A DNA stretch of 52,884 nt. It comes from Candidatus Thorarchaeota archaeon. GTDB lineage: Archaea > Asgardarchaeota > Thorarchaeia > Thorarchaeales > Thorarchaeaceae. Shown in pieces: positions 1 to 52,884 of this stretch. Within the stretch, counting starts at the first letter, position 1, and each line of letters opens with the position of its first letter. The stretch covers positions 1 through 52,884 of the forward strand of contig SOKL01000045.1 of the NCBI GenBank assembly GCA_004376265.1, in the 5' to 3' direction. A program made the translations under genes and the position numbers. Under the pieces are notes generated by a model. It saw nothing but the letters and a program-made list of their open reading frames with translations. It did not search any database and was not told the DNA's origin.

Positions 1-311
1 AGAGAATTTTTCCTCGTTCATTGATAGGAGCTTTTCTACTCACACCAATCCTAAGCATCGGTTGATGTCAGATGAAGTATATCATAAAGGAGCTGAGAGA
101 AGTTTAGCTCATGTTCATGGACCTTTCAGAAATCAAGGGAAAGATACTGGATGGTATTGAGAAGGACCTACGCGTTTTATGAAATCGAACCAAGATTGAA
201 AAAGACCTATAGAGAGAAAAGCCACGAATTATGCAGAAATGATTGATAATGAACCTCGAACTAGAAGTCCGTTGTCGTGGTTCAACATTGAAAGCAGGGG
301 GATAATGAATA

Positions 312-836
312 ATGATACCAGTTGCAAAGTGTGGCGATGTATTACTGTTTGTGGGAGTTGACCCGGGTTTTTTAGACACACTAGAGAACCTCTATAGTAA
401 ACCGATATTTGAAACCCAATTCGGTGCAGTACATACGTTTGGTATTTACATAACACCACAGAAAAAGAGAGTTCTGCTCATTGAGCAGTATTATGCTCTA
501 ATTTGGAAGCCCTTTTTTGGTCTTAGATGGCTGAAGTTTGAGGATGTTAACGATGGCTATGTTCGCCTAGAGGATGTCTCCGACTTTGACCGAATGAAAA
601 CGCTTAATGTGGATTTGGGTTTCGGAGAACTTGAAGTCAAACAAGACCACTTCAACAAATGGAGAGGAGATGCACTTACTAACAAACTCATAGAGTATCT
701 TTCACGTCAAGATGTTACCGAGAGATTCCAGAACCTTATAGAAGAAATTTCCAAGGGTGTAGAAGAGGGGAAATATAGACCAAAAAGAATATTCACTAGG
801 ATTGCTCTACGTCAAAAAAGACCAAAATTGGATTAA
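312..836 (+). CDS. hypothetical protein in accessory island
   Basis: 174-aa ORF with protein-like composition; purine-rich GGGGG just upstream; no family recognised. Confidence 0.6.
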   Translation: MIPVAKCGDVLLFVGVDPGFLDTLENLYSKPIFETQFGAVHTFGIYITPQKKRVLLIEQYYALIWKPFFGLRWLKFEDVNDGYVRLEDVSDFDRMKTLNVDLGFGELEVKQDHFNKWRGDALTNKLIEYLSRQDVTERFQNLIEEISKGVEEGKYRPKRIFTRIALRQKRPKLD

Positions 837-920
837 ATACAGAGGAAGGCACTCATTCTCCCTTTATTCTTAAACACAACCCCCATTATTGGTTTGAAAT
901 ATCCGTCTGTCAGGGAGTGA

Positions 921-1003
921 TGGCGTGACGTTATCCCTGGTCATTTTCCTGTGATACAGTTCTCCCAGTGTGAGATAATAACATATCTCGGAATTAACCA
1001 GCT
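921..1003. repeat. 83-bp dispersed element, copy A (inverted relative to 48356-48438)
   Basis: Ungapped manual alignment to the reverse complement of 48356-48438: 65/83 identical; contains a GAGATA-N6-TATCTC inverted repeat. Confidence 0.85.
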
Positions 1004-1009
1004 AGAAGA

Positions 1010-2164
1010 CTATTCTTTCTTTTTGATACTCCTCAGAATATCAAACCAAGAATCGGTAAACAATCTTCCAACATTTACGACCCAAGAAGACTTAGAGCTT
1101 TCCATAGTTTTTCTGTAAATCTGGTTTAACTCAGAATAGAGTCTTGTTATCGTTTTCAATCTAGCAGGACCATACTCGTTATTTATCCAATCATCAAAAT
1201 CATCTTTATCCAGAGTTTCCAGATACTCAAACATTTTCCTATCGTTAGGAATTTGGTCAAATCCCCGATAGATTTCCATCCATTCAAGAAACATATTATC
1301 CCTGGTGTCTTCCAACCAATTTTTCATCTTAGCGAGATTCAGTTTGAGGTGAAAGTGGATTTCTTGATTCTCAGGGGTTTCTGGATCCCATTCCTTATCA
1401 TCAACCTCACTCAACATACCTGCTCTGATAAGTTGTATCATTCCAAAAGCTCTCAATGCTACTGCGTTCATAATATGCTTAGGTAATCGATTTGCATCAG
1501 GTAGTATTTGAAATTCTGTTGCTTCAATGGCACGGTCATAGAATTGATTGTAAACCATATTCTCGATGAATATTGCTTCCTTTCCTTGAGTCGAAATCTT
1601 TGACTCAATTTGTCTTCGAAGGGAGTGTTTGGGGTAGCTTTGCACTTGTTGTTTTGCCAAGTCCCTGTATTCTCCCTGAATCTCAGACAAGAATACCGCA
1701 CTCAATGCTTCACCCTTGAATTTCGTCTTTTCCAATTGAAGTCTCAGTATTTCATTTGGAGTGAGAGGTGGACATTTGTCCTCAACACGTTTGTAAACTC
1801 GTTTATCCACTTCATGAATATCAGTTGACTTTTCTATCTTGATTATTCCATAATCTAGATTATCAAGACTCCTTTCAAACACACCAATTGTTGCTGGCGG
1901 GTTTATTCTTGTTCTAGCCACATCTTGTATAACCTTGGCATCAAAGGAAGCAGAATCAATTCCAACTCGCTCCCACGTTTGGTCGACAACTCCTACAATT
2001 ATGTACCCTCCCCCAGCATTAGCAAAACAAGCTATATCTTTAGCTAACTCTTTTCGTTCACTCTTCCCCTCTAGGGATTGTTTCTCTTTGAAATCAACAT
2101 TACTTGTTTCATCAGGTTTTTCCAAAAATTCCTTTAGAATATCTAATACTTCATCCTCTGCCAC
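1010..2164 (-). CDS. Schlafen/AlbA_2 domain protein with unknown helical C-terminal domain
   Basis: N-terminal ETSNVDFKE...LAKDIACFANAGGGYIIVGVVD...INPP...YKRVEDK signature of AlbA_2. Confidence 0.85.
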   Translation of the reverse strand: MAEDEVLDILKEFLEKPDETSNVDFKEKQSLEGKSERKELAKDIACFANAGGGYIIVGVVDQTWERVGIDSASFDAKVIQDVARTRINPPATIGVFERSLDNLDYGIIKIEKSTDIHEVDKRVYKRVEDKCPPLTPNEILRLQLEKTKFKGEALSAVFLSEIQGEYRDLAKQQVQSYPKHSLRRQIESKISTQGKEAIFIENMVYNQFYDRAIEATEFQILPDANRLPKHIMNAVALRAFGMIQLIRAGMLSEVDDKEWDPETPENQEIHFHLKLNLAKMKNWLEDTRDNMFLEWMEIYRGFDQIPNDRKMFEYLETLDKDDFDDWINNEYGPARLKTITRLYSELNQIYRKTMESSKSSWVVNVGRLFTDSWFDILRSIKKKE

Positions 2165-2267
2165 AGCAATTCAGCTCTCATTTCATCTTGTCTAGCAATC
2201 CCTCAGCACGGAATGGAATCCCCACATCACAATATAGGTAAATCTGTTTCTACGAACCATTTTCCAT

Positions 2268-4640
2268 TTATGGTACTCTCGACATTTCGATTTTCTTAAT
2301 TTTCTTTCGGATTTCTGGATGATTCCTTAGTTTAGATATCATTCGTACGCACCTAATAGTTCGGTCGGGAATTCCAATATCAAGTCGTTCAAGAACTTTC
2401 TGAATATGGTCTGAATTAATATCATCTAGAGAAAGGAGATTAACAAGATTGATGAGGCTATGAAGTAAAACTCCAGGGATCTTTGACTCAAGAACCAAAC
2501 TTTGTAGATTCTGACTTATTTTTGGAAATTTCTTTTTCAATTTTAATAATTCAGAGATTGAATAGCACAGAATGGATGCATCAAAGTATCCATCCCTTTC
2601 CAACATAACATACATGTGCAACCATAATTCTTCATTGGGCCCTGGAGAGGTTAATTCTTGGAATATTAGTCTTATCTGATTCAAGAAACTAGTACTGTCC
2701 CTAAATCCCAGTTGCAACGCTCTGAAGAATAACCTTGTTCTCTCTACAGCATCTTTCTCAACAAGTCCTATATGGAACCAAGATGCAGATTTCACACCTT
2801 TTGGAGATGTGTCACTAAGCTCTTTTGAAGAAAGAAGAGGCCACAACTTCCAATCTTTGTTAAGTGCATATTCAGCTTCTGCTAAACCTCTCCAAGAGCT
2901 TCTCTCCCCCGCATCTATTTTCGAAGCAACACTATAAGCTAGGTGGGATAGTCCATACGCCTCAGTTTGGAAAATGAGCCCTCCTAATCGAATCCATCCC
3001 CCAACATCATTTATCTCAACTGCATATGCATGATCCAATGCTTTTTCGAGTTTATCTATCCTTAACTCGATAGTGCTTTTGTGTTTAAGCGAGATTAAAT
3101 CCCCTACGTTCACTCTTGTTTGTTTAGGTGTTTCATATTTGGGCAATCCAAGCTCCCTAAGTAAGGCCCCTTTCTTCTCTTGTAATTCTAAGATTATGGC
3201 ATCTCTCTCTTTTCGTTGATCTTCTTTTGTTATATTGGGTTGTCGAATTTCTATTGCTCTGAAGAAAACTTCATTTTGTTCAATGATTCTTTTTGACAAA
3301 TCATCAGGGAATCTACCAATCTTAATTCCAGCCTTCTGTAGTACTAGCTCACCTTGTCCTGCGATAGAAGGATTGTAGTCCAGTGTTCCAATCCAAACTT
3401 TTCTGAGTTCCCTAGACCGTATCCAATTTGCACAAGGCCGTTTGTCGTGTTTTCTTGTCGTGCATGGTTCAAGTGTAGTAATAAGGTCTGCACCTCGTAC
3501 ACGTGGATCATCCCTCGCATTTCGTTCCAAAGCTATATACTCAGCATGATTCCCAATCCCTATTTCGCCGCGATATGCTTGAGAGATGATCTCACCATCT
3601 TTTACAATGACGGCTCCCACTTTGGGAGTTGATTTTCCAGACTCAGTCGGACATTTTTCCGCAAGATCAACAGCACGTCTAAAATGGAAATATCCTACTT
3701 TGTTCGGATTGCTTTCATCCAACTCAGTGAGTAATACCTCTTTTTTTGCAAGTCTTACCTCAGCTGCTTCGTGACTCAATAAGATCGAAATTTTCAAAGA
3801 TATATCACGACTATAACTCTGCCAATCATCTATTTTTATAGCGAATCCAGCTTTTTTTGTAAAACTCTTTACATCTTGTGGAGTTCCATCCCCAGTACTT
3901 TCAGGGATCTCTAATCGTTCAGATTTGTACTGTACTACGCCAATGTCATCTTTGGAGTTATTCAAAGATATTGCAGCTGTAATCTCATTTTCAAAAATAA
4001 TTGGACAAGAAAAAAGAACTTCTAGACCATCTTCATTTGCCGATATTGAGATGAAGTGGGTCCATGTGGGTGCAACAAAATCTAAACCCGTTGAATGGGT
4101 AATATCAAAATCGATTCCAAGAGTCTTAGTGACAAAATCAGCAACATTTTCGTAATCGTGAAACGGAAATTCTTCAACTGTCCGTTCCAACATATGATAT
4201 AGACTATTATCAAATTCATAGAATGAATCGCAAGAAAAACGAGCTGTATAGGGTGCTGTATCTCCAAAAAGTCTAGTTTGGTCTCTTGGCCTTAGTACGG
4301 TCCATCGTTGTTTCTTTTCACAAACAAAATGCAGCAGACGATTGTTGACAGTAATGCTTTGTTTCGTGCTAATTTCATCAACTACTCTTTCTAGAGTGTT
4401 GATATCTCGAACCTCGTATTCTAAATGAAATCCCTTGGGAATTGGATATTCTGGCAAATAATGCCCTGGAATTTGTTTCTCGCTTCCAAGAATGACAAGT
4501 CCTCTTATCACCACATACCTGTTGGGTTCTACTTCAGCTGCTAAGACCAGAAGGTGAAGTGAGGAGTATAAAGTTTCGAACTTTTTGATATATTCCCGAA
4601 ATTTACTCAGTTGTTCAATCATTACGAAACATTCCCTCAC
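2268..4640 (-). CDS. multidomain protein with central zinc-dependent cytidine/RibD-type deaminase domain and TPR-like C-terminal region
   Basis: PKVGAVIVKDG, NHAEYIAL and TTLEPCTTRKHDKRPC motifs; helical repeats with W..LG and AY..A patterns downstream. Confidence 0.8.
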   Translation of the reverse strand: MRECFVMIEQLSKFREYIKKFETLYSSLHLLVLAAEVEPNRYVVIRGLVILGSEKQIPGHYLPEYPIPKGFHLEYEVRDINTLERVVDEISTKQSITVNNRLLHFVCEKKQRWTVLRPRDQTRLFGDTAPYTARFSCDSFYEFDNSLYHMLERTVEEFPFHDYENVADFVTKTLGIDFDITHSTGLDFVAPTWTHFISISANEDGLEVLFSCPIIFENEITAAISLNNSKDDIGVVQYKSERLEIPESTGDGTPQDVKSFTKKAGFAIKIDDWQSYSRDISLKISILLSHEAAEVRLAKKEVLLTELDESNPNKVGYFHFRRAVDLAEKCPTESGKSTPKVGAVIVKDGEIISQAYRGEIGIGNHAEYIALERNARDDPRVRGADLITTLEPCTTRKHDKRPCANWIRSRELRKVWIGTLDYNPSIAGQGELVLQKAGIKIGRFPDDLSKRIIEQNEVFFRAIEIRQPNITKEDQRKERDAIILELQEKKGALLRELGLPKYETPKQTRVNVGDLISLKHKSTIELRIDKLEKALDHAYAVEINDVGGWIRLGGLIFQTEAYGLSHLAYSVASKIDAGERSSWRGLAEAEYALNKDWKLWPLLSSKELSDTSPKGVKSASWFHIGLVEKDAVERTRLFFRALQLGFRDSTSFLNQIRLIFQELTSPGPNEELWLHMYVMLERDGYFDASILCYSISELLKLKKKFPKISQNLQSLVLESKIPGVLLHSLINLVNLLSLDDINSDHIQKVLERLDIGIPDRTIRCVRMISKLRNHPEIRKKIKKIEMSRVP

Positions 4641-4715
4641 GTTCTAGTTTACATTATCACTCAACTCTTACTATATTAAAATAGCAGGTGTATCGATTTC
4701 GAAACCAATCATCAA

Positions 4716-4793
4716 ACACCTATGGGACGTGTCAAGCACGGCAACCCCGGTATCGGTGCTACAAAGTCTTCAGCATATGTACCGTTGAAGTAA
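4716..4793 (+). pseudogene. rps19: orphan 3' end of ribosomal protein uS19 gene, copy 1 (putative att scar)
   Basis: Translates TPMGRVKHGNPGIGATKSSAYVPLK*, matching the archaeal S19 / eukaryotic S15 C-terminus (cf. [20 protein letters not shown]); no upstream uS19 coding sequence. Confidence 0.9.
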
Positions 4794-4835
4794 GAACCAG
4801 TATTGTAGCACAGAATCATAAACACTAATTAGTGA

Positions 4836-6779
4836 ATGAGTAATTTCCATTTGTCTGTGGTACAAGTGGGATTCGTAAGAATAGATGAGGTTAGAGTCAA
4901 ACATGTTATTGTATTTCTTTCTCTATCTTTACTCATCGTTGCCCCATTAGTTTCATCCAATCAAAGAGTAACAGAACCTAATGTAGTTGTAGAAGAGTAT
5001 CAAATGGAGGGATCAACAGGATACACAGTCAGCAAAACATCCTGTTCACCTCAAAGTGAAGTTGTAGTCTATAATGGAACTGTCAAGGATCCAGGAGCAG
5101 ATTGGTATTCAGAGAGTTTCCATAGTGAAATCCATACTGGTATAACTAGTGTCAATGTAGAACTTAGCGGCACTGTGCCTATTAGTAATAAGATTTCCCA
5201 TATTTCATGGGCGAAATTCTATGGTAATCCAACCCTACCTCTTTTGAACTATTCTGAAGTGACTGTTTCAGTCCCCCTTAAATCTCTTCGAGGGTCAGCT
5301 AACATAACCGTATATGTGTATCCGAAAGCATGGCCAGATACTGAATATCGTGATTACTGGGAGATTGCCACACATTTAGAAGAGGGCAACTCTGAAACTC
5401 TGGTGTTGAACCCCTCCATTAACAGAACTTACAATCTTAGCTCTGGTTGGATTGTTCGCTCCAATATACTTGTAGACATCATTTCAACAGAAGAGTCACT
5501 AATTCAAATTGGCGAGGTTGTAATCTCAGCCAGGTCAACCGAAGATCTCTATCCAGTCACATTTGATTTTCAAAGTCCTGATGGAGAGAGCCTTCTTCTT
5601 AACCCATACATGTACACACTTCGTGAAACAGACACACATACAGTAAATGGAGAGTTAGCCTGTTATCCAGCGCTGGAACTGACTCGTACAGGAAACATCA
5701 CAGAATCCTCAATTTTTGTGCAGCGAACCTTCAATGAAACCCTCTATCTTGCAGCAGGTCAGTATGAGGGAGTTGCAGGATGGTTCACTATGAGTGAGGG
5801 AATTTCGGGATGGCCCCATATGAGTCTTCATGATTCAACATTCAATGTCAGCTTCGTAGTCGAACCTGGAGATTCAATACTTGTCGAAATTAGAGTAACC
5901 GCGTACCGTCTATCTATTGACCTATCCCCGTCATTCGCCTATAGTGTGGTCTGGATAATCGCTGACGAAGCTAGATATAATGGCCTTTTTCCCTTACAAG
6001 AAACCGAGTATCTATTCATACCTGGGAGTGAAGTATACCTTATCACTTTGGGAGCGTCATTCTTAACAAGTACCTATATCTTTGTAGAGACTGAAGGTTC
6101 AACTAGCGTCAAAGTATCGATCACGTATCCACACTTGTCCTTTTTCGGTATGATTCTCGATTGGGGACAGATGATTGGATTAGTTGGAGCATTGTTGTTG
6201 CTTTCAGTATTCGTTTATGAGGGAATAAAGAACAACTTCGTTGGAATGAGAAAACACTGTAATCATAGAATCAGTTTCCTTCCTATCTCTCTCTCTTTCA
6301 TGACACTGATTTTACCATGGGTGAACTATACTTACGAGAGGACATTCACCAATCCAGCTTTTACTGCATTCGCTACAATTATGGTCCCGATATTTACTAC
6401 GTTCTTCTGGAATCCAACGAGTCAAGTCACACCAATATCAAGTAGCAATCCATTTCCAAATGCAATTCCTATCATTTTCCTCTATTGGATTCCAATAGTC
6501 TATCTTAGTTATTTGATAATTACAAGTAGAAACTGTATCAGTCATGATCTGTCAAGAAATGATATGCATCCTTTACTAAGAATAGCAGTTATTGGAGGAC
6601 CATTCATAATAGGTTGTTATTATCTGTGGCTCTGTATATTGGGATTGTATTTCATCGATATTGGACTAGTTGCGGCACTTCTATCACTACCATCATGGGT
6701 CATCGTTCTCAGATTAGAAAAACGAAATAATCAGATTCAGTCAGCAAATGACAATTCGCAGTCACCAATAAACCCGTAA
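4836..6779 (+). CDS. hypothetical membrane protein (signal peptide, extracellular beta-rich region, ~5-6 C-terminal TM helices); cassette cargo
   Basis: 647-aa ORF with hydrophobic N-terminus, many NxS/T sequons and a hydrophobic C-terminal third; stop codon lies inside uS19 fragment 2; true start uncertain. Confidence 0.75.
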   Translation: MSNFHLSVVQVGFVRIDEVRVKHVIVFLSLSLLIVAPLVSSNQRVTEPNVVVEEYQMEGSTGYTVSKTSCSPQSEVVVYNGTVKDPGADWYSESFHSEIHTGITSVNVELSGTVPISNKISHISWAKFYGNPTLPLLNYSEVTVSVPLKSLRGSANITVYVYPKAWPDTEYRDYWEIATHLEEGNSETLVLNPSINRTYNLSSGWIVRSNILVDIISTEESLIQIGEVVISARSTEDLYPVTFDFQSPDGESLLLNPYMYTLRETDTHTVNGELACYPALELTRTGNITESSIFVQRTFNETLYLAAGQYEGVAGWFTMSEGISGWPHMSLHDSTFNVSFVVEPGDSILVEIRVTAYRLSIDLSPSFAYSVVWIIADEARYNGLFPLQETEYLFIPGSEVYLITLGASFLTSTYIFVETEGSTSVKVSITYPHLSFFGMILDWGQMIGLVGALLLLSVFVYEGIKNNFVGMRKHCNHRISFLPISLSFMTLILPWVNYTYERTFTNPAFTAFATIMVPIFTTFFWNPTSQVTPISSSNPFPNAIPIIFLYWIPIVYLSYLIITSRNCISHDLSRNDMHPLLRIAVIGGPFIIGCYYLWLCILGLYFIDIGLVAALLSLPSWVIVLRLEKRNNQIQSANDNSQSPINP

Positions 6780-6838
6780 AACACAGCAACCCCGGTATAG
6801 GAGCCACAAAATCCTCAGCTTATGTCCCACTGAAATAG
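6755..6838 (+). pseudogene. rps19: orphan 3' end of ribosomal protein uS19 gene, copy 2 (putative att scar)
   Basis: Translates FAVTNKPVKHSNPGIGATKSSAYVPLK*; begins at the F of the conserved GEF motif; 13 of 14 differences from copy 1 in the last 21 codons are synonymous. Confidence 0.9.
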
Positions 6839-6867
6839 ATGGCAATGGTCATTATTTCATGAAACCC

Positions 6868-6910
6868 TGCTCTGTCAGTTTGATTGAGCAGAGTCACTTC
6901 TCTTTTCCAT
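6868..6910 (+). terminator. hairpin plus pyrimidine tract after uS19 fragment 2
   Basis: CTGCTC...GAGCAG stem followed by TTCTCTTTTCC. Confidence 0.35.
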
Positions 6911-6976
6911 TTAGTTTATCACTTCAAATGCAATATATCCCATAGCTGATTCCATTTACGAGAGGGAACGATTCGC

Positions 6977-8194
6977 GTGGAAGAGGAAAGTAGAGGTATA
7001 CCAAGAAACGTCTTGGTTATGTCTGTAGGCAACACGATAACAACGTCAGCAAACTCGCTATGGATAATGTTCATGCCCTATCTTTTTGCTGATGTAGGAA
7101 TAATTCCGTTCTACATTGGAATCATCTTCACAGGCCTGGCAGTATCAAGAGGAACAGCATCACTTGTTGGTGGTAGAGCTGCAGATAGAATGGGTCGAAA
7201 ACAAGTCATCTACATTGGATATGGGAACTACATTCTTGGAGCACTAGTAATTCTCTTTTCCTTGATATTCTTTTCAACCAATACAAACCTCACAGGGCTT
7301 TTTGCAGTTATAGGTTACATGTGGATGATGGTAGGTAGTGGGTTGCAGAGACCTGCCTCATCAATGCTGTTGATAGAAAGTAGTCCACAGAAACGAAGAG
7401 GGCTCTCATTTATGTTCGCTACAAGATTCCTCCCATCAATCCCCCCTGCGGTTCTAATTCTTATAGGAACATCACTATATGTCAACAATCAGTTCTGGCT
7501 TGGTCTTTCCCTAGGTATCGCAGGACTGTTAGTTGTTCTTTTATTATTCATTGTCTTTCTTCAAGAAACACATATTGGAGCGACCCAAAGCCAGCAAAAA
7601 ATGAGAAGGCCGAGTATTCCACGTTTTGATGGTTTCCTAATTCTACTAGTTGCGGCGTTTGCACTTGATGGAATCTCAAGTAGCGGTCTCTCGTGGTACG
7701 TTCCTATCTTTATTGGGCGGGCAAACGTGGACTTCTATGGAGTCATGATATCAGTTTCCACATTAGTTATTGCTATTTCAGCCTTAGTTTCAGGAGGTCT
7801 GGTAGATCGATTCGGAACTAAAACTGCGATTCTTGGAGGTTGGAGTTTACTTGCAGTCACCGTTGCTTTGTTCCCGTTCGGTTCAACATTACTGGAGATA
7901 GTTATCCTCTACTCGATTTGGGCAGGACTGGACATGGTAGATGTATCAGTACCACCTCTCGCAATTGCCGAGAAATATCCAAAGGAAATGCGTGCATCTA
8001 TCATGGGAACCTATTCAATGTCTGTATCCCTTCTGAGCATGGTTGGACCTGTACTGATATCGTTCGGTCTTCTTCTTGGAGATAATGTGCCCTTTTACAT
8101 GAAAGCAGTAATGAACTCTGTTGGAGTCTTATTCTTCATACTTGCCACAAGACCTAGTCAAATCATTGATGATGATGTTTCAGCTCGCCAATGA
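6977..8194 (+). CDS. MFS transporter; cassette cargo
   Basis: GGRAADRMGRK and GGLVDRFGTK motif A copies, ~12 hydrophobic segments; stop codon lies inside uS19 fragment 3. Confidence 0.9.
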   Translation: MEEESRGIPRNVLVMSVGNTITTSANSLWIMFMPYLFADVGIIPFYIGIIFTGLAVSRGTASLVGGRAADRMGRKQVIYIGYGNYILGALVILFSLIFFSTNTNLTGLFAVIGYMWMMVGSGLQRPASSMLLIESSPQKRRGLSFMFATRFLPSIPPAVLILIGTSLYVNNQFWLGLSLGIAGLLVVLLLFIVFLQETHIGATQSQQKMRRPSIPRFDGFLILLVAAFALDGISSSGLSWYVPIFIGRANVDFYGVMISVSTLVIAISALVSGGLVDRFGTKTAILGGWSLLAVTVALFPFGSTLLEIVILYSIWAGLDMVDVSVPPLAIAEKYPKEMRASIMGTYSMSVSLLSMVGPVLISFGLLLGDNVPFYMKAVMNSVGVLFFILATRPSQIIDDDVSARQ

Positions 8195-8262
8195 GACAGG
8201 TAAAGCACGGAAATCCTGGAATCGGTGCTACAAAGTCTTCTGCCTATGTACCGCTGAAATAA
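8179..8262 (+). pseudogene. rps19: orphan 3' end of ribosomal protein uS19 gene, copy 3 (putative att scar)
   Basis: Translates FSSPMRQVKHGNPGIGATKSSAYVPLK*; 9 differences from copy 1 in the last 21 codons, all synonymous. Confidence 0.9.
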
Positions 8263-8353
8263 AAGAAAGGGTGATACCTCTCCCCAATCAGAGCAAAGTT
8301 TCAACGAACAGTTGATATGATTTTGATTCGTAGAGGACATAGGTAGAAGCAAA

Positions 8354-8608
8354 TTGGGAGACTTTTTCCTGACGTATGGTGAAGGCGAGTCGTATTTCCG
8401 ACGGATTGTCTATGCAAACATCATACTTTATGTTGTAATGGCAATCGCCATCGTGTCAGCCTTCATCCTGTTCATGGTGGACATCATTATCCTGATTCTG
8501 ATAGCTCTTATAGCTGGAATTGCTTCTCTCGCGTGCTCTCTGCTTTTTATATCGAGGAATCCTCCAGCTGAGTACGATGAAGAAACCCTCGACCATCTTC
8601 TAGAATAG
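8354..8608 (+). CDS. small two-TM membrane protein
   Basis: 84-aa ORF, TTG start after AGGTAG, two long hydrophobic helices, acidic tail. Confidence 0.65.
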   Translation: MGDFFLTYGEGESYFRRIVYANIILYVVMAIAIVSAFILFMVDIIILILIALIAGIASLACSLLFISRNPPAEYDEETLDHLLE

Positions 8609-10756
8609 ACCAATGAACCACAAGTGTAACTGTGCAATGACCGGCAAGAACAGTGTTGCAGTTAGTGAGATGACAACAAGCAAAGTATTGATTGATGGTC
8701 CTGCAGTGTCTTTGAATGGATCGCCAACCATGTCTCCAGTGACAGAAATATCATGAACTCGATGCCAGTCCTCGGTTCCTTCTTCGTATGTCGTATATTC
8801 GGGGGATTCGATGATTTTCTTGGTATTGTCCCAAGCACCGCCTGCATTACCCATCAATAAGGCCATTATCAGACCAGATAAGACCGCACCACCAAGAAAG
8901 CCGGCAAGAGCCTGAAGACCGAGAATTACTCCAGTGGCAATGGTCACAATGATTGCTAGTAACGTACCCGGCATAAGCTCTCGAATAGCCCCAGAAGTCG
9001 CAATCTCTATACATTTGTCGTAGTCAGGTGTTGATGTGCCTTCAAGGATACCAGGATCCTCTCTGAACTGTCTGCGGATCTCCTCGATCATTCGCTCAGA
9101 GTTGCGTTCCACACCAAGAATCAAGATTGCTGAGAATACCACAGGCACAAGAGAACCCATGAGTGCGCCAGCTAAGACCGAGGGATGAGCTATATTCACT
9201 ACTACGAGTCCACTAATACCGGGTATATTGAGTGTATCAGTCGCTTCAATAAATGCTGCAAAGAGTGCTAGGACTGAGAGAGATGATGCACCAATGGCAA
9301 ATCCCTTTGTGATGGCTTTAGCTGTGTTTCCACTAGCATCCAGTTTATCACAAGCCACAATTGCCTCCTTGGGTGCTTGAGCTTGTTCGATAATCCCCCT
9401 TGCATTGTCTACTATCGGACCGTATGCATCAGAGCTCATTATCATTCCATTTGTGGAAAGAAGACCGACTGCAGCAATTGCTACACAATAGATGCCACCT
9501 TCCCACTCACCAAATCCTAAACCAGCACCAAGAGTATAGGAAATCACCATTGCTACTGCAATTCCAAGCACAGAAGGTAAGACACTCAGAAGGCCATACG
9601 CATAACCAGAGAGGATTAAATTAGCAGCACTTTTGTCCGCTGAATCGACCATCTTGGATACAGGCTTAAAACCAGCAAAGCCACGTTCGCTTGTGAAGAC
9701 ATCACTTGTGAAACCGATAAAGACTCCTGCAATAAGTCCAATAATGGCAACGATGGCAATTACATAGTTCAGCCCTAGTATGAGAATGATTGTAACCACA
9801 AGAATTGCGAATAGTAGAGTTGTGATGTAGGTCCCGCGATTAAGCATAGGCCCGGGGTCATGTCCCTCTTTTGGTCTAACCATGAAGACTCCCAACACTG
9901 AGGCTAGAGTACCTAAAGCTGCAATCATGAGGGGAAGCAATGCAAAGGGAACAGGGGGAGAGAAATGCAGATCTATACCAGCACCAAGAATTGCTGCAGC
10001 GAGGATTGCAGCTACATTGCTGTCGTATATGTCAGCGCCAGTTCCGGCTACATCTCCAACATTGTCTCCAACTGCATCAGCGATTGCTGCTGGGTTTCGA
10101 GGGTCGTCTTCAGGAATACGGTACTCAATCTTCCCAACAAGATCCGCAGAGAGATCAGCTGTTTTCGTAAAAATTCCTCCACCTGCTTTGGCAAACAATG
10201 CTACAGTGCTTGCTCCAAAGGAGAATCCAGTTAGGATTTCCCATAGACCGGCCTCGCGGGGAATGACTATGAAGGTCGAATCAGGAAGTATGATGTTCCA
10301 TAACCAGTATAATGATGTGAGGCCAACAAGTGCGATTCCTGCAATCATCAGACCCATGACTGATCCTGCTCGGAAAGCTACCTTGAAAGCAGGATTCAAT
10401 CCACCTGAGACTGCTGCAGCTGCGGTGCGGCGGTTTGCCTTGGTTGCAACTACTAGACCAATATATCCAGCTGCCATACTAGCAAGAGAACCTAAGATGT
10501 ATGAGATAGCGATGGGAATACCTAAGTCCCTGAACACAAGGGCTATCAGAACTGCAAGAGTGATTGTGAAAATCCCAAGAATTCGATACTGAACCTTAAT
10601 GAAAGAGTTCGCACCCTTCTCGATCAGGGAGCTGACCTCTTTCATCCGGTCACTGCCCTCATCTGACTTCATAACAATTCGATAGATGTATAGAGCAACG
10701 AAGACAGAGAGAAGACCAGATAATAGTCCAGTTGATAGAAACAGTATTTCAGACAT
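8600..10756 (-). CDS. hppA: membrane-bound ion-translocating pyrophosphatase, probably K+-independent H+-PPase
   Basis: GGGIFTKTAD, EDDPRNP, GDNVGD, DAYGPIVDNA, GGAWDN and GDPFKDTAGP motifs; GNTAK (Lys) at the K+-dependence determinant. Confidence 0.95.
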   Translation of the reverse strand: MSEILFLSTGLLSGLLSVFVALYIYRIVMKSDEGSDRMKEVSSLIEKGANSFIKVQYRILGIFTITLAVLIALVFRDLGIPIAISYILGSLASMAAGYIGLVVATKANRRTAAAAVSGGLNPAFKVAFRAGSVMGLMIAGIALVGLTSLYWLWNIILPDSTFIVIPREAGLWEILTGFSFGASTVALFAKAGGGIFTKTADLSADLVGKIEYRIPEDDPRNPAAIADAVGDNVGDVAGTGADIYDSNVAAILAAAILGAGIDLHFSPPVPFALLPLMIAALGTLASVLGVFMVRPKEGHDPGPMLNRGTYITTLLFAILVVTIILILGLNYVIAIVAIIGLIAGVFIGFTSDVFTSERGFAGFKPVSKMVDSADKSAANLILSGYAYGLLSVLPSVLGIAVAMVISYTLGAGLGFGEWEGGIYCVAIAAVGLLSTNGMIMSSDAYGPIVDNARGIIEQAQAPKEAIVACDKLDASGNTAKAITKGFAIGASSLSVLALFAAFIEATDTLNIPGISGLVVVNIAHPSVLAGALMGSLVPVVFSAILILGVERNSERMIEEIRRQFREDPGILEGTSTPDYDKCIEIATSGAIRELMPGTLLAIIVTIATGVILGLQALAGFLGGAVLSGLIMALLMGNAGGAWDNTKKIIESPEYTTYEEGTEDWHRVHDISVTGDMVGDPFKDTAGPSINTLLVVISLTATLFLPVIAQLHLWFIGLF

Positions 10757-10896
10757 TGTTGCCTCGGTTTTGCGATTGAAAACGTCATTATAGAAGTTGC
10801 TATTTGTTCTACAACTTTTAAAAATTTTCAGGAGTATGGCATGTTGAATGCAATGTTCGCTGGAAAGTTCTTGATTTTAGGTATCCCAATTTAATT

Positions 10897-11529
10897 TCAA
10901 TACCATTCAATCCGGCTGAGATATGGTTTCAATGCAATGGGAATCTTTGCTTGTTCCTTCAATTTCGCCTCTGCTGTGACCTTCAATTCAGAATCAAGAC
11001 CGAGTTTCATCAAATTTGGACAGAGAAAGAGTGCAGACACATCTATTGTCTTAAATTGATTCTTCTCCAATGTCAGATTTCGGAGCTTCTTGCACGTACT
11101 TAGGATTGAGAGGTCGATGCTCTCGAGTTTATTCTCATAGAGGTGGAGTGCTTTCAGGTCTTTGCATTTACCCAGTGAAACTAAATCAATGACCTTGAGC
11201 TTGTTAAATGATAAATCGAGGTGCATGAGACTCGTACATCCCTCTAAAGGTGACAAATCAATAAGTTCCATGATATTTCCATTTAGCGAGAGTTCCAATA
11301 GCTCAGAATGGTTCCGAAGCACTGAAAGATCGATGTTAAGTATCTCATTTCCCGAGAGGGTCAATCCCTCTAAGTTTGGGAATTGGTACAATACAGAGAG
11401 GTCAGTAGTTGCAATTCTCCTGTCATTCAGGTCAATGCTTGTTGTGCTGGTGTCGAAACGCTCGACCACTTTACCGCCTTTCTTTGTTTCGCTCCAGATT
11501 GTAATCTCTACCATTGGTGAAACATCCAA
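10897..11529 (-). CDS. leucine-rich repeat protein
   Basis: Tandem ~22-aa LxxLxLxxNxLxxIDLSxL repeats. Confidence 0.9.
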   Translation of the reverse strand: MDVSPMVEITIWSETKKGGKVVERFDTSTTSIDLNDRRIATTDLSVLYQFPNLEGLTLSGNEILNIDLSVLRNHSELLELSLNGNIMELIDLSPLEGCTSLMHLDLSFNKLKVIDLVSLGKCKDLKALHLYENKLESIDLSILSTCKKLRNLTLEKNQFKTIDVSALFLCPNLMKLGLDSELKVTAEAKLKEQAKIPIALKPYLSRIEWY

Positions 11530-11600
11530 GAGTTCTACTTATAGCCCCTACTTATACTCTGGTGTGGTTAGACCCTACAAAAACTACGCAGTTTCTAGTA

Positions 11601-11999
11601 TCAGCGTGCTTTCAGTTTTCTAATCGCAATCAAATCCTCAATGAATAGGATTCCAAAAATAATGTCGATTGTTACAACCAATACTACCCAGAGCGAAGCC
11701 TGTCCCAAGAAGAACCATGCAACACACGCAAGGAAAAACCAGGTCTTTTCGAAAACTGCCATCATGATGAGACCGTGGTTTTCCATCATGTTCTGACTGA
11801 CGAAGAAGAAACCAATCCCGAATACGAAGATTAGCCCCATTAACGAATCAAACCAGAGCAGGGTATTAGGAATCTCAAGACCAAATGCTGCGAAATATCC
11901 AACGTCTATCCTTGATAAAACAAAGAAAGCTATTGCTAGAGTCCAGTTCCATAAAGCCGCAATTAGAAACAATAGTCGGTGGTATCGTTCTCTGTCCAA
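11601..11999 (-). CDS. hypothetical four-TM membrane protein
   Basis: 132-aa hydrophobic ORF with AALWN, FGIGF and EK motifs. Confidence 0.7.
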   Translation of the reverse strand: MDRERYHRLLFLIAALWNWTLAIAFFVLSRIDVGYFAAFGLEIPNTLLWFDSLMGLIFVFGIGFFFVSQNMMENHGLIMMAVFEKTWFFLACVAWFFLGQASLWVVLVVTIDIIFGILFIEDLIAIRKLKAR

Positions 12000-12090
12000 G
12001 ATAATTCCCTGAAGTTATTAACCACAATTGCCATCATATAACTCCAATGAATCGAAGTGTCTAAAGGGAATCATCATCGAAATAACAGTG

Positions 12091-12909
12091 ATGATATTTC
12101 TTCACTCGGTAACTGCAGCGGCGATTATTCAGGCAATTGAGAAAGGGGTTGTACAAATAGACCTCTCATTAGATCTTGGAAGGACAATAACTAGGATCGA
12201 CCTGACTAATCCTTTTTGGAGTTTAGAGCAGCTTGAGAAGATAAAGAAGGACTCTGAATCGATTTACTTCGTCAAAGACGATCAGATTTTCAAAGCAGCA
12301 ATCAATGATGACCACTTCTACAAACTATTTCCAACTGGACATGAATCTGCACCAGCCTTGTTGATTGATGGAGTGCTTATGCATCGTGTCAAGGATATTG
12401 ACCCGATTGAAGATGCATCAATGAAAGCCGAGTTATGTGCGCGGAAAGGTGTTGACATGCTCGAAATATGTACAGGGTTGGGATACTCCACAATTGCTTG
12501 TCTTAGAAGAGGCGTGAGGAGTATCATCACTATCGAGATGAATCACCATGTGATTGAATTGTCCAGATTGAATCCATGGTCAAGGGAACTCCATAGTGAT
12601 GAAAGGGTTTCAATCATTCATGGAGATGCTGTGGAAAGAATAGAAGAATTTGATACGAAAGCATTTCATTCAGTCTTACATGATCCACCGAGGTTCTCGA
12701 TGGGATCAGAACTATACACTGCTGAGTTTTACTCTCAGATTTATCGTGTGTTGAAACCAAGAGGTGTGTTGTATCATTATGTGGGGTCTCCTGGTGGAAA
12801 ACATCGAAAGAGAGATCTTCCAAAAGGTGTTATTCAACGCCTTCGTAATGTTGGTTTTAATAATGTCAAGAGGAATAAAAGCACCCTTGGTGTTATCGCA
12901 AAGAAATGA
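12091..12909 (+). CDS. class I SAM-dependent methyltransferase (COG2521-like archaeal family)
   Basis: IDGVLMH, LEICTGLGY, HDPPRFS and ELY motifs; start may be 12088 or 12091 rather than 12028. Confidence 0.85.
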   Translation: MIFLHSVTAAAIIQAIEKGVVQIDLSLDLGRTITRIDLTNPFWSLEQLEKIKKDSESIYFVKDDQIFKAAINDDHFYKLFPTGHESAPALLIDGVLMHRVKDIDPIEDASMKAELCARKGVDMLEICTGLGYSTIACLRRGVRSIITIEMNHHVIELSRLNPWSRELHSDERVSIIHGDAVERIEEFDTKAFHSVLHDPPRFSMGSELYTAEFYSQIYRVLKPRGVLYHYVGSPGGKHRKRDLPKGVIQRLRNVGFNNVKRNKSTLGVIAKK

Positions 12910-12984
12910 TAACTGGGACCATAAGAAAGTAGAAGTAAGCGGGAATTTATTCAGACCTTATTCCCGCCACTTCAATCAGGAAGA

Positions 12985-14694
12985 CTAGCGATATTTCACA
13001 AAGTAAACAACTATCACAATTGCAGCAATTGTGATTCCAATAACCGCACCGATAATCAGAGGATCTATTTGAGTTGAAGGAGCACTTGCTGATAGTTCGA
13101 ACTCATAGTAGCCAGTGTAATTGTTTCCAATAAAGATTCTAAGGCTTGAACCACTCAGTTCAGACGGAAGTACAATACTAGCTTGACCTGTCAGTGTTTG
13201 ACCTGCTCCCACGGAAATCAGAGAATCCATGACTACATTTACAGAATCTAGCACATAAACAGCCTCTTTGCTCCCTAATCGTGGGCTCACACAATTCATC
13301 TGGACAGACATAGTGACATTTTCGCCTGAAAGGACCCCGCCAGACACACTAGGTATGCTGATGTCAAGTCTTGGTGTCATCTCTAGTAAATAGTCGAAGG
13401 CTGGTAACAATTCCTCCCAAAGAGTGTTGATGTATTCCTCGGTTGGATTGAAGTATCCATAGATCTCCTTCCATTCGCGGATTATGTGGGTGCTGTTCTC
13501 TAGAATGATTGGATGAGCTTCCACTCCATGAGCTGAGGCGTTAGTGTAGACCTCGAAAGTAATTGGAACGGTTGTACCACGTTCTGCGTACATCCAATCA
13601 CTCCAACCACCACTGAGTGAGGCATCAAGTTTGTCTTCAGAAGCCTGGGTGTATCCCAAGTAGTAATTGAAATCCTCTGGCAGAATATCACCATAGTCTG
13701 CAATCATCCCATAATACAGAGCCCCTTCAATCCAGTTTCCAATCCCATTAGTGGGGAAGTAAGTTGCATTTATCCCGGAATGCAATGAATAGGCCATTGC
13801 GAATCGGTGGTCTAGTACGAAGTCCCTAAATGCTTGGGTCTCAGGTTCAGAGAAAGGTCCTGTTCCATGATATATCTGGGTTGTTTCATCGGAAGAGGAG
13901 GATCCATCAGCACCGCCCCAAAATGTTGCATAGTTACGATTGAGGTCAACAAGTCCAACCTCATCCTCATTGAATTGGCCATCTCCATCATCGTCAATTC
14001 CTTCGTAGTATTCCCAATCATACGCCTCGTAGTGGGGCTCATCAGAAGGCGTATCTTTAATGTAGACTAAGAAATTGGAGATTGCGCCATCTCCATTCTC
14101 ATCATCGACATCATCCTCCCCGAAAAATCCGTCCAAATCATTATCGAAGGGTCGGAGGTTCTTTCGGAGCCAATGATTCCCTTCATTGACAACTACTTCA
14201 AGTGCATCTGGATTTAGGGTTGGGATGATAAATATCTCCTGAGTGTCGACATATTCTGTGATAGTTTCGTCTATCCCATAGTTATTGAGCAGATGAAGCA
14301 TAAAACGAAGAGCGAGCTCAACAGTGATCTGCTCGCGTCCGTGATGTTGCGCAACGACCAAAGTCTTTGCTTTTTGAACTGTGTTCTGTTCATTTGTGAT
14401 GCGGAGCGATGTGATGTTTCGTCCTTCATAACTCTCCCCAATCACCTCAAGGTCAACGAGCTGAGGTACCGTGGTGTGAATGTTCTCAATCTCTTCATCC
14501 AATTCCAGAGGATCATGGAATTGGTTGTCATAAATCAAAGAAAGCGTACTCCACGTTCTCGTCACTGATGCTGTAGTGACCTTCTCAATGGTTAGAACAA
14601 TCTCTGGTGTTTCTGAAGCCATCACCTGTATCGGTGCTAGGACCATCGTCAAAATTAGTGTAAAGAGTAGAATCTTGGTTTTGGAGTGTGTGAT
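12985..14694 (-). CDS. membrane-anchored M14 zinc carboxypeptidase
   Basis: HHGRE, NPD, RKN, VDLNRN, SEPET and LHSG motifs; DxDGDG Ca-binding loops; C-terminal TM; frame stays open upstream of 14652 to an ATC after GAGGTGA. Confidence 0.9.
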   Translation of the reverse strand: MTHSKTKILLFTLILTMVLAPIQVMASETPEIVLTIEKVTTASVTRTWSTLSLIYDNQFHDPLELDEEIENIHTTVPQLVDLEVIGESYEGRNITSLRITNEQNTVQKAKTLVVAQHHGREQITVELALRFMLHLLNNYGIDETITEYVDTQEIFIIPTLNPDALEVVVNEGNHWLRKNLRPFDNDLDGFFGEDDVDDENGDGAISNFLVYIKDTPSDEPHYEAYDWEYYEGIDDDGDGQFNEDEVGLVDLNRNYATFWGGADGSSSSDETTQIYHGTGPFSEPETQAFRDFVLDHRFAMAYSLHSGINATYFPTNGIGNWIEGALYYGMIADYGDILPEDFNYYLGYTQASEDKLDASLSGGWSDWMYAERGTTVPITFEVYTNASAHGVEAHPIILENSTHIIREWKEIYGYFNPTEEYINTLWEELLPAFDYLLEMTPRLDISIPSVSGGVLSGENVTMSVQMNCVSPRLGSKEAVYVLDSVNVVMDSLISVGAGQTLTGQASIVLPSELSGSSLRIFIGNNYTGYYEFELSASAPSTQIDPLIIGAVIGITIAAIVIVVYFVKYR

Positions 14695-15025
14695 CTCGGT
14701 TCACCTCGATGTTTTCTGTATAGCTAATTGGAGATTCGAACACTCTTCCGGATTTAGAATGCTTTGAGGTCCAATAGCAGACTTTCAGAGTACTTACAGT
14801 TGCTATAATAGGAGTTTAGTTTCACGTAACGCCTTGCGGTTTAGGTTTCCAAGCTGAGAAACGAACACCCTATAAGACATCCATGCATTTGCGCGTAAGT
14901 TGGATTGTCAAGAGTGCAAGAGTTTGGATAGAAACTCATAGAATAGTTATTTCTATGTGCCAACAATTCATAAGCATCTTTGTATACATGAGTACTGGAT
15001 TTGCGCAATTTAGGAGGTAGACCTT

Positions 15026-15637
15026 ATGCAATGGAAGAAAATTCTATTCGCGACAATTGTAGGAATAATTCTGTTCATCGTTGATATCAAAACTGGATTT
15101 ATCGCGTTCTCGTTAGGAGGAATACCTAGCATCTTCCTCATCGTGTTCATTGTGGGAATTCTTGCAGGTGACATCTCAGGAGGATTTGTTGCAGGGATAT
15201 TAAGTGAGTTGTTAGGAGTCGGACTGCTAGCGGTGATTCCTCAGATATTGATCCCCGAAGCTACAAATGTCATTGCAACAGATATTTTAGCTCGAATGTG
15301 GCTCATCATGGGAATATCAGTATCAGCCAGCACAACATATGGGATGGAACCAGTTCCATGGCTCGTCGGAATAATTCTCCTCGCATTCCTATTCTTATTG
15401 GCTCCATTCGTTTTCGGATTTGCCCTTCTATTCGGTCCTATTGGTGGTTTAATTGGTAGATTCATCTATCCAAGAATCTTCAAACCGAAAAGTGCTCCAG
15501 CACTAGTACCATCTCAAGAACCTCAACCCACACCACCAGCGCCCGAGCCTTTTACACCTGAGCCACAAGCTCCGGAAGAAGTCATAGAGGAAGAATCAGA
15601 AGATCAACCAAGTCTGGAACCAGAACCATCCGAATGA
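15026..15637 (+). CDS. hypothetical membrane protein with Pro/Glu-rich C-terminal tail
   Basis: AGGAGGT Shine-Dalgarno, Gly-rich TM helices, EPQP repeats. Confidence 0.75.
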   Translation: MQWKKILFATIVGIILFIVDIKTGFIAFSLGGIPSIFLIVFIVGILAGDISGGFVAGILSELLGVGLLAVIPQILIPEATNVIATDILARMWLIMGISVSASTTYGMEPVPWLVGIILLAFLFLLAPFVFGFALLFGPIGGLIGRFIYPRIFKPKSAPALVPSQEPQPTPPAPEPFTPEPQAPEEVIEEESEDQPSLEPEPSE

Positions 15638-15760
15638 TGTAGGAATATCAAAAGCAGAGGTAATTGTTCATAATATTAACAGTTATAACATATTATGTTA
15701 TAATAGTTGGTTAAGAGCTGTACACAATCCTATCAAACCCAAGCACAAAGGTTTGAGTAG

Positions 15761-16135
15761 ATGTCGACTGAATACCATGAAAAAGCTCTAAGAGACAGAA
15801 CAATGAAAGCTGAGGCAATTCCTGTGTCAGGTACAGAAACAAAAACAGAGTGTGGTCAATGCAGCTGTATAGTATTGTACACTTCCAAGTATTGTGTGTT
15901 CTGTGATGCTGCAGAGGAGATACTTGGTGAAGCTCTATCTAATTTTGGAGTCCCAAAAACTGCAATCCGTGAAGTCGATGTCGAAACTGAGGAAGAATGT
16001 GGTTGCAGAACCGATGATGTAACAATGTTACCAACAATCAAAGTCTGTGATAAGCAACTTACCGGACTTCCTGAAGAACAATCCATGAGAGACGCGGTTA
16101 TGCAGGCGATCATGAAGGACTGTTTTTGTGAATAA
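15761..16135 (+). CDS. thioredoxin/glutaredoxin-fold protein, Cys-rich
   Basis: LYTSKYCVFC active-site motif, EVDV, cis-Pro motif LPT, TGLP. Confidence 0.8.
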   Translation: MSTEYHEKALRDRTMKAEAIPVSGTETKTECGQCSCIVLYTSKYCVFCDAAEEILGEALSNFGVPKTAIREVDVETEEECGCRTDDVTMLPTIKVCDKQLTGLPEEQSMRDAVMQAIMKDCFCE

Positions 16136-16137
16136 TA

Positions 16138-16593
16138 TTAGAAATCAAGTCGGATTGTTTCCCAGCGCACCCTACCCTGTTCTACTGCTTCTTTGATCTT
16201 ACGTTCGGTTCGATTGAGCTTGGCATTTCCAGTTTTGATATCAGCAAGCACCACTGTTATTGGCTCGTCTGAATTGCCATCTTTTACGGCTGTGTAACCA
16301 TCAAAGATCAGATAATCTATTGGTGCTCCGATGAAACGAGCATCCGATGGATCATGCTTGAAGACATCCCTATACATTGGAATCATATGTTCAGCAATTT
16401 TTCCCTTCAGAACGTAACGACTTCTGTCCGCAGCATCTTTTCGGACCAAAGACTCTTGTTCCGCCCAAGTCTGCGCAAATTCCCTCTCCACAATTGCTAT
16501 CTTGTGGCGGAGTTGCATCTTCATTATCAGATATACAATCGCAGCTAAAACTAGACCAACAAACAGTCCGATTAGTGTATCCATAAAGGTCAT
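16138..16593 (-). CDS. Holliday-junction-resolvase-related predicted endonuclease (Endonuc_Holl family) with N-terminal TM
   Basis: SRYVLKGKIAEHMIP, DARFIGAPIDYLIFDG and DIKTGNAKL PD-(D/E)xK motifs. Confidence 0.85.
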   Translation of the reverse strand: MTFMDTLIGLFVGLVLAAIVYLIMKMQLRHKIAIVEREFAQTWAEQESLVRKDAADRSRYVLKGKIAEHMIPMYRDVFKHDPSDARFIGAPIDYLIFDGYTAVKDGNSDEPITVVLADIKTGNAKLNRTERKIKEAVEQGRVRWETIRLDF

Positions 16594-17017
16594 ACACTTG
16601 GATATGCGTTACCCCATATATTCTCGGGTAATAGTGGGGTATGATATGGCTGCAAGAAATTTGGACATTCTTGGACATTTTAGTATCGGTGCTTATATAC
16701 AATGGATAGAACAGTAAGGTGTAGAGTTGGTCTAGGACAAGAACCAAGTCCATGAACTAACTCTGCAGTCGCCGCGAGTTGCACGGAGACTGAAAACGCC
16801 TGTTGGAGAGGCCGTCAGACGTCAAAGGTCATGTACCTGTGATGCAGCCTCGATGAATCAGGAACCGAACATCGATCATGGAATGTGATGTTCAAGTTTG
16901 TATAAGTTTCGGGCAACGGTATTCTCTGGAGATTACATTTCAGATATGAAGAGTCTAATCCGCAAAGAAGCTGACCCTTAAGTGGGAGTTTGGCGAAAGG
17001 ATAGTTGGTGGTTCATC

Positions 17018-18058
17018 ATGTCGGAGGAAACACTAGACCTTCTAAAGACCCTGTCTGCAACCCCAGGTCCAGTAGGGAGAGAGGGAATGGTTCAGGATAT
17101 AATCAAGGAACATTTCAAACAGCACTGTGGGAGCTTCATACAGGATAGAATCGGTAATGTCATAGGCACACTCGAAGGCGATGTTGACAAACACTATGCA
17201 GTTGTGGCTCATGCTGACGAAGTAGGATTTCTAATCAGCAATATAGATGATAGAGGATTTCTCCGGGTCAAATGGAACACGCAAGGACATTTACCAGATC
17301 TCAGACTCATGCCTGGACAATGGGTATTGATTATGACTGAGAAAGGATTGATTCCTGGAGTCTTTTGTGTAAAGACGGCACACATTGCAGGACCTGAGGA
17401 CAAGAAACGAATTCCTACTTCTGAAGAGATTTTCCTTGATATTGGCGCAAACAATGAGAAGGAGGTAAAGGAACAGGGCATCAACATTGGTGATCCTGTC
17501 ATCTATGCAGCACCAGTAGAGAAGCTAATGGGTCATATTGTCGCAGGTAAGTCGATGGATGACCGAGTTGGTCTAACTGTGATGTTAGGAGTGCTTGAAC
17601 GATTTTCGAAAATTGCGAAAACCAAACGTCCCACCATTACATTCGTTTCAACTGTGATGGAGGAATTAGGAGCGAAAGGAGCGGCAGCAGTTGCAAAAGA
17701 TCTTGATGTGGATGAACTAATCGTCTTGGACATAGGCCTCGCAGATGACTATCCCGGTACAAAAGGAGAAGCGGGTGTTTCTTTGGGGAGTGGACCAGTA
17801 GTTGTCATCAAAGACAATGCGATGCACTATTCGTACGAATTAGTCCGGCGAATCATAAAGACTGCAGAGAAAGAAGAGATTCCCTTCCAGAGAGCTGTCT
17901 TTCACAATTATCTGACAGATGGCTTTCAATTCGCGTCACAAGGGCAGGTTGTTGCAGTCCTAGCAGTACCCTGTAGATACTCACATAGTGCATTCGAAGC
18001 AGTCAGTCTAATGGATGTGGAAATGACAATACATCTACTGATGAAATTGTTTGCCTAG
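17018..18058 (+). CDS. M42 family (TET-like) aminopeptidase
   Basis: AHADEVG, GKSMDDRVG, VMEELG, TD and RYSHS motifs. Confidence 0.9.
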   Translation: MSEETLDLLKTLSATPGPVGREGMVQDIIKEHFKQHCGSFIQDRIGNVIGTLEGDVDKHYAVVAHADEVGFLISNIDDRGFLRVKWNTQGHLPDLRLMPGQWVLIMTEKGLIPGVFCVKTAHIAGPEDKKRIPTSEEIFLDIGANNEKEVKEQGINIGDPVIYAAPVEKLMGHIVAGKSMDDRVGLTVMLGVLERFSKIAKTKRPTITFVSTVMEELGAKGAAAVAKDLDVDELIVLDIGLADDYPGTKGEAGVSLGSGPVVVIKDNAMHYSYELVRRIIKTAEKEEIPFQRAVFHNYLTDGFQFASQGQVVAVLAVPCRYSHSAFEAVSLMDVEMTIHLLMKLFA

Positions 18059-18453
18059 TTGTTGCTGATTCCCAAGAGCTCAACACGGACCCTCATACTT
18101 TCACGGGATACTATGACGACCTCTGTTCCGATTTCAATCTCACCCACATCACACCGTGCTTCCCAGATCTCAGCTCCAACCTTGATCTTCCCGGATACGG
18201 GTGTTACCGTGTCACTTACCGTACCCTTCAACCCTTTCAATTCATAGAACGGGTTTGGAGTTTCTAGAAGGGACGGATATACTAGATAGTACTTTCCAGC
18301 GACGAAGATTGCCGCTCCTATGATTAACAATATCGTGATTGGTAGAAGCCATTCCGGTTTCAGATAGTACACAATTATGATTGCAATTGGCACTAGAATC
18401 ATCTCATCAGCTGTTATCGCAATGAACTTTGCTCTAGGAGAGAAATCTACCAT
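18055..18453 (-). CDS. NfeD family protein
   Basis: Two TM helices then LKGLKGTV...GKIKVGAEIWEAR...IEIGTEVVIV OB-fold. Confidence 0.85.
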   Translation of the reverse strand: MVDFSPRAKFIAITADEMILVPIAIIIVYYLKPEWLLPITILLIIGAAIFVAGKYYLVYPSLLETPNPFYELKGLKGTVSDTVTPVSGKIKVGAEIWEARCDVGEIEIGTEVVIVSRESMRVRVELLGISNN

Positions 18454-18590
18454 TTCTTGAATCCAACCTTCATTTGAGTTTAATTTGGCATGAAAGAAGA
18501 AAAGGTTTTGCAACCCTGTAATGAAATTCAGGTCGTACGCATAGCATCATTGAATAGGGCGAATATCAGCGCTCTGCCAGTGACTACTGA

Positions 18591-19709
18591 TTGAAGACCG
18601 AAACTATCCAGATAATGGCAGGAGCAGCCATGCTATCTGCATTCACATATGTTCCAATCCTAGCAAGAGAGAATCTTGGCATCTCGGAGATCCTCATTGC
18701 AGTCATGGTTGGAGGATTTGCCGCTACCAGTTTCATCTCTTCATACATCTTCGGTCGAGCAGGGGATGTCTACGGTCGTAGGATAGTCATTCGGTTAGGC
18801 CTTCTCTTATCCACCATCTCTTTTGGTTTGCTCATATTCTCTTCAAGTTTCGAAACACTGTTCATTATACGTCTGACAAACGGTTTCTGTATCGGAATGT
18901 ATCCCGGAGCTCTTGCAGCATACGCTTTTGAGTCAAAGATGAAGATGGGAAGATTCGCTACCTGGGGTGCTGCTGGCTGGGGGATTGGAACATTATTCGC
19001 TGGTTATGCGGCAGGTTTCAACATCTACTATGCTTTCGTTATGTCCACCATTTTCTTGATTATCGCATTTGGGTCTGCACTGACATTAGCTCCTGTTCAG
19101 CAGGTTACAATGAAGGTGCCATGGTTCCCAATTGAAACATTCAAGCGCAACGCTTCAATCTACATGGCAGTGCTAATTCGCCACAGTGGTGCTTTTGCAA
19201 TCTGGACTTTGTGGCCCTTATTTCTTTATGACCTAGGGGGCGACCCATTCTTGATTGCAGTAGTTCAGGCAACAAATGCTGTTGCTCAGGTCATTTTCAT
19301 GATAACGTTGAGTGATAGGATCAATAGCAAGAGGTTGGTAGCGATTGGATTGATTGCTTCTGCAGTCGCTTTTGCTTGGTTTCCATTTGCAACGAACATC
19401 TTTGAGATTCTTCCATCTCAAGTTCTTCTAGGATTGTCATGGGCATGTCTCTATGTAGGCGCACTGAAGTTTGTGACTGACAACAACAAAGAACGGTCAA
19501 CAGCATCGGGTCTTCTTATGTCAATGTTGTCTCTCTCAGGAATTATCGGACCCATAATTGCAGCGATTATCTATTCGATTTGGCCGGGATATGCACCAAT
19601 TATGTTCTTCGCAATGGCGATGACAGTTCTAGCATCAGTCTTGTTTTGGCGATCCAATAGAAATCAAAGAACTGAGTTAGTTGAAGAATCTGTCAATGAG
19701 AGTTTCTAG
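18591..19709 (+). CDS. MFS transporter
   Basis: FGRAGDVYGRR and LSDRINSK motifs, ~12 TM segments. Confidence 0.9.
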   Translation: MKTETIQIMAGAAMLSAFTYVPILARENLGISEILIAVMVGGFAATSFISSYIFGRAGDVYGRRIVIRLGLLLSTISFGLLIFSSSFETLFIIRLTNGFCIGMYPGALAAYAFESKMKMGRFATWGAAGWGIGTLFAGYAAGFNIYYAFVMSTIFLIIAFGSALTLAPVQQVTMKVPWFPIETFKRNASIYMAVLIRHSGAFAIWTLWPLFLYDLGGDPFLIAVVQATNAVAQVIFMITLSDRINSKRLVAIGLIASAVAFAWFPFATNIFEILPSQVLLGLSWACLYVGALKFVTDNNKERSTASGLLMSMLSLSGIIGPIIAAIIYSIWPGYAPIMFFAMAMTVLASVLFWRSNRNQRTELVEESVNESF

Positions 19710-19767
19710 CTCGAGAGAAGACACATCACATATTTCATTACCATGAATAGATACAATATCAGACATA

Positions 19768-20043
19768 ATGACACTAGAATTTCTTGTCCAACCTGAGGTT
19801 CGTGAGGTTTTATTCCAGCTAGTATGGGGAGATAGATTCGAAAAAGATCTAAAGTCCAATATGACATCGGATGAGAGATTTGATAGTATACGGGACAGAC
19901 TTCACAAAGAAGAATTGGTCTACCTGTTACGTGGTGAGAATAACAGTCCATATCTTTCTTTGACAGACAAGGGTGTGGCTATAATCAACAGACTCTATGA
20001 AATCGAGAGAATTATAGAGGGCGAGGATTCAGATACCGAATAA
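19768..20043 (+). CDS. small winged-helix-like protein
   Basis: RLHKEELV...YLSLTDKGVAIINRL wing motif. Confidence 0.6.
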   Translation: MTLEFLVQPEVREVLFQLVWGDRFEKDLKSNMTSDERFDSIRDRLHKEELVYLLRGENNSPYLSLTDKGVAIINRLYEIERIIEGEDSDTE

Positions 20044-20153
20044 TTCACCACTCTTCAAAACTGTAAGTTTTAGGATAACATATCCTACAATGCACATTAT
20101 TCGTTTCGATTCAATTTTAAGTTAAGCATCTTTGAATAGAAGAAGGTACTATT

Positions 20154-20960
20154 ATGGATGAATCTCATCTTAAAATCCTGAAATGTCCAAAGTGCGGGAA
20201 GAAACTACTCTTCAATGGCGGAATCGCAGTAGCTGATATAGCAGATGGAGAGATTGTGTGTGAGAAGGGGCATACCTGGCCTATCACTCAAGGAATCCCA
20301 TCACTTGTTCATCCTCCAATCAATGAGGAAGATGCCAAATGGATCTCAGATTATGATCAGATGGCTGAGAACTATGACGAGCTAGTCAAAGAATATGATA
20401 CCTGGCTCGGTATCGACATGATGAAGGAACGTGAGGGATTCAATACGTTCATACCTATTGAGGGATCTTGCAGAAGTATCGATGTCAGTATTGGAACAGG
20501 AGCCAATTTCATTGCCCTCTATAATCAATTCAAAGATCAAATGGAAAGGTTCAACCTCCATGGAATGGATCTTTCAACTGGGATGCTAAATGTATCCCAA
20601 CGCAAGTTCAAGGATGCAGGTTTCACTGTGGGTCTGACGCATGGTAGTGTGTTCAACATTCCTTTTCAGAAGAACTTGTTCGATATCGTATTGCACTCAG
20701 GAGGAATAAACACATTCTCAGATATTCCGGGGGCGCTTAATGAAATGCTTCGAATTGCAAAACCAGGAGGAATCATCATTGTGGTTGACGAGGGTCTTTC
20801 TCCTGAGAAGAGAGAAACAGAAGAAGGAAAGGCAATCATCAAAACCAATTCTCTCTTTGCAGCAAAGCCGCCCTTAGAACATATTCCTGAGAAGGCAAAA
20901 GATGTAGAGGTCAACTTTGTCATGAACGAAACTTTCTATCAAATCGTCTTCAAGAAATAG
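20154..20960 (+). CDS. Trm112-like zinc-ribbon domain fused to class I SAM methyltransferase
   Basis: LKCPKCG...CEKGHTWPITQGIPSL; IDVSIGTG, GMDLSTGML, IPF...FD, EMLRIAKPGG. Confidence 0.85.
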   Translation: MDESHLKILKCPKCGKKLLFNGGIAVADIADGEIVCEKGHTWPITQGIPSLVHPPINEEDAKWISDYDQMAENYDELVKEYDTWLGIDMMKEREGFNTFIPIEGSCRSIDVSIGTGANFIALYNQFKDQMERFNLHGMDLSTGMLNVSQRKFKDAGFTVGLTHGSVFNIPFQKNLFDIVLHSGGINTFSDIPGALNEMLRIAKPGGIIIVVDEGLSPEKRETEEGKAIIKTNSLFAAKPPLEHIPEKAKDVEVNFVMNETFYQIVFKK

Positions 20961-21003
20961 ATGATACAATTTCGGTGAAAACACACCGTGTTGATTAGTA
21001 GAC

Positions 21004-21047
21004 AAAAAAAACAGATGAGTGCTCAAGTGGCTTCCCACAAGAGCACT
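21004..21047 (-). terminator. hairpin plus T8 terminator of the micro-ORF operon
   Basis: AGTGCTC-AA-GTGG-CTTC-CCAC-AA-GAGCACT inverted repeat (21018-21047) followed on the minus strand by TTTTTTTT (21004-21011). Confidence 0.6.
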
Positions 21048-21139
21048 TCTTCAACAGTTAATTCTTGACGCTTTGTGGCGTCAACTGAACGGCTCTCGTC
21101 CCGCTGTGTGGTTGCAATGAGTTCGTTGATTGGTGCCAT
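21023..21139 (-). CDS. 38-aa micro-protein (third of three)
   Basis: MAPINELIATTQRDESRSVDATKRQELTVEEVLLWEAT*; ATG 6 nt after the upstream AGG-TAG (SD-like). Confidence 0.6.
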   Translation of the reverse strand: MAPINELIATTQRDESRSVDATKRQELTVEEVLLWEAT

Positions 21140-21145
21140 TGCAAT

Positions 21146-21235
21146 CTACCTGTATCTATAGGAATGGGTGATAGCGTCTGTAGAGATCCGTTTCCTAGGC
21201 TTGAATTTTCTCTTAGCTGTCTTTGCTAGTGCCAT
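21146..21235 (-). CDS. 29-aa basic micro-protein (second of three)
   Basis: MALAKTAKRKFKPRKRISTDAITHSYRYR*; ATG 6 nt after GGAGGTAA. Confidence 0.65.
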   Translation of the reverse strand: MALAKTAKRKFKPRKRISTDAITHSYRYR

Positions 21236-21241
21236 GCTGTT

Positions 21242-21349
21242 TTACCTCCGGTACTGGTATGCATATCCGAGTGCGTAGGTTGTGCGAACCTTCGCAGTCT
21301 TGTTGTTCAACTTCTCAAACTTGTTGGTCATTAGACTCAGGAAAGCCAT
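21242..21349 (-). CDS. 35-aa basic micro-protein (first of three)
   Basis: MAFLSLMTNKFEKLNNKTAKVRTTYALGYAYQYRR*; GTGA upstream, TATA box ~33 nt before the ATG. Confidence 0.6.
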   Translation of the reverse strand: MAFLSLMTNKFEKLNNKTAKVRTTYALGYAYQYRR

Positions 21350-21380
21350 CGTTATTCACTAGGTATTAGCACACTAAATT

Positions 21381-21396
21381 TGTATATAAGGTTTGC
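21381..21396 (-). promoter_or_regulatory. BRE/TATA promoter of the micro-ORF operon
   Basis: Minus strand reads GCAAACCTTATATACA. Confidence 0.55.
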
Positions 21397-21676
21397 GTCA
21401 CCAACCATTTCGGTTATTATCGTTGCTCAAATGTACTATTTATATATGAATGGACCGGAAAACTTCATTGTACAAACTCTTTCTTCCTGAATGCTTCGTT
21501 ATCACCACCAAACTTATATGATTAGTTTGTCAAGAATAATATGAGTTTGTGGTGTTAAACACACTTCTGGTGCGGTTTAAAATCTAAAATCCACAAGAAT
21601 AAACACGAACGATTCCAAGGTTAGTCCGAGTCGCTTGACGAATCGACGGATCAGAAATACATTGGTGAATACTTAC

Positions 21677-22432
21677 ATGGGCGATGACAACATCACAGCG
21701 GAAATCACGGACAACCTCGAGGGAATTGTATTAACAAAAGAGAGCAAGAAAGATCAGAAAGAGATACTCTTTGTGACAAATGACGAGATGGCTGAAGTTC
21801 TTGATGAACTTGTCCGTTTTAATATTCTGCAGGTTTTACGAAAGGGAATCGAGGACACTCTCACTACAAAAATAATTGATGAAGAAACTGGTGATACAAT
21901 CATCAGATTGAAAATCGTCAAACGCAATGCGTTGTCTGTTGTTGAGATAGTGAAACAATCACCAGATTGCTGTGTTGATGGTGAAGAGGTAACGAAGAAT
22001 CAGGTATACCACCATTTGCCCATTTTGGTCAAATATGGGTATGTCATCAAATACGGAACCGTTACAACAGGTAAGCGAACTACGGACTATTACCGAAGGA
22101 CTGCAAAAGGGTTCATGCTGACCAAGGGCGCATGGGGTGCAGAAGAGAAGCGCGTCCGGGAGAAACTCGAAGGATACACTGACAAGATGCTTGAAACCTT
22201 CAATCTGGTCCTCTCGAAAGAGAAACGTGAAGAATTGATACGACTAAGCGTCAAAAGAACTCAAATGCAACATGAGTGGAGAACAAAGATTGCAGAAATG
22301 GTTAGTTTGGATGTAGCTAACAAAGAAATTCTAAGCATGTATGAGATGCTTCTTGATTATTACTCTATAGGATCCAAAGAGTATATGGATACAATCAACA
22401 AGATTAGAGATATTCTCTTTCCTGAAGAATAG
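21677..22432 (+). CDS. winged helix-turn-helix (ArsR-like) transcriptional regulator
   Basis: VRFNILQVLR...LSVVEIV...KNQVYHHLPILVKYGYV...DYYRRTAK; GGTGA SD before ATG 21677. Confidence 0.8.
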   Translation: MGDDNITAEITDNLEGIVLTKESKKDQKEILFVTNDEMAEVLDELVRFNILQVLRKGIEDTLTTKIIDEETGDTIIRLKIVKRNALSVVEIVKQSPDCCVDGEEVTKNQVYHHLPILVKYGYVIKYGTVTTGKRTTDYYRRTAKGFMLTKGAWGAEEKRVREKLEGYTDKMLETFNLVLSKEKREELIRLSVKRTQMQHEWRTKIAEMVSLDVANKEILSMYEMLLDYYSIGSKEYMDTINKIRDILFPEE

Positions 22433-22442
22433 TATGTTGTAA

Positions 22443-22817
22443 TCACACGTGGTTAATTAGCTGAATTGCAGCCTTCATCACATCAATGATTGATAGTTCT
22501 GGTACTGCATGAGGAGCGGCAAAAGCAATTGCCCAAGCAGCTTCGTCAATCTTCACAATGAGTAGATGTCCTTTGTTATCATCAGCAGTTGCGACATATG
22601 AGTCAGTAGATGAGGATATTTTCTTGTATTTCACTCCTCCAACCGACACTTTTGACTTGTCATCCTTGAGTACTTTCATAATGGTGCTAACATCTTCTAC
22701 GAGGTCCCAGTTATCGGTTTGCCAAACAATCGCTCCATCCTTGGTGACTGCAAACGCTTGGATCTTGGAATTGTTTGAGTAGAGTTGATTCCATTCGTTC
22801 CCGATTGTTGAATTCAA
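22443..22817 (-). CDS. Asgard-type profilin
   Basis: AFAVTKDGAIVWQTDNWDL...VSVGGVKY...YVAT..KGHLLIVK pattern of Asgard profilins; GGAGGT SD. Confidence 0.8.
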   Translation of the reverse strand: MNSTIGNEWNQLYSNNSKIQAFAVTKDGAIVWQTDNWDLVEDVSTIMKVLKDDKSKVSVGGVKYKKISSSTDSYVATADDNKGHLLIVKIDEAAWAIAFAAPHAVPELSIIDVMKAAIQLINHV

Positions 22818-22889
22818 AAGAAGACCTCCAGTATAACAGATAAGTAATCGAGGGGATTTGCCCCGTAAACCGTCCCCCAGATTTCTCGA

Positions 22890-23276
22890 TTATATTTTAC
22901 CCCGAAGGGTCTTTGCAGCTCTGTCTACATCTACGTAGACGCCATCTGGCTGAGCGCTAGCATCCGCCCATGCCACAACCCATCTATCGCCAGTAGTATC
23001 TACCTTAGTCAGAATGAGAATTCCACTTCCCTGAATGTTTCTTGCTACAAGGCTTTCAGGGGTAGACCTCATTGTGCTATACTTGACTGAATTCTGCACA
23101 ACTGATGAACTTCTCGATTTTACAGCAGCCATCAGACTGGAGGCCTCCTCAGTCAGGTCCCAGTTGTTGCTCTGCCATAGAACTTGTCCAGATTCAGTGA
23201 TGACACCAAAAGCTTGGACCATATTTCCCGAACTATTGTATGCTTGCGTATATGCATCCATTACAGGATCGCTCAT
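22890..23276 (-). CDS. Asgard-type profilin
   Basis: AFGVITESGQVLWQSNNWDL...NSVKYSTMRSTPESLVARNIQGSG; GGGGTGA SD. Confidence 0.85.
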   Translation of the reverse strand: MSDPVMDAYTQAYNSSGNMVQAFGVITESGQVLWQSNNWDLTEEASSLMAAVKSRSSSVVQNSVKYSTMRSTPESLVARNIQGSGILILTKVDTTGDRWVVAWADASAQPDGVYVDVDRAAKTLRGKI

Positions 23277-23379
23277 GTGAATTCACCCCGTACTTCTACG
23301 GTCAATAGGAACCCTCTACACCTTCTGCAAATAAAGAAATCTTTGACGGGTTAAATCTCCAAACTTCAAGCATACTCTT

Positions 23380-23703
23380 ATGGATTTGTGTAGTCAAGAC
23401 GATATGGCTTCTGTAGTATGGGAAACAGAGCGAGGAACGATCCTCAAGGTCATTGTGCGTCCCAAGTCCAGAGAGAGAGATTTTGTGGTAGAGATTTCAC
23501 CGGAGGTCATAATTATCAACTTGAAGAGTCCAGCTAGAGAAGGGAAAGCCAACTCTGAATTAGTAAAGAGAATGGCGAAGGTGCTCGCGATTTCCACCGG
23601 TAGCATCAAGCTTATTGCAGGTCACAAATCAAAGGAAAAAACACTCTTAATTGAAGGTCTGAGTCCACAAGAAATTGTACAGTGTCTGTCAAATGTGACA
23701 TAG
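23380..23703 (+). CDS. DUF167 / YggU (UPF0235) family protein
   Basis: VIVRPKS...PAREGKANSELV...GHKSKEK. Confidence 0.9.
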   Translation: MDLCSQDDMASVVWETERGTILKVIVRPKSRERDFVVEISPEVIIINLKSPAREGKANSELVKRMAKVLAISTGSIKLIAGHKSKEKTLLIEGLSPQEIVQCLSNVT

Positions 23704-23788
23704 AGAGTTATATACAGGGTTTTGTTGGGTGACTAAGGACATACTTGAATAGAGCCACTAGATTGCTTTTGATTCGGAGAGACCAGCT

Positions 23789-26638
23789 GTGAATGATCGA
23801 ACTAGAAGATTCCTGGGATATATTCTTGCAGGATTCACTTCATATGTTCTCATAGCTATGTTTCTTGGCCGCTTTGCGGAACCAGCTGTCATTATTGCTC
23901 TATTGACATCTTTTGTATTCGTGTGCCTCTCCTTATACAGACCCCCTCCAGAATCACTAGAACTTGTGATTATCATCTGTTTCTCTGTAGTCTATATTCC
24001 ACTTAGCTTCCTGGTTGGCATTTTCTCAGAAATGGTTATCATCGCCATCGCTATTGCCTTAACGTATCTGGCAATCACATCGATGTTTGGACCAGATCAA
24101 AAAAAGGTCCTGCTTGCTGGATTGTTCTTGGCTAGCATAATCTATAGTCTTGTTCTCATGATACAGGGGCGATGGTACCATCTCGATGTCATTATCGCTC
24201 TCAGCACTGCCATCACATTACTCTATTTCACGTTGTATAGACCTCCACTGGAAAAGAGAGAACTAGTACCTGTCATTTTTCTCACTGCAATCTTTTTACC
24301 TCTTAGCTTGTTTGTGGATATTTTTTCAGAGATGACAATTGTGACAATCGGAGGTTTGGTAGTCTATTTGGTTATGACCACTAAGATTAGATCCGAACCA
24401 AGAAAATCGCTACTTGTGGGACTCTTTTCTGCAGGGGTTGTTTATACTCTAATATTGATGGCAGAGGGACGATGGAACCATCCCGACGTCATCTTTGCAT
24501 TTATTCTCGAGATAACTCTGCTTTACCTATCACTCTTCAAGCCACCTCCAGATAAGAAAGAACTTGCAGCAATCACATCTCTAATGCTGATGTATCTATT
24601 TCTAGCTGCATACTTTGCATTCTTTTCTGAAGCAGGGATTATGGCGTTTGCTGGTCTTGCAATATATGGAATTGTCAGGGCTGAACCGAAGTTTCCCCTC
24701 ACAAAACGAGCTTTAGGAACAGGATTGATTGTTGGTATAGTAATGACATTCATGGGCATCTACTTAGCCCTGAAGATTGGTGTTGTGTTCCTTGTAGGAG
24801 CTGAGATGTTAGGAGCTATATTCCTGAGCATATATGGAAGATATACACGAGAAGAGAACGCCATAGTTGTAGCAATCGCAAACTCTTCATCCATGGTAGC
24901 AATTGGAGTGTTACTCACATATCCGGCGATTGCTATCTTCGATACGGATAATCCTCTGTTCAATACCGCACATGTTGCATATGATCCGACGACAACCCTG
25001 ATCTTCATCATATTTACAACTGGTATTAGCGCAGTCTTTGGAATCATACTATTGGCTCCATACAGAGATCGATTCGAAAAGGAAGCTTGGCCTCAAATAC
25101 AACCACAAGCTGAGTTCATAAATTCGATTGGAGGTGACGCTGAGGCTAAAAAATCTGTAAGTATTGGACTTGCCGCATCATGTGCATGGGTGGGTGCAAC
25201 AAAAATCGCCGAGAGTGCAGCGAGTACATCATTGAGCACCGTTCCAAATGCCTTTGCACCCATTATTCCTGCTGCCGCAGCAATTCCCGATTGGATTGGC
25301 ATAAGCAACTCACCAATGATTGCAGGAATCGGTTTCTTCGTAGGTTGGAAGCGAGCTGTCGTAATGGCAATCGGAAGTGTAATTTCAATTCTCATCTGGA
25401 TATTATTGGAAGGGGCAAACGGAGCCCTCGACTATAGTGCTCACCTCAAAAGACCTGAGATTCTGTATTTTGCATTGGGTCTCTTTGTTACTGTAATCCT
25501 TGGAGATGTACTCAGTGGCAAGGGGGAGAAGAATCTCACTCCAGAGGAATTTAAGGAGAAGACACAGGAGACGGATGAGGACGGATCAGTAATAATTGAA
25601 ACTCCGCATAAAACTTCAGAACTGCCGAGAGTTCTGAGAGTCAAAGAGGAGCTATTCTCAATTGAGGTCATCAAAGAAGAGATTCGAGAAATCGTAGATA
25701 ATCCTAGAGAGTACCTTCGCTCAAGGAGGGGACAGATACCACCGTGGATAGCGTTTGTATCAATGGGCATATTCATGGTAATCGGTATAATCTCATTCTA
25801 CATTTTCACACCATTCATGCAGAGTGAAACTGCGCCTCTGCGAATACATTGGCTCTTGTTTATCCTAGGTACACCACTTGCTCTAGTTTCTGCATATTTC
25901 ACAGCTAGAGCTATAAGTGAAACTGGAATGCTTGCAGGATACATTTCGGATATCGTAGCTATTCCAGCTATAATCTTCTTTAGGGTCACGTTTTCGGCTA
26001 TCACTACATTCATGGGGATGTTGGGAGCAGTTCAGGATGCTGCAATTGCTTTGCTAGTTCATCTGAAACTGGGTAAGTTAACTGGTGTACGTGGGAGAGA
26101 TATTTTGAAAGCAGTTTTCGTCGGGTCGATGCTTGGTACAACTATCGGTTCGTTGATCACTTTCCAGATATTCAGTACCTATGGATTTGGAAGCTCTGAC
26201 TTTCCCGCCCCTGCTGCACAACTCTTTGGATTTCTAGTGATAAGTTTAGAAGGACTTGGTGACCTGCGGTTGCCGGGATTGGACTTGCTGGAGGGAGTTC
26301 CTCCATTCTTTGCATTTCTGTATCTCTTTGTTTGGGCGATATGCGGATTCCTTGCTGGTCGGGAGTTGAACAAGAGAGGACTAAGCCCAATCAGCCTTGT
26401 CGTGGGAGTGCTCATACCACCTGCAACATCTGTAACCATTCTAATAGGCGGTTACATCAACTACAGAATAAAGCAAAAACCGAAACCATCAGCCAAGATT
26501 CATGAAAATATGCCACAACAAATCGAAGTGTATGATGCGGGATATAATAATACAAGTCGAATCATAAGTGGTGTTGTTGCAGGTGAAGCTGTTGTGACTG
26601 TGATTTTTGTTATTCTGGGTGCGTTCTTTTTCATCTAG
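23789..26638 (+). CDS. OPT oligopeptide transporter family protein with extra N-terminal membrane repeats
   Basis: LTKRALGTG...YLALKIG, EENAIV, FPAPAAQL and SGVVAGEAV OPT motifs. Confidence 0.85.
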   Translation: MNDRTRRFLGYILAGFTSYVLIAMFLGRFAEPAVIIALLTSFVFVCLSLYRPPPESLELVIIICFSVVYIPLSFLVGIFSEMVIIAIAIALTYLAITSMFGPDQKKVLLAGLFLASIIYSLVLMIQGRWYHLDVIIALSTAITLLYFTLYRPPLEKRELVPVIFLTAIFLPLSLFVDIFSEMTIVTIGGLVVYLVMTTKIRSEPRKSLLVGLFSAGVVYTLILMAEGRWNHPDVIFAFILEITLLYLSLFKPPPDKKELAAITSLMLMYLFLAAYFAFFSEAGIMAFAGLAIYGIVRAEPKFPLTKRALGTGLIVGIVMTFMGIYLALKIGVVFLVGAEMLGAIFLSIYGRYTREENAIVVAIANSSSMVAIGVLLTYPAIAIFDTDNPLFNTAHVAYDPTTTLIFIIFTTGISAVFGIILLAPYRDRFEKEAWPQIQPQAEFINSIGGDAEAKKSVSIGLAASCAWVGATKIAESAASTSLSTVPNAFAPIIPAAAAIPDWIGISNSPMIAGIGFFVGWKRAVVMAIGSVISILIWILLEGANGALDYSAHLKRPEILYFALGLFVTVILGDVLSGKGEKNLTPEEFKEKTQETDEDGSVIIETPHKTSELPRVLRVKEELFSIEVIKEEIREIVDNPREYLRSRRGQIPPWIAFVSMGIFMVIGIISFYIFTPFMQSETAPLRIHWLLFILGTPLALVSAYFTARAISETGMLAGYISDIVAIPAIIFFRVTFSAITTFMGMLGAVQDAAIALLVHLKLGKLTGVRGRDILKAVFVGSMLGTTIGSLITFQIFSTYGFGSSDFPAPAAQLFGFLVISLEGLGDLRLPGLDLLEGVPPFFAFLYLFVWAICGFLAGRELNKRGLSPISLVVGVLIPPATSVTILIGGYINYRIKQKPKPSAKIHENMPQQIEVYDAGYNNTSRIISGVVAGEAVVTVIFVILGAFFFI

Positions 26639-26707
26639 CCAATCTTGTCGATTTGTTCTGCAAGAAGATGTTAGAATTCAGGAAAATCGATTCTAGCTGG
26701 AATGGCT

Positions 26708-28096
26708 TTAACGCTTGAACGTTTCTTCAAGTGCCTTGTCCCATTCATCAACTTCTGTTTCATCAACATCACGTTTCTTCCTTGCTTTAGCTCGTGCTTT
26801 TCTAGCCTTGTCAGCTTCGCGTTTCCTACGATCTAGATCCTTCTTCCTTTCCTTCACGGCTTCTTTCTCTTCTTTTGTGAGTTTTTCCTTTTCAATAACT
26901 TCTCTCTTAGAGAACCAGCTAATGACCATAGCAATAAAGGGAAAGAGTAAGACAATCGGAACAAGGAACAATAGGACAATTTCGGGTTGGAAGAGTTCCA
27001 CGCTTCCTTGTATCCCAATTGGTAGATTGAGGAGTGTGGAAACTACACCAGGACTCATCAATATGAATGATATCGACACAACTGTGAGAAACCTGATTGC
27101 AGAGCCTGTGATAGTTGAGCCAATCACATATGATGATGAAGGTGCTGCAGCCTTTGCAGTCAGTTCATCTTTGGCTTTAAAATCAGAAGCGAATAATTCA
27201 TCAACGTAAATCTGAAGCCTGCGAACATCAGAAATTGCATCAAGATTCTCAAGAGCATCTTGAGTTCCAACCACTTTGCGCTCAATTGCCTCTCTAAGGA
27301 ATGAGAACGCAGTTGCTCCTGTCGTACGGCTCATACCAGTGATGCTGACTTTTTCTCCACGTTCAATCGCATCCTGTTTTCTCGTAGCTTGGCGAAGAGC
27401 TATTAGTTGTTTCTTCAGTGTCTCTTCTCGATCTTCAACGGGTTTTCCAACAGAATAGCTGTATATCATCTGATAACTGACTTCGAGGTATGCAAATGAA
27501 ACAAGAGCCAAGATTTGAGCCGACCTCAGGAGGAACACCATGAAGTCAACAGGGAAGGGGTTCAGGTCAGGAACAATTAGTGACCTAAAAGCTGCAATTA
27601 TGACTATCCCTTGAATCGAGAGGAAAGCGCCACCTACAAATTTATGCTCCATTCGAATAAGTGATTGCACAAATAGTGCAATTCCAACTCCAGCAAAGAG
27701 AAAATACAAGAAGAGAAATGTGTTGTCCCAGAGCGCGAATAAAACTTCCATTACATTTGTCTGGAATGAGGCCCAGACCTCTGTGACATTTGTCATTGGG
27801 CCTGAAACACCATAGGGCTGCATGTACCATGTTCTGAGGACTAATGTGTTATAGAGACCAACAATTAGATCACTTGGCATTGCACCGCCTGCAAAAGCAC
27901 CCACTAGTCCACTAATCATAGTCGTAGTCAGGATGAAAACAAGAAGGGACAGAAGTCGAAAGACTGTTACCACAAAGGTGTAAGGTGCGTCCCAGTGCCA
28001 GAAATCATTGACGTCCAGTAAAGAGTAGACAAGATATGCCATGACGGCAAAAGTGGCGATAGATGCGATACGAAGAATCCACGTGACAGCCTTCAA
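26708..28096 (-). CDS. hypothetical multi-pass membrane protein, last gene of MoxR operon
   Basis: 462-aa ORF with several TM segments and a charged coiled C-terminus; overlaps the DUF58 gene stop. Confidence 0.8.
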   Translation of the reverse strand: MKAVTWILRIASIATFAVMAYLVYSLLDVNDFWHWDAPYTFVVTVFRLLSLLVFILTTTMISGLVGAFAGGAMPSDLIVGLYNTLVLRTWYMQPYGVSGPMTNVTEVWASFQTNVMEVLFALWDNTFLFLYFLFAGVGIALFVQSLIRMEHKFVGGAFLSIQGIVIIAAFRSLIVPDLNPFPVDFMVFLLRSAQILALVSFAYLEVSYQMIYSYSVGKPVEDREETLKKQLIALRQATRKQDAIERGEKVSITGMSRTTGATAFSFLREAIERKVVGTQDALENLDAISDVRRLQIYVDELFASDFKAKDELTAKAAAPSSSYVIGSTITGSAIRFLTVVSISFILMSPGVVSTLLNLPIGIQGSVELFQPEIVLLFLVPIVLLFPFIAMVISWFSKREVIEKEKLTKEEKEAVKERKKDLDRRKREADKARKARAKARKKRDVDETEVDEWDKALEETFKR

Positions 28097-29415
28097 AACG
28101 TCGCCACCCCCCGTTGCTTTGCTTCTTCATATGCGCGGATGATAACGGGCAGGAAGTCTTCTGGCCCGACATTAATCACATTTATTCCAAATCTTGAAAG
28201 TGCTTTAGCTATCTTGTTCCGACGTTCCCAGAGCTCTTCAGAAACAGCTTCGGCTAGCACCTTTTCAACTGGTCCAAATTGACCAACTGGTGCCTCAAAC
28301 CAAGGACCGAATGGGCTAATTATGAGAGCTTTGTGACCGTTTGCCACTAAGGTTTTCATGGCATTGAGAAGCGGTGCAGGACTCTCTTCCAAATCAGTCA
28401 TCCATATGATCAATGAGCGTTTCTTACTCTGTGTAACAACATGTGCTATTGCGCTCTCATAATCACTCCATCCGGTTGGTTCTGCCATAGCAAGTATCTC
28501 TAAGACGTTGTACATATGATTTGGACGCGCACCAGGAGGTACGTAACCATGAACCATATCGCTGAAGACACATGTTCCAACAATGTCTTTCCTTTCAAGA
28601 CCCATATGAGTGAGGAGCACGGCAGCTCTGATTGCATATTCGAGCTTTGTGTTCTCAGGATAGCCATTGCCCATACTACCGCTGCTATCCACCATGACTA
28701 TAATTTGGACGTTCTTCTCCATCTCATATTGACGGATGACCATATCCCCACGTTTTGCACTTACCTTCCAATCGATGAGTCTGAATTCATCACCGGGCGT
28801 ATATTCCCTAAACCCTGCGAAGTCAGAACCCATTCCAATCGTCTTTGTGCGATGTGCACCGAACATAAGACCAAGCTGTCTCTGTTTACCCAGAGCATCC
28901 ATGCGACGAACATCCTTCCAAGTGGGGTAGACCAAGACCTCGGTCTGTTCCTTGAGAATCCGTTTGTAGTAATGGAGTCCGAGGCGGTCACGCATAATGA
29001 CCTCTGTTGGACCAAGATAATAGCGTCCACGCATCCTCGCTTGTAAAATGTATGAGAAAGTCATACTGCTTCCAGGTTCAATCCTAGAGGCAATGAAATT
29101 CTCTCCAATTGCTAAAATCCAAGTTTCAGGATATTGATCATGAACCTCAATGAAGTCAAAATGACGTCGAGAAGCATTGCGTATTGTTACTCGCACACGG
29201 ATGAAATCGCCCGAAAATAATTTTACCTTGTCAATTTGACGATCTACTTCGATGCCGGCTAGATTGGCGGTCAGTGCAAAGAGAGGCAACGTGACGACAA
29301 GACCAATCACAAGATAGACTCCTAGGAGGACGAGGTAGAAGTTCACAAAGGAGAATCCACTAGTTAATAGTAGAACTCCTGCGAAGACTACAACGAAGCC
29401 TCTCTGTGTTATCAC
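28093..29415 (-). CDS. DUF58 / VWA-like protein
   Basis: FAGFREYTPGDEFRLIDWKVSAK and VDSSGSM MIDAS-like motif. Confidence 0.92.
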   Translation of the reverse strand: MITQRGFVVVFAGVLLLTSGFSFVNFYLVLLGVYLVIGLVVTLPLFALTANLAGIEVDRQIDKVKLFSGDFIRVRVTIRNASRRHFDFIEVHDQYPETWILAIGENFIASRIEPGSSMTFSYILQARMRGRYYLGPTEVIMRDRLGLHYYKRILKEQTEVLVYPTWKDVRRMDALGKQRQLGLMFGAHRTKTIGMGSDFAGFREYTPGDEFRLIDWKVSAKRGDMVIRQYEMEKNVQIIVMVDSSGSMGNGYPENTKLEYAIRAAVLLTHMGLERKDIVGTCVFSDMVHGYVPPGARPNHMYNVLEILAMAEPTGWSDYESAIAHVVTQSKKRSLIIWMTDLEESPAPLLNAMKTLVANGHKALIISPFGPWFEAPVGQFGPVEKVLAEAVSEELWERRNKIAKALSRFGINVINVGPEDFLPVIIRAYEEAKQRGVATF

Positions 29416-29449
29416 TACATACCGTCTCCATCTAACTCAAGCACGATTA

Positions 29450-30439
29450 TCACTTTGGACAGTCCACTTCACCCAGAATCTTTGAAACTATTCGTTCCAC
29501 CGTTAGTCCTTCCAGCTCAGCTTCTGGTTTAAGGATAAGCCTATGATTCAGAGCTTGGACTGAGAGACGACGAACATCCTCAGGCACTACGTAGTCTCGT
29601 CCATCCATGGCTGCCCGTGTCTTTGAGGCATTCATAAGGACTAGAGATGCTCTTGGAGAACCTCCAAGCAAAATCTGTGGGTCGTTTCGTGTACGAATCA
29701 CAATATCTCGAATGTAGTTTATAATGTCCTCTTCTAAGAATACAGTCCTACATGTGTTCTGCATTCTCAACAATGTGGATGGGTCAGCTAGAACATCGAG
29801 GTCTGTTGCTTCACCCAAGTGTTTTCGACGAATGACCTCTGCCTCTTCCTCGTCAGTAGGATAATCTAGAATCAACCTGAACATGAATCTGTCAAGCTGG
29901 GCCTCTGGAAGCGGGTAGGTTCCTTCCTGTTCCACAGGGTTCTGTGTGGCAATAATCAGGAATGGGTTGGGGAGTTTTCTCGTCACACCTTCTATTGATA
30001 CTTGACGTTCTTCCATCACTTCAAGCAATGCGCTCTGTGATTTTGGAGGACATCTGTTGATCTCATCAGCCAGCACCAGATTCGAGAATACAGGGCCCTT
30101 GCGGTACCAGAACTCACCTGTTCGCTGGTTGAATACATTACTTCCCAACAAGTCTGCTGGAAGGGTATCCACAGTAAGCTGTATTCGTTTGAATGCACAG
30201 CCAAGGATTGATGCAAAAGTTCGAGCCATGTAGGTCTTTGCAAGACCCGGCACACCCTCAAGCACAACATGACCGTTGGAGAGAAAAGCGATTAGTACGT
30301 CTCGAAGAGCATCATCTTTTCCAACGATTATACGGCCGCACTCTCGAATAATATCACTCGTGCCCTTGTGTACCTCATCTATTGACATAGTCGCCGAGGT
30401 ATCGACGGTCACAGTGTCGTTCGTTTCTTCTGTTGTCAA
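29450..30439 (-). CDS. moxR: MoxR family AAA+ ATPase
   Basis: LEGVPGLAKT, LADEINR, ATQNPVEQEGTYPLPEAQLDRF, GGSPRA. Confidence 0.95.
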   Translation of the reverse strand: MTTEETNDTVTVDTSATMSIDEVHKGTSDIIRECGRIIVGKDDALRDVLIAFLSNGHVVLEGVPGLAKTYMARTFASILGCAFKRIQLTVDTLPADLLGSNVFNQRTGEFWYRKGPVFSNLVLADEINRCPPKSQSALLEVMEERQVSIEGVTRKLPNPFLIIATQNPVEQEGTYPLPEAQLDRFMFRLILDYPTDEEEAEVIRRKHLGEATDLDVLADPSTLLRMQNTCRTVFLEEDIINYIRDIVIRTRNDPQILLGGSPRASLVLMNASKTRAAMDGRDYVVPEDVRRLSVQALNHRLILKPEAELEGLTVERIVSKILGEVDCPK

Positions 30440-30451
30440 TTTATTCTACCT

Positions 30452-31849
30452 CTATTTTCTTGTTGTGTCTATCATATGTGATTGGATGTTACCCATGAAG
30501 AAGAAGAGATCCATCATCTCGCTCTCCTTTATTTTGATATTCTGATTAGCAGAAATCTCCTCAATCCGTTTTATCATCATGAAGAAATCATCCTGCTTCA
30601 GTGTAGAATCTTTGTAACGCATGATATCCCATACTTTCTGGGGGTCATACTCGGTCCATTGTTGAGTTTTCCGCAGACCTCGTCTCATCCTTCTATATAG
30701 CATCTTTATTACACGAGCATAGTTACCTTCCGTCGTATAGTATGTCATTCGCTCGCTGAAATATGTCTGTCCGCGTCTGAGGAAGACATCTGACACACTT
30801 TTGACCTCTGGTTTTTTGATATCGGGCAAGTACCTCCTGATACCTAATGTAGTGAAGAGAGGATAGATTGCAGATAAAACTGGTAATGATGATAACCAGA
30901 GAACTCGTCCCAAGTATAATCCAAAGAAGAACTCACTAGCTGCGAAAGGAACTTCAAGAAGTTGTTCACAAAACAGCACTGGTTGTGTTGTATCACCATG
31001 AGTTAGCCACTCAATGATATTCGAACCAAACCTCCGATTTCCGAGGAATCGACTCCACATGTCATTATTGAAGATACTAGGGTCACTGACTGCGACAATC
31101 CTCCCGCCAATTGATCCATCTCCACCAGCCAGGTCTAAAGCACCAGCCACAGGAAGACTACCACTCCACTCATCAGGATCAGGGTCAGGAGATGGGTCAG
31201 TGATATTCTTCTCACACCAAGACCGAGCTGTTGTCCAGGCTATACCTGCTTGTCCCATCACGCTATAGGGGTTTAAGGCTGAGGCCCAGTTTAAATGAAG
31301 CTCAGTTACTCCCGCGGTCAATGCTCCTCCATCAACACCGGCTCTGAAGTCCCTTATGATTGGTAATCTTGGATCCTTTGCCAAATCAAAAGAATCTAGG
31401 TCAAAAAGGACACCTCCAGTGAATGAAAGTAGACCAGCGCTTCTGTTGTCCCCCGTGATCCCTCCAAGGAATATATTCAGTAGCGCCATCGATGCATTCG
31501 CAGACCCAAAATCATCAGCTATTATCACACCACCGCCAGCTTGTAAATGCGTAAAGAGTACTAACAAAGCATCTAAGCTAAAGTCTCTCACAGGCCCCAT
31601 GATTGCAATCACAGCTGAGCCATTATACCGTGAAGCAACGCTCATGCTTGCTTGAATTGATAAGACCTCACGACCTGTGTCAGAAATACTTGATGCGAAC
31701 TGGCTGAGCCCAAATTCTTGGTCATTGTAAATGGAAAAGTCTTGTTCGTAAGAAGATGTCATACCAACCAATGGACCCACAGCTAGAATGGTGATTGGAA
31801 TCCACGATAAGATGAATAGAATGACTTGACCATACTCTTTCCAGCCCAT
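30452..31849 (-). CDS. DUF4350-like membrane-anchored protein
   Basis: FSIYN...GLS, GGGVIIADDFG..N, GRIVAVSDPSIFNNDM; position in MoxR operon. Confidence 0.75.
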   Translation of the reverse strand: MGWKEYGQVILFILSWIPITILAVGPLVGMTSSYEQDFSIYNDQEFGLSQFASSISDTGREVLSIQASMSVASRYNGSAVIAIMGPVRDFSLDALLVLFTHLQAGGGVIIADDFGSANASMALLNIFLGGITGDNRSAGLLSFTGGVLFDLDSFDLAKDPRLPIIRDFRAGVDGGALTAGVTELHLNWASALNPYSVMGQAGIAWTTARSWCEKNITDPSPDPDPDEWSGSLPVAGALDLAGGDGSIGGRIVAVSDPSIFNNDMWSRFLGNRRFGSNIIEWLTHGDTTQPVLFCEQLLEVPFAASEFFFGLYLGRVLWLSSLPVLSAIYPLFTTLGIRRYLPDIKKPEVKSVSDVFLRRGQTYFSERMTYYTTEGNYARVIKMLYRRMRRGLRKTQQWTEYDPQKVWDIMRYKDSTLKQDDFFMMIKRIEEISANQNIKIKESEMMDLFFFMGNIQSHMIDTTRK

Positions 31850-31867
31850 CAGTATCTCTCCGTTTTC

Positions 31868-34800
31868 TTAATCTATTGGTGTTGTTGTATCAATCCTGGG
31901 ATATAGATTTGTGAATATTCGGACTGCTTCTTCATACCTCTCGCGAGTCATCTCGTGATGCGAGAAGCGAGCTTCTTCGTATGTCTGCACGAATTGTTCA
32001 ACAGTCGCAAGATCAAGCGGAATTGCTTGAAGCACCCGGTCCAAGTAATCGCGAGCGGTTTCGTTGTGACTACGCTCTGAACCCATCTTTGTGCCGCACA
32101 TTTGCTCAAAGGTTCGGTACGCCAAAGTAATTGATGCACCGTACTTTCCGGCATCTGCTAGCTTCTTGATGTTTCGTAACTTGGTGGGTACATCAAATCC
32201 TCTCGATACTGCCGTACTGCGGAACATTCCTCTTACAATATACAGATACGCCAGAACGGCGACAACTGCACCTACAAGTAAGATACCTGCTATGAGTAAA
32301 TCTGTTTCTTGCAATGGATTACCACCTGTTGTTGTTTGAATATTTATTGTGAATTCATCAGAACTTACTGGTGTGACTTCTGATGAAAGGACAGTGAGTG
32401 TGAATATGACTGAAGTTCCATCTGGATAAGAACCCATTTGGTAGGAGATGAAACCATCTGAACCAGTGGATAATGGATAGTTTTCTCCATCAACGGTTAG
32501 TTGGACATTCCGATTCAGTATCGGATTATCATTTGGATCGACGAGGGAAACTTGTATTGCGAAAGTTTGCCCAGGATCTATTCTACTTGGTGTTAATGAT
32601 TGGAAGTTAACCGCTGTGAAAACATGAATTGTGTTAATAGATTCGAATGAGTCAGGATCAAGGAAAGAGCCACCAGCAAATTCTGCAGTGACTGTGAATA
32701 AGCCGCTTTCGGTCCAGCTGAGAGGTAGAACCACCACGAATGTCATTCCTGCAGCGTTTGTAAGCTGGATATTATACAAAAACGTCGAGCCCAGAAATAT
32801 ATCGACAAATTCCCCATCCAAAGCAACTCCGTCGTCATCGTGAAGCTGTACATCTATTGAGAAACTTTCACCAGGCAAGAAAGACCCTTGATTGAGAATA
32901 ACATCAATCTCGGAAACGACATAGACATCAATGAACCAGGGAGTTGGTCCATTCCTCAAATCGTGATAAGTTGACACAACTCGAACAGAGATATTGTAAG
33001 TACCACCGAGTGCATTAAGGGGTACGTTAAGTGAGAGGGAAAAAGCACCGGTAACACTTGTGAGTTCAGTAAACCCTGTCGGATTGCCATCAGAGAGGAC
33101 TTCAACTGTTGTGGATTCTACTGCAAAACCACCATCATTTAGTACAATACCTGTCACGACCAGTGTGTCACCACGACTGACTGTGTTATCAACTGGTTCT
33201 GGGTCGAGGAAGACATCCACTCGCTCCATAACCATGACATCGTTGAAGAATACAAGTATGTCGAGCGTACCAAATGATATGTTGGGAACTCTGAACAGAG
33301 TGTAACCAGAAATGATACCAGGAGTGAGGGTCCATGGAATCGTGTGTACGTAATTGTAAGCACCGAACACAGGATCGCTAATTGTAATTGTAGTGAGAAG
33401 TTCTCCATCCCACCAAATTTCGACATCATATCCGACCATCGGAGTGGTATTTGTGAACTGCAAAGTCCCTGAGAATGTGACGTCTTGGTTCAGGTAGACT
33501 AATACAGGATCTACTGAAGTTGTGAGGTCGATGGTGATGATGGCCACAGTGATTGTTGGAGTGGGCGACATTCCAGCTGCGGCATATCCAGCGGGGTCAA
33601 TGTAAGCCCAGACCTGTCTATCGCCAATAGGTATGTATCCTAGGACTGAATATTCAAAGTAGAAGTCACCAGAGCTATCTGTAATATCATTAAGTTGAAT
33701 TGTATCCCAGACTCCAAATGGGTCACCCCAAAAGAAGTCAACTGGTGAGTTTGCATAGGGTGTACCATTGTCCCAGGTCACCGTTCCCCAGATTGTTAAG
33801 GTGTAATTCAAGTATACCGTTGCAGGGGCTACATTGAATGCAGGCCACAGGTACCCAGGGGCTACGATCACAATCGGAGGAGCAGATGTTGATGAACTAG
33901 CTATCCATGGAAATGGAGAGTTGAATTCGACGACTAAAATATAGAGCGCGGGAGTTGTTGATCCTGGAATAGTCCAACTGATGTAAAAGTCTCCAGATCC
34001 ATCTGTCACATTGACCTCTTGTGTAATCCCGAACAGGGTCAGTTCGACTGTGACTCCACTATAGGGATCGTTTGATGGACCATATTCCAACGTGCCAGTG
34101 ACAATCACTGTTTCTGTCAACCTGTATACACCTAATGGCACATCAACTCCCGATATAGTCGTGAGCCATTGTTCGAGGGTCAAGATATTGTGAATTGATT
34201 CATTTGCACCTCTCAGGAGAGTGCCATTATAATCACCGTACACGTGAATACCAGTCCGAACTGTGTCATATTTCATACCAAAGTAGAGTAGGTTTCCCTG
34301 ACCAGTGCCATCAGTTGTGATTGTCCCCAAGAATGTAAGTGTTCCATTATCCCAGTAGATGTCAACGTCGGCATTTGAAATGGCAGAACTGTTGTGCGGG
34401 AAGTAGAGATATGCATGAATTGTGATTGTTTCATTCTGTTTGATTGGGTTGAAGTCAAGAGTGACTTCAAGATTTACAGCGTACTTTCTTCGAATGATAT
34501 CAAAGTACGTAGTTACACTGTTATGCAGAAGATCCGAACTATTGTATTGAGCTCTAAAATTGATCGTGCCTTCGTTATATGTCAAGAACGTAAACGGTGA
34601 AAAGGTACCGCCAGTAGAGTTAGTTGTTGAATTATCGATGTCGACCCAATCAAATCCGTCGAAATATTGTATGTAAACAGTTTCACCCACAAGTGGTGGA
34701 GTACCTCCAAGATATGTAAGCAAAGTCTGGACATCAAAGTTCAACTGGTCAACGAATAATTGGGCAGGTGCTGTTACTGCTATCTCTAAATCATATCTTA

Positions 34801-37800
34801 GTAATTGAATCTGAGGAGCCAATGAACTGGCAGCATCATCAAATTCTGGAGTCCATGAAATCCAATATACGTTGACAGTTATTGTTTCTGGCTCATCTTG
34901 CGTGGGAGTGCAGTTGTAGAACATCTGATAATTCCCAAGTGCATCAGTCATCTTCTGGAAAGAAAAGGTTCCAGTTGAGTTAATCCAGTCAATATCGACT
35001 AATTGGAAGGGAATTGGAGTTCCGTTTGCAAACTGAAGGTTTCCATAAAGCCGAATGGTCTCGTTAACATAATAGAAGGTAAAGTCATCCTGAATCGATA
35101 TGAGGGTACTAGTGGCCTCAACTAACAGGTCCTCGTGTAGGGATTCGCCATCATAGACCATGATGTATGGTGAAGTGAAATTTGCCCAGATATAGACCAG
35201 TTCAGTTGCTTGTCCAATGGGAATCGTGTATTGGTAGAGATAACCTCCAGTAGAGTTTGTCATCGCATTTCCAATGTAGAAGATACCCGTACTATTCTCT
35301 ATCCAGAAATCTACCCATTCATTAGCTAACGGGAATGCAAATTCAGAGAGCTGTAGAATTCCCTCAATATCTACTGGTTGAAGAATATACACAGGATCAG
35401 GAGTGACGATGATTGGGTCCAGGGAAACATCCATCTTCTTCACGGTTGTAAAACGATGGACTGATTCTGAATCGGATATTGTGGGTTCCAACGAAGTAAA
35501 GTATGACCAGTATTCTATTGGACCTTCGTCTGATTCGAGAACTGTATAGTTGAACTCGTAGTATCCGTCAAATGCTGTCAATACTGACCCAAGATGGAAG
35601 ACAGAACCATTGTTCCAATAGATATCAACCCATCTACCTCCTACTCCAGTACCGTTCGATGCATGTGTCAAATACCCGAAGAGTGTGATGTTCCATCCGA
35701 CATAAAGGGGATCAAAGACTGGATTGATTGTGAGAACAGTTCCGCCAGATTCAACATCAACTGGAATAGATATGCTCCAATTTCCAGCAATTAATGGCCA
35801 TGGAGAACTCCAATTTGCACGAGCCATATATGTACCCTCTGCCTGACCAAGTGGAATTGTATACATCCAAGTAAATCCTCCAGTGGCGTTGATTGGTCTT
35901 GAAGCGTTTGCTTGAGCGCCAAAGAAGACTCCTACTTCCTCATCCGTGGGTAGATATGTTCCATTGAGAAGTTGTATCATTCCATCGTAGTCTATATCAG
36001 CTCCTCTGAAAGCGGCTGTAGGTGATACATCCAATGTAAATCCAACACGGCCCCAGACGGTCACATTGGATTCACTCGAATTTGCTGCATTTAGCCTGGG
36101 AATAGGACCATCCCAGTCACCAGCATACCATGACCAGACGCTGTGATTTCCAACTGTCATATCGACCAGATTCAATGGATCAATATAGATATCGAGCTCA
36201 TAATATCCGTACTCGTTAATGAAAGCATTACCCATGACTGTATTGTTCCACATTATCTGAATCCATTTGTTGTCATAGTTCGAGCTATTGACAGGGACTC
36301 CTCCAACAGTCATCGTCCCGTAGACATGAATTGTATCCTCCCAATAAGCTATGAAAGGGTCTACTCCCTGGCTTACATTGAGGTCTCTCGTTTCACTCAG
36401 GACAAACTCACCAGTAATTTCAGACTCACTCATTGGACTTGGAGTTCCAACTGCAAAGACGGATGTTGCGTTTGTCGCAAATAATGTCGCAGTAGTCCAT
36501 GTGGCAGATATGATGTGGTAGTCAATAGTGGCACCTGAGGGGAATGCATAGGGAATTTGATCTCCCAGATTATGTACCCCTATATCCACTGAGTCAAGCT
36601 CATCATAAATAGTCAATACCTCTGGTGTGGTTACTGGAATTCCTTCTACTGTAAGAGAGGTACTTAGATTGAAAGGATCTCCAATTTGTGACCAGGGTTG
36701 ACCAGTCGTGGGCCAAATTAGAAGCTCAATATTTGGGATTGGTGTATTTCCTGGAATTTCGCCTCCGCCAAATTCATCTGGTAAAGGAGTTGGAATCACC
36801 TGAATCCATTCACCATCACCGCCAGCCATAGGAACGAACACTTCAGCCCAGAACTGCATATGTCGGACCTGAACATACCTCAGGTTATTCAATGGGTCTA
36901 GTTCGCCCAAGGCGTACCCTTTCACTATCCGTGCAGGAATACCTAACCCACGCATAAACACACAATATGCTGTGGCAAAATCCATGGGAAGACCACCACC
37001 ACGTTCGAGGAACCAGTCTGTTGTTTCCTGACCTGATGGGCGGTCTGACAACGCAGCCTGATTGATGATTAAGTCAAAAGTACTTTGGAAATACACTTGA
37101 ACAACCATGGCCCTCTCGTATACGTTATTGCCAACCAGAGAGAATTGTGTGTAATTGTTCACCACACGCGTAGTTGGGGTGAATGAGTTGGATATGTATG
37201 GATCAGTGTACCAAGGAAATGGACCATTACGTGCATTGAAGATGACATTGGGAAGATCCTGATTTACATAGGAGATATCATAACTAACCAAGACTTCCTC
37301 GCCAGTTCCACCTAAAATGAAAGGCGTAAAGAGTAGACTTCCGTATGCATCAGTTTCTAATGTGTAGCTCTCAATACGACTTGGAACATCCATCACGGGT
37401 GCGTCATCTACCATACTGTATGTCTGAAAGGAATCTTCTATAAAACGGATGTTCGGAAAAATGACTGGGAGCTCAATAGATCCCACTGTTGCACCTGCTG
37501 TTGCATAGAAGAATATCGAGTAAATAGTATTGATTGCCTCTCCATAAGTTATCAACTGCTCTGTTGAGAGGGCAAATGGTGTTAAGTCGGACTTGCTCCA
37601 AATGTTTGTATCGCCATCATAGTCATCATACGACCCCGTACGCCATAATTGTCCTGGATTTCCAGGCGCTACAACGAACACAACTTCATCCAGGTTGCCC
37701 AGTGTATTATTAGGAAGAGGTAGTTCCAATAGAATGTCTGAATAATTTACGGGTTCATTCCAGTCAGTGGTTCCTCCAGTGAAGTTATTGTTATACGGCC

Positions 37801-37987
37801 AGTAATCGATATCGTCGTATGGAAAATGTGGTTCATAATCCCTAACAACGCCGAATTGAATCATACCAAAACTGTATGTAGCCCACACGAGACTTGACAC
37901 TATAATGAGGGAACTAATGATTGTGGTTATACCCATTCGTTTGCGGGTTTTTGTATCGGCGCTCAATACATTATTCCTCTTGTTCAC
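31868..37987 (-). CDS. 2039-aa surface protein: transglutaminase-like domain (triad substituted), Ig-like repeats, TM, DUF4129-like C-terminus
   Basis: FATAYCVFMRGLGIPARIVKGY...FWAEVF...W...PTP; repeated GxL...GxP...V.I.W...TDxxGxY modules; ETARDY...YEEARFS. Confidence 0.85.
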   Translation of the reverse strand: MNKRNNVLSADTKTRKRMGITTIISSLIIVSSLVWATYSFGMIQFGVVRDYEPHFPYDDIDYWPYNNNFTGGTTDWNEPVNYSDILLELPLPNNTLGNLDEVVFVVAPGNPGQLWRTGSYDDYDGDTNIWSKSDLTPFALSTEQLITYGEAINTIYSIFFYATAGATVGSIELPVIFPNIRFIEDSFQTYSMVDDAPVMDVPSRIESYTLETDAYGSLLFTPFILGGTGEEVLVSYDISYVNQDLPNVIFNARNGPFPWYTDPYISNSFTPTTRVVNNYTQFSLVGNNVYERAMVVQVYFQSTFDLIINQAALSDRPSGQETTDWFLERGGGLPMDFATAYCVFMRGLGIPARIVKGYALGELDPLNNLRYVQVRHMQFWAEVFVPMAGGDGEWIQVIPTPLPDEFGGGEIPGNTPIPNIELLIWPTTGQPWSQIGDPFNLSTSLTVEGIPVTTPEVLTIYDELDSVDIGVHNLGDQIPYAFPSGATIDYHIISATWTTATLFATNATSVFAVGTPSPMSESEITGEFVLSETRDLNVSQGVDPFIAYWEDTIHVYGTMTVGGVPVNSSNYDNKWIQIMWNNTVMGNAFINEYGYYELDIYIDPLNLVDMTVGNHSVWSWYAGDWDGPIPRLNAANSSESNVTVWGRVGFTLDVSPTAAFRGADIDYDGMIQLLNGTYLPTDEEVGVFFGAQANASRPINATGGFTWMYTIPLGQAEGTYMARANWSSPWPLIAGNWSISIPVDVESGGTVLTINPVFDPLYVGWNITLFGYLTHASNGTGVGGRWVDIYWNNGSVFHLGSVLTAFDGYYEFNYTVLESDEGPIEYWSYFTSLEPTISDSESVHRFTTVKKMDVSLDPIIVTPDPVYILQPVDIEGILQLSEFAFPLANEWVDFWIENSTGIFYIGNAMTNSTGGYLYQYTIPIGQATELVYIWANFTSPYIMVYDGESLHEDLLVEATSTLISIQDDFTFYYVNETIRLYGNLQFANGTPIPFQLVDIDWINSTGTFSFQKMTDALGNYQMFYNCTPTQDEPETITVNVYWISWTPEFDDAASSLAPQIQLLRYDLEIAVTAPAQLFVDQLNFDVQTLLTYLGGTPPLVGETVYIQYFDGFDWVDIDNSTTNSTGGTFSPFTFLTYNEGTINFRAQYNSSDLLHNSVTTYFDIIRRKYAVNLEVTLDFNPIKQNETITIHAYLYFPHNSSAISNADVDIYWDNGTLTFLGTITTDGTGQGNLLYFGMKYDTVRTGIHVYGDYNGTLLRGANESIHNILTLEQWLTTISGVDVPLGVYRLTETVIVTGTLEYGPSNDPYSGVTVELTLFGITQEVNVTDGSGDFYISWTIPGSTTPALYILVVEFNSPFPWIASSSTSAPPIVIVAPGYLWPAFNVAPATVYLNYTLTIWGTVTWDNGTPYANSPVDFFWGDPFGVWDTIQLNDITDSSGDFYFEYSVLGYIPIGDRQVWAYIDPAGYAAAGMSPTPTITVAIITIDLTTSVDPVLVYLNQDVTFSGTLQFTNTTPMVGYDVEIWWDGELLTTITISDPVFGAYNYVHTIPWTLTPGIISGYTLFRVPNISFGTLDILVFFNDVMVMERVDVFLDPEPVDNTVSRGDTLVVTGIVLNDGGFAVESTTVEVLSDGNPTGFTELTSVTGAFSLSLNVPLNALGGTYNISVRVVSTYHDLRNGPTPWFIDVYVVSEIDVILNQGSFLPGESFSIDVQLHDDDGVALDGEFVDIFLGSTFLYNIQLTNAAGMTFVVVLPLSWTESGLFTVTAEFAGGSFLDPDSFESINTIHVFTAVNFQSLTPSRIDPGQTFAIQVSLVDPNDNPILNRNVQLTVDGENYPLSTGSDGFISYQMGSYPDGTSVIFTLTVLSSEVTPVSSDEFTINIQTTTGGNPLQETDLLIAGILLVGAVVAVLAYLYIVRGMFRSTAVSRGFDVPTKLRNIKKLADAGKYGASITLAYRTFEQMCGTKMGSERSHNETARDYLDRVLQAIPLDLATVEQFVQTYEEARFSHHEMTRERYEEAVRIFTNLYPRIDTTTPID

Positions 37988-38186
37988 AAAGTTCGTGATT
38001 TGGCATGGGTTGTAGCATACGTGGGGCGCAAGTTACTCTCAAACGTCCTTTTCTAACAATTAAAGGGTATTTCTGCTGAACTCGATTTCGTTTATCGAAA
38101 GTATCTTGAGGCAAATTGTAGTTATACTCGAAAATCATCACTGAACAGATAACCACAACCAGATAGATTGCAAGGGGATTCATGTT

Positions 38187-38768
38187 ATGGAACCGTTAGA
38201 GAAAAAAATCGAGCAATTCGTAAGACAGGAACTTGTAAAGAGTGGTCGAGGAGCCCACACTTTGGACCACACAATGAGGGTGTATTCATTGTGTATGAAG
38301 ATAGGCACGGATCTGAAGGCGAATCTCAAAGTGTTGGGAGCTGCTGCGCTTCTTCATGATGTCGGTCGACCTCGAGAAGAAGAAACAGCAGTTTCTCACT
38401 CCATTCTGTCCGGTGAGATGGGAAGAGGTATTCTCAGTGAAAGCGAGTTCACAGATTCGGAGATAGACCATGTTGTGGAAGTAATAAGAACTCACAGATT
38501 CAGTGAGGGTCTTGAACCAAACTCACTGGAAGGGAAGATACTGAGTGATGTTGACAAACTTGATGCAATGGGGGCTATTGGTGTGTTTCGCGCTGTGGCA
38601 CAAGCTGCTAGCACCGGGGCGGGGATTGAGGGATTCCTATATCACGCGGATGAAAAATTGCTGAAACTTCGAGAGTTAATGTATACGGATAATGCACGAA
38701 TTGAAGCAGGGCATCGGTATCAAACGCTAGAAGCATTTGTTAACCAGCTAAGAAGTGAGTTAGGATGA
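38187..38768 (+). CDS. HD domain phosphohydrolase
   Basis: AHTLDHTMRV, AALLHDVGR, HRFS, SDVDKLDAMGAIG. Confidence 0.9.
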   Translation: MEPLEKKIEQFVRQELVKSGRGAHTLDHTMRVYSLCMKIGTDLKANLKVLGAAALLHDVGRPREEETAVSHSILSGEMGRGILSESEFTDSEIDHVVEVIRTHRFSEGLEPNSLEGKILSDVDKLDAMGAIGVFRAVAQAASTGAGIEGFLYHADEKLLKLRELMYTDNARIEAGHRYQTLEAFVNQLRSELG

Positions 38769-39341
38769 AGACCTACGACTCAGAAAGAGTTCAAGGTAAG
38801 ACTCGCGAATAGATTGGGTTGGTTCTAGACCCAGTTTTTTCACCATCGCAAAGATGTTTTCTCGTGCATTGGAAATCTCATCATAGTTCGAAATACTCTC
38901 AAGTTCCAAGAATAATCCAACATCCTCTACATCGTCAATACTGATTGTTATGGCAGGTATGCTAAAGAATTGACGCTTCTTCGTGATTGTTGCTACAAGC
39001 TTGAATCCGAGATTCTCAAGAAGGGATGTGATTTCCTCGGCATCATTGAGTTTAACAGAAGATTCAATTCGTGTCTTTGTAGTGCTATCAATTTTCGGAC
39101 CCTTGTATGTGAGCTCCACTAAATCAGTTGGGGATTCAAGTTCTGCATTGTCAAAGGGTCGTCTTAATCTCACCCTGAGAGCCTCATCGGTTTCTGAAAA
39201 GGTTCTACACGGATGTTCAAAATACGAATCAATCTGAACCTCTTGGTTGATCTTCTTTGCTCCAACATTCAGAATTCGATGTTCTATTTCATCAAAACTA
39301 TCAATTGAAATCTTGACCTCAACCTCGTATGTATCTCCCAT
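38760..39341 (-). CDS. cyaB: class IV adenylate cyclase / CYTH family protein
   Basis: EVEVK, DSYF, ALRVR, LTYKGPK, FLELE, SYLEL. Confidence 0.9.
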   Translation of the reverse strand: MGDTYEVEVKISIDSFDEIEHRILNVGAKKINQEVQIDSYFEHPCRTFSETDEALRVRLRRPFDNAELESPTDLVELTYKGPKIDSTTKTRIESSVKLNDAEEITSLLENLGFKLVATITKKRQFFSIPAITISIDDVEDVGLFLELESISNYDEISNARENIFAMVKKLGLEPTQSIRESYLELFLSRRSSS

Positions 39342-39463
39342 AGGATCAACTTCTGTTAATAGTTCCTGACTTGAACAGTGAACTGTTTAGATGTTTCCCT
39401 TAGATGGTTAAGCCATAAGCCAAATAACTGCGATGAGTCCTCAAGGGAACGGTTGATGTCACT

Positions 39464-40714
39464 TTGTCGAAAATGATGAGTATCAAATGTGCGAAGTGTG
39501 GTAAAACCTACGAAATGTCCAATGTACCTCCAAACGATGGTTGCGGGGGTAGAATTGATTTCGAGTATAATCTTGATATCATTAAGGAAACTATCACGAG
39601 AGAGAGTCTATCAAAGAGGACTCCTGGACTCTGGAAATACTTCGAGTTGATGCCACTCAATGATAGGAAAAACATAGTGACAGCGGGAGAGGGTGGAACA
39701 CCTCTCATAGAGAGCAAACGACTGGGTAAAGAATGGATGATGAAGAACCTCTCCTTCAAGATTGAAACTGTCAATCCATCAGGTTCTTTCAAGGACAGAC
39801 CAATTTGTGTGGGAGTGAGCAAAGCGCTAGAGGACGGTGTGAAGACAGTTTCCGCAGCATCCTCAGGGAACGCAGCAGCTTCCATGTCTACCTATGCGGC
39901 AAGAGCAGGACTTCAAGCTGTGGTCTTTGTTCCAGAAGATGCTCCAAAAGGAAAGCTGATACATCTGAGGACGCTCGGAGCGAAAGTATTCAGAGTGAAG
40001 AAGGTGCAGGATGGTGTAGATCCTACTACTACCTTACTTCTAGCAGCCTGTGAAGAATTTGGGTGGACCCCTTCACCATCCTTTGGACCATTCAATTGCT
40101 TCCAGTTTGAGGGCACAAAATCCTTGGGTTTTGAGATTGCAGAGCAGACAGGATGGAATCCACCAGATTGGATTCTCTTTCCCACAGGTAGCGGAGGGCT
40201 TATGGCAGGCACCATGAAAGGATTTTGGGAGTTTCAACAGATGGGGTTGATAGACAATCTTCCTCGACCTATTGTTGTTCAACCTGAGGGATGTGCACCG
40301 ATTGTAAGAGCATTCAAAGAGGACCAAGAGCCTCTAAAGATCACCCCCTGGGATTCTAATGAGACCGTTGCAGGAGGTCTCGCTGACCCCTTCCCGTGGG
40401 ATGGTGATGCTGCTCTGAAGTATCTCAAACTTGCGAAGGGCGAGGTAATTGCGGTATCAGATAGAGCGATTGAGGAGTCCCTAGTGCTTTTAGGGAAGTT
40501 AGAGGGAGTGTTTGCTGAACCCAGTGGGGTTGCTGCCTTAGCAGGATTGAAAATCTTAGTTGACCAAGGCACTATTGACAAATCTGACCGAGTAGTGGTG
40601 CCAATAACAGGTTCGGGTTTCAAGGACTTGGCAACACCAGATCGACTCACACCAGAGGTGAAACTGATTCAGCCCGAAACATCTGCACTCAAGAAAGCTC
40701 TTGAAAATTATTAA
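39464..40714 (+). CDS. thrC: threonine synthase (PLP fold II)
   Basis: GEGGTPL, NPSGSFKDR, ASSGNAA, PTGSGG, EPSG, TGSGFKD. Confidence 0.85.
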   Translation: MSKMMSIKCAKCGKTYEMSNVPPNDGCGGRIDFEYNLDIIKETITRESLSKRTPGLWKYFELMPLNDRKNIVTAGEGGTPLIESKRLGKEWMMKNLSFKIETVNPSGSFKDRPICVGVSKALEDGVKTVSAASSGNAAASMSTYAARAGLQAVVFVPEDAPKGKLIHLRTLGAKVFRVKKVQDGVDPTTTLLLAACEEFGWTPSPSFGPFNCFQFEGTKSLGFEIAEQTGWNPPDWILFPTGSGGLMAGTMKGFWEFQQMGLIDNLPRPIVVQPEGCAPIVRAFKEDQEPLKITPWDSNETVAGGLADPFPWDGDAALKYLKLAKGEVIAVSDRAIEESLVLLGKLEGVFAEPSGVAALAGLKILVDQGTIDKSDRVVVPITGSGFKDLATPDRLTPEVKLIQPETSALKKALENY

Positions 40715-40724
40715 TTTGGTGAGA

Positions 40725-41174
40725 ATGATGGAGAATGTAACAGAGTATATGAAAGAAGCAATCGATGAGGCCAAAAAAGGACTTTCAGAGGGCGGAATAC
40801 CAATAGGTTCTGTCCTTATCATTGATGGAAAGATTGTAGGACGAGGTCACAACAGACGAATACAGAAAGGTAGTGCGATACTCCATGCGGAAATGGACTG
40901 TTTAGAGAACGCAGGAAGATTGACGGCAAAGGATTACAGAAGATCAGTTCTTTTTTCCACCCTCTCACCCTGTGACATGTGCAGTGGAGCAGTCCTCTTA
41001 TATGGCGTACCCGAAGTCGTTGTTGGAGAGAATACAACTTTCCAGGGACCGGAGGAGTACTTACGTCAGCGAGGTGTTGACATAACGGTTCTCAACGATG
41101 TTGAATGCATTGAGATTATGGAGAAATTTATCGAAGAAAATCCGACTCTATGGAACGAAGACATCGGTGAGTAA
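40725..41174 (+). CDS. cytosine deaminase (yeast FCY1-like, CDA fold)
   Basis: EGGIPIG, LHAEMDCLENAG, TLSPCDMC, WNEDIGE. Confidence 0.9.
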   Translation: MMENVTEYMKEAIDEAKKGLSEGGIPIGSVLIIDGKIVGRGHNRRIQKGSAILHAEMDCLENAGRLTAKDYRRSVLFSTLSPCDMCSGAVLLYGVPEVVVGENTTFQGPEEYLRQRGVDITVLNDVECIEIMEKFIEENPTLWNEDIGE

Positions 41175-41196
41175 GCAGAGTTTATTCGTGGAGATA

Positions 41197-42186
41197 ATGA
41201 CAATGTCAACGAAGGAGATACGTAGTAGGGCCAAAGAACTGGCCAAGAAGTACGAATATCTCCAATATATGATTGAACGCTACCTCGCACTGTGGGGTGA
41301 GGATGAAACCCTGAAGTACCTCCAAGCCTGTGAACTACCTATCAGGCCGTCAATCAGAATCAACACTCTAAAAACCACAAATGACGAAGTTCTTAGCCGC
41401 CTCCGAAGTAAATCGGTAGTTTTTGAAGAGATTCCATGGTTAGAGAATGGTTTCTACGCAGATTTCAATGATTCATCTCCCGGAGCATTGTTGGAACACA
41501 TGCTTGGATTCTATTATGTGCAGGGAGTACCATCGATGACTGCTGCGAGGGTTCTGGACCCTCAACCGGGTGAAATAATCCTTGATCTGGCTGCTGCACC
41601 TGGGGGTAAGACAACTCACATTGGACAAATGATGCAGAACACTGGGATGGTCATCGCGATTGAACAGGACAGATTACGGATGGCCAGCCTCAAGAGTAAC
41701 ATCATCCGATGTGGTGTGACCAACTCATTAATTCTTCGCGGTGACGCAAGAAAACTTGACTATCTCGGTTTCGAACCTGATAGAATACTTCTAGATGCAC
41801 CTTGTTCAGGAGAAGGATTGATCCCCTTATACCCAACTAGAAAGACTAGCAAGACAATGGCTGACGTCAGATATTGCGCCACACGAGAAGATGAGCTGTT
41901 AGATGCTGCAGTCAACGTTCTCGCAGATGGAGGAACAATCGTATATACAACTTGCTCCATTGCTCCAGAAGAAAACGAATACATTGTAGATGAGATACTG
42001 AATAGATATCCCGAGTTAGAAGTTGTTGAGATACCCATTGATTTTGGAATACCGGGATATTCTGAACCCTTCGGTGTTAGATTAAATGAGTCGTTAAAAC
42101 ATTCAAGACGCTTTCTCCCACATTTACACGGGACTGAGGGATTCTTCATTTGTAAGATGGTGAAGAAGGAGGGGAAGGTTGAATGA
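41197..42186 (+). CDS. RsmB/NOP2 family RNA m5C methyltransferase
   Basis: IRINTLK, LDLAAAPGGKT, LLDAPCSGEG, YTTCS, EENE, TEGFF. Confidence 0.93.
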   Translation: MTMSTKEIRSRAKELAKKYEYLQYMIERYLALWGEDETLKYLQACELPIRPSIRINTLKTTNDEVLSRLRSKSVVFEEIPWLENGFYADFNDSSPGALLEHMLGFYYVQGVPSMTAARVLDPQPGEIILDLAAAPGGKTTHIGQMMQNTGMVIAIEQDRLRMASLKSNIIRCGVTNSLILRGDARKLDYLGFEPDRILLDAPCSGEGLIPLYPTRKTSKTMADVRYCATREDELLDAAVNVLADGGTIVYTTCSIAPEENEYIVDEILNRYPELEVVEIPIDFGIPGYSEPFGVRLNESLKHSRRFLPHLHGTEGFFICKMVKKEGKVE

Positions 42187-42728
42187 CTATAGAACTGGTC
42201 GATCCTGTTGAGTGGACTTCTGTAATCGAGCAGATTGATGGCGAGTTCGGAGATGGAGTAACAAAAAGTCTATTGGGAGACCGTGTGCCTGTCGTTTTGT
42301 CACGAGGGGGCTCTAAGACATTTTTCCTCATACCAACTAAATGGATGTCCTTTGTGACAGAGGAGGAGGGTGAAAGGCTTGACATTCAATTCATTGGTAA
42401 GGAACTTGGCTCTATAGCCAAGGGTCGGTTCAGAATGAGTCTCCAAGTTATTGGTGAATTAAAGGAATTAACAAACGCCTTCATTATTGTAACAAAACAC
42501 AGTGCAGAGGCATTCACCTATGGTAGAAGTATCCTCAAGGAATCTGTTGTAGAATTGAATCCAGACCTGAAAAGAGGTCAGAGAGTACTTGTTTTGAACA
42601 AGGACCGTGAATGTCTAGGTATCGCTTCACTCTCAATCGATGCATCAATATTGAACCGTCTTAGTAGAGAGAAACTCGTTGGAAAGAACCTTGTAGACAT
42701 TGGTTGGTTTATCCGACGTCTAGGCTAG
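42183..42728 (+). CDS. nip7: NIP7-like ribosome biogenesis protein (PUA domain)
   Basis: GKELG...FRMSL...AFTYGRSILKESV...DIGWFIR; coupled to the NOP2 gene. Confidence 0.8.
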   Translation: MTIELVDPVEWTSVIEQIDGEFGDGVTKSLLGDRVPVVLSRGGSKTFFLIPTKWMSFVTEEEGERLDIQFIGKELGSIAKGRFRMSLQVIGELKELTNAFIIVTKHSAEAFTYGRSILKESVVELNPDLKRGQRVLVLNKDRECLGIASLSIDASILNRLSREKLVGKNLVDIGWFIRRLG

Positions 42729-43471
42729 ACAAACATGTCATTTGTCCGATCTGAGGATTCAATGGACTTACGCATCTTCTCGAGCCTTTCGATTTCGCGT
42801 GACTCCTCAAGTAGCTGCTCTACATTAGCTCCAACGCCGTAGACCTCATTTATTTTCTCCAACATTGTAGCTGCTGATCGGGGATCAGGTCTTCCTCTAG
42901 TTGCATAGGTAAGCAGACCAATGGCGGGAGCATCATGCATTTCCAGTTCAGCCAAGAATAGAGCCAATGGACCAGCAACAAAGAGACCTTCCTCGAGGAG
43001 CGGAACGGACCACTTCTCAAGCAAATCTCCATATGCAGTTGTTGGAACGCTTCGCATGTCTTCACCGTCTTCCTTGAAACTCGCATCTAGTCCACCAAGG
43101 AGCAATGTTTCTGCGAATTTATTCTCAGAAACCCAACTAGCTAAGCGGTCAATGAAACCCCACTGTTCAGATTGATGTGGTTGAAAACGTGGAACAAGAA
43201 ATATCATTTTCTTCGGTTCATAGGCGTAGAGTTCAAACGGAAGTACGAGTCTTTTATTCTCCATCGAAACGAAAAGGGGAAGCATATCACTCTTGATGAA
43301 ACCTACTCGTTCTGCCTTAAGGGTCCTTGTCAGATGAGCTGTGCTCAGGAAGCCAACTTCACCTAGACCATGAAAGCCACATATGAACGTTGAACCTGGT
43401 TTTACCTTGTAGTCCTTCCTCAGAATGATTCTGAAAGATGAATCACTGGTAGCAACGAAAGCCATACTCAT
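42725..43471 (-). CDS. PAC2 family proteasome assembly chaperone
   Basis: GFHGLGEVG, PFELY, LLGG, GPLALFL, PDPRSAA. Confidence 0.88.
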   Translation of the reverse strand: MSMAFVATSDSSFRIILRKDYKVKPGSTFICGFHGLGEVGFLSTAHLTRTLKAERVGFIKSDMLPLFVSMENKRLVLPFELYAYEPKKMIFLVPRFQPHQSEQWGFIDRLASWVSENKFAETLLLGGLDASFKEDGEDMRSVPTTAYGDLLEKWSVPLLEEGLFVAGPLALFLAELEMHDAPAIGLLTYATRGRPDPRSAATMLEKINEVYGVGANVEQLLEESREIERLEKMRKSIESSDRTNDMFV

Positions 43472-43722
43472 TCAATCCTCAATAGAGAGTGCTGACATAA
43501 AGAAGCCTCTCACTGTATAGAAATTTGGCGGATGCTTTTGAGGCTTTATATGTGTCTACGTAAGATTGGTATGGACGAGTCGGTTACACACGCTTTTGGT
43601 GTATAAGAGAAGGTCTTGTGTGTTGTGTACTCATAGACTGGTTTAACAGTATGTTATTCAAGTACACATAAAACTAATAGGATTTCATGATTTGTCCTCA
43701 TTCTACCTTTATGCGCATTTGA

Positions 43723-45939
43723 ATGCCGGAGCGGGCTTTATTGAGCACACTAAGAAAACTGGAACTCCAACAGGTCGCCCCCCGTTTGTTGGAGTTGCTC
43801 AGAAGGCAAGGACTTGCTACACTTACTAAATTCCAGGCTCTTGCAGTTGAACAGAGGATCATGAGAGGAAATAGTCAGCTCCTTGTAACTTACGATTATA
43901 ACGAAGCGTATCTTGTTGGTGAAATTGCATTACTGAATCGAGTGGCCTCCGATCATAGAGCTCGGGCAGTTGTTCTTTGCCCGAACCCATATCAAGCAGA
44001 AAAGAGATTCAAGTCCATTAGTCACCAATGCAGGCGCCTTGGTATTGAAGCCTCTCAGATTATTCGAAGAAGGGATGCCACTAAAGATGCTGTGTCGGGT
44101 AGAGTGATTGTCACAACCTTTACTTCCTTTGACATTGCAACACGAGTCAATCCAGATATCATCAATGGATTGGTATACGTCCTGATAGACCGCTTGGATT
44201 TGATTGGTCAACAGGGCATTGGAGCAAGTCTTGAAACCATTCTCGTGACGCTCTTGGGAAATCCCGATATCCAATATGTCGCAATTTGTCCACCTCTAGA
44301 AGATATCGATGAACTCAATAAATGGCTGAATGCAGAGCTTGTTCATGACCCTAAAACTGACGTGAAATTGATCTTCAGTGTGAAAGCTGTTGAAGATTCA
44401 AGAGATGCTATTGCAGATCTGACTCAATTCGTGCATTATCGTAAGGGTCAAGTGATGATTCTTTGTGCAAACACCAGTACTTCTGAAGAGTTAGCCCTGG
44501 AATTAGCAGGTATTGAAATGAAAAATGATTCAGCAGTTCTTGATCTAAAACTCTCTCCTGAGCATAGAGATGACCTCAGATATCTGTCCCAGGACATTAG
44601 AGAAAAATATCCTCAGTGTAAAACCACAGAAGACTTGGTAAAGACTGTGTCTAGAGGCGTTGCATTCTTTCATGAAGGAGTTGGAATGACCCATAGAAGG
44701 ATTATCTCTTCCGCGTGGGAAGAGGGATTACTTCCTGTCATCATCATGCCAACTCGTTTTGCCATCGCAAGCGGTCTTCGAGCCACTGTCGTATTCCTGA
44801 TGGGTGTGTACATGCAGGAGTTTGGAAAAGAGATCTCACAAGATGACGCTGTCACTATGTTATCTGAGTGGCAGCTCAGTGATGTTCTTGAGGCTGCAGG
44901 AAGGAGAGGAATAGACAACGAAGCATTTGGTGTAGTTGTTGTTGATAATGAATCAGAGAAGACCAGGGTGATTGAGAAGTACTTCGAAATCGATTCGGAA
45001 GGCAATTTGCAACCCAGATTGGGAGAAGTAGATAGTGTAATGGATGAAACTGAGAATATTCAAGACCTAGTCCTCAGACAACTCTGTGGAAAAACTGAAG
45101 ATGGGGAAGATCCGTTCTCAATTATAGATCGCACATTTTGGGGGAGTAGTAGCCGTGTGACCGAGTTGAGTCAGACGGATATTCAGACCGAAGCGGCTGT
45201 AGATAGTCGTCTTGCAATGCGTTCCACGAGGTCAACATTTTCAAGGGCAAAGGAAATTCCAGATAGCAGTATTAAGCTCGTATCAGTGAGGCCTGATAAG
45301 ATTGAGGGGCTCGTACATAGTGGTAGTCGAGAGATATGGCATTATGCGACTTTACGATCCAAGGATGGTGTTTCATGTTCTTGTGAATCGTGGAAATATC
45401 AAGGAATTAGAAAGCATCGACTATGCAAGCATCTTGTGAAGTTTGCGCGATACGCTCTGGACAACGAAGATTCAAAACCATATGCTGCGGGAGTGATTCT
45501 TCAAGCCTTACGCGGGCTTGAGGTGTATGATGAACTTGAAACGGATAGACTGATAATTCGTGACAAGGACACCGCACGTTGTACTGACCTCGGAAAGAGT
45601 GTATCAGTCCTTGGTGTCCCAGTAAGAGATACCAAGAAAGTGATGCGAGCAATTGCTGATGAAAAAAGTGATTTGAAAACCATTCTGAAGAGTGTGGTTT
45701 TATCGCGAACTACATTGCCAAAGGATGTTGTGAAACGCGTCTTAGATAGACTTCCAGCAAAGACCATTGAAGAAATTGTCTGTGAAGAGGACATGCCGGG
45801 TATTATTGAGAACTGTTTAGAGGAATTAGAATACATCAACTCAATCCTTCAAAAATTAATGACTTCAAAGCATGGTGCAAGAAAAGAGAGCAAGAAACTC
45901 CATAACAATCTCTTAATGCTTTTAGAGTCCATGAGATAA
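43723..45939 (+). CDS. Ski2/Hel308-like helicase-fold protein with degenerate ATPase motifs and SWIM zinc finger
   Basis: Q-motif LTKFQ, RGVAFFHEG, AAGRRGID; CSCESW...CKH SWIM; no GKT, and IDR in place of DE. Confidence 0.8.
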   Translation: MPERALLSTLRKLELQQVAPRLLELLRRQGLATLTKFQALAVEQRIMRGNSQLLVTYDYNEAYLVGEIALLNRVASDHRARAVVLCPNPYQAEKRFKSISHQCRRLGIEASQIIRRRDATKDAVSGRVIVTTFTSFDIATRVNPDIINGLVYVLIDRLDLIGQQGIGASLETILVTLLGNPDIQYVAICPPLEDIDELNKWLNAELVHDPKTDVKLIFSVKAVEDSRDAIADLTQFVHYRKGQVMILCANTSTSEELALELAGIEMKNDSAVLDLKLSPEHRDDLRYLSQDIREKYPQCKTTEDLVKTVSRGVAFFHEGVGMTHRRIISSAWEEGLLPVIIMPTRFAIASGLRATVVFLMGVYMQEFGKEISQDDAVTMLSEWQLSDVLEAAGRRGIDNEAFGVVVVDNESEKTRVIEKYFEIDSEGNLQPRLGEVDSVMDETENIQDLVLRQLCGKTEDGEDPFSIIDRTFWGSSSRVTELSQTDIQTEAAVDSRLAMRSTRSTFSRAKEIPDSSIKLVSVRPDKIEGLVHSGSREIWHYATLRSKDGVSCSCESWKYQGIRKHRLCKHLVKFARYALDNEDSKPYAAGVILQALRGLEVYDELETDRLIIRDKDTARCTDLGKSVSVLGVPVRDTKKVMRAIADEKSDLKTILKSVVLSRTTLPKDVVKRVLDRLPAKTIEEIVCEEDMPGIIENCLEELEYINSILQKLMTSKHGARKESKKLHNNLLMLLESMR

Positions 45940-45990
45940 CATTTTTACGTCAGTAACCGTGTGGCGGCTCAGACCTCAAGGGTGAATTCT

Positions 45991-47136
45991 ATGAAATTGT
46001 TTGAACACGAGGCAAAGGATATTTTCCGAGCCTTCAAGATGCCAACTCCTCTTGGTGGCTTAGCTAAGACTCCGAAAGAGGCAAAGGAAAGAGCTGTAGA
46101 GGTCGGAAAGCCCGTTGTTGTCAAGGCAATGGTACTTGCAGGAAAGAGAGGCAAGGCGGGCGGTGTAAAATTCGCTGATACTCCGAATGAAGCAAAGAAG
46201 TTTGCTGAAGAGATTCTGAAGATGCGTATCAACGATCTCCCAGTTGAGGCTGTTCTGATTGAAGAAAAACTCGATATCGAACAGGAGATTTATGCAGGAA
46301 TCACCATTGACAGAAATGAACGGAAATACGTGGTAATTGGAAGTGCTGCCGGGGGAATGTCAATCGAAGAACTTGCTGATGAGAGTCCAGAAAAGATTAT
46401 CAAAATGCACGTTGATCCAGACCTTGGATTCCAACCGTTTGAAGCCCGGCAGATGGCTATTGCCATGGGATTCAAGGGTAAGCAAATCAACAAGCTTGGA
46501 AGCTTTTTTGTGAAACTTTGGAATATCGTCGAAGCTTTCGATGTTGAACTAACAGAAATCAATCCGTTGATTCTTACTAAGGATGGAAGATTCTTTGCTG
46601 CCGATGCGAGACTGAATATCGACGATAACTCACTCTATAGACATCAAGACATCATTGAGAAGATCAAGCGAGAACCTGCTGTGCAAAATGAGCGTGAAAG
46701 ATTAGCAACTGAAAATAATATGGCCTATGTAGAACTCGATGGAAATATCGCATGCATCTGTAATGGCGCAGGTCTAACTATGGCGACTTTAGATACAGTT
46801 TCAGTTTTTGGAGGAGAGGCTAGCACATTTCTCGACCTTGGAGGAGGAGCGGATGCTGAGAGAGTTGAGAAGGGTATTGAGATCGCTTTAATGTATCCAA
46901 AAGTGAAAGCAATCTTAGTCAACATAATGGCTGGGATCACGAGATGCGATGATGTTGCGAGAGGAATTCTGGCAGCAAGAAATGATGGAGATATCACTGC
47001 GCCCATGGTTATTCGGATGGTAGGTACTAACGAAGAAGAGGGACAAGAAATTCTGGAAAAAGCAGGAATACCATTCCTCCAAACGATGGAAGAAGCCGCC
47101 TCGAAGGTGGTTGAGCTTGTAAAGGAGGTTGCTTAG
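45991..47136 (+). CDS. sucC: succinyl-CoA ligase (ADP-forming) beta subunit
   Basis: MKLFEHEAK, GKRGKAGGV, EINPL, NGAGLTMATLD, GITRCD; GGTGA SD. Confidence 0.95.
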   Translation: MKLFEHEAKDIFRAFKMPTPLGGLAKTPKEAKERAVEVGKPVVVKAMVLAGKRGKAGGVKFADTPNEAKKFAEEILKMRINDLPVEAVLIEEKLDIEQEIYAGITIDRNERKYVVIGSAAGGMSIEELADESPEKIIKMHVDPDLGFQPFEARQMAIAMGFKGKQINKLGSFFVKLWNIVEAFDVELTEINPLILTKDGRFFAADARLNIDDNSLYRHQDIIEKIKREPAVQNERERLATENNMAYVELDGNIACICNGAGLTMATLDTVSVFGGEASTFLDLGGGADAERVEKGIEIALMYPKVKAILVNIMAGITRCDDVARGILAARNDGDITAPMVIRMVGTNEEEGQEILEKAGIPFLQTMEEAASKVVELVKEVA

Positions 47137-48006
47137 ATGGCAATTCTCGTAGACAAAGACACCAAGATCATAGTACAGGGGATAACAGGTGGGCAGGGCA
47201 CATTTCATTCTGAAGCCATGCTTGAATACGGTACTAAGATAGTTGCGGGAGTCACTCCTGGCAAGTCCGGAGAAGAGGTTAATGGGGTACCTGTCTTTGA
47301 TAGCGTCATTGAAGCAAAAGAGGCAAAGGGAGCTAATGCTTCAATCATCTTCGTTCCAGCCCCATTTGCCGGGGATGCCGCTTTTGAGGCGATTGCCGCA
47401 GATCTCAATCCAATTGTCGTAATTACAGAACATGTACCAGTAAAGGATGAAATTCGAGTAATCCATGCTGCAAAGGCGAAAGGAATCACTGTAGTTGGCC
47501 CCAATACCCCTGGAATTATCACACCTGGTGCAAAACAGAAGGTCGGAATCATGCCAGGTCATGTCTTTTCAGATGGTGACGTTGGGCTCATGTCTCGAAG
47601 TGGAACACTGACTTACGAGATTGCTGCTGGAATGACAACCGCAGGTATTGGAATATCTACAGCGCTTGGTCTGGGAGGCGATCCATGCGTAGGACTCACC
47701 ACAATTGAAGCGGTCAAGCTGTTCAAAGAGGACAAAGACACTAAAGCGCTGGTCTTAGTTGGTGAAATTGGCGGTGATGCGGAAGAAAGAGCTGCAGCCT
47801 ACATCAAGAAGGAATATGACCTTCCAGTTGTTGGATATATAGCAGGTAGAACTGCTCCTCCGGGAAAACGCATGGGACATGCTGGTGCTATCATCAGTGG
47901 AAGTTCAGGGACCGCTGCAGCGAAGATTAAGGCACTAAATGATGCAGGAGTTGCAGTTGCTGACAAACCCAGCGACATTGCTAGACTCCTGAAGAAAGCT
48001 CTGTGA
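47137..48006 (+). CDS. sucD: succinyl-CoA ligase alpha subunit
   Basis: VQGITG, GPNTPG, SRSGTLTYE, GEIGG, RMGHAGA. Confidence 0.96.
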   Translation: MAILVDKDTKIIVQGITGGQGTFHSEAMLEYGTKIVAGVTPGKSGEEVNGVPVFDSVIEAKEAKGANASIIFVPAPFAGDAAFEAIAADLNPIVVITEHVPVKDEIRVIHAAKAKGITVVGPNTPGIITPGAKQKVGIMPGHVFSDGDVGLMSRSGTLTYEIAAGMTTAGIGISTALGLGGDPCVGLTTIEAVKLFKEDKDTKALVLVGEIGGDAEERAAAYIKKEYDLPVVGYIAGRTAPPGKRMGHAGAIISGSSGTAAAKIKALNDAGVAVADKPSDIARLLKKAL

Positions 48007-48124
48007 CGGTTCGATGGAATCTTTTATGGAAAGAGCACAAGCTTTTAAAACACAACCCGGCTGGAAAGCCGAGCGGGCTAACTAGAAACTATCTGTTCGC
48101 CTTCATTGAAAAGAGGTTCAAGAG

Positions 48125-48283
48125 ATGCCAGTAGCTGACATCGAAAAACGTAGGCTTGCACAGCATTACCTGCTGTACAAGTCCGTATGCCGATATTGTG
48201 GAGCAACTAATCCACTTAAGGCGAAAAAATGCAGAAAATGCAAGACCAAGGACCTCAGACCAAAGAGACGGACTAAGAAGTAA
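48125..48283 (+). CDS. rpl40e: 50S ribosomal protein eL40 (not in ORF track)
   Basis: [52 protein letters not shown]; GAGGT SD; TTTTAAAA TATA at ~48043. Confidence 0.93.
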
Positions 48284-48305
48284 TTCTGGATCCCATGGCC
48301 GATTA

Positions 48306-48357
48306 GGGCCGGTGGTCTAGCCCGGTTATGACGTCGCCTTTATACGGCGAAAGTCAG
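48306..48357 (+). pseudogene. truncated tRNA 5' part (Val-type body; anticodon reads TAT, probably mutated TAC), lacking T-arm and 3' acceptor strand
   Basis: GGGCCGG TG GTCT AGCCCGGTTA TGAC G TCGCC TTTATAC GGCGA AAGTC AG; first 32 nt identical to the spliced tRNA-Val(CAC) at 50799-50906. Confidence 0.85.
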
Positions 48358-48438
48358 CTCAATTATGCCGAGATATGTCATTATCTCACTCCACTTGAAC
48401 CCTAGCACAGGAAAATGACCGGGGATGACGCCACGCCA
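48356..48438. repeat. 83-bp dispersed element, copy B, abutting the tRNA truncation point
   Basis: Reverse complement aligns to 921-1003 with 65/83 identities and no gaps. Confidence 0.85.
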
Positions 48439-48452
48439 ATACTTTCTGTAAT

Positions 48453-49022
48453 CTATTCCAGAGCAAGACCTTTTGGCTGATCTATTGGTTTTGTTTCTAG
48501 GTCTAATGTCGCAAAGAAGCCAGAAGCTAGTAGATTTGAAAGAACCAGAAGTACAAATCCAGCTGGTGGAATAGCCAGCAGTACAATCCCAGTGACGATG
48601 AGGGAATTACCAGCGATTTTACCCAAGGAATCTGCTGGTCTGAGTAATGTCATACTATATCCAGCCATTATCAAATACAATACTGTAGCACCGATTCCTA
48701 TCAGAGCAAAGGCGAGATCATTAATTGAGTGTCCAGTAGTATAGAGTGTGAAGAGTACTATGAACTCCAACGCCGTTGCAAAGAAACCAACCACTGCAGT
48801 GCCAGCAAAGATACTCTGCTTTATTTTCAAGAAAATGACACAGAACCCTATTCCTTGAAGTCCTACCCAAAATGTCCAAAGGACCGCTTCAATGAGTAGT
48901 TGTGTAACAGGCACTCCTCCATTTAGCAGAGTACCTATCATATTGTATGTGGTCAAGATTCCTGTTCCAATTCCAAAGATGCTTCCAACGACCGACAATA
49001 CGATATACTGTTTATCACTCAA
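48453..49022 (-). CDS. hypothetical multi-pass membrane protein
   Basis: 189-aa hydrophobic ORF, TTG start after GAGGGTGA. Confidence 0.75.
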   Translation of the reverse strand: MSDKQYIVLSVVGSIFGIGTGILTTYNMIGTLLNGGVPVTQLLIEAVLWTFWVGLQGIGFCVIFLKIKQSIFAGTAVVGFFATALEFIVLFTLYTTGHSINDLAFALIGIGATVLYLIMAGYSMTLLRPADSLGKIAGNSLIVTGIVLLAIPPAGFVLLVLSNLLASGFFATLDLETKPIDQPKGLALE

Positions 49023-49118
49023 TCAATTCACCCTCAAAAGGAGCAAGACGCAGCTGTGTATTATTTCTTAGATTTCTATTCATAGGTCCTTTTCAACCCC
49101 CATCAGTACATAGTCTCG

Positions 49119-50792
49119 GTGAACATATTGTGTGAAACAATCGTCCAGAACAAGCAGTGCATTGATGTTCAAGAGGTTCATCATCTGTATTTTAATCAGG
49201 GTCTTTCGTTGTTGGAGGCTGGCAAGAAACTTGGTTTCGAATCCCCAAGACCAATACAACGCATCTTCAAGGAACAAGGTTGGGAAGCTCGACCATCAGG
49301 TTTTCAGAGAAAATCCAAAGACTATGAGGAAATGCATCGATTGTATTTCGAAGATAGATACTCCTTGAAGGAGATAGCTCGGAAATATGACATGCACAGG
49401 CACACTATAGGGAAGATTTTCAAGGAACAGGGCTGGATCACACGAAGAACTGCTGCTATAGAGAGGAGCAGATCCATATCCACAAAAGGAAGAAGAAAAA
49501 TTCCTTCGAAGAGAGTTATCGACACCTTCGAAGTCTATCGACTGTATTATGGTGAAGGATTAACGATGATGGAGGTCGCTAAGAGGTTCGGCTTTAAGTC
49601 TTCAAAACCGATACAACGCATCTTCAGGAAACAGGGTTGGATCACACGAAAAACTGCTGCTATTGGGAAGAGTGATTCAATATCTAAACAAACTGCAAAA
49701 AGGATGAACAAATCACAATCCCAGAGGAGTAGATTAATACCAAAACAAGCTGTTGTAAAGAGAAATAAATCGAAATCTAAGACAAGTAGCAAAATTCTGC
49801 AGAGGTCAATCGACCCCGCTGAAGTGTACCAGCTCTATTTTGTTGATGGACTATCAATGATGGATATTTCCAAGAAATTGGGTTTCAAGTCCTCGCATTA
49901 CATATCTAGTTTATTCAAAAGAATGAGGTGGAAGCCTTTCTGGGGAAGATCTTACCGGAAAAACGTCGATGTTGATGATGTATACAGGCTCTATTACATA
50001 GAGGAATTGACCAAGGAGGGGGTAGCTCGAAAACTTGGCATACCTGAATCTAGGATAAGAATAGTGTTCAAGGATATGGGGTGGAAGAGTAGGATACGAT
50101 CATTTGATTCAGAGGAAGAACGTGTCTTAGCAAAAAAGGAAGGAGCCAATAAAACATCACAGAGAATAAAATTTTTGCGGGAAGTAAAATTCGGTACTAA
50201 ATGCCGCCTATGTGGAGAAATACGGATGTTGGCAATACACAAGAAAGATGGTGTAAAGCATAATAGACACTTACTTTGGAAAATGAAATTTCTCCATTCA
50301 GTAGATCCTGATGGGTGGGCAGCGCTTTGTGTCCCTTGCCATAGAGGGGTTCATTGGATGATGGATTCCTTGATGTATGGATGGCAGGAGTTGGAATCTC
50401 TTGCACTAAGGAAACAGCAATCGATAACTAATACTCAAGAACCATTAGAACTTCCAAGTGACGATACGCCCTCTTCAAGCAAGTATTTGAAACTCAGAAG
50501 AAAGTTTGAAGGGGACTCTGCAGAATTACGTGATGCTTTCTTTGGAGATGCATGTAATTTCTGTGGCGCGACTTCAAATGAAAGGAAGATTCCAATTCAT
50601 AGAAAAGATGGAAGACTGCATTCAGAAAGACTAACTAAGAGCGAGAAACACTTCCGAATATTAAATCCCGATGAGTGGGTTTCATTGTGCAGCAAACACC
50701 ATCGCCACGTCCATTGGACTATGGCTACTTTGAATCTCAAATGGGATGACCTGAAATCAGCTAACAATGAGGAAAACTTGCTCGAGAAATGA
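49119..50792 (+). CDS. protein with five HTH-like repeats and two degenerate HNH-like zinc-binding domains
   Basis: 5x D..EV.RLY...GLS..E.A.K.G.....I..IFK..GW; 2x CxxCG...IH(K/R)KDG..H...W..LC..(C/H)HR.VHW. Confidence 0.8.
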   Translation: MNILCETIVQNKQCIDVQEVHHLYFNQGLSLLEAGKKLGFESPRPIQRIFKEQGWEARPSGFQRKSKDYEEMHRLYFEDRYSLKEIARKYDMHRHTIGKIFKEQGWITRRTAAIERSRSISTKGRRKIPSKRVIDTFEVYRLYYGEGLTMMEVAKRFGFKSSKPIQRIFRKQGWITRKTAAIGKSDSISKQTAKRMNKSQSQRSRLIPKQAVVKRNKSKSKTSSKILQRSIDPAEVYQLYFVDGLSMMDISKKLGFKSSHYISSLFKRMRWKPFWGRSYRKNVDVDDVYRLYYIEELTKEGVARKLGIPESRIRIVFKDMGWKSRIRSFDSEEERVLAKKEGANKTSQRIKFLREVKFGTKCRLCGEIRMLAIHKKDGVKHNRHLLWKMKFLHSVDPDGWAALCVPCHRGVHWMMDSLMYGWQELESLALRKQQSITNTQEPLELPSDDTPSSSKYLKLRRKFEGDSAELRDAFFGDACNFCGATSNERKIPIHRKDGRLHSERLTKSEKHFRILNPDEWVSLCSKHHRHVHWTMATLNLKWDDLKSANNEENLLEK

Positions 50793-50798
50793 AAGAAA

Positions 50799-50906
50799 TG
50801 GTGGGCCGGACGAGAGTTGAACTCGTGACCTTCGCAGTGTGAATGCGACGTGAATTAGAAGGTCAAGGAGTTTGACCTAATCATAACCGGGCTAGACCAC
50901 CGGCCC
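50799..50906 (-). tRNA. tRNA-Val(CAC) with encoded CCA and a 30-nt intron in the D-arm
   Basis: After removing 50852-50881: GGGCCGG/CCGGCCC acceptor, TCGCA-TTCACAC-TGCGA anticodon arm, ACGAG-TTCAACT-CTCGT T-arm, ACCA; TTATAA TATA ~28 nt upstream. Confidence 0.93.
50852..50881 (-). other. non-canonical tRNA intron at about position 23/24
   Basis: ATTAGGTCAAACTCCTTGACCTTCTAATTC; central helix GTTA/TAAT, 3-nt bulge TC^A, internal AGGTCAA/TTGACCT stem (relaxed BHB/BHL). Confidence 0.8.
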
Positions 50907-51218
50907 ATGCGTTCTGGTTTGAATTGCTGATTGGTTATAAGAATGACGCTCAGTTTCACCGAAAAGAGTCACCCTCGGTTCACCATTTCTCTGACTTCTA
51001 CTCCTCTATGTATGGAAGAGACTCGCCCATAAGATAATATGCAGTTTTTCTACAATTGACAGAGAAATCTGAAATCCATGTGGAATTCGAACTCGTTATA
51101 GGAGGATTTTAACGAGATGTTTAAGAAAGAATCAATAGTTGAATCATGCTATGTTGCACCTTGGGGATTACCAAACGAAGAAATTCCATTCCATCTCATT
51201 CTTACCGAAGGTGCCAGA

Positions 51219-51241
51219 TTCGAATCTCCTCCGGCCCACCA
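51219..51241 (+). repeat. orphan tRNA-Val 3' end, copy 1 (putative att scar)
   Basis: TTCGAAT CTCCT CCGGCCC ACCA = T-loop, 3' T-stem, acceptor strand complementary to GGGCCGG, and CCA. Confidence 0.85.
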
Positions 51242-51358
51242 CTCTAGTTGTCTTTGTGTTCCGAGTTACACGGCAAAATCTATCTAGTTATCCTTCGTAT
51301 TCATCAAGGTAGTAGTAGCTTAAAGTAGTAGAAACGTTCTGTTGAGGGGTACTGTAAT

Positions 51359-51844
51359 ATGCGAATCGAAAAAAGAGAGATTGCAGCCATAGTTCTATGT
51401 TTAACAATAATCGGAGCATCTGTTTTTGTTGTAGTATTCCCAATTTTGAATACCATTCCATTTGAAACCGTTGATCAAGGGATTCATTGCGGTATTACTG
51501 CTCGAGTTCAATATGTAATAACGGATAATGAAACTTGGGAACAACTATGGACAGACATACATAGTATTAGCTCACATCTTCCTGACCTGCCTATGATAAA
51601 TTTCACTAGTGAGACACTCATTGCGGTTTTTATGGGTGAGAAACATATAGGAGGATACTCCACCGAAATTACGCGAATAACCAGTAGCTGGAATGCCTAT
51701 ACCGTCCATGTCACTGATTATCATCCAGACCCCGAATCTTTAGCGTTGAATTGGTTTACTCAACCATATCATATTGTAAGAATTCCAAGTGAAAGGAATC
51801 TCTCACTTCACTTTGTCAATCAAACTATTATTACGCCGATGTAA
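51359..51844 (+). CDS. membrane-anchored PrcB C-terminal-domain-like protein; cassette cargo
   Basis: N-terminal TM; LPMINF...IAVFMGEKHIGGYSTEI...FTQPYHIVRI pattern. Confidence 0.75.
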   Translation: MRIEKREIAAIVLCLTIIGASVFVVVFPILNTIPFETVDQGIHCGITARVQYVITDNETWEQLWTDIHSISSHLPDLPMINFTSETLIAVFMGEKHIGGYSTEITRITSSWNAYTVHVTDYHPDPESLALNWFTQPYHIVRIPSERNLSLHFVNQTIITPM

Positions 51845-51933
51845 TTATACCAATGAAATTCTTTTTTGGTGAACAACGTTAGAGTTATAACCCAATCATT
51901 TGACCTGCCGTTCATCGACGCTGGAGTTTGTAA

Positions 51934-51952
51934 AATCTCCTCCGGCCCACCA
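51934..51952 (+). repeat. orphan tRNA-Val 3' end, copy 2 (putative att scar)
   Basis: AATCTCCTCCGGCCCACCA, 19/19 identical to 51223-51241; preceded by GGAGTT resembling the 5' T-stem. Confidence 0.85.
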
Positions 51953-51982
51953 ACACACACAACAACAGAACGGTGCTTTACA

Positions 51983-52198
51983 ATGCCAAAACAAATCTAT
52001 GATGTCGAAAAGTTCCTCGAGATGTCGGAGGATGCAGAAGAGTGCAGAGTCAAGAGAGCCAGTGGACAGGTGAAGTTGAAACTCCGCACGAAGAAGTACC
52101 TATACACAATTGTTGTTGAGCCACAGAAAGCTGAAGAGATTATTCAGCAAGTCAAGTGCCAGGTAGTTGAAGCACGAAGTGTAGAGACAGAGGATTAA
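51983..52198 (+). CDS. rpl38e: ribosomal protein eL38
   Basis: MPKQIYDVEKFLE...VKLKLRTKKYLYTIVV...KAEEI; true start at ATG 51983, not 51866. Confidence 0.9.
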   Translation: MPKQIYDVEKFLEMSEDAEECRVKRASGQVKLKLRTKKYLYTIVVEPQKAEEIIQQVKCQVVEARSVETED

Positions 52199-52884
52199 AT
52201 CTCAACTTTTTCGTTGATTTCTGGAACATGTGCCACGCATTTCCGTTTTTCCAATTTTTCAGCTAATGCGTCGCAAGACTCTGATTCACCATGGACTACA
52301 TAGAATTCAGGATCTCCAGGAATATTGGTGAGCATATCCATCATACCCTTGGAGTCTGAATGAGAAGAAAGATGATGTTGGCGAATATCTGCAGTCACAT
52401 CAAAGAGCTGACCGCGTACTGTTACCTTCCCCGTAGCTAGCATTTCCGCACCAGGAGTCCCGGGAATTTGGTAGCTGACAAGAACAATTGAGTTCTTCGG
52501 GTCATCATGAAGCATTTTGAAGTAGATATGTGATGCACCTCCCTTCAACATCCCTGCTGGAGAGATAATGACTCCTCCTTTCTGCACTGCTTTGGTACGA
52601 TCTCGATTATCACGGATGATATGGGTTCGCTTAACAGCTCGTTGAAATGCTTGAGGACTCTGAAGGTACTCTGGATGTTTCACAAGAATCTCATCAACAC
52701 CTCGTGCCATCCCATCAATGTACATTGGATACTTGCGAGGAAGTTCATGACCTTCAAGAATGCACATAATCTCCTGACTTCGGCCCACAGCAAATGCTGG
52801 AATCAGAACGGTTCCTCCTCGTTCTAGTGTCTCAATCACTGTATCAACGAGGGCATCCTCGATGTCTTCTCGTTTTGGATTAGC
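52195..52884 (-). CDS. beta-CASP metallo-beta-lactamase ribonuclease, C-terminal part (5' end outside window)
   Basis: VLIPAFAVGRSQE, AGMLKGG, YQIPGTPG, SSHSD, VVHGE. Confidence 0.9.
   Translation of the reverse strand, partial: ANPKREDIEDALVDTVIETLERGGTVLIPAFAVGRSQEIMCILEGHELPRKYPMYIDGMARGVDEILVKHPEYLQSPQAFQRAVKRTHIIRDNRDRTKAVQKGGVIISPAGMLKGGASHIYFKMLHDDPKNSIVLVSYQIPGTPGAEMLATGKVTVRGQLFDVTADIRQHHLSSHSDSKGMMDMLTNIPGDPEFYVVHGESESCDALAEKLEKRKCVAHVPEINEKVEI

What the first reader, a model, noticed from the sequence alone, without database searches (positions are those of the whole stretch)
4716..8262. Integron-like cassette array delimited by repeated 3' ends of the ribosomal protein uS19 gene
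Seen: three same-strand ~80-bp segments (4716-4793, 6755-6838, 8179-8262) each encode the uS19 C-terminus through its stop codon (..VKH[G/S]NPGIGATKSSAYVPLK*), with no uS19 N-terminus. Exactly one unrelated gene lies between successive copies (a 647-aa membrane protein, then an MFS transporter), and a defence-like block precedes copy 1. Copies 2 and 3 start at the same codon, the F of the GEF motif. Known: elements that integrate into a coding gene carry a replacement 3' end and displace the old one, as with e14 and icd/icdC. Inference: successive integrase-less cassettes of about 1.4-2 kb were inserted at the rps19 3' end, each restoring the gene, so an essential r-protein gene acts as a gene-capture platform. 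No recombinase is visible, so it must act in trans, lie left of the window, or the process is homology-driven. I am not aware of this being described in Asgard archaea.
Basis: partly seen in the sequence, partly recalled or inferred. Interest (0 to 1): 0.92.

Follow-up and report, generated by a model that had tools for sequence, protein, structure and literature searches.

The report
Insertion hot spot at archaeal rps19
In Thorarchaeota the end of the essential ribosomal protein gene rps19 is a place where foreign genes pile up, each insertion bringing a fresh gene end and leaving the old one behind, most likely driven by a homing endonuclease.

Summary
The window holds three same-strand copies of the last 20-27 codons of uS19 (0.01 expected by chance). 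They separate a 647-aa membrane protein gene, an MFS gene and the conserved H+-pyrophosphatase gene.

The only intact rps19 of this MAG is on a 3.6-kb contig, C99. Across Thorarchaeota the locus reads TPR gene, rps19, 0 to 8 cassettes each closed by an rps19 tail, then H+-PPase. In 15 of 15 loci that hold both, the intact gene is the 5'-most copy on the same strand.

Empty and partly filled alleles occur in a related species and in independent metagenomes, with breakpoints inside the tails. Tails differ mainly at third codon positions. Intact genes are mosaics whose synonymous divergence jumps about 3-fold from codon ~106.

No integrase lies near any array, and the tails form no hairpins. The gene pair that recurs next to the intact rps19 is a winged-helix protein plus a 719-aa protein with a confident double-LAGLIDADG fold and both catalytic acidic residues.

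Best reading (about 0.55): homing-endonuclease elements that carry a recoded replacement 3' end, as mobile endonuclease ORFs do in fungal mitochondria. I found no description of this in archaea.

The parts
1..4715 (.). Distal part of the gene-proximal (youngest) insertion. It holds ORF 312-836 (+, 174 aa, no family), 1010-2164 (-, 384 aa, Schlafen AlbA_2) and 2268-4640 (-, 790 aa, cytidine/dCMP deaminase domain). Its proximal part is presumed to be contig C99: rps19, then a convergent 306-aa gene and a convergent 719-aa LAGLIDADG gene.
   Evidence: ORFs. Pfam. PADLOC weak. C99 content. The join is not shown.
4716..4793 (+). rps19 tail 1, a displaced 3' end (TPMGR-VKHGNPGIGATKSSAYVPLK*)
4836..6779 (+). 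Cassette gene for a 647-aa predicted membrane protein (fam8). Its 3' end overlaps tail 2 in another frame. Homologues lie just after rps19 in G005, G007, G016, G022 and G012.
6755..6838 (+). rps19 tail 2 (FAVTNKP-VKHSNPGIGATKSSAYVPLK*). In metagenome X2 the matching sequence is the working end of an intact rps19 that sits directly before the MFS gene.
6977..8194 (+). Cassette gene for an MFS transporter (405 aa). Its 3' end overlaps tail 3. A 75%-identical homologue sits in the G015 array.
8179..8262 (+). rps19 tail 3 (FSSPMRQ-VKHGNPGIGATKSSAYVPLK*), the oldest and probably native end. It is about 91% identical to the functional tail of the empty-site genome G006. It continues an intact rps19 in metagenome X7.
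8600..10756 (-). H+-translocating pyrophosphatase, the conserved right flank of the hot spot, convergent with rps19
   Evidence: Pfam H_PPase E 6e-211. Synteny.

Best explanation
The array is the footprint of repeated invasions of the rps19 3' end by mobile elements that use a LAGLIDADG homing endonuclease.

Inferred mechanism: the endonuclease cuts the native rps19 near codons 106-117. The break is repaired from an element-bearing copy. That copies in a synonymously recoded replacement end (from about codon 106 to the stop), the endonuclease module and any cargo. The old end, from F110 or V117 to the stop, is left downstream as a dead fragment.

Each new invasion happens at the working gene. 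The youngest cassette is therefore gene-proximal and the native tail lies next to the H+-PPase gene. Endonuclease modules later decay or are deleted. Cargo such as transporters, surface proteins and defence-like genes stays, and unequal recombination between tails can duplicate or delete cassettes.

Shown: the anatomy, the polymorphism, the mosaic gene, the orthology of displaced tails to native tails, and the position and fold of the endonuclease gene.

Inferred: cleavage of rps19 by this protein, repair-mediated copying, and that cargo-only cassettes once travelled with an endonuclease.
For: 1. Anatomy. In 15 of 15 loci holding an intact gene and at least one fragment, the intact gene is the only one and is 5'-most on the same strand. 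The flanks are conserved: TPR gene upstream and PPase downstream.

2. Presence/absence. G006 has rps19 directly before the PPase gene. An X7 contig joins an intact rps19 (GEFSITNRAV) to tail 3 at base 8203. An X2 contig joins an intact rps19 to tail 2 at base 6762.

3. Foreign new ends and native old ends. The displaced tail of G001 differs from the intact tail of its endonuclease-free relative G012 at 5 of 57 nt, while G001's new tail differs at 10 of 57. Body divergence for that pair is 18 of 315 nt.

4. Mosaic intact genes. In 12 pairs with body synonymous difference 0.1-0.2, the tail value is 0.458 against 0.149 for the body. The jump begins at codons 105-106, upstream of the repeated block, as a co-conversion tract would.

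5. Selection signature. Adjacent tails differ at 9.9 of 21 third positions but only 3.8 of 42 first and second positions (48 pairs). Last-in-locus tails are more decayed: 2.33 against 1.06 deviant residues.

6. The agent. The 306-aa + 719-aa module sits convergent right after the intact rps19 in L003, L067, L083, L095, L099, L103, L106 (decayed), L108, L111 and L115, with a remnant in L093. It also does in G093:C48. A profile of the family hits only these first-position elements among the array loci.

7. Fold. The AF2 model has pLDDT 89 and pTM 0.86. The top PDB matches are I-Tsp061I, PI-SceI, I-SceI and I-DmoI, with TM by target up to 0.65. The terminal acidic residue of both motifs is kept in 13 of 13 homologues.

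8. Precedent. Fungal mitochondrial mobile endonuclease ORFs carry a foreign C-terminus, leave the native one downstream, and differ mostly synonymously (PMC3630166, passages read).
Against: Most cassettes hold no endonuclease gene. No remnant was detected in distal cassettes of the 72 loci scanned. The only distal case is a 27%-identical paralogue upstream of a fragment tail on G077:C14.

Single-gene cassettes are very compact, for example 43 nt from the stop of tail 1 to the 647-aa start. That is hard to get by decay of a 7-kb element.

In genus g25 the repeat has a sharp common left edge inside codon F110 and a right edge just after the stop, across many unrelated cassettes. This is also what a site-specific att block would look like.

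Several array-bearing genomes (G013, G018, G080) have no 719-family match at all. Pfam LAGLIDADG_3 is below threshold (E 0.11).

The family is multi-copy, and most paralogues are not next to rps19. G093 has the endonuclease next to rps19 without a detectable displaced tail. Cleavage activity and target are untested.
Confidence: 0.55

Rival explanations
1. Integron-like or CIME-like site-specific recombination. The roughly 85-nt tail would be an att site. A recombinase encoded elsewhere (in trans, perhaps of an unrecognised family) would insert and excise circular cassettes that each carry one tail.
For: The repeat block has sharp, shared boundaries across unrelated cassettes. Cassettes are compact, often single-gene and carry cargo only. 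The same cassette family has different neighbours: the NosD-like family in G014, G018 and G022, and MFS in G000, G015 and L096. G015 has an 'empty cassette' of 90 nt. The left part of tail 2 stays with the 647-aa cassette in G000 and G022 while the right part differs, as in a reciprocal crossover inside the tail.
Against: None of the 54 PF00589 matches in 86 family genomes lies on a tail-bearing contig near a tail. Twelve of the 17 genomes with 3 or more tails have no match. No recombinase family appears among the 25 listed of 73 Pfam families hit by the 67 cassette ORFs; the other 48, mostly single-member families, were not shown. The tails have no hairpin potential (z -0.64 to 1.13). Genes lie on both strands (36 + and 31 -). 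Recoding of the intact gene starts at codon ~106, upstream of the repeated block. Serine recombinases and transposases were not searched.
Confidence: 0.2
2. Homologous recombination only. Any DNA carrying a tail copy integrates by single crossover into rps19. Whole arrays are swapped between relatives by double crossover in rps19 and the PPase gene. Unequal crossing-over expands and contracts arrays. The nearby endonuclease gene would be just another passenger.
For: Breakpoints vary within the tail. Cassettes 5-7 of G071 carry paralogues. Elevated divergence spreads upstream of the block. Assemblies break inside the tails.
Against: Tails in one array are only about 70-85% identical over 60-85 nt, which is poor substrate for homologous recombination. 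This does not explain how a gene first acquires a tail, why the block edges are sharp, or why the endonuclease module is always in first position.
Confidence: 0.15
3. Assembly or binning artefact: the repeated tails come from chimeric joining of strain variants.
For: The window comes from a MAG with 8% contamination. Logan contigs break at tail 1. Tails lie at contig ends in G047.
Against: Source-run contigs span tail 2 (5275-7434) and tail 3 (7433-9909). Arrays recur in many independent assemblies from several genera, including long contigs such as G013:C12 (87 kb) and G080:C13 (79 kb).
Confidence: 0.02

Closest known systems
Mobile endonuclease ORFs (mORFs) with C-terminal duplication in fungal mitochondria (Allomyces macrogynus atp6; Glomus atp6, atp9, cox2, nad3; Endoconidiophora cob and atp6)
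   Same: A LAGLIDADG (or GIY-YIG) endonuclease gene lies next to a host gene whose 3' end has been replaced by a foreign copy. That copy is diverged in DNA but conserved in protein. The native 3' end is left downstream and matches close relatives lacking the element. Read as passages in PMC3630166 and PMC6279837. Mirrored here.
   Different: Here the setting is an archaeal chromosome and an essential ribosomal protein gene. The endonuclease gene is convergent and not fused in frame. It is paired with a winged-helix protein and sometimes a HerA/FtsK-like ATPase. Elements carry cargo. Repeated rounds give arrays of up to 9 tails.
Integrative elements that restore the 3' end of a protein gene (e14 and phage 21 at icd; ICESt1/3 and CIMEs at fda), recalled from memory and not read here
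   Same: Direct repeats of a gene 3' end flank the inserted DNA, the gene stays functional, and tandem accretion at one site is possible.
   Different: Those use a tyrosine integrase encoded at one end. None was found here.
Integrons, including those reported in Archaea (recalled, not read here)
   Same: An array of small cassettes is each closed by a repeated site next to a fixed platform, and cargo is diverse.
   Different: There is no intI and no attC hairpins. Genes lie on both strands. The repeat is a coding gene end.
HeimM2 of Heimdallarchaeum (Wu et al. 2022, PMC8813620, passages read)
   Same: This is an Asgard mobile element of about 8 kb. It carries a homing-endonuclease homologue plus a leucine-rich-repeat cargo gene, and the authors propose it uses the endonuclease for site-specific insertion next to a conserved gene.
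   Different: It is inserted between the 16S rRNA gene and a tRNA gene. The passages read describe no gene-end replacement, no arrays and no rps19.
Free-standing homing endonucleases of phages ('intronless homing', seg and mob genes), recalled; PMC13096335 seen only as a search listing
   Same: A free-standing endonuclease gene lies beside its conserved target gene. The resident allele is protected by sequence differences, and flanking markers co-convert.
   Different: To my knowledge there is no retained duplicate of the target's 3' end and there are no cassette arrays.

Membership tests
Integron | intI tyrosine recombinase next to the array | tested here: not met
   PF00589 gives no match on any tail-bearing contig near a tail (0 of 54 matches in 86 genomes). 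Twelve of 17 genomes with 3 or more tails have none.
Integron | attC sites: imperfect inverted repeats that fold as single-strand hairpins | tested here: not met
   DNA folds of the 3 tails and the intact end give z-scores of -0.64, 1.13, -0.23 and 0.99.
Integron | Cassettes mostly promoterless and co-oriented | tested here: not met
   Of 67 cassette ORFs of at least 100 aa, 36 are on the tail strand and 31 on the opposite strand.
Integrase-type integrative element with gene-restoring attP (e14/icd type) | Direct repeats of the target's 3' end flank the insert and the gene is restored | tested here: met
Integrase-type integrative element with gene-restoring attP (e14/icd type) | Integrase gene inside the element | tested here: not met
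   The complete 7-kb element of G001 holds only the 307-aa, 719-like and 1090-aa HerA-like genes. Serine recombinases were not searched.
Mobile endonuclease ORF with C-terminal duplication (fungal mitochondrial mORF type) | Endonuclease gene directly beside the hybrid host gene | tested here: met
   This holds in at least 11 loci, always in first position, including this MAG's C99.
Mobile endonuclease ORF with C-terminal duplication (fungal mitochondrial mORF type) | Inserted C-terminus diverged in DNA but conserved in protein, with the native C-terminus downstream matching element-free relatives | tested here: met
   G001 against G012: displaced tail 5 of 57 nt, new tail 10 of 57 nt. G000 tail 3 against G006 and X7. 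Third-position bias.
Mobile endonuclease ORF with C-terminal duplication (fungal mitochondrial mORF type) | The endonuclease cuts the element-free allele at the insertion site | not testable with these tools
   This needs biochemistry.
LAGLIDADG homing endonuclease (for the 719-aa protein) | Two LAGLIDADG motifs, each ending in a catalytic acidic residue | tested here: met
   Motif 1 reads ..SDG and motif 2 reads ..E[DE]G or QDG in 13 of 13 aligned homologues.
LAGLIDADG homing endonuclease (for the 719-aa protein) | Double alpha-beta-beta-alpha-beta-beta-alpha fold | tested here: met
   AF2 pLDDT 89. The top-ranked Foldseek PDB matches listed with E <= 0.001 are LAGLIDADG homing endonucleases, intein endonucleases or a maturase (15 matches passed that threshold), with TM by target 0.58-0.65 for I-DmoI and I-Tsp061I.
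LAGLIDADG homing endonuclease (for the 719-aa protein) | Sequence-profile membership (Pfam LAGLIDADG_3 above its cut-off) | tested here: not met
   E 0.11 and 13.2 bits against a cut-off of 22.5. No hit with the full protein. The Atlas gives only a lead, 0.82-0.88.
Tn7-like transposon at an att site beside a conserved gene | tnsA/B/C and tniQ genes, with a 5-bp target duplication | tested here: inconclusive
   No such family is among the 25 Pfam families listed for the cassette ORFs, but 48 further families were not shown. The duplication here is 60-85 nt, not 5 bp. The paper on archaeal Tn7 does not mention S19.

The most novel reading that the evidence does not exclude
Thorarchaeota carry a 'homing cassette platform'. 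A family of free-standing LAGLIDADG endonuclease elements would repeatedly invade the 3' end of the essential rps19 gene. Each would bring a synonymously recoded, cleavage-immune gene end plus cargo. Over time rps19 would then anchor an integron-like but recombinase-free array of up to nine accessory-gene cassettes. An arms race between endonuclease and target would be played out at synonymous sites of a ribosomal protein gene. Paralogues of the same endonuclease family, one of which sits inside the uL23-uL2 operon of this MAG, may do the same at other core genes.
Probability: 0.45. Interest if true: 0.85.

Novelty: new variant of a known kind. Interest (0 to 1): 0.8.

Why it matters
It would be the first chromosomal, prokaryotic counterpart of the mitochondrial mobile ORFs that replace a gene's C-terminus. 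It would also show that homing endonucleases can build multi-cassette gene-capture arrays without an integrase. [quoted passage not shown]

There are practical consequences. It explains why rps19 contigs break in Thorarchaeota MAGs. It warns that the last ~30 codons of rps19 have a different history from the rest of this phylogenetic marker gene. It also offers a natural, apparently safe insertion site and a candidate rare-cutting endonuclease for genetics in Asgard archaea.

Four literature searches and passages of four Asgard or archaeal mobile-element papers turned up no description of it. Supplements were closed and could hold relevant annotations.

Tried and rejected
Tyrosine integrase near the arrays: PF00589 was searched in 5 genomes and in 86 family genomes. 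None lies near a tail.

G000:C300 has an integrase fragment and a weak S19 hit (E 0.15). The S19 hit is chance, and the contig's proteins look unlike the rest of the MAG.

attC-like hairpins: not found.

Tn7-like targeting: the archaeal Tn7 preprint does not mention S19.

Recent horizontal transfer of cassettes: cassette proteins are no more similar between genomes than flanking core proteins. For example the 647-aa family is 42-78% identical against 71-86% for the PPase, so there is no sign of very recent transfer.

A single fixed crossover point: rejected. G000/G022 suggests a break near VKH, G002/G009 near the stop, and G001 at V117/K118.

Gene-end duplications beside other endonuclease paralogues in this MAG (C215, C331): none found by blastn-short or tblastx.

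Join of C99 to the window start: no homologue of the window's first ORFs exists in any fetched element, and no ORF runs off the window's left end on the minus strand. The join stays inferred.

306-aa partner protein: the model is confident (pLDDT 88) with tandem winged helices and a long coiled coil, but no significant PDB match (best E 0.02) and no Pfam, NCBIfam or PADLOC family.

PDB sequence search with the 719-aa protein: 0 hits.

PADLOC on cargo: only weak partial hits.

RNA evidence: no RNA holder was listed for the stretch, so expression is not assessed.

Metagenome runs X2, X6 and X7 showed no cover left of about base 6760. This is reported here only and not used as evidence of absence.

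G047's three identical tails all lie at contig ends and say nothing about fresh insertions.

Full report
**1. The observation**

The window (contig C20 of a 3.04-Mb, 393-contig MAG) holds three + strand segments that encode the end of archaeal uS19 through a stop codon.
- A degenerate pattern for NPGIGATK hits exactly these three places. It finds 3 against 0.01 expected, and 0 of 100 shuffles reach 3.
- Copies 2 (6755-6838) and 3 (8179-8262) start at the F codon of GEF, right after an in-frame stop. Copy 1 is recognisable from about 4716.
- Between them lie a 647-aa ORF (no Pfam family; hydrophobic segments) and an MFS_1 transporter.
- A Schlafen/AlbA_2 protein and a deaminase-domain protein lie to the left. 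A 718-aa H+-pyrophosphatase on the opposite strand lies to the right.
- The four copies in the MAG differ almost only at third codon positions. The one amino-acid change is G to S in copy 2.

**2. Where the intact gene is**

Pfam PF00203 finds a single full rps19 in the MAG, on the 3,583-bp contig C99.
- Two convergent genes follow it: a 306-aa ORF and a 719-aa ORF that is cut by the contig end.
- Titles of related public records identify the organism as Candidatus Thorarchaeota.

**3. The locus in relatives**

The tail pattern was scanned in 40 relatives and in all 86 genomes held for the family.
- Clustered same-strand copies appear in many genomes of the window's genus. They also appear in at least two other genera, g25 and g16.
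- Seventeen genomes have 3 or more copies at up to one mismatch. The maximum is 8 by pattern, or 9 by tblastn, within 16 kb on G071:C84.
- Genomes outside the family sampled have 0 or 1.
- In the fetched loci I found 115 complete tails: 55 at the end of an intact gene and 60 fragments. Some loci overlap the same assemblies. Exact containment was removed, but partial overlap may remain.
- In 15 of 15 loci that hold both kinds, the intact gene is the single 5'-most copy, and all fragments follow on the same strand.
- The 48 tail-to-tail spacings run from 90 to 5,221 nt, with a median of 1,567.
- The flanks are conserved: a small TPR protein gene upstream, and the H+-PPase and further shared genes downstream.
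- G006 has no cassette, with rps19 facing the PPase gene. G005 has one, G022 and G009 have at least two, the window's genome at least three, and G015 at least six.

**4. Polymorphism in nature**

Logan contigs of four runs from four studies were laid on bases 1-10800.
- Contigs of the probable source run span tail 2 (5275-7434) and tail 3 (7433-9909).
- In another study (X2), a contig carries rps19 body sequence (..IGHVLGEFS..) joined at base 6762 to tail 2 and the MFS gene. That strain therefore has rps19, MFS, tail and PPase.
- In a third study (X7), a contig carries GEFSITNRAV joined at base 8203 to tail 3 and the spacer before the PPase gene. This is an empty site, 97% identical over 403 nt.
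- Other loose ends sit at 6770, 6825, 6831 and 8200, all inside tails.
- The window's array therefore reads as a history. MFS entered first, the 647-aa gene next, and the block to the left last.

**5. What the tails tell**

*Decay and selection.*
- Adjacent tails in one array differ at 9.9 of 21 third positions but only 3.8 of 42 first and second positions (48 pairs).
- Twenty-five of 60 fragments carry no residue unseen in intact genes. Eleven carry three or more, including stops.
- Last-in-locus tails are more decayed (2.33 against 1.06 deviant residues).
- Tails thus diverged mostly while under protein-level selection, and they decay after displacement.

*Mosaic intact genes.*
- Among intact genes, synonymous divergence in the last 20 codons is about three times that of the body in close pairs: 0.458 against 0.149 in 12 pairs, and 0.350 against 0.051 in 1 pair.
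- In 18 pairs with under 8% body divergence, the jump starts at codons 105-106. The X2 loose end shows the same start.

*Native against new ends.*
- The displaced tail of G001 is nearly the same as the working tail of its close, element-free relative G012 (5 of 57 nt). G001's working tail differs at 10 of 57, and the bodies differ at 18 of 315.
- Tail 3 of the window is likewise about 91% identical to the working tail of G006.

*Block edges.*
- In genus g25 the repeated block has a sharp left edge inside codon F110 and ends just after the stop.
- In other cases the fragment begins only at V117 or K118.

**6. What moves it**

*No integrase, no hairpins.*
- PF00589 hits 29 of 86 genomes, and none of the 54 matches lies on a tail-bearing contig near a tail. 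Twelve of the 17 genomes with 3 or more tails have none.
- The tails show no hairpin potential.
- Cassette ORFs lie on both strands (36 + and 31 -).
- They encode NosD-like, TPR, LRR, nitrilase-like, ABC, MFS and methyltransferase proteins. Only 25 of the 73 matched families were listed.

*The recurring module.*
- By contrast, the 306-aa + 719-aa pair of C99 recurs, convergent, immediately after the intact rps19. It is in L003, L067, L083, L095, L099, L103, L108, L111 (3.4 kb away) and L115.
- L106 holds a decayed copy followed by a degenerate tail, and L093 holds a remnant. G093:C48 in another genus also has it.
- In G001 the whole element can be read: rps19, a convergent 307-aa gene, a convergent 719-like gene, a convergent 1,090-aa HerA/FtsK-like ATPase gene, then a displaced tail. 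It is about 7 kb with no integrase.
- A profile of the 719 family hits only such first-position elements in the 72 loci scanned. One 27%-identical paralogue lies in a cassette upstream of a fragment tail on G077:C14.
- Close relatives L095 and L067 (module present) and L096 (module absent) share the same tail and about 50 nt beyond it, then diverge. This fits later loss of the module.
- G005 keeps about 45 nt of the 306-gene end after its rps19 stop.

**7. The 719-aa protein**

- An AlphaFold2 model of residues 185-714, built from 13 homologues, is confident (pLDDT 89, pTM 0.86).
- The top-ranked Foldseek PDB matches listed with E <= 0.001 (15 passed that threshold) are LAGLIDADG homing endonucleases, intein endonucleases or a maturase: I-Tsp061I, PI-SceI, the TliVMA intein endonuclease, I-SceI and the bI3 maturase. 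I-DmoI and WhiA follow, and TM by target reaches 0.65.
- Both motifs keep their terminal acidic residue in 13 of 13 homologues. By my recollection that argues for an active enzyme rather than a WhiA-like binder.
- Pfam is only sub-threshold (E 0.11). The Atlas gives a lead to LAGLIDADG_3 clusters.
- The 306-aa partner models as tandem winged helices plus a long coiled coil, with no significant structural match.

**8. Interpretation**

The best fit is homing with gene-end replacement. This is the pattern described for mobile endonuclease ORFs in fungal mitochondria. There, an inserted foreign C-terminus is conserved in protein and diverged in DNA, and the native C-terminus is left downstream (PMC3630166 and PMC6279837, passages). 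In Asgard archaea, a Heimdallarchaeum element with a homing-endonuclease homologue and LRR cargo beside the 16S rRNA gene has been noted (PMC8813620, passage).

The main weakness is that most cassettes carry no endonuclease or detectable remnant, and they are compact. A trans-acting site-specific system (0.2) or plain homologous recombination (0.15) therefore remains possible, at least for cassette shuffling. Cassettes 5-7 of G071 carry paralogues, which shows that arrays also grow by tandem duplication.

**9. Novelty and limits**

- Four full-text searches and passages of the Asgard and archaeal mobile-element papers read gave no description of rps19 tail arrays.
- Cleavage, target site, expression and the C99-to-window join are untested.
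- All genomes are MAGs, many of them incomplete.

Noticed in passing
G000 contig C215:7179-13638 (same MAG, not in the window): The classic r-protein operon is interrupted. uL3, uL4 and uL23 are followed by about 1.2 kb without ORFs and a 746-aa paralogue (41% identity) of the LAGLIDADG-like protein, then uL2. After uL2 comes an FtsZ-like gene, not rps19. No duplicated gene end was found there.
   Followed up: partly
L086 and L094 (G073:C1, closed 2.58-Mb Thorarchaeota chromosome CP070658.1, about 1,263.5 kb and 1,318.9 kb): There are two full-length rps19 genes (136 aa each) in inverted orientation 55 kb apart. Each has the TPR gene upstream, and their 3' ends point outward. This may be a segmental inverted duplication or an inversion between copies.
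   Followed up: no
86 genomes of the family: A Pfam-type tyrosine recombinase (PF00589) was found in only 29 of 86 Thorarchaeota-family genomes, although all 14 control genomes, including four archaea, have one. A XerA-type enzyme may be missing or too divergent in this group.
   Followed up: no
L035 (G015:C188), oriented positions 3440-3592: Two complete tails lie only 90 nt apart (..VPLK*KIISSPMQRVKHG..). This is an 'empty cassette'.
   Followed up: no
L054 (G071:C84) 9150-11779: Three consecutive cassettes carry paralogues of one 230-257-aa family. This points to tandem duplication of cassette-plus-tail units.
   Followed up: partly
window 10897-11529 (-): The LRR protein gene downstream of the PPase gene belongs to a family that also occurs inside arrays of genus g25 (L055, L056).
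   Followed up: no
window 8258-8596: One contig of run X6 skips 337 nt between tail 3 and the PPase gene. This is an indel polymorphism in the spacer.
   Followed up: no
G000 contig C300 (2,028 bp): This contig holds a partial tyrosine integrase and other ORFs with arginine-rich proteins unlike the rest of the MAG. It may be contamination. The weak S19 Pfam hit there (E 0.15, with a stop inside) is chance.
   Followed up: partly
L190 (G093:C48) 3812-6265: In another genus a 663-aa member of the endonuclease family ends 48 nt from the rps19 stop, convergent. No displaced tail lies within the 5.8 kb downstream. This is a free-standing arrangement without duplication.
   Followed up: partly
G000 C215:10629-11081: The N-terminal part of the 746-aa paralogue contains three tandem repeats of a roughly 50-aa helix-turn-helix-like unit (tblastx self-matches).
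   Followed up: no
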